Assembly (NCBI GenBank): GCA_965644495.1
Contig: CBFFSA010000001.1
Span: 3,844,001-3,908,000, forward strand
From: Perkinsela sp. CCAP 1560/9
Lineage: Eukaryota; Protista; Euglenozoa: Kinetoplastea
Reading direction: 5' to 3'
DNA: 64,000 nucleotides
Shown here piece after piece: positions 1-64,000 of the stretch (positions are counted from its first letter, which is position 1; each line of letters begins with the position of its first letter). The notes below the pieces were generated by a model, which saw only the letters and a program-made list of their open reading frames with translations, had not been told where the DNA came from and did not search any database. The position numbers and the translations under genes are program-made.

Positions 1-261
1 TAATATCTCCGATTAAATTTGCCTTCTGGAGAGCTTGATCCAGAAAACTTATCCCCAATAGCATATTCCGAAATAATGTGCTGGGGCTCAATCTGGAAAT
101 ACGCAGCTGTGATAATATTATGTATGATGATACATAATAAGTAATTAAATGACGGACAAATTCTTCTCATTCATCCGGCAAATTTGTTTTGTACAAAATA
201 TGATTATTTGATCTTTATTGTTACTCGAGATTTCTTTTTCACTTTTCATTAAAATTTAATC

Positions 262-1044
262 ATGACATTGCTTGTTTCCCTTGCTGACGTACGCGACCGG
301 GTAAATAGCGCTAGCAAGATTCGCGGAGCTGAAATGAGCTATGAGCTCATGATGCAGCGTTTTGTCGCCTCTTTGCATACGCATAATGAAGAATTAATAT
401 GGGATTCAAATAAGCATCCATGTCTCTGGAATGGGGTAGACTGTGAGGAACACACTATTGTTCGAATTCGGTGGAACTGGTGCAAACTCCACGGGAACCT
501 TTCTTTATCGTTTCTTCCGAGCACCGTACGCGAGCTCCTCTTATACAAAAATCTGTTGGAAGGCTCCTTAGAAGTCGCCTATCTCCCTGAGAAGTTGGAG
601 CACATTTCCGTTGGAGAAAACAATCTTAGCGGAGGAATATCTCTCACGTCACTGCCGAATGCGCTAGAACGTGCCGACTTTACGGCGAACGGGTTCGAAG
701 GTGCTCTCGAACTTTCTACTCTCCCCTCTAAGCTGAGTTTTCTCTGGCTTTCAAAAAATAAGCTTGAGGGGACAATTAACCTAACTTCCCTCCCGTCTTC
801 GCTACTCGTATTAGATCTGCGTGGGAATCAACTTACTGGGAATCCCTCACTAGATAATTTGCCTTCGTTAATGCTACACCTCTATCTTTCTGACAACAGG
901 TTCGAGGGAGAGTTAGACTGTCGCGCACTCTCTGCCAGGTTGGCATTGCACGTAGAAAGAAACATGTTTTCGAAGATAATTTTACCTCCGGTGGGCCAAG
1001 GGGCTGCTGTAGGGCACACTGCACCATGTTTTATTCGGAAGTAA
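262..1044 (+). CDS. LRR-only family protein (Cys/Trp N-cap plus ~24-aa LRRs)
   Basis: N-cap HPCLWNGVDC followed by LPxxLxxLxLxxNxLxG repeats; KIRGAEMSYEL motif shared with paralogs. Confidence 0.9.
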   Translation: MTLLVSLADVRDRVNSASKIRGAEMSYELMMQRFVASLHTHNEELIWDSNKHPCLWNGVDCEEHTIVRIRWNWCKLHGNLSLSFLPSTVRELLLYKNLLEGSLEVAYLPEKLEHISVGENNLSGGISLTSLPNALERADFTANGFEGALELSTLPSKLSFLWLSKNKLEGTINLTSLPSSLLVLDLRGNQLTGNPSLDNLPSLMLHLYLSDNRFEGELDCRALSARLALHVERNMFSKIILPPVGQGAAVGHTAPCFIRK

Positions 1045-1563
1045 GGGAGACATCACATCCGAAACATGTACGTCACACTGAAACGTCCTGCTTCAGATCG
1101 AAACATGCTGCTAAATCATACTACACAGCGTGTATACAAGTGTCTCTTTAAAAATATATGTTTTTACAGTCGTTCCTGAACACTGTAAAGCTTCTACAAT
1201 AGTAGTTTTACAGTGCTAAGGAACTTTCAGCTGAAATTCCGAAGAAAAAGCCAGGTCACTGTATTTTTACCCACCTGAACTTTTCCTACAAGACTTCTGA
1301 TTTTATTTTTGTCCTTACTTACATGGCGTTCATCCCTTCTTTATCATAAAGAAATCATAAAGAAAATTTCTATATAATTTATAACGAAGGCATAAATTAT
1401 GCCTCTTCGTTCTTACAAAATCAACCTTGAAAAGAGCGATCTCATAACTCTATGCCATCCTACCTCTCACCCTAGTAGCCCGCCAAAACACACAAAAAAA
1501 AGAAAATTTAAAAAATATTGAAAACACATTTTCGTCAACCCCTCCCTTTTCTCCCCCTTTCCC

Positions 1564-3060
1564 ATGAGCCTTTCCCCCTCCGCAACCTCCACTCCTCCCC
1601 CTCAACCCGAACCCTCCACCCACGAACTCGTTCCTGACTTCACCCTCCCCGTTGAAACCCGTCTCACCCCAACCCACACCGCACTCACCCAAACCCACCA
1701 CGCCCTCCTCACCCAGCTCCACGCCCTGCAGCAAACCGTCGCGCTTCAAAACCAGCAGCTGGAGGAATTCGAGTCCCGTGTCGATACAATCGGGGGCAAA
1801 ACAGAAGCCACGTCTTCGCCTGGATTGGGGTTAGGTAAAGAAAACAGAAAAGGCTTTTCTTCTTCTTCTATTTCTTCTTCTTCTTCTTCTTCTTCTTCTC
1901 TTCGCTATCACGGGATGCCCCAGGAGCTGGCCTCGGATGCGCTACGACGTCGAGCGCTGCGTCTGCAGCAAACGGCGTGCTCGATCAAGGCCCTGCGGCA
2001 CGCGGTGCGCCACAGGCTCCCGTTGCAGGAGAGGAGGCTGGGGGAGCGGTTGGAGGGGAAACGGCGGGCGCTGGAGAAGGTGAAGACACGGACGGGGTGG
2101 TGCGCACCGGCGACGACAACAAAAACAACAACAAGCACAACCCATGGGAGTGAAACCCACGCGGTCTCGTTTCAACAAAAAATGGAACAAGTACAGGCGA
2201 TGCGGGAACTCGTGGCGCAGCTTGAGGCGGAGAGAAAGGCACACAGCACATTGATGCATAAAAAAGATGAGCTGATCACGACGCTTGGCCAGGAGTTGAG
2301 TCGTCGTCGTGAAGTGTATGAAAAGGTTGGCCTCACTCGAAACAAGATAGTGGGTGTGGAAAAAGAATGTGAAAAGGTACGTCAAGCAATAGAGAGTGTC
2401 AAAGCGGAGGATGCACAAATTGATGCTGCTCTACAAGATCTGGAGCGCTCCAGAGATGTGGTAGCGTTTCAAGCCGTAGAGGAAGACGTTTATTTGTTGC
2501 AGCAAGAGCTGCAACGACAAAAGGAGATCGCCGAGAAGCAGCGCGAAAAGATGAGTGTTGTGCAACAACGTCTACGTGTGTTGACTCGTCGCTGGTCGAA
2601 TATGTTGCTTGCGTTGCGCGAGTTAGGACTCGACAAGCAGCTGTCCACGTTCAGTAGACAAAGTACGAGCGTGGTCGTCTCCGATGACCAGGTGGAAGAA
2701 CTAAATGACGATGTAGATATCAGTCTGTATGAGTTGTTTCAACGTGCGAAGTTGAAATTGTTGCATGAGTACTCCGTCAAGGAGGTCTTGATCGAAGAAA
2801 AGACGCAAACTATGGAAATGTTACAGGAAAAGCTTCTCACTATTTACCAAAAGTACATTCAGTCAAAGCGCGCGTTGGCAAGCGAAAGGGCGGAAATAGA
2901 AGCGCAGATTAGTGACCTGCAGGAGAAAGTGGTGCTTGCTCGTGCAGAAACGGATGCCAAAGCGGTTGATGCAAAACTAGAAAGTGTGAGCCCAGCTCGT
3001 ACACCTGCGCGATTCAAAAATAGGGATCGCAGTATGAAGTCCTCTCCACTAGCAATGTAA
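1564..3060 (+). CDS. coiled-coil hypothetical protein
   Basis: 498-aa ORF rich in E/Q/K/R/L heptads, with an upstream pyrimidine tract. Confidence 0.75.
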   Translation: MSLSPSATSTPPPQPEPSTHELVPDFTLPVETRLTPTHTALTQTHHALLTQLHALQQTVALQNQQLEEFESRVDTIGGKTEATSSPGLGLGKENRKGFSSSSISSSSSSSSSLRYHGMPQELASDALRRRALRLQQTACSIKALRHAVRHRLPLQERRLGERLEGKRRALEKVKTRTGWCAPATTTKTTTSTTHGSETHAVSFQQKMEQVQAMRELVAQLEAERKAHSTLMHKKDELITTLGQELSRRREVYEKVGLTRNKIVGVEKECEKVRQAIESVKAEDAQIDAALQDLERSRDVVAFQAVEEDVYLLQQELQRQKEIAEKQREKMSVVQQRLRVLTRRWSNMLLALRELGLDKQLSTFSRQSTSVVVSDDQVEELNDDVDISLYELFQRAKLKLLHEYSVKEVLIEEKTQTMEMLQEKLLTIYQKYIQSKRALASERAEIEAQISDLQEKVVLARAETDAKAVDAKLESVSPARTPARFKNRDRSMKSSPLAM

Positions 3061-3526
3061 TATAATGAAAATCTGAAAAAAGAAGAGTCGTCAGCAGTCA
3101 GGATCTAAGTATATACAAGTGTATGTGTTTCAAGATTTTAATCCACTATCGTTTTTTCGTCACTGATTTTGATATCATGTACATGCTTCAGAAATGTGCC
3201 GTTATGTATGTTTGATTTTAATTAATACTTTAGTGCAAACTTGGACTATAGCAGCCGGAGTATGTTTCTAATAGTGTATGCCTGTACAAATAAGAAATTT
3301 ACTATTCCTTCATTCCTAAACTTCTCCGTGTCATCCTCTCCATATTATCCTACTGTACTCGCCTACCTGATAATTTTTACAAAAAAAAAATTGTCCAACC
3401 TAAGCATATTGTGACAAGGTGTGCAACTTATACGCCGATTTTTTTCCCTTTTTAGCTCCCCACTCCTTACATTATTTCTGTTTATCTTCTAGTTTTTGTT
3501 TATACGCCACCATTGTTCCATTTCAT

Positions 3527-4447
3527 ATGCCATCCCGTTCCTCGCCTTCCCGCCGCCACGGTCCCAACTCCCCTTGGCAATTTCCTCTGAAACCCAAGCC
3601 GCATACCACCCGGGCCTACGCCGCGAGACCCCCTCCAATGTTTCTACCCACCCAAAGAAGTCCCTCTCTCGCACCTATACCCCCACCCGACTTTGTGACA
3701 AACTCGCCCATCGCCTCCGAAATCGTTCTCGAGAAAATGACATCTTCTCTACCCACTCTTCCGGAACACCTTCCCGGATCTTTCACACGCTCGACAAACA
3801 TAAACCGTTCGACACCTGTAGAGCCCAATAATAATAACAACGGTCACATGAACTCCTTGGGGCTGCCTTTAACTCCGCCTTTGCGGACAACTTCTACTTC
3901 CCTTCCTGGGGGTTCATTTTTACGTTTTTCACAAAGTCCGGAGAATAATAATGGTAACAATGGCTACAACACCACAAATCTTAACCATCCCGCACAACTC
4001 ACCACCCCGACCACTTCCTCCCCGTTCTCTGCGAAAGTAAGTCAATACGAACGCACCAAAGCGTTGTGGGAACTCAATCTATCCCCGTATGGGTACGCGA
4101 CAAAAAAAATGGAGAGAAAAAACGAGTTTGAGGGTTCCGGAATGGAGTTTTTGACCTCTACTACACGACAAGAAAAAGAACCCGAAATTTCTCCAAGTAA
4201 CCTTCTTGGCGAAAACAAACAAGATATTGAAAAAGTAACCCAATCGCCTCGATTCCGTGTAACCTATACGAATCAGACGGTACAAACCCATACGGTTGGT
4301 TTGGGAAAAACAAACGAGCGGGTTGCAAAGACGAATACAAACACATCAAACTCGGAAAAAGCGGCCCAAGCTTTTCCATATGGTGATATCAGCGGACATT
4401 ACAGTTCCCCGCTGATCCGTCCACCTCCCTCACTGGAATTGGGATAA
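3527..4447 (+). CDS. low-complexity Pro/Ser/Asn-rich hypothetical protein
   Basis: Long ORF; first ATG at 3527 follows a pyrimidine tract. Confidence 0.55.
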   Translation: MPSRSSPSRRHGPNSPWQFPLKPKPHTTRAYAARPPPMFLPTQRSPSLAPIPPPDFVTNSPIASEIVLEKMTSSLPTLPEHLPGSFTRSTNINRSTPVEPNNNNNGHMNSLGLPLTPPLRTTSTSLPGGSFLRFSQSPENNNGNNGYNTTNLNHPAQLTTPTTSSPFSAKVSQYERTKALWELNLSPYGYATKKMERKNEFEGSGMEFLTSTTRQEKEPEISPSNLLGENKQDIEKVTQSPRFRVTYTNQTVQTHTVGLGKTNERVAKTNTNTSNSEKAAQAFPYGDISGHYSSPLIRPPPSLELG

Positions 4448-4879
4448 TGCAGAGGAATGGTGGTTTATTCTTTGCAGACTTTAAATCCCGTTTTTACTTT
4501 AACACAACATTAGGTTTCTGTAAGTAAATATATTTCAATGGGACGTCTAAAAGAAATATTTATTAGTATTGTGAAAGTAATTGAATTCGGCTTTATGCTT
4601 GTAGAGCAACCTTGTAGAATAGATCACTTTATTCGGAGAATCAGATACTTATTTTTCTTCTAACTCGGTATGTAGTGTGGAGTAGAAAATGAACAAATTC
4701 TCGTAAAATGCTTTTTTCCTGAATTCCATTTTCATTTTAGAAAAATGTTTTACATAAATTGGTAAATAATGTTTTTTTGCGAAATTTTGAAGATGTTACC
4801 TTAATGTTTTCCGACGTTTTCTTTTTATGGTACCGTGGACGTCCTGCGTATGGTATCCTTGATACGCAACAAAACTCTT

Positions 4880-5700
4880 TTCTTTGATTCACAACGTAAA
4901 CGGCGATACTCGCCGAGGTTTACATAACCTTTCCAGCAATCGCTGGACAACAGCCAAGTGGGAGAGAATGAAAGCATGTTTCATTTTCAGTGTTTCGAGG
5001 TCGCGGCGCTTCGCCAGCTTCCAACGGGTAAGACCCATTTTCCGCCCCTCTTTCTCAACTAAATGTCGCGAACCACGAACCCCGCTGTCGTTGACGACGA
5101 CCTCGGTTATGTTTTTGCTTACGTATGAATCAGGGAATACGTGTGATCAAAATTTCGCCCCTGATCAGCCTCCACTCTAAGTTGGGGTAGCGCCGTTTAT
5201 TTTGAAACTTGCTGTGATGATACGATCTGAGAAGCCTGATCAAATGCAGCCTCCGAGGTGCAGAAAGTTGTCGCTTACGATCTTTCGTCCAATGCCACGG
5301 TTTATGCAAACCTGCCCGGTACACGAATGGTTCGCAATGTCAGCCCACACTAAGAGAAGCATGCTAGGGGTCAACAAAATGCGGATCGAAAAGTGTGGGA
5401 GAAAACTGCTGACGTGCATTCGGCAAAATTTCCGATCAGCAGGTTATCGGTGCACACAAAGTCGCATCCGATCATTCCCCGAGATGTCAACCATGAACTG
5501 GTTCCTTTGATCAAGGTATTCGGGAATGGTAAAGAGACCATGTGCCTTCATCCATTTCTCCGCATCTTTACCTTGTGTAATAACAACAACGCTTCCCCAA
5601 AGTCTCACGCATGCGTACCGCGGACACCCTCTTCAAACAGGCTAAATCTCAAGATTTCGCCACGTACGGCGTTGTGTTGCAACAGGTTCAACGGGACGCT
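4880..5700 (-). mobile_element. decayed Merlin/ISXO2(IS1595)-like transposase remnant
   Basis: Broken minus-strand frames give WMKAHGL, RRDLETLK..ILSHLA and SDCWKGYVNL, with many stops and frameshifts; ends not defined. Confidence 0.5.
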
Positions 5701-7133
5701 CCTGAATCACACCACGCTCATTATCATCCCGCTGTTGAGCTGTATATTCGATTGCCGCAAGAAACCGCGCAAACAACCTTTACACACCCTGAAAAAACAA
5801 ATCTTCGTCCTCATGATGCATAAAAGGCAAAATTTGCAAGAAAATGCCTGACGCCAACAAGAGAATCAATTCCAGTTGTGTGCTTTAGGATATGTACAGT
5901 GGTGATCATCGTCTTTTACCCCCCCCCTACAGGTCTTGTATTTTCTTCCTTACTCGCGTCTCCGGAACCGCTGTTTCCCCTTCTTCTTTGGCGCCACTTT
6001 TCTCATTTTTTTCAGGGCGGAGTAACGGGAAGCAATTTCCAGTAGAAGCTTTCCGCTTATTTTTTTTTCATCGCATTTATTTTCTTGGATTAGTGCGACG
6101 TTGTCCAGCTTTTCCGTGTCCGGGATAGTTTCGCCAATGGCCGTTAGTGTCGCCTGTATAAAGTGCGTATCGTTATCCCAACTTGAATGCAGAGCTTTAA
6201 ACAGAGGCGTCCACTTTCGTTTTTCTAAGATCTTCAGTATGACGTTAGTTTTTCAGGACTTGATTTTCTCCTTCGATAGAGTTCATAACAAAAGCGTCCG
6301 TTACGGAGTCTGACATTGCAATTTCTACGTAATACAAAAGTGCGTCAAAAGCTTGTAGGGCAAGCGGCGCGAAACAAAATCGGTCCTTCGTTGTTGTTTT
6401 TTTAATATTCCTATACCTCGTAATATTCCTATACTCTTAAGTACCCTCTTAATATTCCTACCAGGAGTATTAACCCGAACAGTGGTTTAGTAGTAATATT
6501 CTTCAAATATTTACCATCATGCTACTTCCATTTCACCTTTCCGATATTGAACAGCACACGAAAGGACAACAAACGCAAACAAACGATATAAATTTAGAAC
6601 CAAAAGCACGTGACAAGGGACTAAGTTTTCGTCCTAGTAAGGTACGTGGAGCGAACTTACCACAGGAATATGAACTCGCACGATTGCTCGGAGACAATGA
6701 GAATTTGCCTACCACTTGGAGTACGTCAACGCCCGCGTGTGAATGGAAAGGCACCCATTGCAATACGGACGGATACGTCACAGGGCTTAATTGGGATTCT
6801 TTCAGTCTTACAGGCACTCTCCGATGGGATTGGCTACCTCGGTCAGTAGTCTTGTGTAATGTGATGAGAAATAAACTCACAGGACACATACATACTGAAA
6901 AATTGCCACCGCAACTTAGGTACTTGCTCTTATCCGTCAATAGATTTACGAATCAGGGAGATCTTACTTGCTTGCCTCTCTCACTGGAAGATTTTGTACT
7001 GGATGAAAATCACTGCCACGGAAATGTGGATTTGACACATTTGTCTCCCCGCTTGTCTAAGCTAAGCCTCCGCAGTAACTTTTTTTCTGGCGAAGTCAAT
7101 CTCACTGGCTTGCCGGCAAGCTTGACATACCTT

Positions 7134-10100
7134 GTCAGGTACCTTGTTGTACCTTGTTGATTTATTTTCCCCTACTTTTACGACCCTTCATGACCTCGCC
7201 ACATGCCAGAAGTGGGGAAATCTCACAGGCGTTGCAGGACTCTCATAAGAGACTAGGCAACGTAACTAGCCGATCCGCCACCTCTCTGACAGGTGCTGAA
7301 CGCGAGGCCAAGGAACATGCAGCTCAACATGCAAACTCCTACCGAGTCAGCTCCAAAGCTCCTATGAGAGGTTCACTGAAAACAAACACTGAAAAGAAGG
7401 AAACCGCAATAAATACGACCCGGCGATGTAAACATACTTGTAAGGAGAAAACAAAATGCGGCCATCCCTGCTGCAAGACTGCGCCGAATCCGCCGTCCAC
7501 TCAGCCCCTTAACATTTCACAATGCAAGCATCCCTGCAAAGACAAGAGTCTGTGCGGCCACCCATGTTGTAAACGACATCTTCTTCCTACCTGTGTTCCC
7601 GAAGATAGTACCACACATGTATCCCAAGGGAATACTGTTACCGATGTAACGAGGAGGACGGAAACAAACACAATGTCCTCTGAAGCCCCATCATCTGAAG
7701 GAGTAAAGGATGTACCTGAACCTATCGCCCCGTGCAAACATATCTGCAAGGATAAGGCGAATTGCGGGCACCCCTGTTGTAAACGTCACCTCCACACCAC
7801 TTGTACGAGCGCCGGTAGTGCACCTAGACTAGATCCACAAAGCAGTACGCGCGACAATGGGAGTCAAAATCTGGCAGGAGACTCTGGGGGCTTTATGGTG
7901 AAAGTACTGCGCCACTTGACCAAGCCCATATTTCAATGTGCGGGCAAACCCCAAACTGCGCAGAACTCCTCGAACACGGAAGTGTTTTCACCCAGCGGCA
8001 GATCCACAAGCGAGGGCTCCAACCACTACGAACGCTCAAGGAAACACGTCGAGGGAGAAATGTCGGCAAAGAGAAAATTGATTGCCCCAGGAATCGCAAG
8101 ATCAAACAGCGACAACCCTGCTACAACGCATGCCAACAGAGCTGATCAGCGTGAAGCAAGTAAGGTGCCCACCTTTCGGAAATCCCCTTCTTCTCCTCCG
8201 GAAGGAAAACAACATACTATCTCCTCAACAGCTATCAATCTTGCGTATGAATTATGTAAAGGCCTCCTTGGCATCCCTCCCCCGGAAGCACGAGCGAAAC
8301 CACCGCCTCTCAGAAAGATGACTCCCAAGACCGTAAACCGAGGGTCCCAACTATCTCCCAAGCGAGAACCTCCCGAATTCGCTATAGAAAAGCTGCAGGA
8401 AGGACCGACATTGCGCCTCAGCGCTCGACAGCCCGAACCAGAGCCTCAGAACCCATACAATCTACCATGTAAACATCCCTGTAAGGACAAAACCACGTGT
8501 GGCCACCTTTGCTGCAAAAGAGGGCTTACCCCTGGCATCACAACATCGTCACCCGCACGTATCTCTTCCTCTGATACCGAAAAGCACCCCCCAGACCGGA
8601 TAACTGATGAACCATATCGCGACCATCCCAGCAGCACGCCCGAGCACGACGCAGGGGTGGACACTTCCGACAACTCCAAAGCAGAGAAAGTCCCGTACCT
8701 CCCTGCCCCTTTATCGCCGCCACAGAATCTTTCGATAGTGCCGGAGTCCTGGAACGTCTCGTTCACGCCTAGTCCCACACGCCGCGGCGTAGAGAAACTA
8801 CTTATTAATCGTATAAAGTCACCCCACCATACCGACGACTCAGAAGGACTCTTGACAGAACCACCGTTCCCTCTCTGCACTGCGGACGACGAAGTTCCGG
8901 AATGGGTATTCGAGAAGGTCCCTCACGACGTGCCTTCTGGGAATTCGGGGGTCCCTGTAGAAAGACGTCGCTCGACAGAGAAAGGGAAACAATGCCTACA
9001 TTTTATACAATCCCGATCAAAGCCTCTGAAACTTCGCCTAGCAAGTGCCCAAGAATGGTTATATTTTCCGGACGTACGAGCTGCCTGCGAAAGTCAAATC
9101 ACACGCAGCAGGATTAGCTCCCTGCAGGGAGCGCAGGCAGCCATTTCGAAGGCGCTGAACTCTGGCAACCCCACGCACGACATCATAGTAAGAGGATGTT
9201 CCGTAGAAGAACTGATGGACCATGGGGCGTGCGATTTCATTACAATTCATAAAGTCGGAAGCCCGGACAAGTCTTCGCGCCACTCCAGTTGGGTATCTCT
9301 GTACCAGGATGCAGCCCTAAAACTTTCAGATTACTATTCCTCTCCGGGTACTCTCAGTAAAGCCGTTCTTAAGAGACTAAACGGCTCCGAAATTCCCGGG
9401 CTTGCAGATTATGTGATAACCCTACATCGACACACACCCATCGACGAAACTCCGCCGGTCTTAGAAGCTATTCCGGAGCTTCCAGCATATCGCATAGCAG
9501 ACCCACCCAGTCGTGTACCCTCTTTGCAATCCTTTGCACAACCCTGCCGCCACACCTGCCGCGACAAACTCGGGTGTGCTCATCGTTGCTGTAAAGTCTT
9601 CGGTCCCGCTGCTCCTCCAACTGCAGGTTCCACTGCCGCCGAGACCAGCTCTGCCCAGGAATCCAAAGTACCTCGCTCGGCGGTTCCACCAGACCTGCAG
9701 GAGTATAAAGAACAGGATCTCGATTACCTACTCCGAACAGCCAGGTACATCCAAGGGGGAAAGATATGTATCAACTTAACGGACGCACAGTGGCACGACG
9801 TTGAGACCAAGGCTCTCAAAAGGTGTGCATTACTCACTCCTGAACAAGACATAGATTCCGCCGTTAGGAACGCCGAACTCCTGAGCTCCATACTATCTGT
9901 CTCTACCTACGAGGTTGCTCGCGACGTGAATCCCACGAAAGGCTTTTTAATCCGCACAAAGAAAGGTCACGCAAAGACCCGATGCAGACCCTTGGAAAGC
10001 GAAAAAATAGCCTCGTCCTTCTCCCGGCACCTAAAAGAACTGCAGACAAAACTACGCTATACACATGGAAAGGCAGACAGGAACGCCTTAAAACGAACGA

Positions 10101-12763
10101 TCAAGGAAACCAAAAAAGGTGAAAGGGTTTATCATGCGGAGGCCACCGCACAGCGGCAAACACTCGAACAACGCCGGGCACTGAAACGCTTTAACAGAAA
10201 CCCATGGACCGCCGCTAGCGAAACATTGGACAAACCTATCGGTCTTGAAGCCCCAGCCTCCTATCCTACATGCGATGTGCACAGCGTGGAAAAGCACTTT
10301 GGTGATACACTTTCTGCTCCTTCAGAGGAATACCACATTCCTCCGTCTGACTCGCTTGGGACCCGTCCTCTTGTCGACATGTCATGGGAAGAGCTGACCC
10401 CGACCGAAATATCCGACGCTCTAATCTCGAAAAGGAATGGCAGTGCCCCAGGTCAAGACACCATCACATATACCATCCTAAAACGGTGTCACAGCGTACA
10501 CTCACACATCGCTACAGTCTTCAACGCGTTGCTCAAGTATCGCACTTGCCCACCTTCCTGGAAATGCTCTGTTACCCGCCTAATTCATAAAAATGGAGCT
10601 CACGATCAACCCCAAAACTGGCGCCCCATCAGTCTCATCAGTGTTCTAGCTAAGCTTCTCCATTCGATCATAAGTCGCAAAATAAACCGCCATCTGGTCG
10701 AGGCAGCAGTAATTGATCCATCAATCCAAAAGGGTTTCCTACCGGCCATCAACGGGACACTGGAACACACTCAGACGCTGGATGCAATCTTGCAGCACTA
10801 CAGAAAGAACAAGCTCCAATACTGCTTAGCCCAACTGGACCTATCCAACGCATTCGGTTCAGTCCCACACAATGTTATATTTGAGGCGATGCAATGGGCC
10901 AAGATCTCCCCGACTCTCCTCGGGTACATCAGTAGTTTATATAACGGAGCGTCTACGCAAATAAAGTGTTATGAAGGTCTCTCCTCTACAATTCCTGTGC
11001 AACGTGGGGTACTCCAAGGCGACACCCTCTCCCCGTCTATATTCCTTATCGTCATGGAAGTAGTACTGCGTTATATGACACTTAACTTTCCCGCGTACGG
11101 ACTCGATCTGCCAGGCAATGCGAAATGCTTTATAAAGGCCTACGCTGACGATCTCACTGTCCTCACCAGCAACCCGAAGGAGTCACAAATCGCACTTGGA
11201 GCCCTATCCTCAATCCTCCGCAAAATAGGTTTATCTATAAACGTGAAAAAGAGTAGGGTACAATGCATGGCCGTGCGACCGGACGATGAACACCCAGGTT
11301 ACATGACACGCCGTCCACAAATTCTGGTCAATCACATTCCCATTCCCCAAATCTGTGATGCAGGTAGCACCTTTCTGGGCATGACCATCGCCCCTGGAGC
11401 ACAACAGTCCCGTGCGCTGTTCATGAAGCTACGTCCTCTCATTAATTCATGGCTCAGAAATATCGATAAGAGCGCCCACGACCTCCCTTCGCGACTATGG
11501 ATATATCAGCATGCCATTATCTCCCGCTTGCGCTTCTCGCTTACGATCCACCCGTGCATCACTATGAACTTTGTCCTCCGACTCCAGAAACTCTGTACCA
11601 ACTTCCTGCGGCGTTGGATTAACGTGGCGCGTGGCTCTAGTCCCGAAGCAATTTATTCATCGCGCGGCTGGGGACTGAGGAGCCTGTCGCAACTGTGGCA
11701 TGAATGTACTGCAGACCTTATGTGCCAGTTAAAGAAATCCAAAGATCCGGCTGCCGCAGCTGTGCTTCGGAACAAAATACGGGAAGAAGAGGAGAGACGC
11801 TTGAAAGGACAAATACGGCCCGCAACTCACATAACGCACTGCTTGAACGACCGATCTCGCGCCAGGAAAACTCTCATTGACCTGAACGAGGAGCGTATGA
11901 TTAACGCTCTGCGACGCCGCACCACGGTTGCCATACAGTGGTGGGACACGAACACGGAGGAAGATCAGGCGAAAGATTTTGCAGCTGCCATTAACGGCCT
12001 TAGGAGCACTTCACTGAGCAGATTCGCTACACATGTGATGGTCCAAGCCCCACTTCCTACCCGGACCATGCTCAGAACATGGGGGAAGAATGGTGCAAAT
12101 AGTGTGTCTTGCCGTATCTGCAACTCAGCACCCGAAACCTTAAGGCACCTGCTCTCAGGTTGCAGGACATCCTTAGACCAAGGACGCTACACGTATCGAC
12201 ATGACAGAGTGTTGAGCGTCCTTGCGAACGCGATCGTCGGCTCCCCCAACACCTCCTGGGCCTCATTCGACCTCGAGGGCCTCCGTAACCTCCCAAGTTG
12301 GTGGGCAGACCTAGAAACCACTCTGCGTCCAGATGGCCTGGTCAGGCTTCACGATGGAACTGAATTTATCGTTGAACTGACCGTACCCTGGGAAGACAAC
12401 ATCGCGGAGGCACACTGCCGCAAAACGGAAAAATATCAGAATATATTGCATCGCCGCAGGATGGATCACCCGAACACACATCTGCTGTGTATGGAGGTGG
12501 GTGTAAGAGGATTGCCGGCTTCCTCTCTTCGGCAGGTAGCCCGCCTTTTTGGGAGTGACAAAGGGCTGTCCACGGAATGCCAACTTGAAGCCATACGCGA
12601 AGCAATTCGTAGTAGCTTTGTTATTTGGCTAAACCGGGAATCACCCGACTGGAAAGGGGGCGGCTAGGCTAGTAAAACAGCCTATGCGGGGTCGTCGTAT
12701 GCGACCGTAGCATAGGTAGAAATTTACCTCTGCAGATCTAAATATGATTCTGCATTGAATAAA
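7134..12763 (+). mobile_element. full-length non-LTR retrotransposon, R2 group (RT + restriction-like endonuclease; HERO/NeSL/R4-like C-terminus)
   Basis: Bounded by the two LRR halves; single long ORF; short structured 3' UTR ending TTGAATAAA; no obvious TSD. Confidence 0.9.
7190..12667 (+). CDS. retrotransposon polyprotein: 5 Cys/His fingers - RT - CCHC - PD-(D/E)xK endonuclease
   Basis: NWRPISL, QKGF, DLSNAFGSV, GVLQGDTLSP, YADD; CRIC..ETLRHLLSGC, YTYRHDRVL, RPDGLV, ELTVPWE, KTEKY, EVGVRG; first ATG at 7190. Confidence 0.95.
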   Translation: MTSPHARSGEISQALQDSHKRLGNVTSRSATSLTGAEREAKEHAAQHANSYRVSSKAPMRGSLKTNTEKKETAINTTRRCKHTCKEKTKCGHPCCKTAPNPPSTQPLNISQCKHPCKDKSLCGHPCCKRHLLPTCVPEDSTTHVSQGNTVTDVTRRTETNTMSSEAPSSEGVKDVPEPIAPCKHICKDKANCGHPCCKRHLHTTCTSAGSAPRLDPQSSTRDNGSQNLAGDSGGFMVKVLRHLTKPIFQCAGKPQTAQNSSNTEVFSPSGRSTSEGSNHYERSRKHVEGEMSAKRKLIAPGIARSNSDNPATTHANRADQREASKVPTFRKSPSSPPEGKQHTISSTAINLAYELCKGLLGIPPPEARAKPPPLRKMTPKTVNRGSQLSPKREPPEFAIEKLQEGPTLRLSARQPEPEPQNPYNLPCKHPCKDKTTCGHLCCKRGLTPGITTSSPARISSSDTEKHPPDRITDEPYRDHPSSTPEHDAGVDTSDNSKAEKVPYLPAPLSPPQNLSIVPESWNVSFTPSPTRRGVEKLLINRIKSPHHTDDSEGLLTEPPFPLCTADDEVPEWVFEKVPHDVPSGNSGVPVERRRSTEKGKQCLHFIQSRSKPLKLRLASAQEWLYFPDVRAACESQITRSRISSLQGAQAAISKALNSGNPTHDIIVRGCSVEELMDHGACDFITIHKVGSPDKSSRHSSWVSLYQDAALKLSDYYSSPGTLSKAVLKRLNGSEIPGLADYVITLHRHTPIDETPPVLEAIPELPAYRIADPPSRVPSLQSFAQPCRHTCRDKLGCAHRCCKVFGPAAPPTAGSTAAETSSAQESKVPRSAVPPDLQEYKEQDLDYLLRTARYIQGGKICINLTDAQWHDVETKALKRCALLTPEQDIDSAVRNAELLSSILSVSTYEVARDVNPTKGFLIRTKKGHAKTRCRPLESEKIASSFSRHLKELQTKLRYTHGKADRNALKRTIKETKKGERVYHAEATAQRQTLEQRRALKRFNRNPWTAASETLDKPIGLEAPASYPTCDVHSVEKHFGDTLSAPSEEYHIPPSDSLGTRPLVDMSWEELTPTEISDALISKRNGSAPGQDTITYTILKRCHSVHSHIATVFNALLKYRTCPPSWKCSVTRLIHKNGAHDQPQNWRPISLISVLAKLLHSIISRKINRHLVEAAVIDPSIQKGFLPAINGTLEHTQTLDAILQHYRKNKLQYCLAQLDLSNAFGSVPHNVIFEAMQWAKISPTLLGYISSLYNGASTQIKCYEGLSSTIPVQRGVLQGDTLSPSIFLIVMEVVLRYMTLNFPAYGLDLPGNAKCFIKAYADDLTVLTSNPKESQIALGALSSILRKIGLSINVKKSRVQCMAVRPDDEHPGYMTRRPQILVNHIPIPQICDAGSTFLGMTIAPGAQQSRALFMKLRPLINSWLRNIDKSAHDLPSRLWIYQHAIISRLRFSLTIHPCITMNFVLRLQKLCTNFLRRWINVARGSSPEAIYSSRGWGLRSLSQLWHECTADLMCQLKKSKDPAAAAVLRNKIREEEERRLKGQIRPATHITHCLNDRSRARKTLIDLNEERMINALRRRTTVAIQWWDTNTEEDQAKDFAAAINGLRSTSLSRFATHVMVQAPLPTRTMLRTWGKNGANSVSCRICNSAPETLRHLLSGCRTSLDQGRYTYRHDRVLSVLANAIVGSPNTSWASFDLEGLRNLPSWWADLETTLRPDGLVRLHDGTEFIVELTVPWEDNIAEAHCRKTEKYQNILHRRRMDHPNTHLLCMEVGVRGLPASSLRQVARLFGSDKGLSTECQLEAIREAIRSSFVIWLNRESPDWKGGG

Positions 12764-13164
12764 CACCTGTCGGGTAATAAATTTACAGGATCGCTCGAGT
12801 TGCAACATTTGCCACCTTCCTTAACGAAATTTTGTTGCCAAAACAATTGTTTCTCCGGATTCGTTGAATTCGGTCGGCTTCCTTGGAAATTAGATTCCCT
12901 GCGGATCTCCGACAACGCTGAACTCTATGGGGAAATACCTAAATCTCTTCTCTTGAACACGGATGTTCGCTTTGCGCATACCAAAGTACGTTTGAAGAAT
13001 CTGTGAAGTATATCAGCTGAAAGGAACACGTCTGAACAAAATTTACCACTTATATGAGTGTCAAATATCAATGGTAGATACAGTGTTTGATACAGGGTTC
13101 GAAAAACAAGATTTGTTTTTTCAAACAAGAGTTGAGCCAAATCAGTAATGTATTTATTCATTTA

Positions 13165-14135
13165 ATGTGACCCCCCCTTTAATGCGGACCCCCCTGATCC
13201 CCCCCTTTAATACGGAATTTTTTGAAGTTTTTTGGAAGGAAATTTTTCGATTTTTATTTTTTAGATTTTCATTGTTCGAGAGCACGACTCAAAGGGATGT
13301 TTGTCAGCCGAGTGATCGCTTTTGCCCCAAGTCCACTCTTCGTTGAGATCAGTAGCCGGCTACAGAAGTGATACCGTATAAGACTTTAAAAACCTGGTTT
13401 GCGGTGCGCCCATGTGCGGCCGTCAGAAGAGGTCCCCAAAAATAAGTTTTACCGCGGCACTTTATATCGAACCAATGATCTTCCTTAAGAGTACGTACCC
13501 GTGGCTCATTGACCTTGTCTACCCATTTAGGGTAAAAGAAGAACACTCGCTCTCGCGCAACCGCCCTCACCCCGCCCAAATCCCCCTCCCCCCTTGAGCC
13601 ACCCTCCCGAGCCAAATCCTTGTTACTGGGGGGTCTATTACTGGTGGGTCTACGGTATGTCGGAAAAAGGCGACTCAAAAAAATCGAACTTTTTACTTCC
13701 TGAAGGAAACGTCTCATTATCCTGTAAATGGTGTTACAGGATAACATACCCCCCGGTATGTTATCTTGTTACAGATATCTTGCTACAGGTATGTTAACTT
13801 TTATGCCATCATTGTTTTGAAGAATATGATTACCAAACTTAAAAAAAGTTAACGTTCCTGTAGCTACTTAACACTCTCCCCGGAATGTTAAACCGGACTG
13901 TGGTTTAGTATCTCCCTCGTCCACTTTAGTCTGGTTGTGCTCGTAAAATTTATTTCCCCTACAGATCACCCCCCTTCACCAATTTCATCAAAAAAAACAG
14001 GCGCCGCAAAGCGGCGCGAAACTTTTTTTGTCGCTTTTTTTAGCTTAAAAACAGGGTCATTTTCTTATCTTTAGTACCCCCCCTTTAATACGGACAATGT
14101 CCAAAAATCTGTCCGTATTAAAGGGGGGGTCACAG
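13165..14135. mobile_element. non-autonomous TIR element (same ends as the pogo-like remnant at 42331)
   Basis: TGTGA-C-run-TTTAAT(G)CGGAC ... GTCCGTATTAAA-G-run-TCACAG followed by TA. Confidence 0.75.
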
Positions 14136-14429
14136 TATCAAAATTAATTTTTAAAAGAAGTTTTTAAAGTAGTTTACGCGCTATATTCTATAAAATATTT
14201 AGTCCGTATTTCATACATTTTAAAAAAATGTTTTGCGACAAAGTGGAATCTTGACAATCGATCTCAATTAAACAAAAACTTATCCTTCTTATTGAGAAAC
14301 ATTATTGGGATCGCATTACTTAAACGAGTTTATTATTACATTACCTGTAACATTTTGTTTTCAATTTTCATTCACTTTTCTCCAGCACCATGTCTAGGAA
14401 GTCTGTCCGAGGTGAACTTTCACTGTTTT

Positions 14430-15265
14430 CATCTTCGCTTACAGTAAGCGAAGCATATCCTAATTTGTCCATGTTTCTACGAATGAAAAGCTGCTGTGCA
14501 ATTACTTATGGAGCCAAGGAAGCTGGGCGCGAGTTGTACATGTACCCCAACGTAGACAGCCACAAGTCGCACTTTGTGACGACAGGTGGAGTCCAAATAT
14601 AATGTTGTGGTGCGACAAAAACGAAGGGAAACATGTTACGACCCACTGATGTCCACCAATCATAGTCGTTTTTGTGATTCATGGGGTTCCACTCATAGTC
14701 CCGACAAGCCACATACTCATTCCATTCTTTTGCAGATATTGAAAACAGAGGTTTTCAAAAACGGAAACTCTATGTCTCAGCGATAGCCTGCTGAGCCGAT
14801 GCATCACACAATCATGTGCAACATACCTTTCGACAGGCTTCAAGTTTTTAGTTAGAAATTCCATGGAGGTAAATTTATTCACGCAACACCGAGTTACCCC
14901 TCAAGCTTTGGTGTGACGACAACACGAGCCGTTCGCGCCTTTTCTAAGGCAGAAGCAGTACTTTGCAATTACATCTCGTTTCGCCTCGAACTTTTCTATA
15001 CCTTCAAGTTTGTCGCATACAGTGGCTACTTCATCCGGAATCACACTTCTCGGAGTTAACAAGCACTCTAGTAGCTGTGATTCAAGATTCTTCAACCAAG
15101 ACACAGGACAGCTTTCTCGAAGGCCAAGGTACGACTGGCGAAACACTGTTTCGGCGTTCGTAACGTTGTTTTCAAAACGAGCGAGCGATTATGACATACA
15201 AAATATTTCTAAAATCGGACAAAATGCAGGACCTGTCGGGGGGTAAAAGAGGCTGAACACCACTT
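14430..15265 (-). mobile_element. decayed hAT-like transposase C-terminus
   Basis: DWWTSVGRNMFP..HYIWTPP..LSTLGY..RPASL..LFIRRN resembles the hAT dimerisation domain; CAGTGGTG-like end near 15265. Confidence 0.45.
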
Positions 15266-15699
15266 CATTTTATAACTGTACTCCAACAGCTGCGAATGGT
15301 AGGAAATTTCTGCCCAGACTGTGAACAATGACTTATTCGTATGACCGTAAATGACAAGTTCTTATGACTTATGACAAGACCGTAAAATTGCGATACCGGA
15401 TGCGTACAATACCGAAATCAGCAGTTTAAAAAATGGGTGCATTTTCATGTCACTTGACCCATTCCTTATTACCTTTTCGATCTCCTATTTGTTTCCTAAA
15501 TTTATACAATCTATTCTACAATGGGTAGACGGACTCAAAACGTCAAAACAGGAAAATATATTCGACGCGTATTAGCGACCGTCATAGAGTGGAATAAGTT
15601 TCGTCGTACAGGCCTGGTACGTGTCCTCGATCCCCAGCCTAATTTTTTCTCACACACCATTAAATCTACCTCTCTCGCCCAACCTCGCTTACAAAACTC

Positions 15700-16318
15700 C
15701 AACCCGAATGTTACCTACTACGACAGTCACCCTTCCCACCACACCACACAACCCTTTCTCGCCTCCACCCTACCCTACTCCTCTCAACCCACCCCCCAAC
15801 ACCCTCTTCTCTCCCCCACAAACGCTCCCCCCTCCCTAACCCCCCACACCCCTTCTCCCCCTCATCGAACCCCTCCCCGCCCTAACCCCCACCGTCCCCC
15901 ACCCTCTTTTTCCCCCTCCCCCTCCCCCCTCCCCACGACCCCTACGGTCGCCTCTTCTTCTCCTCCCTCTTCTTTCTCTTCTCCGCCCCCTCCCCTCACC
16001 CCCACCCCCTCCCCCCATGCCTCCCCCTCCCTGCTGCTCCCCCTGCTCCCCTCCCACATCGCCCACCACGGCCCCCTCCCCGCGCTCCGTGTCGGCATGA
16101 CGCTGGAGCTCACCCCGGACTACGACCCCGGGGCGGGGCGCGCGGTGGCCACCGCCGTGTCCCTCCCCGGGGGGGGCCCGCTGCCCGGGACCAGCCACGA
16201 CCCCTGCGTGGGCTCGGGCCCGCGGGTACGCGACCCGCTGAGCTACCCCGCCCGGCACTACGGTACCCCCCCACCGCCGTGGAGGTATGTGGGGAGGAGT
16301 GAGGACGTGGATGTGTGA
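15700..16318 (+). CDS. GC-rich gene with cold-shock-domain-like C-terminal half (start uncertain)
   Basis: SHIAHHGPLPALRVGMTLEL..GRAVATAVSLPGGGPLPG resembles the second half of a CSD; the N-terminal part is C-run low complexity. Confidence 0.4.
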
Positions 16319-16448
16319 GGAAAGGGGGCGAGGGGGGAGGGGAGATACCCCTGCACACCATACCCATACGGTATGTACCCCTATTGTTGTATAATACCTT
16401 TTTGTATAATCTACCTTTAATAAATAATATACCTTTGTTGTATAATTA

Positions 16449-16557
16449 TTTTTTAGGCTCTTCGTTAAACGCGGTGGTTGTTTTCAACTTAGAAGTCACT
16501 CATGCTGCGCGCTTCGCGTTGAAAACTACCACCGCGTTTAACGAAGAGCCTAAAAAA
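16449..16557. repeat. short foldback element (~40-bp inverted arms)
   Basis: TTTTTTAGGCTCTTCGTTAAACGCGGTGG...CCACCGCGTTTAACGAAGAGCCTAAAAAA; diverged copy at ~61663-61766, half copy at ~35060. Confidence 0.75.
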
Positions 16558-17075
16558 GAAAATTTGGCCCGGAAAGCTGGAGAAAACGGAAAGATTATAG
16601 CCAAAAATAGTCCATTTTCGGGTAAAAATGGGATGATTTTTGCGTATTTTTGCTCTCAGAGCACTAAATCTGATATTTGCGCGTGGGAAATCACTCGTAG
16701 TCATGAATGAAAGCCTATCTAACGTATTGGATAGAGAATGCGACTCCAACCACACCATTCTTTCGACACAAAAAGGCCCCTTGGGGTCCGAAAAATACTT
16801 TTTCACCTTTTTTAGTCAAAAATGGGTCATTTTGAGGGGCGCACCATGGCTCGCATAATGTATATCTTGCGAAAACAACGGTGCGGAAAGCTAGTATACG
16901 TCCCAAACTATCAAAATACGGTTAAACTGAAGCAAAGTTAGCATTTTTCATATTTTTTGATATTTCCGATGAATCCTGGCTCTACTTCGAAGCTACTCTC
17001 TTCCAATACAATGAATTTAAATTGATTTCTTTCTTACTTCAATATCTTAATACTTTCTTGCATAACTCTGCGAAC

Positions 17076-18000
17076 TTAAAGATGAATACAAGTGCAATGA
17101 GTCTGCAAGTTCTCGAGGATTCTCAGCATGACATCCCCGCCGTTCCTCTTCAAACTTCCGTTCCATTTTTCAGCAATTGCTTGAACTCGGTCTGATCTTT
17201 TCCCTGGCTTGCTCCCCAAAATATTTCCTTCACGCTTCAAACGCTTCTTAGCCATAAAGCTAGCACATTCGACAGTGTTTGTATGTACCCCGTCTGGGGT
17301 GACCCATTGCTGACGATGATTTACACTTCGCCACTCGTACTTGGACCGAAATTTTAGATTATGACGGGCGCCAAGAAGCGGACGGGTGCTATGAAGAAGC
17401 AGGTTCATCAATTTTTTGAACGAGCGTTGGTACACCACCACTTTGCGCCAATGAGCTTCATGTGTTGGGGTGACTTGTGTACATTCCTGTAGCACACAAC
17501 TTTCTGGGCTACCAGCTTGTGGCTTTTCATCCATTCGGCACATTCCTGCTCGGTCCAAAGTGCAACTTTGCTTACACCCCCGCCAAAAAGTATTGTTCAC
17601 AAAAATGGCCGACACAAAAAGTATTGTATTTATTAGTATCGACCATTTTTTTGAGTTTTGACCAGAATTTTAGTTGCTTTTTTCGAATTTTCAGGAAATT
17701 AGCATAATGAGTTCTGATATACGCGGCCACTTGATCTCTAGGGAAGCTGAGTGATTTCTCTCCTATTTTTATGCTTCACTATACGTTTACACAGAACCGA
17801 TATGATAATGTCCAACTTTTTGGAGGCCAGTGGCAACTCGTGGAAATCGACAAAAAGTATTGTATTTATTAGTATCGACCAAAAATTCGTGGTCGATACT
17901 AATAAATTACAATACTTTTTGGCGGGGGTGTAATGTGAGGCCACCCCGACAATAAAACCCAGCACACCCTTGACAAGGCATAACAAAATCACGAAAAATC
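17076..18000 (-). mobile_element. Merlin/ISXO2-like transposase remnant, interrupted by a MITE
   Basis: WRSVNHRQQWVTPDGVHTNTVE motif. Confidence 0.65.
17575..17930. mobile_element. MITE with TA TSD
   Basis: TIR CACCCCCGCCAAAAAGTATTGT / ACAATACTTTTTGGCGGGGGTG, TA on both sides. Confidence 0.85.
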
Positions 18001-18426
18001 CAAAAATCAACCTACCGTTACCCCCCCTTACTTCACCTCCCCCCTTACTTCACCACATTTAGCCACTCCGTATGTGGTGAAGTAAGGGGGGTGTCAGAAT
18101 TTTCCCCCGATTCCTACTCTGTGATGATAGTTAACCCAGGTCAGAAATTGTAAATTTTCATTGATTTCAATATTTATTCAATGCACGATGGCCCCACCAC
18201 TTCTATTCTTTAACGCGAGCCAAGTGACTCTATCCTCACCGTTGCCACACGAAACTGTTGCCGTACTGCCCTTCCCCGATGATACTTCAGCTACGCCATC
18301 CACCGCATTAATATTGAATGCATCTAACCAGCTTGCTGAGCAGCCGCGGAAGGTTCGGGTGGATCTTACCATACAGCAAAAAAAAACAACCTATGTGCTA
18401 GTATAGATGCCGGCAAGTCTGTAAGC

Positions 18427-19944
18427 GTGGCCGCCCGAGATTACAAGGTCGAGGTAAGCACGGTACATAGAGTTTATCGGAAAAAAGAAGATTGGTATAA
18501 ATTTACTCAACTTGGCTTCGGGAAATTGTTTCAGTATCATCCCCCCCGAGCAAAGAAAGAATTATATGAAAAAGGGTTGACGCAACTGCTTTTGCTACGC
18601 GGGTCTCTTTCGGCAGTCACGAAACCGACAATGTTGGGGTACTTTGCTGAAATTTCAGAGCACTTCTGTTCCCTTACCGACAAAGGAAAAGAAAAATTTT
18701 GGATTCGTTTTTGCACCTTCGCCAATATTTCGCGACGAAGAGTCAATGGAGCAACCCAAATGGTCCCAAAAGACATGGACGAGCGTATAGAAGCCTTTTT
18801 GAATATGATAGCTCTGCGAAATTGTGATCGCGGAGGATACGCTGTAATTGTAACAGGGGACGAGACCTGTGTTGTGTGGGAGCCCGTCAATGAAATCACA
18901 TACGACACTGAAGGGACAAAGCGTGTAAAGGTTTTAACTACAGGTAAGGAGAAGAAGACACTGACTGCGTGGTTTTGGGGCCGCTCTGCTACGAACCAAC
19001 GGCATGCAGAAAGCACGTGGGAGCATAAGGTGTTTCCTCCGCACTTAATTTGGGAAGCCCATTCAGATTCTGGGAAGGTTTCCAAAGAGGTGCTCCGGGC
19101 GGCAGAAAAGTACAATTGTACGGCAACAACGACAACAAGCGAGTGGAACACAGGAGGGTCATTTAAAAAATGGGCTGAAGCGGAATTCTTTGACAGAATG
19201 AAGTATCCTCCGCGGAAGACACTTATTATTTTGGATCTGTACGCTGCTCATCGGACAGCGGAATTATTATTGTTCTTTCGTGAGAGAGAAATCGATGTTC
19301 AATTCGTTCCAGGAGGTTGCACTTCCAAAGGACAGCTCATGGATATGGCCATCAACCAGCCTTTTAAAAAGTACTACAAGGAATGTTTTGCCTCCTGGCG
19401 TGCGTCGACGCATCATGAAATTGTCCGGCCAACGCGAAGTCTTATAACAAAATTTGCCACCCAGGCTCTGGCAAAAGTGAATTCAGAAGAATACGAAATC
19501 GAATTTAATAAGTTGCTTGTTCCAGCACTTACCAAAAATCTCGCACAGATTCCCATAGAATCCAGAGCCGAGCTCAGCCTCTCCTCAAGCGTTATCACGG
19601 AATCGATGGTGGATGCATCAGCCATCGCTTCACGCGTATCACAACTGAGCATTGTCGAGGAATCTCTTGAACCAAATCAGGTCCCTCGTCTGCCAACGCG
19701 CGTTCCTGTAAAAAATCGAATTAGTCCCACAATCGCAGCGAAAGCCATGAAGTCCGCGATAGAGTCAGCGCGTAACAGGAACTCAGCGCTTAACGCAACC
19801 CCAGTACAGGAGTGTTGTTATTGCACGCGAGTGAATTTAACTCTACGGGAGTGTAGTGAACCTGGGTGTTTAACGAAATTTCATCACATGTGTGCAATTG
19901 AAGAAAAGGGGGAAGAGAATGACAATTTCTGCGCAAAGCATTAA
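18427..19944 (+). mobile_element. pogo-like (DDE_1, DD35D) transposase, probably frameshifted at the 5' A-run near 18380
   Basis: TGDET, GKEKKTLT, LIILDLYAAH..VPGGCTSKGQLMD; Cys/His-rich tail; CCCCCCTTACTTCACC subterminal repeats at 18016-18092. Confidence 0.85.
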
Positions 19945-20238
19945 CGATGGCCGCAGGTCAGGGCCACTGCATATATTTTCGGCAGTGTTGGGGCTTAGCG
20001 CACCTCACCTTCCCCAGCTTTTTACGTCCACAGCACCATTTTTAATATTCGTCGTATCTAAGTTTTTCTGTGGTTTTACTTAGTGCCTTGCAAAGCCTCT
20101 ATAGGTATCATATTTTCTGTCTTCATTTTATGTATTTAAGCCCGCACATTAGAAAATAAATTTGGGCGTAGCGTATTTTCATGATGTTAGTTACTTTCTG
20201 TAGAAGTCAATGATCTTTTAATTCATTTTATAAAGTCA

Positions 20239-20547
20239 ATGATCTTTCCGAACTATGGCAAGCTTACTTCTTTGTGGTGGGAAAGTATGATCGCCAGATC
20301 GAGAACTTCCTCTTGCTTGAGGGGATACGTTTCTGTCGATGGGACCCATCTGCCTTTTTGGCCTGCGGATTCCCCGGATTTGAATCCGATTGAGAATTTA
20401 TTGTGCCGTCTCAAACAAATCAAAAATCAGGCGAACCCGTCCTCCATAAGAGAGATAGAAGAGAGCTGTGAAAAATATCTAAAAAGTAGTGACTCAAAGA
20501 AATTTTCCGAAAAATTGCATGCATCTTTCAAACGCAATACTTCTTGA
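20239..20547 (+). mobile_element. Tc1-like transposase C-terminal fragment
   Basis: WPADSPDLNPIENL. Confidence 0.7.
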
Positions 20548-21468
20548 CAATTCCTCCCCTTTTGATGCCTCAAAGTAACGTAAATATAAACGTGATGATG
20601 ATCGAGAGTCGTGTGCCACACGTAGCACCCCGCATTCCACGAGTTCTACTAAATGTTGTAACCAAACCCCGGAGGATAGTTTCCTTATTTTCCCGTGAAA
20701 AGGGGGACAATTTATCTATTCAATAAAATTTTGGGTACTTTTCAATGCCGTGCAACATTTGATACCCCATGGTAAACCATTGTTTAGGTGTGTTGATGTA
20801 AAGAATCCAAGTTGTTCCTTCAGTATTTATGATGAATCTTCGTTAACAAAGAATTCGGGTATAAATGCATCAAGAAAAGCAACCGTTTGCTTTTTTTTTC
20901 TAGTTTTCTTTTTTTTTCTCCACCGAATAAGCACTTACGCGTTCACTATCGTCGGTCTGAATTTCTGATTCAATATTCCTACTAGGCGAGATATCCTGAA
21001 AAGCCGTATTCCGAGCGTCAACCCGAGACGACCGGTGTGTGCCTCGACACTTCCATATGGGAGGATCTATAACGCACCAACAATACTCCCCCCCCCCTTT
21101 GTTTTCTCTCCCCCGAACACTCCATATTTTTCAACTTCAAATCTTCTTAGGGGGGAGGACTCCCGTTACCATGCCTCAAGTGAGGATTAAGGAACTATTT
21201 TTTTTTTCGGCAATCGTAGTGCCAGGCAATCCAAGGCGAGTTTACTACGCCGAGATAATGGGGAGTTGCTGTTCCCCTGAACATGATACCATGGACAGGG
21301 CATAGCAACTCCCTCATTATCACTCCTTCGTAAGCACCATGTTACCGGGACCAAGCCCTAGGTGCCAGGCATGCCATAGCACGTCACAACTTCCCACCCT
21401 CTCCCTTCTGTTTTTATTCTGTTTTCACTTCATTAAAAAAACATGCTGAAGAGGAGGATGTATAGCGC

Positions 21469-22971
21469 AAATGGAACGGCAAGTGTGTCCCGAAGGACAC
21501 GGAGCCCATGGGCCTCCCAGCACGAATGCTGGGGCGGTGGTACCCCGAAGGGTACGGAGCCCATGGGCCTCGTTACAGAGGATGAATATATAAATGCAAC
21601 GGCAAGTGTGTCCCGAAGGACACGGAGCCCATGGGCCTCCCAGCACGAATGCTGGGGCGGTGGTACCCCGAAGGGTACGGAGCCCATGGGCCTCATTACA
21701 GAGGATGAATATATAAATGCAACGGCAAGTGTGTCCCGAAGGACACGGAGCCCATGGGCCTCCCAGCACGAATGCTGGGGCGGTGGTACCCCGAAGGGTA
21801 CGGAGCCCATGGGCCTCGTTACAGAGGATGAATATATAAATGCAACGGCAAGTGTGTCCCGAAGGACACGGAGCCCATGGGCCTCCCAGCACGAATGCTG
21901 GGGCGGTGGTACCCCGAAGGGTACGGAGCCCATGGGCCTCATTACAGAGGATGAATATATAAATGCAACGGCAAGTGTGTCCCGAAGGACACGGAGCCCA
22001 TGGGCCTCCCAGCACGAATGCTGGGGCGGTGGTACCCCGAAGGGTACGGAGCCCATGGGCCTCGTTACAGAGGATGAATATATAAATGCAACGGCAAGTG
22101 TGTCCCGAAGGACACGGAGCCCATGGGCCTCCCAGCACGAATGCTGGGGCGGTGGTACCCCGAAGGGTACGGAGCCCATGGGCCTCGTTACAGAGGATGA
22201 ATATATAAATGCAACGGCAAGTGTGCCCCGAAGGGTACGGAGCCCATGGGCCTCGTTACAGAGGATGAATATATAAATGCAACGGCAAGTGTGTCCCGAA
22301 GGACACGGAGCCCATGGGCCTCCCAGCACGAATGCTGGGGCGGTGGTATCCCGAAGGGTACGGAGCCCATGGGCCTCGTTACAGAGGATGAATATATAAA
22401 TGCAACGGCAAGTGTGTCCCGAAGGACACGGAGCCCATGGGCCTCCCAGCACGAATGCTGGGGCGGTGGTACCCCGAAGGGTACGGAGCCCATGGGCCTC
22501 GTTACAGAGGATGAATATATAAATGCAACGGCAAGTGTGCCCCGAAGGGTACGGAGCCCATGGGCCTCGTTACAGAGGATGAATATATAAATGCAACGGC
22601 AAGTGTGTCCCGAAGGACACGGAGCCCATGGGCCTCCCAGCACGAATGCTGGGGCGGTGGTATCCCGAAGGGTACGGAGCCCATGGGCCTCGTTACAGAG
22701 GATGAATATATAAATGCAACGGCAAGTGTGTCCCGAAGGACACGGAGCCCATGGGCCTCCCAGCACGAATGCTGGGGCGGTGGTACCCCGAAGGGTACGG
22801 AGCCCATGGGCCTCGTTACAGAGGATGAATATATAAATGCAACGGCAAGTGTGCCCCGAAGGGTACGGAGCCCATGGGCCTCGTTACAGAGGATGTATAA
22901 ATGCAACGGCAAGTGTGCCCCGAAGGACACGGAGCCCATGGGCCTCCCAGCACGAATGCTGGGGCGGTGGT
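21469..22971. repeat. 123-bp hairpin-rich satellite with 68-bp variant units
   Basis: Six 123-bp units, then (68+123+123) twice, then degenerate end. Confidence 0.95.
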
Positions 22972-23542
22972 AAGGAAATGTGGGGGGGGGGTCAAATGAA
23001 TAATATCCGCAAGGATCCTCATTTGTTTTCAAGTACAATCATAATTCACCTAGGCATGCTCTGTAAAGCACTTAAGAACACGCCATGTTGTTCTCCCTTT
23101 AATAATTCAATGTCTGAATGTAGTGCAACATGTAATTCCCTCCGATTTTCTCATGACAACCTGCTTGGCGTGCGGCACCGGAAAAAGAATCAGATTCCCC
23201 ATATTTCTTTACTTAGAAGATACTATGAGAGGCTTTTATTTGTCCACAATAACTGTAACAGCCCATGTCACGTTTCTGTACCTTTCTGTCATTTGAAAAT
23301 GCTCTTTTCTGACCCGTCCAATAAAAAGGAGGACGGAAAAAGCGAAAAAGTGGCCTAACTGCAGAATTTTGCACTTTGAAAAGTCAAAAGTTTTTGTATT
23401 TTTTTAAAAAATTAAAACATGCGGGAAACGCATTATCACATGACACGTAACTCTGCGAGAGCTCTCGAATGCGGTGCTACTTTCCAAAATTGGCCAAGTT
23501 ATAGAAATTTTGACCCCCCCCACATTTTCGTGCCCACCCCTG
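22972..23542. mobile_element. non-autonomous TIR element (family of 48383 and 57645), left end truncated by the satellite
   Basis: Right arm GAGAGCTCTCGAATGCGGTGCTACTTTCC...GTGCCCACCCCTG followed by TA. Confidence 0.65.
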
Positions 23543-24003
23543 TATGTACATCCCATATGTACATCCTGTATGTATATCCTAGAAATGAGGTGAATACCCT
23601 TTAATCCGTTTAAGGTGTAATCTCTCTGTTATCCCTCCCCCCCGGCGTTACGGTACCCCCCCCCACCTCTATGGTGGTATGTGGGAGGCGTGAGAATGTG
23701 GATGTGTGAGGGAGGGGGGAGATACCCTGTACAGGGGTCTACACCCCTGCACACCATACAGTGTACATACATTTTAGAAATGGGGTGAATACCTTTTTAC
23801 CCGTTTTAATGTGTAATCTCCCTGTTATCCCTCCCGTTCAATGGGTATAAATGGATGGGTTGGGTTTTAGCTTTCTTATAAACTTTACTTGCTTCTTATC
23901 CAAGGGGAGTTGGAGATGTAATGTGTAGCTATAGGAAGATTTTAAATTTCGTTGGATTATAATTTTTAGGTATTAGGGTATTAGATACTTTATCGTTGCA
24001 GCA

Positions 24004-24747
24004 ATGTTGTCTGAGGCATCGAACTCAGATTCGGGTTTTCCTGCTTCTGAGGCTGAGGTCGAAGCCTTTCGACTGTTGTACAACAGAGTAGTTCCAGAAT
24101 CACATGATATCTCTGTCACAAAAGCAGGTGAAAGAATTATTACGAAACAACACGTTGGCAATCTCTTTAATCATATGCAGCAAAAGGTAAAGAAGTTACA
24201 TGTAGATCACTTCAAACCTCTAGAATGGAAAGACCCAGCGAATAACAGGGATGCAGATGCCGAAGACGTTTGTTCATACAATCTCTCGAGCCATCTACTA
24301 CAAAATCTGGAACAAGATTACCACGCTCGACTGCGCGCCATGCTTCTTCGCTTGGAGGATCGTTTCAACGTGCTTTTGCGTAATTTTACTTCAGAGGCCC
24401 AAGAACTGGCTAAAACGCGCGTCAAGGCATTTTTAAAAAGCTGGCAGCCCACGAGATCTCCACCGCAAAAAGAGGACTCCGAATCCCTTGAAAATATCGT
24501 GGAACAAAACTTACTGATAAACGACATATCCGAACAGGGCATACATGAGACTTCGAGTTCTTGTGAGCCTCATGTCACAAGTCTTTTCCCCATGTCGACA
24601 AGCAACACATTTCTTTTTCACTCGCTTTACAATTTATGTGATCAACCTTGCCTTGAGCGTCGCTTTCGACACAGGCTAAAAGAAGAAGGAGTGGTAACAG
24701 ATAGAGGGGGGCGGGTCCCTCCAGAGTTGATTTCCCGCTCTTCATAG
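24004..24747 (+). CDS. hypothetical protein
   Basis: 247-aa ATG ORF on the cluster strand. Confidence 0.55.
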   Translation: MLSEASNSDSGFPASEAEVEAFRLLYNRVVPESHDISVTKAGERIITKQHVGNLFNHMQQKVKKLHVDHFKPLEWKDPANNRDADAEDVCSYNLSSHLLQNLEQDYHARLRAMLLRLEDRFNVLLRNFTSEAQELAKTRVKAFLKSWQPTRSPPQKEDSESLENIVEQNLLINDISEQGIHETSSSCEPHVTSLFPMSTSNTFLFHSLYNLCDQPCLERRFRHRLKEEGVVTDRGGRVPPELISRSS

Positions 24748-25509
24748 AAATGTATGTATAAAATAAAAATGTGTAGCTTTTCCTCCTTTGGATATCAACT
24801 TTCGTGATCTAGGAGATGCATGTAGGTAGTATCCCTTTACTGGGTAATATCACAGTCAATTGAGGGTAATAGGTTGTTAAATTGATAAGGTCTGGCAGTT
24901 GGCCAGCGGCTTATCGTACCGAGGAAGAAATCGAGAAAGCATCTTTATGCTAGAAGTTATTGGTCCGATTCGAGCTGTATTCATCAGGCTCAAGCTCAAA
25001 TCAACACAGAACATTTTTTCCTATTGCTATCCCCGAAGAGTCAAAATCATCTTGACCCAGAAGATCACAAAAGGAGAGTTATGAACCTATCCAACTTTGA
25101 TTGGATGCGAAATTAATCAGATATTGTTAATGGAATCGTGTTTATCTTGATATACAGTTTACAGAGTTTAATTTTCAAAAATATGTGTATTTCTAATTTG
25201 TGCAACTGTGCACACATCACCGTACAACTGTCCCTCCCTTCAACTATTGAAATAAAACACGTCCAAATGCTAGCTGAATACACAACAACATTGACATAGG
25301 AAGCCTAAATGCTACAACTCCTCGAGTACCAGGGGCATCATAGGATAATTGTACCTCAAATAAACTTATAACGCAAATAGTACAGTACCGATAGTACATT
25401 TTTTTAGCTAATTTCAGTCTGCAGTACAGATAGCACAGCAAATTTTCTAGAGTTTTTATCGTGTTGTCAACGAGTTTGGTAGAATTTTGTTTCCAGGTTT
25501 TTTACCGAT

Positions 25510-26205
25510 ATGATTATTTCCAGCATGCTACCCACGTGGGAATCTGCGGATTCATCTTCCGTCTCACGCCTTGGTAGAATAAACAAAATTACGCTTTCTC
25601 CCGAACTTCAGCTTTGTATGTTTTTGCAAAATGTGACTCACCCAGAGTACAATTGGAATCTGACAACTCCAATAGATAAATGGATTGGAGTCACCTGTGA
25701 TCAATCGGGGCAAGTCAAGGAAATTGCGTGGACAGCAAAGTTCTTGAAAGGCGCACTTTCATGGAGCTTCTTACCACACCAGCTCACAACACTCAAAATT
25801 TCTGAGAACCAATTTAGTCAGACAATAGAGTACACGGCGCTACCTGATTCCTTGCAGATTTTATACGGTAGTGAATGCCGCTTTTACGGAGAACTGCCTC
25901 TGAACTCTGTTCCGCGAAACCTGGATACTCTGTCCTTATATCGCAACGAACTAAGCGGGACCCTTGTGTTGCAGGACTTTCCACCAGAAATTCGTAATGC
26001 GTGGCTTCACGAGAATAAGTTCTCCGGTGAGATATCTTTACGTAATCTACCTTCTACCTTTAGGATGCTCTACCTACAAAACAATGATTTTGAAGGAGAG
26101 TTAGATGTATCAATTTTGCCTTGCGGAATGGATATTATCTTACATGGCAATTCATTTATTATTCAAGGTACGCATTCAGGGTATAAACCACACATTTATT
26201 CTTGA
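25510..26205 (+). CDS. LRR-only family protein
   Basis: TPIDKWIGVTC cap followed by LRRs. Confidence 0.9.
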   Translation: MIISSMLPTWESADSSSVSRLGRINKITLSPELQLCMFLQNVTHPEYNWNLTTPIDKWIGVTCDQSGQVKEIAWTAKFLKGALSWSFLPHQLTTLKISENQFSQTIEYTALPDSLQILYGSECRFYGELPLNSVPRNLDTLSLYRNELSGTLVLQDFPPEIRNAWLHENKFSGEISLRNLPSTFRMLYLQNNDFEGELDVSILPCGMDIILHGNSFIIQGTHSGYKPHIYS

Positions 26206-26311
26206 TATTATTTTCACTTCGGGAAGGAACAAGATAGTACAATAATAGGGCTATAATAGGGGAAGCTGGATTTTCGAGATGTACTAAAGTTGAACCTTGG
26301 GAGGAAAGGTA

Positions 26312-27760
26312 CTGTCCCCCCCCCTATTTACTATTGAGCGCTCAAACCCCCCTATTTAGAGTTGAATTTTGGGTTCCGTGCCTATAAGCGCCGCAGAGCG
26401 GCGCTTATTTTTTATTACTAAAAACTTTTTTTCTTATCGTGGCTTATTATTTGTGATTGTTTAGCGATTTCTAGTGCTTATTTTAATCATACATACTATC
26501 CCCCCTACCCTAGCGTTGCCTGGTTTTGGTGAAAAGCAACGCTAGGAGGGGTGGGGTCAAAAACAGGGCCCCAAGAATAAGCCGAAGATGTTGTGGGATG
26601 TGGTAAGGGATGTGGTGAGGAGTGTGAAAGCGCTTACGGTGGATAAGATACTGGACTGATTGACCTTAGACAAGACACGTCTTATTAAAAGGATTAAAAA
26701 CATGCATACAGTGGAATATTCAAATACAAGTCACATACACGATGGAATGCACTTTGGGTGAATGGCAATTTAGCATGGTCGACAGACTATGCCGGAACTT
26801 TTCTATGTTGTTTTGGGCCGAATGTGTAGCGTAACCGCAAAAGCTGTCGTACACTGAAAGAGAATGCTCACGAACATGCAAAAGAATAAAATGATGCGCA
26901 TAATAAAGGCAGGCGTATACCTGAGTAGAGTGAGTGATCTTCGGATGGAAGCGTTCTCTTACCATCATAATACTAGTCTGTGGAATGCTCCAGAGAGCGA
27001 CTTCCTCTACTGAAAAGGGAATTTGGTGGAATCTCCCTTTTTTTCCCCAACTTTTTCCCCACGAGACAAAGACGACGGTGGGAAACTCTACAAATCCCTG
27101 CGGATTCGGGGTCGGCGCCCTTATAGGCGTCGATCGAACCGCGGCCGATCAACAACTCCGAATAAACTCCGAGCTTCTTCTCGGAGTCGTGGAACTTGCG
27201 AAGAAGGTAATAATACTTTCGTTTTACACTAAGAAGCTCTTTTTTGTGGACTAATAGTTCTTCTTCAACTATTCTCAGACGTACAGAGAGATTGGGCAGA
27301 ATACAAAAGTTTGCTTCAACAGCGAAATCAAGCGGTTCATGTAGCGAGTTACCGACATCTGATTCAAACAAATCCGGAGCCGCAATATTCGACTGCATGT
27401 TATTTTTAGCTTCTAACGCATCCTTTAAAACTAGGGGATTATCTCTGGGTACTGGTAACGATTCTGTATCCGTGCAAAAACGCTTGGCTAAGTCCTCACG
27501 ATTTTCTTGTTCGTGACGCTCAACGCCTTTCAGGGAAGCGTATACGGCTATGCTCTCTTCCTCACTCCACTCATCCTCACAGATCGAGGAACCTGACTCA
27601 TCGTTTTACTCCCAGTCGGGATCTTCACTTGCAGAGAAGGCAAGTTCAGAGCTCGTATCCAAGTCACTAGATGACACAGGATACGTCGGAAAAGGCAACG
27701 CGACTCTGTTCAGAATCAAGAAGTCCAAGTGTCACAGGGATTACGTCACCTAATGGCATG
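26312..27760 (-). mobile_element. decayed element with Ulp1/C48-peptidase-like fragment
   Basis: HHFILLHVREHSLSVYDSF in ORF 26720-26968; TA-CTGTCCCCCCC transposon-type end at ~26310. Confidence 0.35.
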
Positions 27761-28041
27761 TCAAAAAAAACGAGTTAAAAGAGGAAGACTTCAAAAAAGC
27801 TTCATTATGTTAGTCAAAAATTGAAACTACGCTCATAAAGCTCAGAATCACGAGTATAAAACAATTTTCCGACATTCTCTATGGTGTACGTCCATTCTGC
27901 CTTTTAAATGACTTGAATCGGCTGAAGGACACAAATATAAGTGTGTTGCGTTATTTTCGAATGGGGGTGCATCGTCTTCGCATTTAATTTTATTTTATTT
28001 TATTTCTATATTCTAGAAACCTTCGGCTTGATTGCAGTACT

Positions 28042-28467
28042 ATGCAAGCACTTCGTATATGTCGACGATTACACGGACTACTGAAAAATGATTCAGGCGC
28101 ATCACACAGTATCGCCGTGCACGATAGCGAAAAGGGGATGGAAATTCGAAAAGAGATGGAGGAACTGTGTACACCAGATGTCAAATTCTTCAACTCGTGT
28201 AAGCTGTGCTCTTATGACGACATGCTACGGCGTACTTTGGAAATGAAGAATCATTCTCGGTATATCTATCGTTCTACAGAAGTCGATGTCGTCGAGGAAA
28301 ATCTGCATGACACTGTGTTGATGGGTCGGATGCATTTTATCTCAAGGGATAATTCAGCTTTGACGATTACACTACCGTTTCTTAGTTACCTGGAACTAGA
28401 TTCATCGCTAGAAAAATGTCAAACCTTACATCAACATATTGATGACAGTATATTTCTGCTATCTTGA
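28042..28467 (+). CDS. hypothetical protein
   Basis: 141-aa ATG ORF after an AT/pyrimidine tract. Confidence 0.55.
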   Translation: MQALRICRRLHGLLKNDSGASHSIAVHDSEKGMEIRKEMEELCTPDVKFFNSCKLCSYDDMLRRTLEMKNHSRYIYRSTEVDVVEENLHDTVLMGRMHFISRDNSALTITLPFLSYLELDSSLEKCQTLHQHIDDSIFLLS

Positions 28468-28611
28468 AGTTTCCGCTTACTTTGTTGAAATTATTCATTA
28501 GAATTTATTATTCTAATAAACGAATCATATTCAGTTCGTTTCTAAACTTCCTGCGATACGTTTTTTCTACTGTTACGCATTTGATTGTTGCTACTAATAC
28601 AAAATTGTCGT

Positions 28612-29496
28612 ATGGGTTTCCTTGCTCTTCTTGAGTTGAAAATGCTTTCTTCTCATGATCCCACAGAGTCTCCTTTGAAGAAGCGCCGAAAGTTTAACGT
28701 TTCCCTTCCCGACGATGCTACCGTACAGATCCCTCCAAGCACCCGATCGAGTGGGGCAAAGGTAAGCATGGCCAATTTACCTCAAGAATATGAACTCGTA
28801 CGTCTTGTACGTGATATTTTAAATCCGCACGAGACATGGGATGCGAAAACTCCAGCCTGCGAGTGGGACGGTGTCGGCTGCAGCCAGGGCGACGTCGTCA
28901 CGCGTATCCGCTGGACAGGCCGCGACCTCCACGGCTCACTCCATTTGTCTCATTTCATGCAAACGATGAAACGGTTCAACGTGGGGCGAAACGCGCTGAC
29001 GGGTGAAATCGATCTCCTCGACTTGCCCTCATCCTTGCGTTATCTTTGCCTCAGTGAGAACCGATTTGTGGGCGCATTGGATCTTACCTCGCTCCCGCAG
29101 AAGCTGGCAGAACTGGATATTTACGACAATTCGTTTACAGAAGGCGTGTGTTTGACGCGACTTTCTCCAGCTCTGGAGGGGTTGTATCTTTCCTCCAATA
29201 ATCTTACGGGATCGGTCGATTTGACTTCTCTGCCTCAGAGTATGAAACAACTTGGTTTACGGGACAACTTGCTTTCAGGTGAGATATCTCTAAGTCAGCT
29301 CCCGCAAAATCTCCTGGGGTTGTCTTTGCGTAATAATGACTTTTGTGGTGTCGTTGACTTTCGACGTCTCCCCTTTACGTTGCGCTGGCTTGATGTATCG
29401 GACAATGAGAGAATCACGGGCGAGATTGCACCCTCTCGGTACCTGAATTTGCAGTTTTCAGTCGCAAATACAGGAGTTCACGTAGTGGTTGAGTAG
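28612..29496 (+). CDS. LRR-only family protein
   Basis: KVSMANLPQEYEL, TPACEWDGVGC, about 8 LRRs; basic KKRRK in the N-terminus. Confidence 0.92.
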   Translation: MGFLALLELKMLSSHDPTESPLKKRRKFNVSLPDDATVQIPPSTRSSGAKVSMANLPQEYELVRLVRDILNPHETWDAKTPACEWDGVGCSQGDVVTRIRWTGRDLHGSLHLSHFMQTMKRFNVGRNALTGEIDLLDLPSSLRYLCLSENRFVGALDLTSLPQKLAELDIYDNSFTEGVCLTRLSPALEGLYLSSNNLTGSVDLTSLPQSMKQLGLRDNLLSGEISLSQLPQNLLGLSLRNNDFCGVVDFRRLPFTLRWLDVSDNERITGEIAPSRYLNLQFSVANTGVHVVVE

Positions 29497-29739
29497 CTTT
29501 TATGGCAATTTGAACTTAAACGCAGTTTTGGGACTACTTTTTTTCGAAAACCGTGCTGATTTTCAGCATGTTTCTATTCCATTACCCAAATTATCACAAG
29601 TATATCCATTGCCAAGATTGTCGCAAGTGATAATGCCAAAAGTATCACAAGTGTCGTTCAAGTAAGGGAATATTCTAGACCAGTGGTGACTTAATCAAGT
29701 TTGGTTCTTCATATCAAATTTAGTTTTCTACGCTTCGTC

Positions 29740-30699
29740 ATGCTTATTTTTCTAGCAGTTGACAGCAGTCCTCCACAAAAAAAGCGATGCATGGAATCAC
29801 AAACGGAAGTTCAAAAGTTGGAAACTCCACCGGGATCTACCAAAACTCGACTTGGTCGAATTCAAGCCGTAAATGTACCCCCTGAGTTCGCCATGCAGCA
29901 AGTCATCTCGCGTCTGGAGAATCCATTGCCCGAATGGAATAGTTCTGTACCCATCGATAAGTGGCCCGGAGTTGTGTGTTACGACGGCGTGATTGATGAA
30001 ATTAATTGGAGTAAATATGCACTGAAAGGACCCTTACTCTGGGGTCACTTGCCACAGACAATTACAGAAATACACCTCAAAGAAAATTATCTGAGTGGCA
30101 CCGTAGTTGTCGAGGCGTTACCTCCAGGTTTGGAGAAATTTACGGTATCGTATAATGAACTGGAAGGAACTCCCGATCTCGCTCATTTTCCAGATACGCT
30201 GAATCACTTGCGTCTAGAGGAAAACGATTTTTCGGGTGTTGTAGACTTTTCTTCCCTTCCTCCCTATTTGGTAACTTTATACTTGAATGGAAATGTGTTA
30301 AGTGGAGATGTGAAGTGGGACTCGCTTCCCAACTCACTAGAAGAAATTCACCTCTCCTACAACGAATTTTACGGCGAGGTGGCTTTGACAGAACTTCCAA
30401 GTAATCTAGTCGAGCTTCACGTTGATCACAATCACTTCAATGGAGAGATTCACCTTGGTTCATTATCATGTCCAAAGTATTTGAAAACTCTGTACCTGAA
30501 TGACAACGATCTAGAAGGATGGATAACTTCCAAATCACTTCCCGAATCTCTGCTGATCCTTAACGTTTCAAACAACTCGAAACTCACCGGTGAGGTGGAT
30601 TTAGAAAAGGTATCATACATGTATTTCTATTGTTTCGCTGAAACTAATATCACGTACATCAATTTAAATGAAGAAAATAGCCTCTTGAACTTAAGTTGA
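29740..30699 (+). CDS. LRR-only family protein
   Basis: VPIDKWPGVVC cap, about 9 LRRs, acidic. Confidence 0.92.
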   Translation: MLIFLAVDSSPPQKKRCMESQTEVQKLETPPGSTKTRLGRIQAVNVPPEFAMQQVISRLENPLPEWNSSVPIDKWPGVVCYDGVIDEINWSKYALKGPLLWGHLPQTITEIHLKENYLSGTVVVEALPPGLEKFTVSYNELEGTPDLAHFPDTLNHLRLEENDFSGVVDFSSLPPYLVTLYLNGNVLSGDVKWDSLPNSLEEIHLSYNEFYGEVALTELPSNLVELHVDHNHFNGEIHLGSLSCPKYLKTLYLNDNDLEGWITSKSLPESLLILNVSNNSKLTGEVDLEKVSYMYFYCFAETNITYINLNEENSLLNLS

Positions 30700-30971
30700 A
30701 CTGAGAAGAGAAAACGTGTATGGTTCCGGGCCTAAGAGCATCGTAGACCAGAAAGGAAGCAGTCCCACACCGAAAGAAAAATTTCGTATATTATAAAAAA
30801 AGTCACAAAAAATTATTTTGGGCCCCAAAAATCGTTATGTCAACTGTCCCCCCGGTATTTACTCCCAACTATTTTCTTGGAGCTTTGACGTGGTTAAATC
30901 ACGTGTTAAAAAACTGTGGTTCAGTAGTAGATAAAAAACTCTTTCCTTGCACATTTCTTATTTATCTATCC

Positions 30972-32310
30972 ATGAGGTTTTTGTATCGTGCGACAGATTC
31001 GGTGTCGGGCGTCTCACGTCCTGCCAAAGTCGGCGCACTTTCTTTACCAACAGAGTACCAGTTGATGCAACTTGTAAATGGCATTGAAAATCCTCATGCT
31101 ACGTGGAGCTCAGGTACACCCGCATGTGAATGGCGTGGTGTAAAATGTAATGAAGCAGGAAAGGTGGTTGATATTCGTTGGGATTCTATGGATCTCCGTG
31201 GGGTTTTTAATTGTGATCATTTATCCAGCGAATTAAAAGTGCTTATTGTTCATCGAAACGAACTGTCGGGAGAAGTTTCTTTTAATAATTTACCCGCTGA
31301 GTTGACCGCTCTTTACCTTGTTGGTACTTTTTTTTCCTAGCTCATCTTTTCTCTCCCGGAAACGGGCATATTTTTACACTGTCAATGCCCGTTTCCGGAT
31401 GGCGCTAGGAGAGGAACTGTCCCTCTTGTCGCAAAGTAGGGGTGCGCCTCCCTTCCCTCATCTCCCAGCACCCCGCTCGGAACACGGTTCCGAGTCCCCA
31501 TGCGCTGCAGGACCCTACTACGGGACCACGCGGCGTGCCTTCACTATCCGGCGACACCGGTACTTCTGCGCGTAGGAGGCTTCCATATACCGGAAGTCTC
31601 CCACACGGCGAGCAAACACGTTGTATGCGTGTTCTAGAGGATGTTCTATGCACCTCTCTTGCTCACCAGCCGTGGCGGATTCTGTGGGACCCCGATACCC
31701 ATGATGCTTCATGAACCATGACTCCATTTGCCAGCATGCATCCATGGCCCTGACCATGTTGTATCATGAACCATGGAAGTCATTTGTAGCATGTACGATG
31801 GGAATATCATCCGCGTCCCACAAATCCGTATATTTTTCCTGGCGCACTGCGCTTACAAAACATCTCGGGACATCTTATCCCGATGAGGCCTTCTCTTTTC
31901 GCTTTCCTGGGGAGGATATCCCGCGCTTTTCCCTGTGTTGCCTCGGAAGGCGAAAAGGTCCAGCAGGGAACGTTGATTGCGCTTACCCCTGCTCGACCTA
32001 ATTATCTCTACAGGTACTGCCCTGTATGAACAAACAACTTTGCATGAACCGATTCACCGGCCACCCTGATTTTCGTCATTTGCCGCAAAATTTGTGTGAA
32101 CTTCACATTGCCAATAATTATTTTGAAGGTCATGTAGTTCTAGATTCTCTTCCATCATCGCTAAATCTTTTGTATCTATCGTGGAATATGGAGCTAGAAG
32201 GAAAGCTGGTCGTGGGAGGGAATTTGGAATATTTAAGATATGACGTTCGCGGTACGAAAATTTCAGTGAGTGATGGTATCTTGTGGAACGATGAAGGTAA
32301 GTGGAAGTAA
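30972..32310 (+). pseudogene. LRR family gene split by a non-coding insertion (30972-31313 + 32035-32310)
   Basis: Removing 31314-32034 restores in-frame LPAELTAL^QLCMNRFTG. Confidence 0.88.
31314..32034 (+). mobile_element. 721-bp non-autonomous (SINE-like) retroelement, probable partner of the 7134-12763 LINE
   Basis: Starts TACCTTGTTG, ends with a hairpin then TGAACAAA, inserted at the same LRR position, no credible ORF. Confidence 0.7.
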
Positions 32311-32942
32311 GAATAATACAAGATAAATGATCGAAAAATTATCAATTCTCAATAAAAAACACGAATTTTGAACAATTCACATCATACATTGTATAGCATG
32401 AACTTTTTTTCTTTTCATTTTTTGATCAATTTCAGTCGAATTACAATGCGTCCAAGCTGTCAAACTATAATTCGTATGATACGTATTGTTAGTATACAGA
32501 AAATACTTCGACACAAAAATATACGTGTACAATTACGTAGAATCGAAAGCTTGTGTTGCATGTTATAAGTGTTAAAAACCTTTCAAATGTTTTCCTCGCA
32601 AAAAACAAGTTGGTTTACACTGCAGGTTCTGAAATATTTTGAGAAGTAAGAAAAACAATAGAAAAGAAGTTGACGTGTTTCCTCCTGAGAAAGTTTAATC
32701 GTTTCTCTGCGTGCTGAGGGTCAAACAACTACGAGATTTGTAGTCTAGATCGGCTCTATTCAGAGAACTTTTATTGTCTAGGGTGGGTAAAGTGAAGGAA
32801 AATTTGCCTTTTCCGAAAAAATATTAGTTTTCCCGAAACAATATTTTAAAAAGATACAAAAAAGTCTTTATCGTTGCTTCTATGATCTCCTTACGCCTTT
32901 ATTCACTCGCTCTTCATACTTCTTCGCTAAATTTCAATTGAA

Positions 32943-33300
32943 CTTCCCCCCCGCGGAATTTTGAGTTTTTTTGTCCGTTTTTGCTCATCTTTGTTGCGAA
33001 CGAGACATCTCGTTCCCCTAGTGAAGCGCTTTGGCACTTTTTTTCATAGGGACCCCCTAGTGCTCATATGACGACCCGAAAAACAGCCAAAACAAGATTT
33101 TTGATAAATGCGAACCTTGGAAGGAAGTCTAAAACCATGTGTTTTGGACCCAGGGGGTACCAGGGGGTCCCTACAAAAAAAAGTGCATCAAAGCGCTTCA
33201 CCAGAGAAGCGAAATCTATCCAACGCTGCAAAAATGAGAAAAAACAGATAAAAAACTCAAAATTCCGCGTGGGAGGGGGGGAGATATCTTGAAACCACTG
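32943..33300. mobile_element. foldback remnant of a Tc1-type element (long imperfect inverted arms)
   Basis: CGCGGAATTTTGAGTTTTTT.. / ..AAAAAACTCAAAATTCCGCG; right arm similar to 45455-45612. Confidence 0.65.
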
Positions 33301-33349
33301 TATATCCACTTTTTTTTGCCCAGCATCACCATTCTGTTACATTGACCTG

Positions 33350-33780
33350 GACGTCAGCCCAAAATATCAGCAACGTGAAGCTATACCTTCACTATTTGAT
33401 ACAAAAGCCGTTAGCATTCGTTACCCTACCGAGGTGAAAGGTACAATCTTACAAATTTTACTCTGACGCATGTTGGTATCACTGTATGATACGCATGTTA
33501 TTCATATTCAAAACCAGCATGTGTGGTCTCATAATCATCCCAAACAGACATTCTTGTGCTGCAATGTTCGGGATGAGTGCTTCTGAACTACGGTTTGGTA
33601 CATGCATAAAGATTTCCTTGGTGCTGTTATTTCTTGACGTTTCTACGATGGTCTGGACAACTTGTGCCCCTTCTTGTCGTACACGCCGAGGCAAATTCCC
33701 ATTTTTTTATGAAAAAGCGAATTCTCCTTCACCTTCCCCTCTAGGGTCTCGACAAGGCTTTTTTGTGGAATAGAGTTTTA
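33350..33780 (-). mobile_element. Merlin/ISXO2-like transposase remnant
   Basis: VVQTIVE..FMHVPNRSSEALIPNI motif. Confidence 0.5.
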
Positions 33781-33963
33781 AATTGATTAATTTAGATTCG
33801 TCCTTCGTAAATCAATTTTTAGAGGCTAAGAGCTTACTGGAGCGGTAGTTATACATTGACGGAAATATTTTTTCTGGTCACAGTAACATTTTGCTCATTT
33901 TTCAACTAATTTTATAAGAAGTTTGTCTTCGTGTACTTGAATCAGCGAAAAATTATTTTACCT

Positions 33964-34659
33964 ATGAATCGCTCTTGCATTTCTCGTCCTGGAAAGACAC
34001 GAGGAGTAGGAATGCCGCAAGAGTATGAACTCGCACAGTTTACGCGCAGCATGCTTAATCTACATAACTCATGGAATACAAGCACAACGGCTTGTAGTTG
34101 GAGTGGAGTAAAATGTGACAAAGACGAGCGTATTATCAAAATTAAGTGGTTTGAACGTCGAATTTCCGGGGAGGCGCGCTGGGAATATTTGCCGTCGTAT
34201 TTAAATGACTTAGATGTCTCCTCCAATCAACTAGAAGGGTCACTTGATCTGACTTGTCTCCCTTCGGGACTAGATCGATTTGATGTGAGCGCAAACATGC
34301 TTTCTGGATCTGTTACTCTTCATGCTCTGCCCCCTCTGTTAAAAATGATTGACCTCTCGGACAATCGTTTTTCATCTGACATTGATCTCACTAATCTTCC
34401 ACCCGAGCTATATTTCTTTGGCATTTCGAATAACAGATGCACTGGATCATTGAATTTCGATAGTATTCCAGAAAAGCTCGATTTTTTATATTTGGATGGA
34501 AACGATTTTGATACAGAAATTGATTTTTCGCGATTTCCTACAACTCTCAATGGCTTATTTATACAAAATAATCCTAAGGTTAGGGGTGTCGTTTCAGAAA
34601 GCGTGATATCATCCCTTAAACAGTATGACTGGAAAGGAACTGAAATATTGGAAAAATAA
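33964..34659 (+). CDS. LRR-only family protein
   Basis: MPQEYEL, TTACSWSGVKC, LRRs. Confidence 0.92.
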   Translation: MNRSCISRPGKTRGVGMPQEYELAQFTRSMLNLHNSWNTSTTACSWSGVKCDKDERIIKIKWFERRISGEARWEYLPSYLNDLDVSSNQLEGSLDLTCLPSGLDRFDVSANMLSGSVTLHALPPLLKMIDLSDNRFSSDIDLTNLPPELYFFGISNNRCTGSLNFDSIPEKLDFLYLDGNDFDTEIDFSRFPTTLNGLFIQNNPKVRGVVSESVISSLKQYDWKGTEILEK

Positions 34660-34663
34660 CTTA

Positions 34664-34951
34664 CTATACCCCCCCTGCTTATGAGTTCCCCCAATTCTGG
34701 TGCGCTTATGAGTTCCTTTTTTTAAGGCGAACGTTTTTGCACCCACTTTTCGCTAAGGGATTTTTTTGAGGTAAATATAAAATCTGCTGTAAAAGCTGCT
34801 GTACAGACTTGCACACTAAGCGGATAAGCTAATTAGTGGCATTTTAGTGGCATTTTATTTAGTGCCATTTTTATGGCCCGATTTCTGGTCTGGTGCGCTT
34901 ATGAGTTCTTTTTTCTCAAAACGACGGAACTCATAAGCAGGCGGGGTATAG
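34664..34951. mobile_element. MITE with TA TSD
   Basis: CTATA-C-run-TGCTTATGAGTTCC / GGAACTCATAAGCAGGCGGGGTATAG. Confidence 0.85.
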
Positions 34952-35168
34952 TATTAATCCACATAAAAAGGTCTTATCAAATTTGCTCTGTACGAAATTT
35001 TTAGCTCGGTTGCCCGCAGTATAATTCGAACAATGTTTGCAAAATTTATTAAATTTCTTTTTTAGTTGCTTCGTTAAACGCGGTATTTGTTTTCAAATAG
35101 GCGTCACTCATCCATCCAGTGGACGTCACTCATCCATACATTCCTCTGTTGGATTGTACACTAATACA

Positions 35169-35299
35169 CTGCGGGTGAGGCCCAATATGAGATCACGCGA
35201 GATGATGTGAGATCATGCGAGATCACGTGAGATCATGCGAGATCACGCGAGATCATGCGAGATCACGTGAGATCACGCGAGATCATACCCGCAGCCCCC
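35169..35299. repeat. 10-bp GAGATCAYGY array inside short inverted ends
   Basis: About 10 units; inverted copy at 39428-39525. Confidence 0.85.
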
Positions 35300-36180
35300 A
35301 CATGTAGTTGTTAGTCCATGTCTCACAAAGCCGCATTGGTCGCGTGTGAAATTTCCGCAGTTCCGGAGGAAATCGAGAGTGACATTGCCCGGTATGCCGA
35401 AACAAGTGAATGCTAATGAAAGAAAAATGCATACCACGGGTGGAGGCCAGTTCATTATGTTTGGCTATTTTCATGACCTCCACTCTTTCTAACGTGCTAC
35501 CCGGAGCTCGCGCTTCCTTCTCGACAAAGGAATGGGCAAGTGGGTTTACCACGGTGACGTCAAGAAGAGCTAACTTGTCCCTCAACTAGAAACAAAAGTC
35601 GGGTCCTTTTCCACCATAAAATCGTGGCTCCTGTACGTCTGGGAGAAAACCGTAACGTCGAAGGAGTTCAACGAACGCGTATTTCACTTGTTGGTGGCGG
35701 GACGCAGCAGAGCTCCTGTTGACTCTTTTGCAAGCCAGAGAATGTATCACAAAATTACAGTTTTCGAATGTTTTTTCACATGCGCACTGTGCAGCGTTCG
35801 AAAACGACAATTTTATGATACATTCTCTAGATTGCAAAAGAGTCAACGGGAGCTCTGCTGCGTCCCGTCATAAACAAGTGAATATGCGTTCGTTGGGGCG
35901 ATGAAATACCTCATGCGCATCCCACTTTCCATTCCTCTGCCCGCATTAAGCACTCCGCACGGTTGGCCAGGGCTTGCTGCCAGAGACGGGAGAACTTATT
36001 GTGGATTTGTTGAAGATGTACTGCCGGGACTGAGGACGCAATGGTTTATTTGGCCAGCGAGAGGTTCTCGAAAGGGTCGGGAACGATCCGAACACTTGAT
36101 TTATATCCTGTCGGTGCTTATAACTGGCTTTGTCTGCGAATGGCAAGGTGCTGAGGTGGTCAGCTGTAATGAAGGATGAT
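35300..36180 (-). mobile_element. decayed CRE-like non-LTR retrotransposon 3' part (CCHC + RLE)
   Basis: CAC..HSLAC..RH..VK..EP..PD..LLDVTVVNP..K..K; in-frame stop and an internal tandem duplication. Confidence 0.75.
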
Positions 36181-36453
36181 TGGAAACAATTTTTCCCCTA
36201 GGCCACCTTGACCACCCATTGGAAAAGAAGCGCAATTCTATTAATAAAAAAAGCATTCTTAGTTTGCAATAGTATTTTTTGCGAGCTGCATATTTAGCTC
36301 TACGTACGTGGACCGCTTTAGTAAATACAATCTAGGAATGGTTAGCTCTTTTGAATCGCAATTGAATGATCGGTGTTCATTCTTAGTTTTAGGAACAAAA
36401 AAAATATTTTTTCTGTCAATGAACAAATCCAACTACGAAGAATTGTTTTAATT

Positions 36454-37443
36454 ATGGAGCCATTCTTTCAGAGAATTTTAGGCATGTACGAAGAGATATG
36501 GGGTCGCGTCAACAATGTGATGGAAGGAAGTATCAAATCCGATCGAAAGGTTACGCGTCTTCAGGAAACGCTTTCTCTTCTCAAGGAAGATCGAGAAGCA
36601 CGCCTCCAGATTATGCAGAACAAGAACAATGTGTTAAGAACTCGTCTTGACGCCACTTTAGAGAAAAGGCAAGGAAAGATAGCCGCGTACGAAGCAGAAG
36701 CAGAACCACTTCTTCGAAGTATTGATAAAGAGAGTATTTTTAAAATGCTCTGCGAGGATTTTCAAGGTACACTGCGTCAACAATCTGCAATACTCAAAGA
36801 TTATATACATCACTCGAACCAAGGAACACTTTTCCACACATTGTGTGACGATATTTTAGTAGCGAATTGCTTTCTTAAATCTCAAGAAAAATCAACCCCA
36901 TACATTAAAAGTTCTCTTTCGCAAAAAACACCCCAGATTTGTATAGAGAATCTATTGACCAGTACCGCTCCGGAAGACGGAATAATGCCAGGCAATAGAA
37001 CAGGCAAGTCTATGGTGCGAGGTCATTTTTCTGCAACGAATGAAATTCCTAGAATATTTTTTCCGTTGCCCAAAATATGTGTTCAACAGAGTTTTTTAAC
37101 GGAAGACGACACGCCGCAGTCTTCTTTGGAAGTGAAAACGTCTTTAAGGCAAGATGCTCCAGTCGACGAAACAAAAATGTATTCTTTCGAACACAACATC
37201 CAAGTCTTGAGTAATACTGGGCCTCACGAACAGTTTAATGATATGGAAACTCAAGCTACACTAGAAAAAGAAGGCTGCGCTTCTACGAATGGACTACTTA
37301 ATGTCACTCGCAGTCCTGAAAATGATTTTCTGCTTCAAAACAATATGCGTCTTTTACGTGCGAGAGTAAATCAACAAACAGTCACTCTATTGCAACACTT
37401 GCTTCCGCACGGAGCAGAGAGTGCGGTGGAGGACAATAATTAA
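36454..37443 (+). CDS. hypothetical protein with N-terminal coiled coil
   Basis: Long ORF on the cluster strand. Confidence 0.65.
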   Translation: MEPFFQRILGMYEEIWGRVNNVMEGSIKSDRKVTRLQETLSLLKEDREARLQIMQNKNNVLRTRLDATLEKRQGKIAAYEAEAEPLLRSIDKESIFKMLCEDFQGTLRQQSAILKDYIHHSNQGTLFHTLCDDILVANCFLKSQEKSTPYIKSSLSQKTPQICIENLLTSTAPEDGIMPGNRTGKSMVRGHFSATNEIPRIFFPLPKICVQQSFLTEDDTPQSSLEVKTSLRQDAPVDETKMYSFEHNIQVLSNTGPHEQFNDMETQATLEKEGCASTNGLLNVTRSPENDFLLQNNMRLLRARVNQQTVTLLQHLLPHGAESAVEDNN

Positions 37444-37638
37444 CTAAGTACGAAAAACGGTGACATACATCTTACACTGAACTCAATAAGTTTGGAAATA
37501 ACTGACAGCCTAAGGTTCGGAATAGCTAACATTGTAAATATGTTTTCAAATTTCACATACTACTTTAGTGCTCTACAGAAATATTGTTTCGTTTTTTCTT
37601 CGGTACAATCTCTTTTTTAAAAAGTTTTCAAAAGAAAC

Positions 37639-38430
37639 GTGAAACACGCTCTGGTGGCACTTTTACCATTGAATCCCATCTCTTTGACAGGGAGCACTAA
37701 AATAGAAAAAGAAATGTTTTTTATATGTAAATCTATCGTAGTATCACTGAACATGAAAACTGATGAAAACATTGTTCGCGGCGTTCGCGTCTCCAACCTT
37801 CTGACATTCGCGGATGTTTCATCTATTCGAAAAGGAAAAGTTCGAGGTGCATCTCTGCCGCAGGAGTACGATCTGACGCGAGTGGTTGGAGGAATAGACG
37901 ATCTGCATCGTTCGTGGAATACAGAAACTCCGGCTTGCCAATGGGATGGTGTACACTGTCGTTCCTTCCCTCATGTTGTCTCTATGGCATGGAGTACTCG
38001 TCGTCTACAAGGTACCGTAGCCCTGCAATATTTGCCCACAACTCTGCAAACTTTATATCTAAATGCCAATCACCTGCACGGAGAAATTATTCTCACGCAA
38101 CTCCCTTCTCAAATCACCTACGTGAATCTAAGTGAGAATAAATTTATCGGGTCGTTGGATTTGACCCGACTCCCCTCATCCTTGGGGAACCTGTTTCTGG
38201 ATACTAATCGTTTTAGTGGGGAAGTCATGTTGGAATGTCTCCCGAGCAGACTTAAGGCATTCTCTGTTCGATGCAATTCGGGGTTGTGCGGCAGTGTTCG
38301 TCGGTCTCGGTTGCCACGTTCCTTGGATTGGGGTAAACCGGCGGCGGAGTACTATTCATGGATGGGTACGTATGCCTTTGATGTGCGAGATACAGCCATA
38401 GTGCTTGTGGAGGATGATACGGGAGATTAA
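37639..38430 (+). CDS. LRR-only family protein (start uncertain)
   Basis: KVRGASLPQEYDL, TPACQWDGVHC, LRRs. Confidence 0.88.
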   Translation: MKHALVALLPLNPISLTGSTKIEKEMFFICKSIVVSLNMKTDENIVRGVRVSNLLTFADVSSIRKGKVRGASLPQEYDLTRVVGGIDDLHRSWNTETPACQWDGVHCRSFPHVVSMAWSTRRLQGTVALQYLPTTLQTLYLNANHLHGEIILTQLPSQITYVNLSENKFIGSLDLTRLPSSLGNLFLDTNRFSGEVMLECLPSRLKAFSVRCNSGLCGSVRRSRLPRSLDWGKPAAEYYSWMGTYAFDVRDTAIVLVEDDTGD

Positions 38431-39427
38431 TAGAGTACTAAGTAACAGTTGTAAGGGTAGAGTAAGGGATATACTTATTTCAGTGTAACTGTCTAGTGAT
38501 ACATGTAGCTGTCTAGGATTATACTGAGAAAAATTATAAAACATTTATGTACTGTATTATAGATGCCCACTCAAAAATAGGTAGCTTCCCAGTGACTCCT
38601 CCCGCTCCGAATTCGCCTTGCAATATAGTCCGCGAATCGCGCGGGTTATATTACGGAACGAACCTACGGCACGAACTCTACATTCCATGAGCCCCATGCG
38701 AGTTCCAATGTGTTGCTCTCTCTCAGGGATGACTCTCTCACTATGCAAATAGCGATGGGGATGAAAGTTAATTTGTTAATTAATTGTAAATTAATTGTGG
38801 TAATTTGTTAATAGTAAATTAATTAATTAACTGCTAAGGTGTGATACTCCCCTTCTCAGAAGTTCGTCTTTTTCATTCGAAATTCATTACTTGAGGGGCT
38901 GCGAGTGAGGCCCAAGACGAGATCACGCGAGATCATACTTCTGCATTCCTAGGATTTTGTTCGTTAATATCGTGCGTCTCACTTTTGTCGGACTCGACAC
39001 TTGGTCAGTATTCAAAATCCTGCGCATGCTTACTCGATTTCTGAAACTTGTGGTTTGACTCGCTCGAGTCACGAGTGACGGCCTTCTGGCCATCATCAAC
39101 GGCCTGTAAAGTAAGCATGTTCCGAGGTCAACGTCCTCTACCAGTTTTCGCTTTTCCAAGGACGCACCAACGTGCTGTCACCAACACGCTGCGTCGACGA
39201 ATTGTACGTCAACACAACTTACGCAAGAGGCGTAAGTCGGGTAAGGGAGTTGGTTTCCTGGGAGGTGTGTCCGGGACGCTCCTCCGAGTACTGAGCCTAG
39301 TCGGTACTGAGCCCAGCTTAGAGTGAGGCCGCCCGGTAGTATACGATAGTCGGGATTCGAACTCGACGTCTGAGAGCATCTGCTCCAAACTTTCGCATCC
39401 TGGAGTAAGTGGCTTACAATTGGGTTA

Positions 39428-39525
39428 CAATTGAGGGGCTGCGGGTATGATCTCACGTGATCTCGTATGATCTCACGTGATCTCGCGTGATCTCATATTG
39501 GGCCTCACCCGAAGCCCCTCAATTG
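39428..39525. mobile_element. 98-bp mini-MITE with internal 10-bp array, TA flanked
   Basis: CAATTGAGGGGCTGCGGGT ... ACCCGAAGCCCCTCAATTG. Confidence 0.75.
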
Positions 39526-39898
39526 TAGGCTACAACTTACAACCAAAAAGCGTACCGATTTTTTTGCAAATTATTTGGGGGGGGGGGGGCATAGTACATG
39601 TACTGTAACTACAATTGTAATAGTACATGTACTGTGACCCCCCCTTTAATGTACCCCCCCTTAACTTACAAGCCACTTACTCCAGGGTGTTAACTTTGTG
39701 TTCTTACCAACTACGCTACCTCACCCTAATGGTACGGTGCTTAGTATGTAGTTTAGCATTGTGCGAAATACCGTACTACGGAGATGTATCACACAACATT
39801 TGTGTGCAACAAAGTCATTCCGTCCATCCTTATTTTTGATTCTAAGCATATTTATATACCTATTATAAAATAGTATATTGCATATTTATTTGCATATA

Positions 39899-41459
39899 CA
39901 GGGGGGGCCATGAAAACTGACTAGCTTCGCATTTTAGCCTCGTGAGGCCGTTTGAGCTAATTTTTGTTGCAAACGAGAGATCTCGTTCTGAATATCGTGT
40001 CTACGCTATTTAGAACTCGTTTGTATAAACCTGATATTTTGCATTTCGAAAATACTGAAATTTAAGACGATTTATTTTGCAAAAAGCATAAAAAATAGTA
40101 AAAAAGTTGGTTTTCTCTTCTTTTTTCTTCACTATGGGCAAGCGGCATAGATTAAACCGTCGCCAATTGTCCCCAGAGCAGTCTTCGTATTCCATACGCA
40201 TTGTTTGCGCACACGAAAGACATCGTGGTACAAGTATTGAAGACACGGCACGAATGATGAACTGTTCTGAGAGCTCTGTCTATCGGTACAAGGCACGTTT
40301 TGATGAGTCAGGTGACGTGGCACGTGCGAGCTACTCGCGCGATAATGCCGTTGATACGGAGGAATTCCGTGCTATGCTCTGTACCCTTGTTGATGATGAG
40401 AAAGACACGCCATTCGGGTGTCCGGGGTTTAAATGGGTACACAAGAGAGTGGACAAGACACTTTATCCTTGTAGTCTGAACATCGTAAAACGGAGTTTGA
40501 AAAGGATGGGATACGTCATTAAGACTATGTCACACAAACCTTTCTTAACTGCTGGGCACAAGGCTGCCCGATTACAACTTGTTGATTACTTCGATGGATG
40601 GAGTCCAGATCAGCTGTCCCGTGTGGTATGGTGTGACGAGAAGACTTTCCGATGTGGTTCACATGGGAAAAAAATCACATATCTTGCAAAAATCACTGAC
40701 CCCCCCAAGGAAACACCAGTAGAAATGGATAGGTGGTACGGGGGGAAGGGAGTGCATGTATTCATGGCAACCAGTCTGCGTTGGGAAGTACCCGATGCGT
40801 GTTTCCACGAGTTTTCCCAGAATGAAACCGTAACAAACGAAGTTTTTCTGAGAACAATGAAGAAGCGAAATGGGTTTTTTAACTGGATGCATCGGCGGCC
40901 GGGGGCTGCTGTTGTCCTTGACAATGCGCCAGGGCACGGGGCAGCCCGGAGAATAGGTAAGCTGGAAGGAATTAAAATTATTGACTGGCCTTCGAAATCT
41001 CCTGATCTCAATTTGATTGAGAATTTGTGGAGTATGATGGATAAGTACATCCACACCCATCTTCGTCCGAAAAATCGAACGGAATTGCAAGCTGCTATTC
41101 CTAAGGCGAAGGACTACGTGTTGGCAGAATGTCACGAGGCGTATGTGAACACGTTACAGAGTCCTCCCACACGCCTCGCTACTCTACGTGAGCGTGGAGG
41201 TGGGAATACTGGATATTAAGACTTAGTTTCTACCGCGAAAGGCCAAAAATTACTATTTTGCGCTCTTTTTTCAATTTGCAAAATCTCAAAAATTTCAGTT
41301 TTTCTACCCATGGGAAAGGCTTGCTTTCATCAGTTTTTGTACTCTAAATAGCGTAGACACGATATTCAGAACGAGATCTCTCGTTTGCAACAAAAATTAG
41401 CTCAAACGGCCTCACGAGGCTAAAATGCGAAGCTAGTCAGTTTTCGTGCCCCCCCCCTG
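39899..41459 (+). mobile_element. intact Tc1-like transposon with ~115-bp near-perfect TIRs and TA TSD
   Basis: CAG-G-run-CCATGAAAACTGACTAGC.. / ..GCTAGTCAGTTTTCGTG-C-run-TG. Confidence 0.95.
40134..41219 (+). CDS. Tc1-like transposase (DD32E)
   Basis: HTH region, WCDEKTF, DNAPGH, WPSKSPDLNLIENLW, GGNTGY. Confidence 0.95.
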   Translation: MGKRHRLNRRQLSPEQSSYSIRIVCAHERHRGTSIEDTARMMNCSESSVYRYKARFDESGDVARASYSRDNAVDTEEFRAMLCTLVDDEKDTPFGCPGFKWVHKRVDKTLYPCSLNIVKRSLKRMGYVIKTMSHKPFLTAGHKAARLQLVDYFDGWSPDQLSRVVWCDEKTFRCGSHGKKITYLAKITDPPKETPVEMDRWYGGKGVHVFMATSLRWEVPDACFHEFSQNETVTNEVFLRTMKKRNGFFNWMHRRPGAAVVLDNAPGHGAARRIGKLEGIKIIDWPSKSPDLNLIENLWSMMDKYIHTHLRPKNRTELQAAIPKAKDYVLAECHEAYVNTLQSPPTRLATLRERGGGNTGY

Positions 41460-41565
41460 TATACATGCATGTATATTTATACAGGGGCATATATATGCAT
41501 ATTGCATATTTATTTGCATATATAAATACTGTATATTTATATACAGGGGCATATATATATTTATA

Positions 41566-42326
41566 CAGTCCAGGTACTGGTTTCCCCCCCCCAGGCTCCA
41601 GAGCACACCGTAAGAGCTTTTGACCTAAATCCTTCGGCATTCAACAGATCTCGAAAAACTAGAGCGTTTCCCGCCGTTTGCGTGCCTATCACCCCCCCTG
41701 GGTCAAAAATATTTAGAAAAAAAACCATAAGTTTACTAAAAAATTCCAATATTTCGAAAATTTGGGAGTTTTTTATTCAAATATGGTTTCTCATTCTATG
41801 AATTTGAGGGATACTCCCGCCAAATCTACTAAAGACCAGTACTAAAGACCAGTACAACTCGACGAAAAGCAAGATACCCCCTATTACCCATAAAACGTCA
41901 CGATGTGCACTCGCAGAGCGCCTTAACCGAATTGTTAAGGAAAATTTGAAACCAGAGACTGAAAAACAGCTCCGGAAGGCGCTAAAGAATGATGCTTAAG
42001 CGTCATCCTTATGGACGCCAATTCTTAATTTGCATAAATTCAGTTCCTAAAAGCTTACGAATTGTGCGGAGCGTTCAAGGAGACCATTGTAGGTACTAAT
42101 ATATAGGAATCTATACACATTTTTTTCATTTCTCCCCCCTCTCAAAAATACTTTTTGAAATTTGCCAACTTTCACCACGCCCACCTAGGACCCAGGGGGG
42201 GTGACAGGCAAAGCAACTTTGGGAAACGCACTAGTTTTTCGAGATCTGTCGAATGCCGAAGGAATTAGGTCAAAAGTCTTACGGCGCGCTCTGGAGCCTG
42301 GGGGGGGAAAACCAATACCTGGACTG
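41566..42326. mobile_element. MITE with ~140-bp TIRs and TA TSD
   Basis: CAGTCCAGGTACTGGTTT.. / ..AAACCAATACCTGGACTG. Confidence 0.9.
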
Positions 42327-42330
42327 TATA

Positions 42331-43400
42331 CTGTGACCCCCCCCTTTAATACGGACCCCCCTGACCCCCCCTTTAATACGGATTTTTTTTGGAGAAATTT
42401 TTTACCTTCCAATTTCGATTTTCGGAGAAAACTAGTTTTTTGGCTTAGACGTCTATTTTGAGCAAGGTCAAAAATGTTGAAGTGCATTTTCTTCAGCTTT
42501 CTTCATTTTTGTTTTTAGAATTTGATTCAGGAAATATTATTAGTAACAACACCATGTCTCATCAGTGTGATACTTCATCCCATGGTACAAATGGTCCGCT
42601 CACCTCATGGATCAGGAAACATCCACCGAAGCCGCGAATCGGCGACGAATCTCATTTATCACTCGACCTAGGTACGACACCTCCGGCAAAAGTACAGGGG
42701 AAGCGAGTCCGTAATGATTTGCCGTTCCCGTAGAGATTTGCCGTTCCACGATTACAATCAAAGGGCTAATGAAGAAATACGACCTTTCTCGTAGCTCTGT
42801 GTATGAGATACGGAGTAAAGGTTTAAATTATTACCAGACCATAATTAATAGTTCAAGAGGAAGATCCTGTAGGAACAGAGGGTTTAACACAAAAGGGGGG
42901 GACTACAATAATCCAGACGCAGTAGTCTATGATAAGGCTGCTGCCATGCGACGCGTCCATGCCTCTTGTGAACAGGCATCTTCCCTTTGGTGCCCTCTAA
43001 CAAGGAGTATCGTAATAGATATGATACGGTTAAGCACTGGTTTAACTTCAATGAATGCTTTGGAGGATACGTATTTTCGTTTTCGAAGATACTACGGATG
43101 GGTCTGGAGGCGCTGGGGCAGAATACAGTGTCTCGCTCCGGCTAACGTTGAAACCCGCGTTTCGCGCTGGGCTGAGAAGCTCTACGTACAAAATTCGGTA
43201 CGACATTACCGGTTTACTCTTTTTGGAGACGAAACAGCGATGTTCGTAAACGGGGAGGTGCAAGGATATACTCTTGCCCAAATTGGGTGTCCTCAACCAA
43301 AGGTTGTCGAACGCGAATCTTGCGTCCCGAACATCTTCTCACTGCATCGCTGTCGCCGCGCTTTGGCTGGAGCCACCGACGTTATGTCTTGGGACTGAAT
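42331..43400 (+). mobile_element. truncated pogo-like element (left TIR plus transposase 5' part)
   Basis: Left end matches the 13165 family; ORF 42769-43398 has KKYDLSRSSVYEI and FGDETAMF. Confidence 0.65.
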
Positions 43401-43610
43401 AGCTGCTGCTCACAATTCTATGAGTTTGAATAAATACAATCATATGAGTCTGAATAAATTACGCGGTGTGTTGTCGAGTGGAGAGTTTGCACTTCCTTTC
43501 ACTCCTTTCGCGTGCGTTTCATTGCTATTTCCGAGGAGATGACACACTAGTTGATGATATTTTTCGGCGGTGATGGAATCGCGGGGAAGAGGGAGGATGT
43601 TTCGATAGCT

Positions 43611-43808
43611 ATGTAACCCAGGATAAAGTGGACGAGGGAGGTTCTAAAAGCACCTTTAAACCACCACAAAAATGGAATGATATCTCCCGGTTTGTAAAGG
43701 ATTCCGACGTGCCAAAAGAATCTTTAAGGGACAAAGCCTTCCATTTTTATGGTGGTTTGCCAAAGGTGCTTTTAGTATCTCCCTTGTCCACTTTAGCTTG
43801 GGTTACAT
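43611..43808. mobile_element. small MITE
   Basis: ATGTAACCCAGGATAAAGTGGACGAGGGAG / CTCCCTTGTCCACTTTAGCTTGGGTTACAT. Confidence 0.6.
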
Positions 43809-44126
43809 TTTTTTCAGAATTTCTTGTCATATCATACGTATGTAAGCGTGTAAGAACGCATGTAGAGGCGTGTGTATGTCCTTCACAAGCGGAGAGGACT
43901 CAAAAAATATCACTTGTAAAGTGAAAAAAACTTTATAGTTTTCTTATAGTTTTATAGTAAAATATAGTAAATATAGTACTATATAGTAACTATATTCAAT
44001 GAAAAAAACTATATTTTACTATATTATAGTTTCTGCGAACCCTGTTTTTAATCATATTCAGAAAAAGTAACACCAACGAAAAAAATATATTTAAAAATGC
44101 TTATCCTAGAAGAAAACCACAACGAA

Positions 44127-45612
44127 TCAATAACCAGAATGTCCTCCATTGTTTTGCAGTACTTTTCGAAGCCTATTCGGAACCGAATCAATGGAGTTTA
44201 ACACTTTTTGTTTCTCAGGGGATCGTTTTAGAAAGGAAAAAGCTTTTTTAATGGCTTGTGCAAGGGTGGCGTGATCGTGAGGCTTAATTTTGTTTTTTAT
44301 AATTTTATCCATTTGTCCCCAAACATTTTCAATAGGATTTAGATCAGGCGAGTTTGGCGGCCAAGATAGAAATTTTATATTATTTCTTCTTAATTCGGCC
44401 TTCGCCATATTGTGGGTCGTGGCGTTGTCCATTTGGACCGTGACATCCCTCAAATGATTTTTGAGGTAAGCTAAAAAGCCGTTCGGTTTTTGAAACGCCT
44501 CAAGAATCACTTCCCCAGAGACCTTGTGTGTGTTATCATAACTTGTGCGGTCATTAGGCTCAAAAACATGCAAAAAAAAGCCATGCTGAACGCTTATTCC
44601 CATCCAGGCCATCACGCCCTTTCCCCCATACCATCTCCGGTTTCTCCGGCGAGGTTTTCTTGGACCCCCTTTTTTTGTAATGTAAAACTGAGAACCGTGG
44701 ACCCCACAGGTAAACAACTTCTCATCTGTCCAAATAATTTTATTCAAATCATCTTTTGGCCATAAAAGCAATTCATTTGCCAGCCGCAGGCGCTGCAATT
44801 TGTGATCTTCTGTTAGGTCACAATTAGGCCCTTTGGCCAATCTGCCATAATTTTTTGCTCTTAAAATAGACTTAACCTTACTTAAGGAACATTCATATCC
44901 CATATTTAAAACCTGTTCATGTACCCAACTATACGTCAGGCACCCATCTTCTTTTTCATTTTCTTCATCCACAATGTCTTTTAAAAGTGAGGTGAAACGT
45001 CGTGAAGGTTTCTTTTTACCCGGCGCTTTTTAAGGTGAAAGATCTTCACCTTCTCTCCATTTTTTTATGAAACGGCTTATTGTACGGCGAGCGCGTCCAA
45101 AGTTTTTCGCGAGCCGATGAACACTTATACCATTCTTGTATTGTTTTATTATTTCGAGACGCTCTGAAAGAGACACTTCTATAGTGCCTTTGTGCGATAT
45201 TGGGGGGGTAGTTTTGCCTATTATCTTTCCACCCTTCTACATATTCACCACTTTTAGGGTTAGTCGGTCTTGTATTCATGTTGTTGAGGTTTGAAAAACT
45301 CTATTAAATAGCTATTGATGTTTCTACAGAAACATTGCTTGAGCATAAAGAAATTAGAAGACTATTTAAGCTTACACACATTCAAATAAACCACAAAAAC
45401 ATGAAATTATCGGGAAAAAATGGTTGTGTACACAGAACACGTCCAAAAAACAGTGTTTTTTGGACCCAGGGGGCACCAGGGGGTCTCTATAAAAAAAGGC
45501 GGCAAAGCTCTTCGCTAGGGGAACGAGATCTCTTCAATGCTGCAAAGATGAGCAAAAACGGATAAAAAAATTAAAATTTCCCAGGAGGGGGCAAGATCAA
45601 CAACCGCCCCTG
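44127..45612 (-). mobile_element. Tc1-like element with disrupted transposase (DD32E)
   Basis: ORFs 45046-45279 and 44127-44972: WTDEKLF, RWYGGKGV, DNATTH, WPPNSPDLNPIENVW; one TIR-like end at 45612. Confidence 0.85.
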
Positions 45613-45874
45613 TATGTATAGTATAATTGAGGGAGATACGGAGTATCTAACTCGCTTACTAAGGTTAATTCCAAAACTTGAAAATGCCCCTCAAAGAAGC
45701 GAGAGATCGAGCTTTTTCAAAATTTTAAAACGTAGCAGTAGCTTATTAGATGAACTCATTAATACTCGAAAAATCATCTACAACGACCTCATTTCCCAAA
45801 TTGTAGAACACTTTTGGTAAAAAAAAGTGCGTCTGCAAAGGTCTGCGATACGACAAACTGGTTGACTAAGGAGA

Positions 45875-45956
45875 GTCCTTTGAGTAGTCCAGTTGGTAAA
45901 GGGGTTCCATTTTGACGCTGGATGTCCGCGGTTCGATTCCCGGCATCGACATTTTT
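45875..45956 (+). pseudogene. tRNA-like sequence (degenerate tRNA or SINE head)
   Basis: A-box TAGTCCAGTTGG, B-box GGTTCGATTCC, T5 run; acceptor and anticodon stems imperfect. Confidence 0.5.
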
Positions 45957-46104
45957 GAACAAAAAAAATTATATGCTCAAAATCGCGAAAAAAACAAAAT
46001 CGGAACGATTTTTTTTTTCAGATTTTTTTTTCTTGAAAAAAGTGGCCAGCTGGCCACCAAAAACACGGTTTGCATTTTGTATATATATAGAGAGAAAAAT
46101 AATG

Positions 46105-48130
46105 TGCAGGTCCGAGTGGTACAGTGTGTAGCTACAGTGGCCCTTGAGAGAGTGAGAGCAGTGCCACGTGAGGCAGTGATTGCACAGTGATGCAGTGCAG
46201 CTGCAGTGGCACGTGCCAGAGTAAGTGCACTGCCATGTGAGGCAGTGACTGCAGTGATGCAGTGTAGCTGCAGTAGCACGTGAGAGAGTAAGTGCACTGC
46301 CATGTGAGGCAGTGACTGCAGTGATGCAGTGTAGCTGCAGTGGCACGTGAGAGAGTGAGAGTACTGCCACGTGAGGCAGTGACTGCAGTGATGCAGCGCA
46401 GCTGCAGTGGCACGTGCGAGAGTAAGATTACTGCCAAGTGAGGCAGTGAATGCAGTGTAGATAGGGTGGAATGTGAGAGAGTCAGTGACTGCAGTGTAGC
46501 TACAGTGGCACGTGAGAGAGTAAGATTACTGCCACGTGAGGCAGTGACTGCAGTGTAGCTACAGTGGCATGTGAGAGAGTAAGATTACTGCCACGTGAGG
46601 CAGTGACTGCAGTGATGCAATGCAGCTGCAGTAGCACGTGAGAGAGTGAGAGTACTGACACGTGAGGCAGTGACTGCAGTGTAGCTGCAGTAGCACGTGA
46701 GAGAGTGAGAGTACTGCCACGTGAGGCAGTGACTGCAGTGTAGCTGCAGTAGCACGTGAGAGAGTGAGAGTACTGCCACGTGAGGCAGTGACTGCAGTGA
46801 TGCAATGCAGCTGCAGTAGCACGTGAGAGAGTTAGAGTACTGACACGTGAGGCAGTGACTGCAGTGTAGCTTCAGTAGCATGTGAGAGAGTGAGAGTACT
46901 GCCACGTGAGGCAGTGACTGCAGTGATGCAATGCAGCTGCAGTAGCACGTGAGAGAGTGAGAGTACTGACACGTGAGGCAGTGACTGCAGTGTAGCTGCA
47001 GTAGCACGTGAGAGAGTGAGAGTACTGCCACGTGAGGCAGTGACTGCAGTGATGCAATGCAGCTTCAGTAGCATGTGAGAGAGTGAGAGTACTGATACGT
47101 GAGGCAGTGACCGCAGTGATGCAATACAGCTGCAGTAGCACGTGAGAGAGTGAGAGTACTGACACGTGAGGCAGTGACTGCAGTGTAGCTGCAGTAGCAC
47201 GTGAGAGAGTGAGAGTACTGCCACGTGAGGCAGTGACTGCAGTGATGCAATGCAGCTGCAGTAGCACGTGAGAGAGTGAGAGTACTGCCACGTGAGGCAG
47301 TGACTGCAGTGATGCAATGCAGCTGCAGTAGCACGTGAGAGAGTGAGAGTACTGCCACGTGAGGCAGTGACTGCAGTGTAGCTGCAGTAGCACGTGAGAG
47401 AGTGAGAGTACTGCCACGTGAGGCAGTGACTGCAGTGATGCAATACAGCTGCAGTAGCACGTGAGAGAGTGAGAGTACTGACACGTGAGGCAGTGACTGC
47501 AGTGTAGCTTCAGTAGCATGTGAGAGAGTGAGAGTACTGCCACGTGAGGCAGTGACTGCAGTGATGCAATGCAGCTTCAGTAGCATGTGAGAGAGTGAGA
47601 GTACTGACACGTGAGGCAGTGACCGCAGTGATGCAATGCAGCTGCAGTAGCACGTGAGAGAGTGAGAGTACTGACACGTGAGGCAGTGACTGCAGTGTAG
47701 CTGCAGTAGCACGTGAGAGAGTGAGAGTACTGCCACGTGAGGCAGTGGCTGCAGTGTAGCTGCAGTAGCACGTGAGAGAGTGAGAGTACTGCCACGTGAG
47801 GCAGTGATCGCAGTGCAGCTGTATTGGCACGTGCGAGAGTAAGAGTAGTGTCACGTGAGGCAGCGACTGCAGGGTAGATACAGTGGCACGTGCCAGAGTA
47901 AGTGTACTGCCACGTGAGGTAGTGATTGCAGTGTAGATACAGTGGCAGAGTGAGAGGCAATGCCACGTGAGGCAGTGATTGCAGTGATGCAATGCAGCTG
48001 CAGTAGCACGTGAGAGAGTGAGAGTACTCCCACGTAAGGTAGTGACTGCATCGGCACTGTACCTACAGTGGCACGTGGGAGAGTCAGAGCACTGCCACGT
48101 GGGGCAGTGGCTCACGTTGAGTGAGTCCAC
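46105..48130. repeat. ~56/66-bp satellite (CACGTG/CTGCAG rich)
   Basis: Tandem GTAGCACGTGAGAGAGTGAGAGTACTGCCACGTGAGGCAGTGACTGCAGTG units with an optional 10-bp module. Confidence 0.95.
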
Positions 48131-48157
48131 TGAGTGAGTCCCACGGGGGTGGGAGAG

Positions 48158-48355
48158 TGTTGTGGAAGAGTGGCCAGCTGGCCATGTTGTGGAAGTGACC
48201 ATTTTTTAGAAGTGGCCAATTTGTGGAAGGGTGGCCAGCTGGCCATGTTGTGGAAGGGTGGCCAGCTGGCCATGTTGTGGAAGGGTGGCCAGCTGGCCAT
48301 GTTGTGGAAGGGTGGCCAGCTGGCCATGTTGTGGAAGGGTGGCCAGCTGGCCACC
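48158..48355. repeat. 27-bp tandem repeat containing the palindrome TGGCCAGCTGGCCA
   Basis: Five regular copies plus degenerate ones. Confidence 0.9.
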
Positions 48356-48382
48356 AAAAACACGGTTTGCATTTTGTATATA

Positions 48383-49134
48383 CAGGGGTGGGCGCCTTCA
48401 GAGTGGGGGGGTGTAAAATTCGTAAAACTTGACCAATTTTGGAAAGTAATAGCGCATTCGAGAGCTCTCAAGTAGTCTGGTGTAATGGCAACATCCGTTT
48501 CCCGTTTTTAGACATTCGAGATAAATGACAGAAAAACAAGGAATTTATTTTTCCCCGAAGATGCAATTTTTCAGTTTTTTTGGCTTTTTTTAGTTTTTTT
48601 GCGCCGTTAATGCCTCAGAAACGTGTACGATCGCGAACATCACGGTTTCCCTTCCAGAGAGATGCTTATTCACCACCTGGGAAGGTAAGGCCGTCGCATC
48701 GCATGCTTCTCGTAGACCATTACTTTCGTTCTGGGTCCTACAATGCTACAGCATTCTCTCTTCTATCGAGAGATAGAAGATCTCCTCTCTTCTATCGAGA
48801 GTGCATACGAGGCACTTCAAACCGATCTCAAAAGTACTTGCGTGAAGACCATAAAGAGTGTCTCCAAGCGCTTTCAAATCGTTATTGAGAAAAAAGGGGG
48901 AAATTGTGGGTACTGAGATTTTTTTTGGAAAAAAAGGACTTTTTCGCTTAAAAAATAAAGTTGCAATTCGTGTTTGGGACCATTCTAGCTTTCTTTGATT
49001 CCCGTAAACTTTCGCAGAGTGCTTTTTACGATTACACCAGACTATTTGAGAGCTCTCGAATGCGCTATTACTTTCCAAAATTGAACAAGTTTTACGAATT
49101 TTAGACCCCCCCACTCTGAAGGTGCCCACCCATG
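48383..49134. mobile_element. internally deleted TIR element with TA TSD
   Basis: ~100-bp TIRs CAGGGGTGGGCGCCTTCAGAGTGG.. / ..CCACTCTGAAGGTGCCCACCCATG. Confidence 0.88.
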
Positions 49135-50414
49135 TATGTAGAGAAAAAAAACGAGCAGGGTCATACTATTCTGAGAGAGAGCTATTCTCAGAGAGAGGGT
49201 GGGACAGGAGAGACACAGAGCGAGGATGTGTAGAAAAAGACGGGCACGTTTTTGTAATTACAGCGCAGGCATGTCTCCACATCCACAGTGGTAGATACTG
49301 CGTCTTTTGGTTCTTGATACACGAGACAACGCCTAGGAGCCAACACCGAAACGGTTTTTTTTCGCATTCCGTACAGTAAAGCTGCGGACGAGAATCTTGC
49401 CCAGACGTACACCCCTGCCCAGCTTCTGTGATAGAAAAGAAAGGTTATGATATTGGATATTGAATACGTATCTAGCGTCACTTTTGCGTTATCTAAGCAC
49501 GATTTACACTTTTAAAAACATAAAAAAAATCCCAAAAATATGAAAAAGCGTCTCTCTGCTTATAAGGACCCCGAGGAAATGATTGAGCTTTGGGGACGGG
49601 CCACATTTGTGTGGGACGCACTTCCCAGTGCCCTATGCGCGTCCACAGCGAGCAGCATACCTCGCCGTATGAGAGCGGTGATTGCTGCGAGAGGGGGGCG
49701 TACAAAGTATTAGTTTTACCTTGTTTTTACCGTTTATTAATCAAGAAATAATCCATCTTTTTATCAAAAAATCTTCACTCGAAAAAAGTGTAAAAAATGT
49801 CTCAATAATATTTTTCACTCAAAGGTGTTACAGGTCCTCGTACACCCCCGTTCCCCTGTTTTGCCCGGTATTATGTGAAAAAAAAAGTTTCTGTTTGGGT
49901 CTAAAGAGTGGTTTTTCGGCATAATTAGGTGATGCCCTAGGGAAAAATATGCCTATAGTCAAACAGCATGCGATAAACGTGGGAGGAAGGGCAAAAAACT
50001 GAGAATTTGCTCATCTGGGGAGTGAAAAAACTTTTCAAAAATTCTCATCTTCCAGTCAAACCCAGATTGAAAGGGGCGAGGGAGATACGAAGCAACAGGC
50101 GTGGCAGATTACCACTGAAAAGAAATGGTTTCTCCCCGCACGAGAAAAGCCTTTGCGCTTGCTAGCTCGGAGACAAACTTCGTGCAGGGAGATACCATTT
50201 CTTTTCAGTGGTAATCTGCCACGCCTGTTGCTTCGTATCTCCCTCGCCCCTTTCAATCTGGGTATTACTTCGTTCGCTGAACTAGCGAACCTGTGAACAC
50301 CCCAGCGAACCAAAAAGTAACCCATAACGAGGACTCTGTATGTCTTCTCTTCTCCTCCTATCCCCAACTCACGTTTCCCATCTCTTTCTCCCCTTCTTTA
50401 CTTTTTTTCTCTCC

Positions 50415-51014
50415 ATGACCGACCCCGCCACCACCACCTACGACGACGACCCCGCGCTCGGGAAGCCCCTCCCCGCGCTCTCCACGCTCCACGTCGTCCG
50501 TGGCGCCCCCCTCCCCGACCTCACCGCCCACCCCTGCTTCGTGGTCTACTTCTGGGCGAAGTACTACAAGGGGGGGCTGGGGATCTCCGAGGAGCTCACC
50601 CAGCTCCAGCAGCGCCACCCCGCGGTCCCCATCCTGGCCATCGCGGCCGACCCGGAGCTCGCCCAGGTCGAGAAATTCCTCTCGGTGGAAAAGTTCGACG
50701 AGAAGACGGGGAGGCCCGCGCGCCTGCAAGTGGCCGCGGTGTGCTTCGACCCCCACGGGGCGGTGCGCAAGGCGTTCGCGGCCTCCGTGATGGACGGGGC
50801 GGCGGTGAGTGTGCCGCAGGGGTTTGTGGTGCGGGACGGGAAGATTGGGTGGCGCCAGGTGTTCTCGCAGAGTTTGCCCGTCGGGGGGACGGATTTTGAG
50901 GAACAGATGAAAAAGGTGATGGGGGGGATGGGGTTGATCTCGCATGGGGTGAGGCCGAGGGTGGAGGCGGGGCCGGTGGAGGAGGCGGAGGCGGAGGAGA
51001 TGTCGTTGTTTTGA
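50415..51014 (+). CDS. thioredoxin-fold (redoxin-like) protein lacking CxxC
   Basis: FVVYFWAKY, PILAIAAD, FDP.G.V..AF, VPQGFVV.DGKIGW pattern; GC3-rich. Confidence 0.7.
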   Translation: MTDPATTTYDDDPALGKPLPALSTLHVVRGAPLPDLTAHPCFVVYFWAKYYKGGLGISEELTQLQQRHPAVPILAIAADPELAQVEKFLSVEKFDEKTGRPARLQVAAVCFDPHGAVRKAFAASVMDGAAVSVPQGFVVRDGKIGWRQVFSQSLPVGGTDFEEQMKKVMGGMGLISHGVRPRVEAGPVEEAEAEEMSLF

Positions 51015-51417
51015 GGAAAGGGGAGGGGGAGTGAGCGGGTGTGGAAGAAAGTGGGCGAAACATACAAGAAATATTTTTTGAGGCCTGGTGAAAAAGCGAC
51101 GCCCGGAGAGCCGAATACAGGAAAGCTTAACTTGGAATCGCACATTTTCATCACGGAAGGCATGCCTACCCGCTCAAAATTTAATGTATTTGAGAACAAA
51201 ATAACAACTTACCTTTTACCTTTACGTTACCTTTCCCTTTTGAATATGCAGTATACCCTACATCACTTTTCAACTTTTACATACATTATATCCTCTTTTC
51301 TCTCCTTTTTCCTCTTTCCTTTTCTCTCTTTCCCCTCTTCCCCCTTTCTCTTTCCACCTCCTTTCTTTCCCTCTTCCCTAAACACCTTTTTTTTTCCTTT
51401 TTTCTCACCTCCCTCTC

Positions 51418-51816
51418 ATGGCCGACGAGACCACCACCACCCCAACCCCCCCTCCCGCCTCGGAGGACGCCACCTCTCTGTTACGCACTGTGCTACGCGG
51501 GGCGCACAACGCGAACGGTCTGCTCCGCGGTCTCTCGCAAACCGCCCGAGCCCTGGACAAAGGGGTCTGTAAGCTCTGCGTGCTCGCGGAAGACTGCGAG
51601 GAGGAGGCCGCGAAGAATCTGATCACCGCGCTGGCCCGAGAGCACTCGGTGGATCTGCTCCGGGTCCCGAGCCGAGCGGACCTCGGGGAGCTCGCGGGTC
51701 TGGTGAAGTACGACATGGACCACGCCGTGAAGAAGACCATCGGGACCAGTGCGGTCGCGGTGACGGTGGTCCCGGAGTGCGTGACGGAGTTCCAAAAACT
51801 TTTGGGGAAGAAATAA
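51418..51816 (+). CDS. RPS12: 40S ribosomal protein eS12
   Basis: NGLLRGL..ARALDK..KLCVLAEDCEE..LGELAGL. Confidence 0.92.
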   Translation: MADETTTTPTPPPASEDATSLLRTVLRGAHNANGLLRGLSQTARALDKGVCKLCVLAEDCEEEAAKNLITALAREHSVDLLRVPSRADLGELAGLVKYDMDHAVKKTIGTSAVAVTVVPECVTEFQKLLGKK

Positions 51817-52091
51817 AGGATAAAAGGGGAAGGGGAAGGAAGGGGGAAGAAGAAGAAATGTGTAAAAGGAAAGAGGAGAAGAAAATTTGGGGAAAGATAA
51901 AAGGTTTGTGTTCCAATGTTGTGTGGGAAATGCAAGAGGCACTCTATATTGTATTCTTAAAGTAAGTAACATAATGTACAATGTGTCAAAGTGTCGTTAC
52001 GAAATGAGAAGTCGTTGGAATGAACACTCCTACTAAAGTTGTTACTCTATCCATCAAACAAAATCTTTTTTATTTCCTTCTTATTCCACCA

Positions 52092-53219
52092 ATGGGCCTA
52101 CTCGAAAAGAAACGTGACATTGAGGAAGAAATCGCTCGCACACAGAAAAATAAAAAGACAGAACACCACCTCGGTCGACTCAAGGGCAAACTTGCGCAAA
52201 TCAAAACACAAATTCTTGAGGCCTCTTCCAAATCCAAGGCCACCGGGGACGGCTTCGATGTGCGGAAAAGCGGGGACGTGCGGGTCGCCCTTGTCGGGTT
52301 TCCCTCCGTCGGCAAAAGCTCGTTTCTGGGAAAATTCACCACCACCCAAAGCGCCACCGCGGCCTACGAGTTCACCACACTCACCTGCATCCCGGGCATC
52401 CTGGAATACAAAGGCACAGAGATTCAAATCCTGGATCTCCCCGGAATTCTCGAGGGCGCCTCCGAGGGCAAGGGCCGGGGGCGGCAAGTGATTGCCACCG
52501 CCCGCACCGCCGATCTCATCCTGCTCATGATGGATGCGGAGAAGGCAGAGGTCCAGCGTCGGCTGCTGACGGCCGAGCTCGAGAGCGTCGGGCTTCGTCT
52601 CAACTGCGCGCCTCCAAAAATTTCGTTGAAAAAAAAGCCCAGCGGTACGCGAAATTTAATTTCCTACAGCTGTACCTGTGGGCCGCTGACCCGCGGGCTC
52701 TCGGAGAGGCTCGTATGTGAGTTACTCCGGGAGTACAAAATCCACAACGCGGAGGTGGTGATTCGCGAGGACTGCCCCGTGGAGGGTTTAATTGATGTGC
52801 TCGAGGGCAACCGACGGTACGTCCCCGCGCTCCATGTGTACAATAAAATCGACAACGTGTGTATGGAGGAAATTGACCGCCTGGCACGTCTCCCGCATAG
52901 TGTGGTGATGTCGTTGGCGTGGGAGCTGAATTTTGAGGCCGTGCGACGGGGGTTGTGGGAACATCTCGGGCTGGTGCGGGTGTATACCCGGCGACGAGGG
53001 GAGGCGATGCCGGATTTTGAAAAACCGTTTATTTTGGAATCCTCGGAGAGGAAAGAGGCCAGGGTGAGCCGGGTGTGTGATCGCATCCATAAGGATATGG
53101 TGGACAAGTTTAAGTACGCCGTGGTGTGGGGCACGAGTTGTCGTTACCAACCGCAGCGCGTCGGGCTGCGTCATGCTCTCGAGGATGAGGATGTGATTAT
53201 GATTGTAAGTGCGGGGTAA
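52092..53219 (+). CDS. developmentally regulated GTP-binding protein (DRG/Rbg, OBG family, TGS domain)
   Basis: ARTQKNKKTEHHLG, GFPSVGKS, YEFTTLTCIPG, DLPG, NKID, LEDEDV. Confidence 0.95.
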   Translation: MGLLEKKRDIEEEIARTQKNKKTEHHLGRLKGKLAQIKTQILEASSKSKATGDGFDVRKSGDVRVALVGFPSVGKSSFLGKFTTTQSATAAYEFTTLTCIPGILEYKGTEIQILDLPGILEGASEGKGRGRQVIATARTADLILLMMDAEKAEVQRRLLTAELESVGLRLNCAPPKISLKKKPSGTRNLISYSCTCGPLTRGLSERLVCELLREYKIHNAEVVIREDCPVEGLIDVLEGNRRYVPALHVYNKIDNVCMEEIDRLARLPHSVVMSLAWELNFEAVRRGLWEHLGLVRVYTRRRGEAMPDFEKPFILESSERKEARVSRVCDRIHKDMVDKFKYAVVWGTSCRYQPQRVGLRHALEDEDVIMIVSAG

Positions 53220-53380
53220 GGGGAGGGGGGGTACGTTTGGGGAAAGACATTGGTGTACCACTTTGGAAGAAAAGTGTGTGGGGTATCATGTCCAGTGCAC
53301 CAACATTTTATTCTACCGAGAGCTCGAAGACGACTGTATGACAGCGAAAACAATTAGGCTAGCCGCCATATCCGAGTGTA

Positions 53381-53607
53381 CCTCGTTGGGAATATTTGCC
53401 AAAACAACTTATCGTCCTTAGCCTTACGAGAAATCAGCTCAAAGGGGAAATACAGCTCTCGGGAATGTCTTATGCCCTCGAGTTCATAAGTATGGGAGAA
53501 AATGAATTTCGACGCAATCGCCGGAAAGTTTCCTTGAAAGGTACAGTATACGTAATACAGGAATCACCGCCTTGAACGACCCTACTCGCCGAGGATTTTC
53601 TTTTTAG
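53381..53607 (+). pseudogene. deleted copy of the LRR gene at 55.9-56.3 kb
   Basis: Shares GTTGGGAATATTTGCCAAAACAACTTATCGTCCTTAGCCTT and GAGGATTTTCTTTTTAG. Confidence 0.85.
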
Positions 53608-53767
53608 GCTGCTTAAATGTGATTTTTTTATGTAAATTTGCATGTAAATAAGGCGTAGACTTAAGATGATATGTTTTTCATGCAGTGTATTTCAACAATA
53701 TTTCAATGTAGCTCAGTTCTATCTTCAGTCTGTTAGTGTTCTATCTTAAGTTCCCTGTCACTGATAA

Positions 53768-54508
53768 ATGGATCCGAGTGTAGCTCGACGCCCTTCTAAA
53801 GTTCAATACGTGCTTCTACCAGCAGAACTACAACTCACGCGTTTCCTGGGTGAGACGACAGGAATTAAACAAATATTCGATTTGAGTGCCCCTGGATGTA
53901 CGTGGCACGGTGTACGCTGCGATGAAAGTAACAGGATTGTTTTAGTTGATTGGGTTTCGGTAAGAATCGCGAATCTTCATTGGGAGCACGTCCCCCCTCA
54001 TCTCTCGGAACTTCACTTAGGTTTCAACGATTTGCGATGTGTTTTACCAACTGGAATTTTGCCGCAGAGTCTTCAAGTACTGACTTCTTCCCGCAACGAA
54101 ATGCATGGATCGATAGATCTCAGTGCGCTTCCCTCTGCTTTAAAAACCCTCATGTTGCGGTCCAATGCTTTTACAGGAGAAATCATGTTGGATTCTTTAC
54201 CACCCGAAATGACAGAATTAAATCTAAGCAAAAATAGATTATTCGGTTCAATTTTCCTCAATGCGTTACCTTCATCTCTGGCCATTTTGGATTTATCTTC
54301 AAACAGATTTAGCGGCATGCTTGATCTTTGTGCTCTAAACAACGGAATAAACGCTTTATGGTTGTATGGAAATCAATTTTCTTGTATACTAGATCTACGC
54401 ATTCCTCCTGACTCGTTAATGGAGTTCAATGTATGGAATAAAGGGTGTGAATTCCGTCCACCTGTGTCAGGATGGAAGAACCTTAATGAGTATTGGAGAC
54501 GTCCCTGA
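53768..54508 (+). CDS. LRR-only family protein
   Basis: APGCTWHGVRC cap, LRRs. Confidence 0.9.
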   Translation: MDPSVARRPSKVQYVLLPAELQLTRFLGETTGIKQIFDLSAPGCTWHGVRCDESNRIVLVDWVSVRIANLHWEHVPPHLSELHLGFNDLRCVLPTGILPQSLQVLTSSRNEMHGSIDLSALPSALKTLMLRSNAFTGEIMLDSLPPEMTELNLSKNRLFGSIFLNALPSSLAILDLSSNRFSGMLDLCALNNGINALWLYGNQFSCILDLRIPPDSLMEFNVWNKGCEFRPPVSGWKNLNEYWRRP

Positions 54509-54690
54509 TCTTTTAATTATTCAAATTGGGTAATGTACAGCGTACAGTGCTCGTACAAAAGAATTTACGTAAAAATGCGTGACGTAAAAAATAATTAAAT
54601 TATTTTAGCCCAAGCTCTTGGTACGACGAATCGAAAGGACCGCTAAATCCTCACTTTTTGGAAAGAATGGCGTCACATTATACCGAAATC

Positions 54691-55508
54691 GGGGCAACGA
54701 TAACTTATATTGTACCCAAAAAAATATTTTTTCTATTTTTTAGTGTCTCGATTATAGAGCTTTCAATATTTGGTTTTCCTTGGTTTTCCTGACATGTGCA
54801 CCTGTTTTGACCTTCGCTGAGTCCTCAGGTGGAAGCATGATGGGGATATTCCGCAAGATTTTGTGTCCTTCTTAAAGAATCACGGAGTAGTGCTGGATGA
54901 ACTTTGCCCTAATCATAAGACATCAGGTTCACCACATAAAAGAAATAAGTTGCTCCGCGTATGTGGGAGAAGGAATGGAAACGCAAAGTGTCGAAAGCGA
55001 TTAAGCAGTTTGGCTCCTTATTTTTCGGCTAAGCAAAAGATGTCAAAGATGAAATTCATGTTCTGGATTAAGCTATGTCAGAGGATCGAAATGTCTAGTA
55101 TAGCTTCCCAGTGTATGGTCAGCCGGGTGACTGCTTTTAAATGGAAACGTCAACTTCTAAGATGGGTGTCGAAGGCCTTTGAAGAGCCCAACAAGACTAT
55201 ACGGTTTTCGAAGTGTGCGGTGGACGAAACCTTTCTGGCAGCAAGGAACGCTTCCGAGCGCTTTTGCTGTCCCTTAAATCTGTTAAGAAAGAAATTATTT
55301 TGACAGAAGGTGGGGAATCTTGTTCTGATTCATCTGAAAGAGAAGAAGCAGAAGGTAACGAAGGTGAAGAAGATGACACGTAGAAGATAATACAACAATT
55401 CATGTCGTAAAGCGGAAGCGAGTGTTCAAGATGAAAGCACTATATTCTGTTAAAAAGTGGTCCAAAAAATTATTTTTGAAAGTGGGTACAATATAAGTTG
55501 TCTGCACC
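54691..55508 (+). mobile_element. internally deleted Merlin-like transposon with 8-bp TSD CCGAAATC
   Basis: GG..AACTTATATTGTACCCA / TGGGTACAATATAAGTT..CC TIRs; TSD at 54683-54690 and 55509-55516; ORF ends near CAVDETFL. Confidence 0.85.
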
Positions 55509-55569
55509 CCGAAATCGATGAGGTTTCGAAGTTTCGCAGGAAAGGAAGTACTCATACGCTTTATGATCT

Positions 55570-56304
55570 ATATTGTCATCCAGAGTACATTCTTGGACCA
55601 CAATGCCGTTGGAACGTTTCGCTCCTAATGTTAGAGCTCGTGCGAGTGAAAGCTCCGCTGTGATTCCCGCTTGGAAGTGGCCTTTCTCGGTTAGGAATGG
55701 GACGGCTTCGTGGGCGTCAGGGAAATATGGTCAGTGAGAAGATATAGAGTGCCTTAGGCGAAGGGATACTGCCCGGGAATTTATTAGGCGGAAGCCTTTC
55801 TCTCGAGATGATGGAGCGTTGGCAGGTCCTCGAGGGAGGTCGCCTGACGCTTGGGGGGAGTGAAGTGTCATGGAAATGGATGTATTTCCCATGTGTTCTT
55901 ATCGGCTTGTAGATAACTTGTTTCAACTTTGTTGGGAATATTTGCCAAAACAACTTATCGTCCTTAGCCTTCCGAAAAACCAGCTTAAAGGGGAAATACC
56001 ACTCTCGGAAATGCCTTATGACCTTGAGTTCATAAGTGTGGGAGAAAATGAATTTGGCGGAAGCATTGATTTACAGCATCTTCCGCCGACCTTTAAATAT
56101 CTTTATTTGCATGACAATTTATTTGATTGTCAGATTAAGTTTACCTTATTGCCGAAAAGTCTCGTTAAACTCGATTTGCAGAACAACGATAAACTGCGAG
56201 GGGAGCTTGATGTTTCGTTACTACCGGAGTCCTTAAGGTACAGTGTGTGTAATACAGGAATCGTCGCTTTGAATGGCCCTACTGAAAGAGGATTTTCTTT
56301 TTAG
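55570..56304 (+). pseudogene. LRR gene with disrupted 5' part; LRRs open at 55870-56304
   Basis: WEYLPKQLIVLSLPKNQLKG..; cap pieces CRWN and GVKC in other frames. Confidence 0.7.
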
Positions 56305-57329
56305 CCTGTCTTTCTATTTCAAATTCTTTTTATTTTTGTAGACTTTGGAAACGTATTTTTGCAAGCTTCGGAATTTGAATCTTGTATATAGTTGGAAATA
56401 TGAATAATACAAAACTCACATTTTACAGGGGTGTAAAGTTAAACAGGGGTGTAGTATACATGTATGTCTTGTTTTTTATCCGCGATATAAATTTTAATTT
56501 TAAATCACTATTAATTTAGAAAAACAAATTGATTAATTTTTAACTCATTATTTTAATTTTAATTCAATCTTTCTAGTAAATAGTAGTTTCAAAATACTAT
56601 ACGTGAGCGGGGCACTAAATATTTCCTATTTGACCCCTTTCCTTATCCTTTAGAACTCCAGTCGCAAATTTATGATCAAATCTTTTACAAGGTATTATTA
56701 AAGGTTGTCGGTTAAAAAAGGGTATCGGTTTGAAAAAGTTATCGGTTAAAAAATGTTATCGGTTAAAAAAACGAAAGGTTTCAATGATGGATTCCGGAAG
56801 TTGAGTCCGATTTCGGGGTTTTATCCCATTTTTTATGCGGCGAGCCATAGCTTCCCACGCCACTTCAGGGTTTAAGTCAGGAGAGAGAGGGGGAAGTCAA
56901 TACGCCTTTTCGAGTACTTTTTTTTCACTTGAATGAGTTGGGGTGTTGTCCATTTGAAGGATGGACCTCTGGTGGGACCTCAAAAAACTAGCTATACCAC
57001 TTTCCCCATATGCCAAAAGAAGTTGCTCAGAATCAACTGAGGCTCTCCCTCAAAGATGAAATAGAACAACCCAAAGTTAAAAGAATATCCTATCCACAGC
57101 ACTATCTCTCTCCCCTGAAAATATTTTTTGCGGCGGTCCGATTCCAGTTGTAGCACGCCGCTCCGGGTAAAGAGATGGTTGAGTTACGCAGACCTCTCTA
57201 CCTTCTGTGATAGCCAAATCCTGGACGTCACTACAACATCGAATGCCGTTGTTTGCGGCTGATGAAACCGATGATATTCTATTCGGGTACTCTGCCGGTT
57301 CTTCCCGTTATGAGCTGAAAAGAAAGTAC

Positions 57330-64000: not shown

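What the first reader, a model, noticed from the sequence alone, without database searches (positions are those of the whole stretch)
7134..12763. Site-specific retrotransposon that appears to target LRR protein-coding repeats
Seen: an intact RT-RLE element splits one LRR gene at TTG CCG GCA AGC TTG ACA TAC CTT^CAC CTG TCG GGT AAT AAA TTT ACA GGA. A different element (31314-32034) splits a divergent paralog at TTA CCC GCT GAG TTG ACC GCT CTT^CAA CTT TGC ATG AAC CGA TTC ACC GGC. Both read SGEVxxxxLPAxLTxL^xLxxNxFTGxxxxxHLP. Both are in the same orientation and in the third-from-last repeat, and excision restores the frame with no clear TSD (junctions ambiguous by a few nt). Known: R2-group RLE elements target multicopy, near-invariant sequences (rDNA, spliced-leader exons, snRNA, tRNA, microsatellites). 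Inference: this lineage uses a large redundant protein-coding family as its safe haven and reads a degenerate, codon-constrained site. It could also drive turnover or truncation in the LRR repertoire. Only two insertion events support this.
Basis: partly seen in the sequence, partly recalled or inferred. Interest (0 to 1): 0.92.

Follow-up and report, generated by a model that had tools for sequence, protein, structure and literature searches.

The report
Retrotransposons that home into LRR repeats
A family of R2-like jumping genes in a small kinetoplastid genome inserts again and again at one exact spot of the leucine-rich-repeat unit of a gene family with more than 1300 members. This is a kind of target, a protein-coding repeat, not described for this class of element.

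Summary
Window 7135-12763 is an intact R2-like non-LTR retrotransposon with one 1837-aa ORF carrying RT, a CCHC knuckle and a restriction-like endonuclease (RLE). It splits an LRR gene between repeat codons 4 and 6. Window 31314-32034 is a non-coding deletion derivative of a sister subfamily, sitting at the same phase of a paralog.

Genome-wide (21 Mb), I scored 62 independent 3' junctions from about 16 subfamilies whose RT-RLE regions are 38-100% identical. Eighteen lie in sense-strand LRR repeats, against 3.6% expected. Sixteen of those fall within one 5-nt register (P about 1e-27). Upstream flanks end at codon 4.

The preference is real and ancestral to the family, but it is not exclusive. 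About two thirds of copies lie elsewhere, and their flanks carry no LRR-like signal.

New points:
- The host is a kinetoplastid.
- The shared 5' 'TACCTTGTTG' is the 3' end of the spliced-leader exon, so the transposed RNAs carry the spliced leader.
- The CAC/CAA after the 3' end belongs to the element, so codon 5 is replaced rather than restored.
- A 3' hairpin that covaries between subfamilies is shared by autonomous and non-autonomous members.

The closest precedents are CRE/SLACS (spliced-leader genes) and the trypanosome RHS/ingi hot spot. Other first-stage notes on this genome mention similar elements. I rate it a new variant of a known kind.

The parts
6519..7134 (+). 5' part of the interrupted LRR gene: an N-terminal cap with the W..C.W.G..C motif, then LRR repeats. 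It ends at codon 4 (CTT) of a 23-aa repeat.
   Evidence: (weak LRRNT_2 match). The translation ends ...SGEVNLTGLPASLTYL.
7135..7139 (+). Extra nucleotides at the 5' junction (GTCAG), between LRR codon 4 and the spliced-leader remnant. They are either untemplated or come from template jumping.
   Evidence: Variable extra nucleotides sit at the same place in other copies.
7140..7159 (+). Two tandem copies of TACCTTGTTG, the last 10 nt of the spliced-leader (SL) exon. This is the 5'-truncated SL head of the element.
   Evidence: 3 matches in the window, 0.16 expected. The SL RNA gene reads ...CAGTTTCTGTACCTTGTTG|GTATGAGAAGC in L096.
7135..12766 (+). Element 1: a full-length autonomous RT-RLE (R2-like) non-LTR retrotransposon. 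Its 3' end includes the subfamily-specific CAC at 12764-12766.
   Evidence: Two further full-length 99%-identical copies lie on contigs C2 and C4.
7154..12667 (+). Single open reading frame of 1837 aa. The first ATG is at 7190.
7427..9601 (+). N-terminal region with five copies of a Cys/His motif, C.H.C.(D/E)K..C.H.CCK, at aa 92, 124, 194, 439 and 798. It is the presumed DNA-recognition module.
   Evidence: The motif is also present three times in the sister subfamily whose RT-RLE region is 68% identical (L088). There is no Pfam match.
10583..11266 (+). Reverse transcriptase domain. The YADD active site is at 11141-11152.
12110..12163 (+). CCHC zinc knuckle (CRICNSAPETLRHLLSGC) upstream of the endonuclease.
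   Evidence: (zf-RVT).
12326..12436 (+). Restriction-like endonuclease core: RPD...VELTV...KTEKY (PD-(D/E)xK type).
   Evidence: (aligned to the R2Bm RLE).
12727..12763 (+). 3'-terminal hairpin (TGCAGA...TCTGCA) between the conserved CTCT and TGAATAAA. It is the presumed RT recognition signal.
   Evidence: the same architecture in 21 of 21 subfamily representatives, with at least 7 different stem sequences.
12767..13006 (+). 3' part of the interrupted LRR gene. It resumes at codon 6 (CTG) of the same repeat, followed by two more repeats and the stop codon.
30837..31313 (+). 5' part of the second interrupted LRR gene. It ends at codon 4 (CTT).
31314..32037 (+). Element 2: a 724-nt non-autonomous member. 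It consists of a 10-nt SL remnant, a structured 5' UTR (perfect hairpin at 31355-31398), a 3' hairpin (32004-32034) and a CAA tail.
   Evidence: The genome holds at least 30 copies.
32038..32310 (+). 3' part of the second LRR gene. It resumes at codon 6 (CTT).

Best explanation
This is a diversified family of R2-like non-LTR retrotransposons in a kinetoplastid genome. Each autonomous member encodes one ORF with RT, a CCHC knuckle and a C-terminal restriction-like endonuclease. The integration machinery prefers one position of the 23-aa LRR coding unit (L1xxL4xL6SxN9xF11SG13...L20P21).

Proposed mechanism:
1. The protein recognises the LRR-coding DNA. This most likely happens through the half-site downstream of the nick, where the invariant nucleotides are NTN..AAY..TTY..GGN..NTN GAY YTN..YTN CCN.
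2. It nicks the antisense strand at the codon 5/6 boundary.
3. It primes cDNA on an RNA that ends in a conserved hairpin plus a short A-rich tail.
4. It cuts the sense strand 3 bp upstream, after codon 4. Codon 5 is therefore lost and replaced by the element's own terminal trinucleotide.
5. The RNA copied carries the spliced-leader exon at its 5' end. New copies therefore start with an SL that is truncated to a variable extent.

Non-autonomous members such as element 2 share the SL head, the 5' UTR and the 3' hairpin, and are mobilised in trans.

A second, non-LRR mode of insertion accounts for roughly two thirds of copies.

Shown: the anatomy, the insertion positions, the statistics, the SL identity and the hairpin covariation. 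Inferred: which strand is nicked first, recognition through the downstream half-site, the role of the N-terminal Cys/His repeats, and trans-splicing as the source of the SL.
For: Enrichment and phase:
- Of 62 independent 3' junctions, 18 have a sense-strand LRR flank above the 99.9% null score. Only 3.6% of random window positions do (P=4e-12).
- 16 of the 18 sit at LRR register 12-16 out of 69 possible registers, whereas random LRR positions are spread uniformly. Overall P=1e-27, and P=8e-17 within the LRR-positive set.
- The 18 host flanks all differ in sequence, so these are independent events.
- Hits occur in about 13 of 16 subfamilies whose RT-RLE regions are 38-100% identical.

Upstream flanks:
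- They end at codon 4 in L001, L017, L019, L025-L027, L086, L087, L091, L092 and L094.

Tandem arrays:
- Arrays end in an in-phase LRR, and in L118 two consecutive repeats are each hit after codon 4.
- A second element lands between an older element's 3' end and codon 6. This argues that the downstream half-site is sufficient.

Target profile:
- Targeted repeats have the same nucleotide profile as background repeats, so the generic LRR consensus is what is read.

Protein:
- The RT-RLE region aligns with R2Bm at E=1e-36, including the CCHC knuckle and the RLE.
- The nearest named atlas cluster is 'type-2 retrotransposable element'.

Spliced leader:
- The SL RNA gene in L096 reads ...AACGATAAAGATACAGTTTCTGTACCTTGTTG|GTATGAGAAGC.
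- Element bodies begin immediately after ...CCTTGTTG.
- 14 5'-truncated copies (13 independent) lack any SL.

3' hairpin:
- It is present in 21 of 21 subfamily representatives, with covarying stems.
Against: - Most copies, about 42 of 62, are not in LRRs. Their downstream flanks score no better than random against an LRR nucleotide matrix. The machinery is therefore either relaxed or has a second entry route.
- In element 1's own young subfamily, only the window copy is in an LRR.
The pre-insertion sequence, and hence the 3-bp loss, is inferred from repeat periodicity only.
- No biochemical evidence exists for nick order or for the DNA-binding domain.
- It is unexplained how an SL-headed DNA copy, which lacks an AG acceptor at the SL/body junction, regenerates SL-headed RNA.
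- The LRR background frequency of 3.6% comes from this window, not from the whole genome. Even assuming 20%, P is still 6e-16.
Confidence: 0.85

Rival explanations
1. The elements are strictly LRR-specific. The non-LRR copies are secondary products such as rearrangements, insertions into decayed LRR pseudogenes, or nested insertions.
For: - Some weak or irregular LRR flanks were missed by the objective score (L071, L081, L052, L037, L039).
- Some non-LRR flanks are other repeats or other elements.
- Copies with a non-LRR flank on one side, such as L035 with its 5' flank in an LRR, do exist.
Against: - Full-length and 5'-truncated copies exist with both flanks non-LRR (L018, L020, L021, L023).
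- The 39 non-LRR flanks show no residual LRR nucleotide signal (Mann-Whitney P=0.8-0.96).
- Young 99%-identical element-1 copies are mostly outside LRRs. Their flanks have had too little time to decay.
Confidence: 0.06
2. The insertion is not targeted. It is near random, and selection keeps only copies in a redundant gene family, or gene duplication and gene conversion among LRR paralogs spread a few original insertions.
For: - The LRR family is huge, with at least 1341 first-look candidates, and is likely dispensable gene by gene.
- One pair of loci, L078 and L079, is indeed a segmental duplicate.
Against: - Selection cannot produce single-codon phase precision or the strand bias.
- The host flanks of the 18 in-phase copies are all different, while the elements within a subfamily are 98-100% identical. 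Each is therefore a separate recent event.
Confidence: 0.02
3. The true target is the spliced-leader sequence, as for CRE/SLACS/CZAR. On this reading the SL at the 5' end is target DNA, or a target duplication, that happens to lie in LRR genes.
For: - The hosts are kinetoplastids, whose known RLE elements target SL genes (PMC12278014).
- SL sequence directly precedes every full-length copy.
Against: - 5'-truncated copies never have SL upstream (0 of 14 listed, 13 independent).
- No SL or SL-intron sequence follows the 3' ends.
- The SL head is truncated at variable points directly against LRR codon 4.
- The bona fide SL genes seen in L096 are uninterrupted.
Confidence: 0.03
4. Phase specificity comes from nucleic-acid homology rather than from protein-DNA recognition. 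Read-through transcripts carrying LRR sequence, or the element's own termini, anneal to conserved LRR nucleotides and guide priming or recombination.
For: - In a polycistronic genome the elements are probably co-transcribed with their LRR hosts.
- The 3' tails (TGAAYAAA) loosely resemble the AAY-containing codons downstream.
- Microhomology (TACCTT) is visible at the 5' junction of the window copy.
Against: - Junctions are exact at the element tail, with at most 3 nt that could be carried over. No parental LRR sequence is transduced.
- Tails differ widely between subfamilies ((AAAT)n, (ATC)n, ATTAAA, CAA), yet the insertion point is the same.
Confidence: 0.04

Closest known systems
R2 (28S rDNA-specific RLE non-LTR retrotransposon; R2Bm structures 8gh6 and 8ibw)
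   Same: - A single ORF with N-terminal Cys/His motifs, RT, a CCHC knuckle and a C-terminal PD-(D/E)xK endonuclease, alignable end to end at E=1e-36.
- A structured 3' end and no long poly(A).
- A small target deletion instead of a duplication.
- Variable 5' junctions with extra nucleotides.
- 5'-truncated copies.
   Different: - The target is a degenerate protein-coding repeat with more than 10,000 potential sites, not a near-invariant rRNA site.
- Specificity is partial, at about 30%.
- The 5' end is a spliced-leader exon rather than a ribozyme-processed end. There is no Rfam match.
- The N-terminal motif C.H.C.DK..C.H.CCK is repeated five times, and no Myb domain was detected.
CRE clade (CRE1/2, SLACS, CZAR) of trypanosomatids
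   Same: - Kinetoplastid hosts.
- RT plus RLE and zinc-finger-like motifs.
- Target-specific insertion into a multicopy sequence.
- An intimate link with the spliced leader (PMC12278014).
   Different: - CRE elements insert at a fixed position inside SL RNA genes, end in poly(A) and make target duplications.
- Here the SL is carried at the element's own 5' end.
- The preferred target is an LRR codon boundary.
- Tails are hairpin plus a short A-rich, (AAAT)n or (ATC)n stretch.
- No duplication is seen.
- Clade membership by RT phylogeny could not be tested.
RHS (retrotransposon hot spot) genes with ingi/RIME or L1Tc in Trypanosoma
   Same: A large protein-coding multigene family carries a fixed hot spot where retroelements insert. 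This gives pseudogenes split into two halves (PMC7563717, citing Bringaud et al. 2002).
   Different: - Those elements are APE-type LINEs with a short sequence preference and target duplications.
- The hot spot there is one site per gene, not a site repeated in every unit of a tandem protein repeat.
- The gene family is a different one.
NeSL / Utopia / R4-Dong (other target-specific RLE lineages)
   Same: They are RLE elements that use multicopy 'safe havens'. Known targets are rRNA genes, SL exons, tRNA and snRNA genes, transposons, microsatellites and telomeres (PMC4640811). Weakly specific members exist, and here too two copies sit in a (TG)n microsatellite.
   Different: None of the listed target classes is a protein-coding repeat.
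Relict spliced leaders in dinoflagellate retrogenes (recalled from memory: Slamovits and Keeling 2008)
   Same: Genomic copies begin with spliced-leader sequence, sometimes with tandem truncated relicts. This implies reverse transcription of trans-spliced RNA.
   Different: There the copies are cellular genes. Here they are autonomous and non-autonomous retrotransposons in a kinetoplastid.

Membership tests
RLE-bearing (R2-group, 'early-branching') non-LTR retrotransposons | Reverse transcriptase of the LINE type | tested here: met
   RVT_1 at E=2e-30. YADD at 11141-11152. Aligned with the R2Bm RT.
RLE-bearing (R2-group, 'early-branching') non-LTR retrotransposons | A C-terminal CCHC motif followed by a PD-(D/E)xK restriction-like endonuclease, and no APE domain | tested here: met
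   CRIC...H....C at 12110-12163. RPD / VELTV / KTEKY at 12326-12436, aligned to the R2Bm RLE. No APE/Exo_endo_phos match in Pfam.
RLE-bearing (R2-group, 'early-branching') non-LTR retrotransposons | 5'-truncated copies and absence of LTRs or TIRs, the signature of target-primed reverse transcription | tested here: met
   Many 5'-truncated copies share the 3' end.
R2 clade sensu stricto | Insertion at the conserved 28S rDNA site | tested here: not met
   No junction lies in rDNA. Rfam finds no rRNA in the window or in the six loci scanned. Flanks are LRR or other sequences.
R2 clade sensu stricto | Placement inside the R2 clade in an RT phylogeny | not testable with these tools
   No labelled reference set (Repbase) is available. 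Only the PDB R2 proteins could be compared.
CRE clade (CRE/SLACS/CZAR) | Insertion at a fixed position inside spliced-leader RNA genes | tested here: not met
   The SL is the element's own 5' head. The SL genes in L096 and L116 are uninterrupted.
CRE clade (CRE/SLACS/CZAR) | Poly(A) 3' end and target-site duplication | tested here: not met
   The 3' ends are a hairpin plus a short tail specific to the subfamily. No duplication is seen, and about 3 bp is lost.
CRE clade (CRE/SLACS/CZAR) | RT phylogeny with CRE references | not testable with these tools
   No CRE, SLACS or CZAR sequence could be retrieved. None appeared among the 120 listed hits.
Target-specific non-LTR retrotransposons (functional class) | Independent insertions at the same nucleotide position of a repeated target, in one orientation | tested here: met
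   16 of 62 junctions fall in a 5-nt register of the LRR unit, all in sense orientation. Upstream flanks end at codon 4.
Target-specific non-LTR retrotransposons (functional class) | The large majority of copies sit in the target (strict specificity) | tested here: not met
   About 30% of copies are in LRRs. The rest show no LRR signal.

The most novel reading that the evidence does not exclude
An R2-like integration machinery has evolved to read the degenerate, amino-acid-constrained nucleotide pattern of a protein repeat: NTN..AAY..TTY..GGN...YTN CCN, in phase.

A kinetoplastid's LRR gene family of more than 1300 members, with more than 10,000 repeat units, thereby serves as its landing pad.

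The elements also depend on host trans-splicing. They are copied as spliced-leader-headed RNAs, which would replace the ribozyme or promoter solutions used by R2 and CRE.

This would be the first RLE lineage whose safe haven is a protein-coding repeat, and it would act as a built-in mutagen and recombination substrate for a probable surface or recognition gene repertoire.
Probability: 0.6. Interest if true: 0.85.

Novelty: new variant of a known kind. Interest (0 to 1): 0.8.

Why it matters
Target class. Known targets of target-specific LINEs are non-coding or RNA-gene repeats: rDNA, SL exons, snRNA and tRNA genes, microsatellites, telomeres and other transposons (PMC4640811). A lineage that homes to a fixed codon boundary of a protein repeat shows that this machinery can be tuned to a spaced, degenerate motif of about 20 bits. 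That bears on how R2-type proteins read DNA, and on current efforts to retarget them for gene insertion.

Host biology. The elements break LRR genes at a defined place, pile up in tandem, and hit neighbouring repeats. This is a ready mechanism for truncation, pseudogenisation and unequal recombination in the organism's largest gene family.

Spliced leader. The SL head ties retrotransposition to trans-splicing in an early-branching kinetoplastid. It offers a plausible intermediate between free-roaming RLE elements and the SL-gene specialists (CRE/SLACS) of trypanosomatids.

Tried and rejected
- Intron or 'introner' reading. The 5' GT and the 3' CTGCAG looked like splice sites, and splicing would leave an in-frame 33 nt in element 1. 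I rejected this. The CTGCAG is one arm of a covarying 3' hairpin, the frame does not hold for element 2, and the host is a kinetoplastid.
- Target-site duplication. A 10/11 similarity between the 5' junction and the downstream flank of element 1 would imply an irregular 21-aa repeat, and nothing similar is seen at other copies. I treated it as chance or template jumping.
- Known RNA families. Rfam found no ribozyme or other family in the window at the gathering threshold, or in six loci at E up to 1.
- Short shared motif in non-LRR flanks. An LRR nucleotide matrix gave no enrichment.
- 5' UTR of element 2 as SL-RNA intron. Rejected: the true intron starts GTATGAGAAGC, whereas element 2 continues GTACTTTT.
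- LRR genes as SL-headed retrocopies. The window contains no other SL remnant.
- Link between the most divergent RT copy and the SL array 2 kb away. The SL genes there are intact, and I did not pursue it.
- Earlier notes. The first call to the search of earlier findings failed, and the second worked.
- Clade placement. Named hits gave only generic 'R2-type / reverse transcriptase' labels.
- One mis-framed query was corrected.
Full report
**1. What is at the coordinates**

Window 7135-12763 holds one long ORF (7154-12667, 1837 aa).

- It carries an RVT_1 domain and a zf-RVT-like knuckle.
- From the RT to the C-terminus it aligns with the Bombyx R2 protein (8gh6, residues 388-1032, E=1e-36). The alignment covers the CCHC motif and the PD..E..K restriction-like endonuclease.
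- The N-terminal 900 aa have no Pfam match. They contain five copies of a Cys/His motif, C.H.C.DK..C.H.CCK, which also occurs in a sister subfamily.

The element splits an LRR gene. The upstream part (6519-7134) ends ...LPASLTYL, and the downstream part continues HLSGNKFTG... to a stop at 13006.

The second element (31314-32034) has no long ORF and splits a paralog at ...LPAELTAL^QLCMNRFTG.

**2. The host genome and the LRR family**

The assembly is 21.0 Mb in 110 contigs.

A conserved DRG GTPase in the window (52020-53216) identifies the host.
- It is 70% identical to a transcript of strain PhF-6 and 66% identical to one of PhM-4. Both strains are free-living prokinetoplastids (PMC7859406).
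- It is 61-64% identical to Trypanosoma, Leishmania and Bodo proteins.
- The host is therefore a kinetoplastid, probably near the Prokinetoplastina.

The LRR genes are about 300 aa long. They have a plant-like N-terminal cap and 23-aa repeats with the consensus L1xxL4xL6SxN9xF11SG13xLDLxxL20P21xS. A genome search gave at least 1341 first-look candidates.

In this window, 3.6% of random strand-specific positions lie in a sense LRR, and the repeat register of those positions is uniform.

**3. Genome-wide test of the targeting claim**

The RT-RLE protein matches at least 60 places in the genome at 38-100% identity, many with intact ORFs of 1500-1800 aa. Element 2 has at least 30 copies.

I collected 3' junctions from three sources:
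- element 1's subfamily (L001-L009);
- the element-2 family (L017-L046);
- 37 autonomous copies (L049-L085).

Junctions were defined by where 95-100%-identical siblings stop aligning. Each downstream flank was then scored against a position-specific matrix of the repeat, in all 69 registers.

Results:
- 18 of 62 independent junctions exceed the 99.9% null score.
- Their registers are 12 (ten times), 13, 14 (twice), 15, 16 (twice), 7 and 21.
- That is 16 of 18 within a 5-nt window, and all in sense orientation.
- The probabilities are 4e-12 for the enrichment alone and 1e-27 for enrichment plus register. Even if LRRs filled 20% of the genome, P is 6e-16.
- Two more junctions (L071, L081) are in irregular or decayed repeats at the same place.
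- The 18 host flanks all differ, whereas elements within a subfamily are 98-100% identical. These are therefore separate events.
- About 13 of 16 subfamilies have at least one such insertion.

Upstream flanks end at repeat codon 4 in the window copies, in L019 and L025-L027, and in five of eight autonomous copies whose 5' ends I fetched. In two more they end at codon 2-3.

Tandem arrays fit the same rule:
- L117 and L118 each consist of an autonomous element followed by a non-autonomous element, and both end in an in-phase LRR.
- In L118 the very next repeat is hit again after its codon 4.

**4. Where exactly is the break**

The 3 nt after the A-rich tail are specific to the subfamily and also occur at non-LRR insertions.
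- They are CAC in 5 of the 7 near-identical element-1 copies.
- They are CAA in 8 of 8 young element-2 copies.
- They are ACC in a third group.

Q, H and T are rare at repeat position 5. These nucleotides therefore belong to the element.

Host DNA stops after codon 4 and resumes at codon 6, so about 3 bp is lost. This resembles the small deletion made by R2. The frame is kept only because the element's tail happens to supply three nucleotides.

No target duplication is seen. The 5' junctions carry variable extra nucleotides.

**5. The 5' end is the spliced leader**

All full-length copies, across all subfamilies, begin with variants of GATAAAGATACAGTTTCTGTACCTTGTTG. The core CAGTTTCTGTAC is the hallmark of kinetoplastid spliced leaders (from my own knowledge).

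The genome contains a tandem pair of SL RNA genes (L096, C1:661000-661800). They read ...AACTTTAACGATAAAGATACAGTTTCTGTACCTTGTTG|GTATGAGAAGCTTCG..., with the canonical intron start.

Three observations show that the SL is part of the transposed RNA:
- In the elements, the sequence shared with the SL gene stops exactly at the exon's last base. After that the subfamilies diverge.
- The SL head is truncated at variable points directly against LRR codon 4. In L025 the head is almost complete, many copies start at about nt 10-12 of the exon, and both window copies start at nt 29.
- 14 5'-truncated copies (13 independent) have no SL at all upstream.

The SL is therefore the 5' end of the RNA that is copied. 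It is not a target and not a duplication.

The SL 32-mer occurs about 397 times in the genome, often after poly(A) runs. Other SL-headed retroposon families therefore exist as well.

How an SL-headed DNA copy regenerates SL-headed RNA is unresolved. Short tandem SL relicts, such as 7140-7159, hint at repeated rounds of trans-splicing and retroposition.

**6. The 3' end**

All 21 subfamily representatives fold into the same terminal module: (A)TCTCT, then a hairpin, then ATGA, then a short tail.

The inner stems differ and compensate. Examples are TGCAGG/CCTGCA, TACAGG/CCTGTA, TGTAGAA/TTCTACA, CTATT/AATAG, GCCTT/AAGGT, GCACT/AGTGT and ATCTT/AAGAT.

This is good evidence for a conserved RNA structure, presumably the RT's entry site. 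Element 2 has the same module, which explains its mobilisation in trans.

**7. What is recognised**

Targeted repeats have the same nucleotide profile as 191 background repeats. What can be read is therefore the generic in-phase pattern NTN(6)..AAY(9)..TTY(11)..GGN(13)..NTN GAY YTN..YTN CCN(20-21).

In tandem arrays a second element lands between an older element's tail and codon 6. I therefore infer that the downstream half-site is sufficient, as for the downstream-binding N-terminal domain of Bombyx R2. The Cys/His repeats are the obvious candidate reader. This step is inference.

**8. The other two thirds**

The 39 non-LRR flanks score no better than random against the LRR nucleotide matrix. 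Some recurrent contexts appear:
- the termini of a DNA transposon with 114-nt TIRs (L018, L028, L002);
- a (TG)n microsatellite hit twice (L119);
- other repeats.

There is thus a second, non-LRR entry route or a relaxed specificity. For the young element-1 subfamily, only the window copy is in an LRR.

The alternative criteria, 'random phases' and 'no enrichment', are firmly rejected. The fair verdict is a strong preference, not strict specificity.

**9. Comparison with what is known**

- By architecture the elements are members of the RLE-bearing, R2-group LINEs.
- They fail the defining target feature of R2 (28S rDNA).
- They fail the defining features of the CRE clade: insertion inside SL genes, poly(A) tails and target duplications (PMC12278014).
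- Clade placement by RT phylogeny could not be done without reference sequences.
[quoted passage not shown] A literature search for LRR-targeting found nothing.
- The nearest conceptual precedent is the RHS family of trypanosomes. It has a fixed hot spot for the APE-type ingi/RIME elements (PMC7563717).

**10. Earlier notes of this scan**

After I had identified the SL, a look-up showed that other first-stage readers had flagged similar things elsewhere in this genome. Their notes mention SL-headed elements in LRR genes, an invariant SL-like 28-mer, and 'CRE-clade' elements with an SL exon. All are unchecked AI notes.

My tests agree with them on the SL head and the LRR association. They contradict the reading that the SL is the insertion target. 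They leave the 'CRE-clade' label untested.

**11. Limits**

- The LRR background comes from one window.
- Only about 60 of the copies were examined.
Empty sites, expression and RNA ends were therefore not examined.

Noticed in passing
L096 (G000:C1:661000-661800, minus strand); also L114: Bona fide spliced-leader RNA genes: two copies in a 297-nt tandem, plus a solo copy. The exon ends ...CAGTTTCTGTACCTTGTTG and the intron starts GTATGAGAAGC. Very few SL genes were seen for a kinetoplastid, so the array may be collapsed in the assembly.
   Followed up: partly
genome-wide; examples L097-L115: There are about 397 dispersed copies of the SL 32-mer. Most head sequences other than the RLE family, and many are directly preceded by poly(A) runs. 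This suggests other SL-headed, poly(A)-tailed retroposon families arranged head to tail. Some show partial SL duplications (L101, L111).
   Followed up: partly
window 21192-21316; L018 119-1489: A DNA transposon family with 114-nt terminal inverted repeats. Non-autonomous copies are 1.1-1.6 kb and probable autonomous ones about 5.6 kb, with at least 40 ends in the genome. In three loci, retrotransposon ends abut its termini (L018, L028, L002).
   Followed up: partly
window 18427-19941, 40107-41216 (+) and 44127-44969 (-): ORFs with DDE transposase domains (DDE_1; DDE_3 with HTH). DNA transposons are interspersed with the LRR genes.
   Followed up: no
L119 (G000:C1:3069460-3076460): Two elements of the family lie in the same (TG)n microsatellite, each followed by (TG)n. 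This may be a secondary microsatellite preference, as in other RLE lineages.
   Followed up: no
L118 about 700-850 (G000:C10:473000-473150): Two consecutive LRR repeats of one gene are each occupied. An element ends before codon 6, and the next element starts after codon 4 of the following repeat.
   Followed up: yes
L060 (G000:C51:13385-14145): One copy with an (AAAT)n tail is followed by a tRNA-like sequence containing GGTTCGATTCC. The same sequence also occurs in L040, so it may be a tRNA-derived repeat.
   Followed up: no
L116 (G000:C1:663750-665564): The most divergent RT-RLE copy (38% identity) lies about 2 kb from the SL RNA gene pair, on the opposite strand. It may be a more CRE-like relative.
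   Followed up: partly
window 31355-31398: A perfect 14-bp hairpin (CCGGAAACGGGCAT...ATGCCCGTTTCCGG) in the 5' UTR of element 2. It is conserved in the 5' UTRs of several autonomous subfamilies (L051, L057, L058, L093). Its function is unknown and it has no Rfam match.
   Followed up: no
window 52020-53219: A DRG-type GTPase gene (MMR_HSR1 + TGS domains), used here as a taxonomic marker. Its best named matches are prokinetoplastid transcriptomes.
   Followed up: yes
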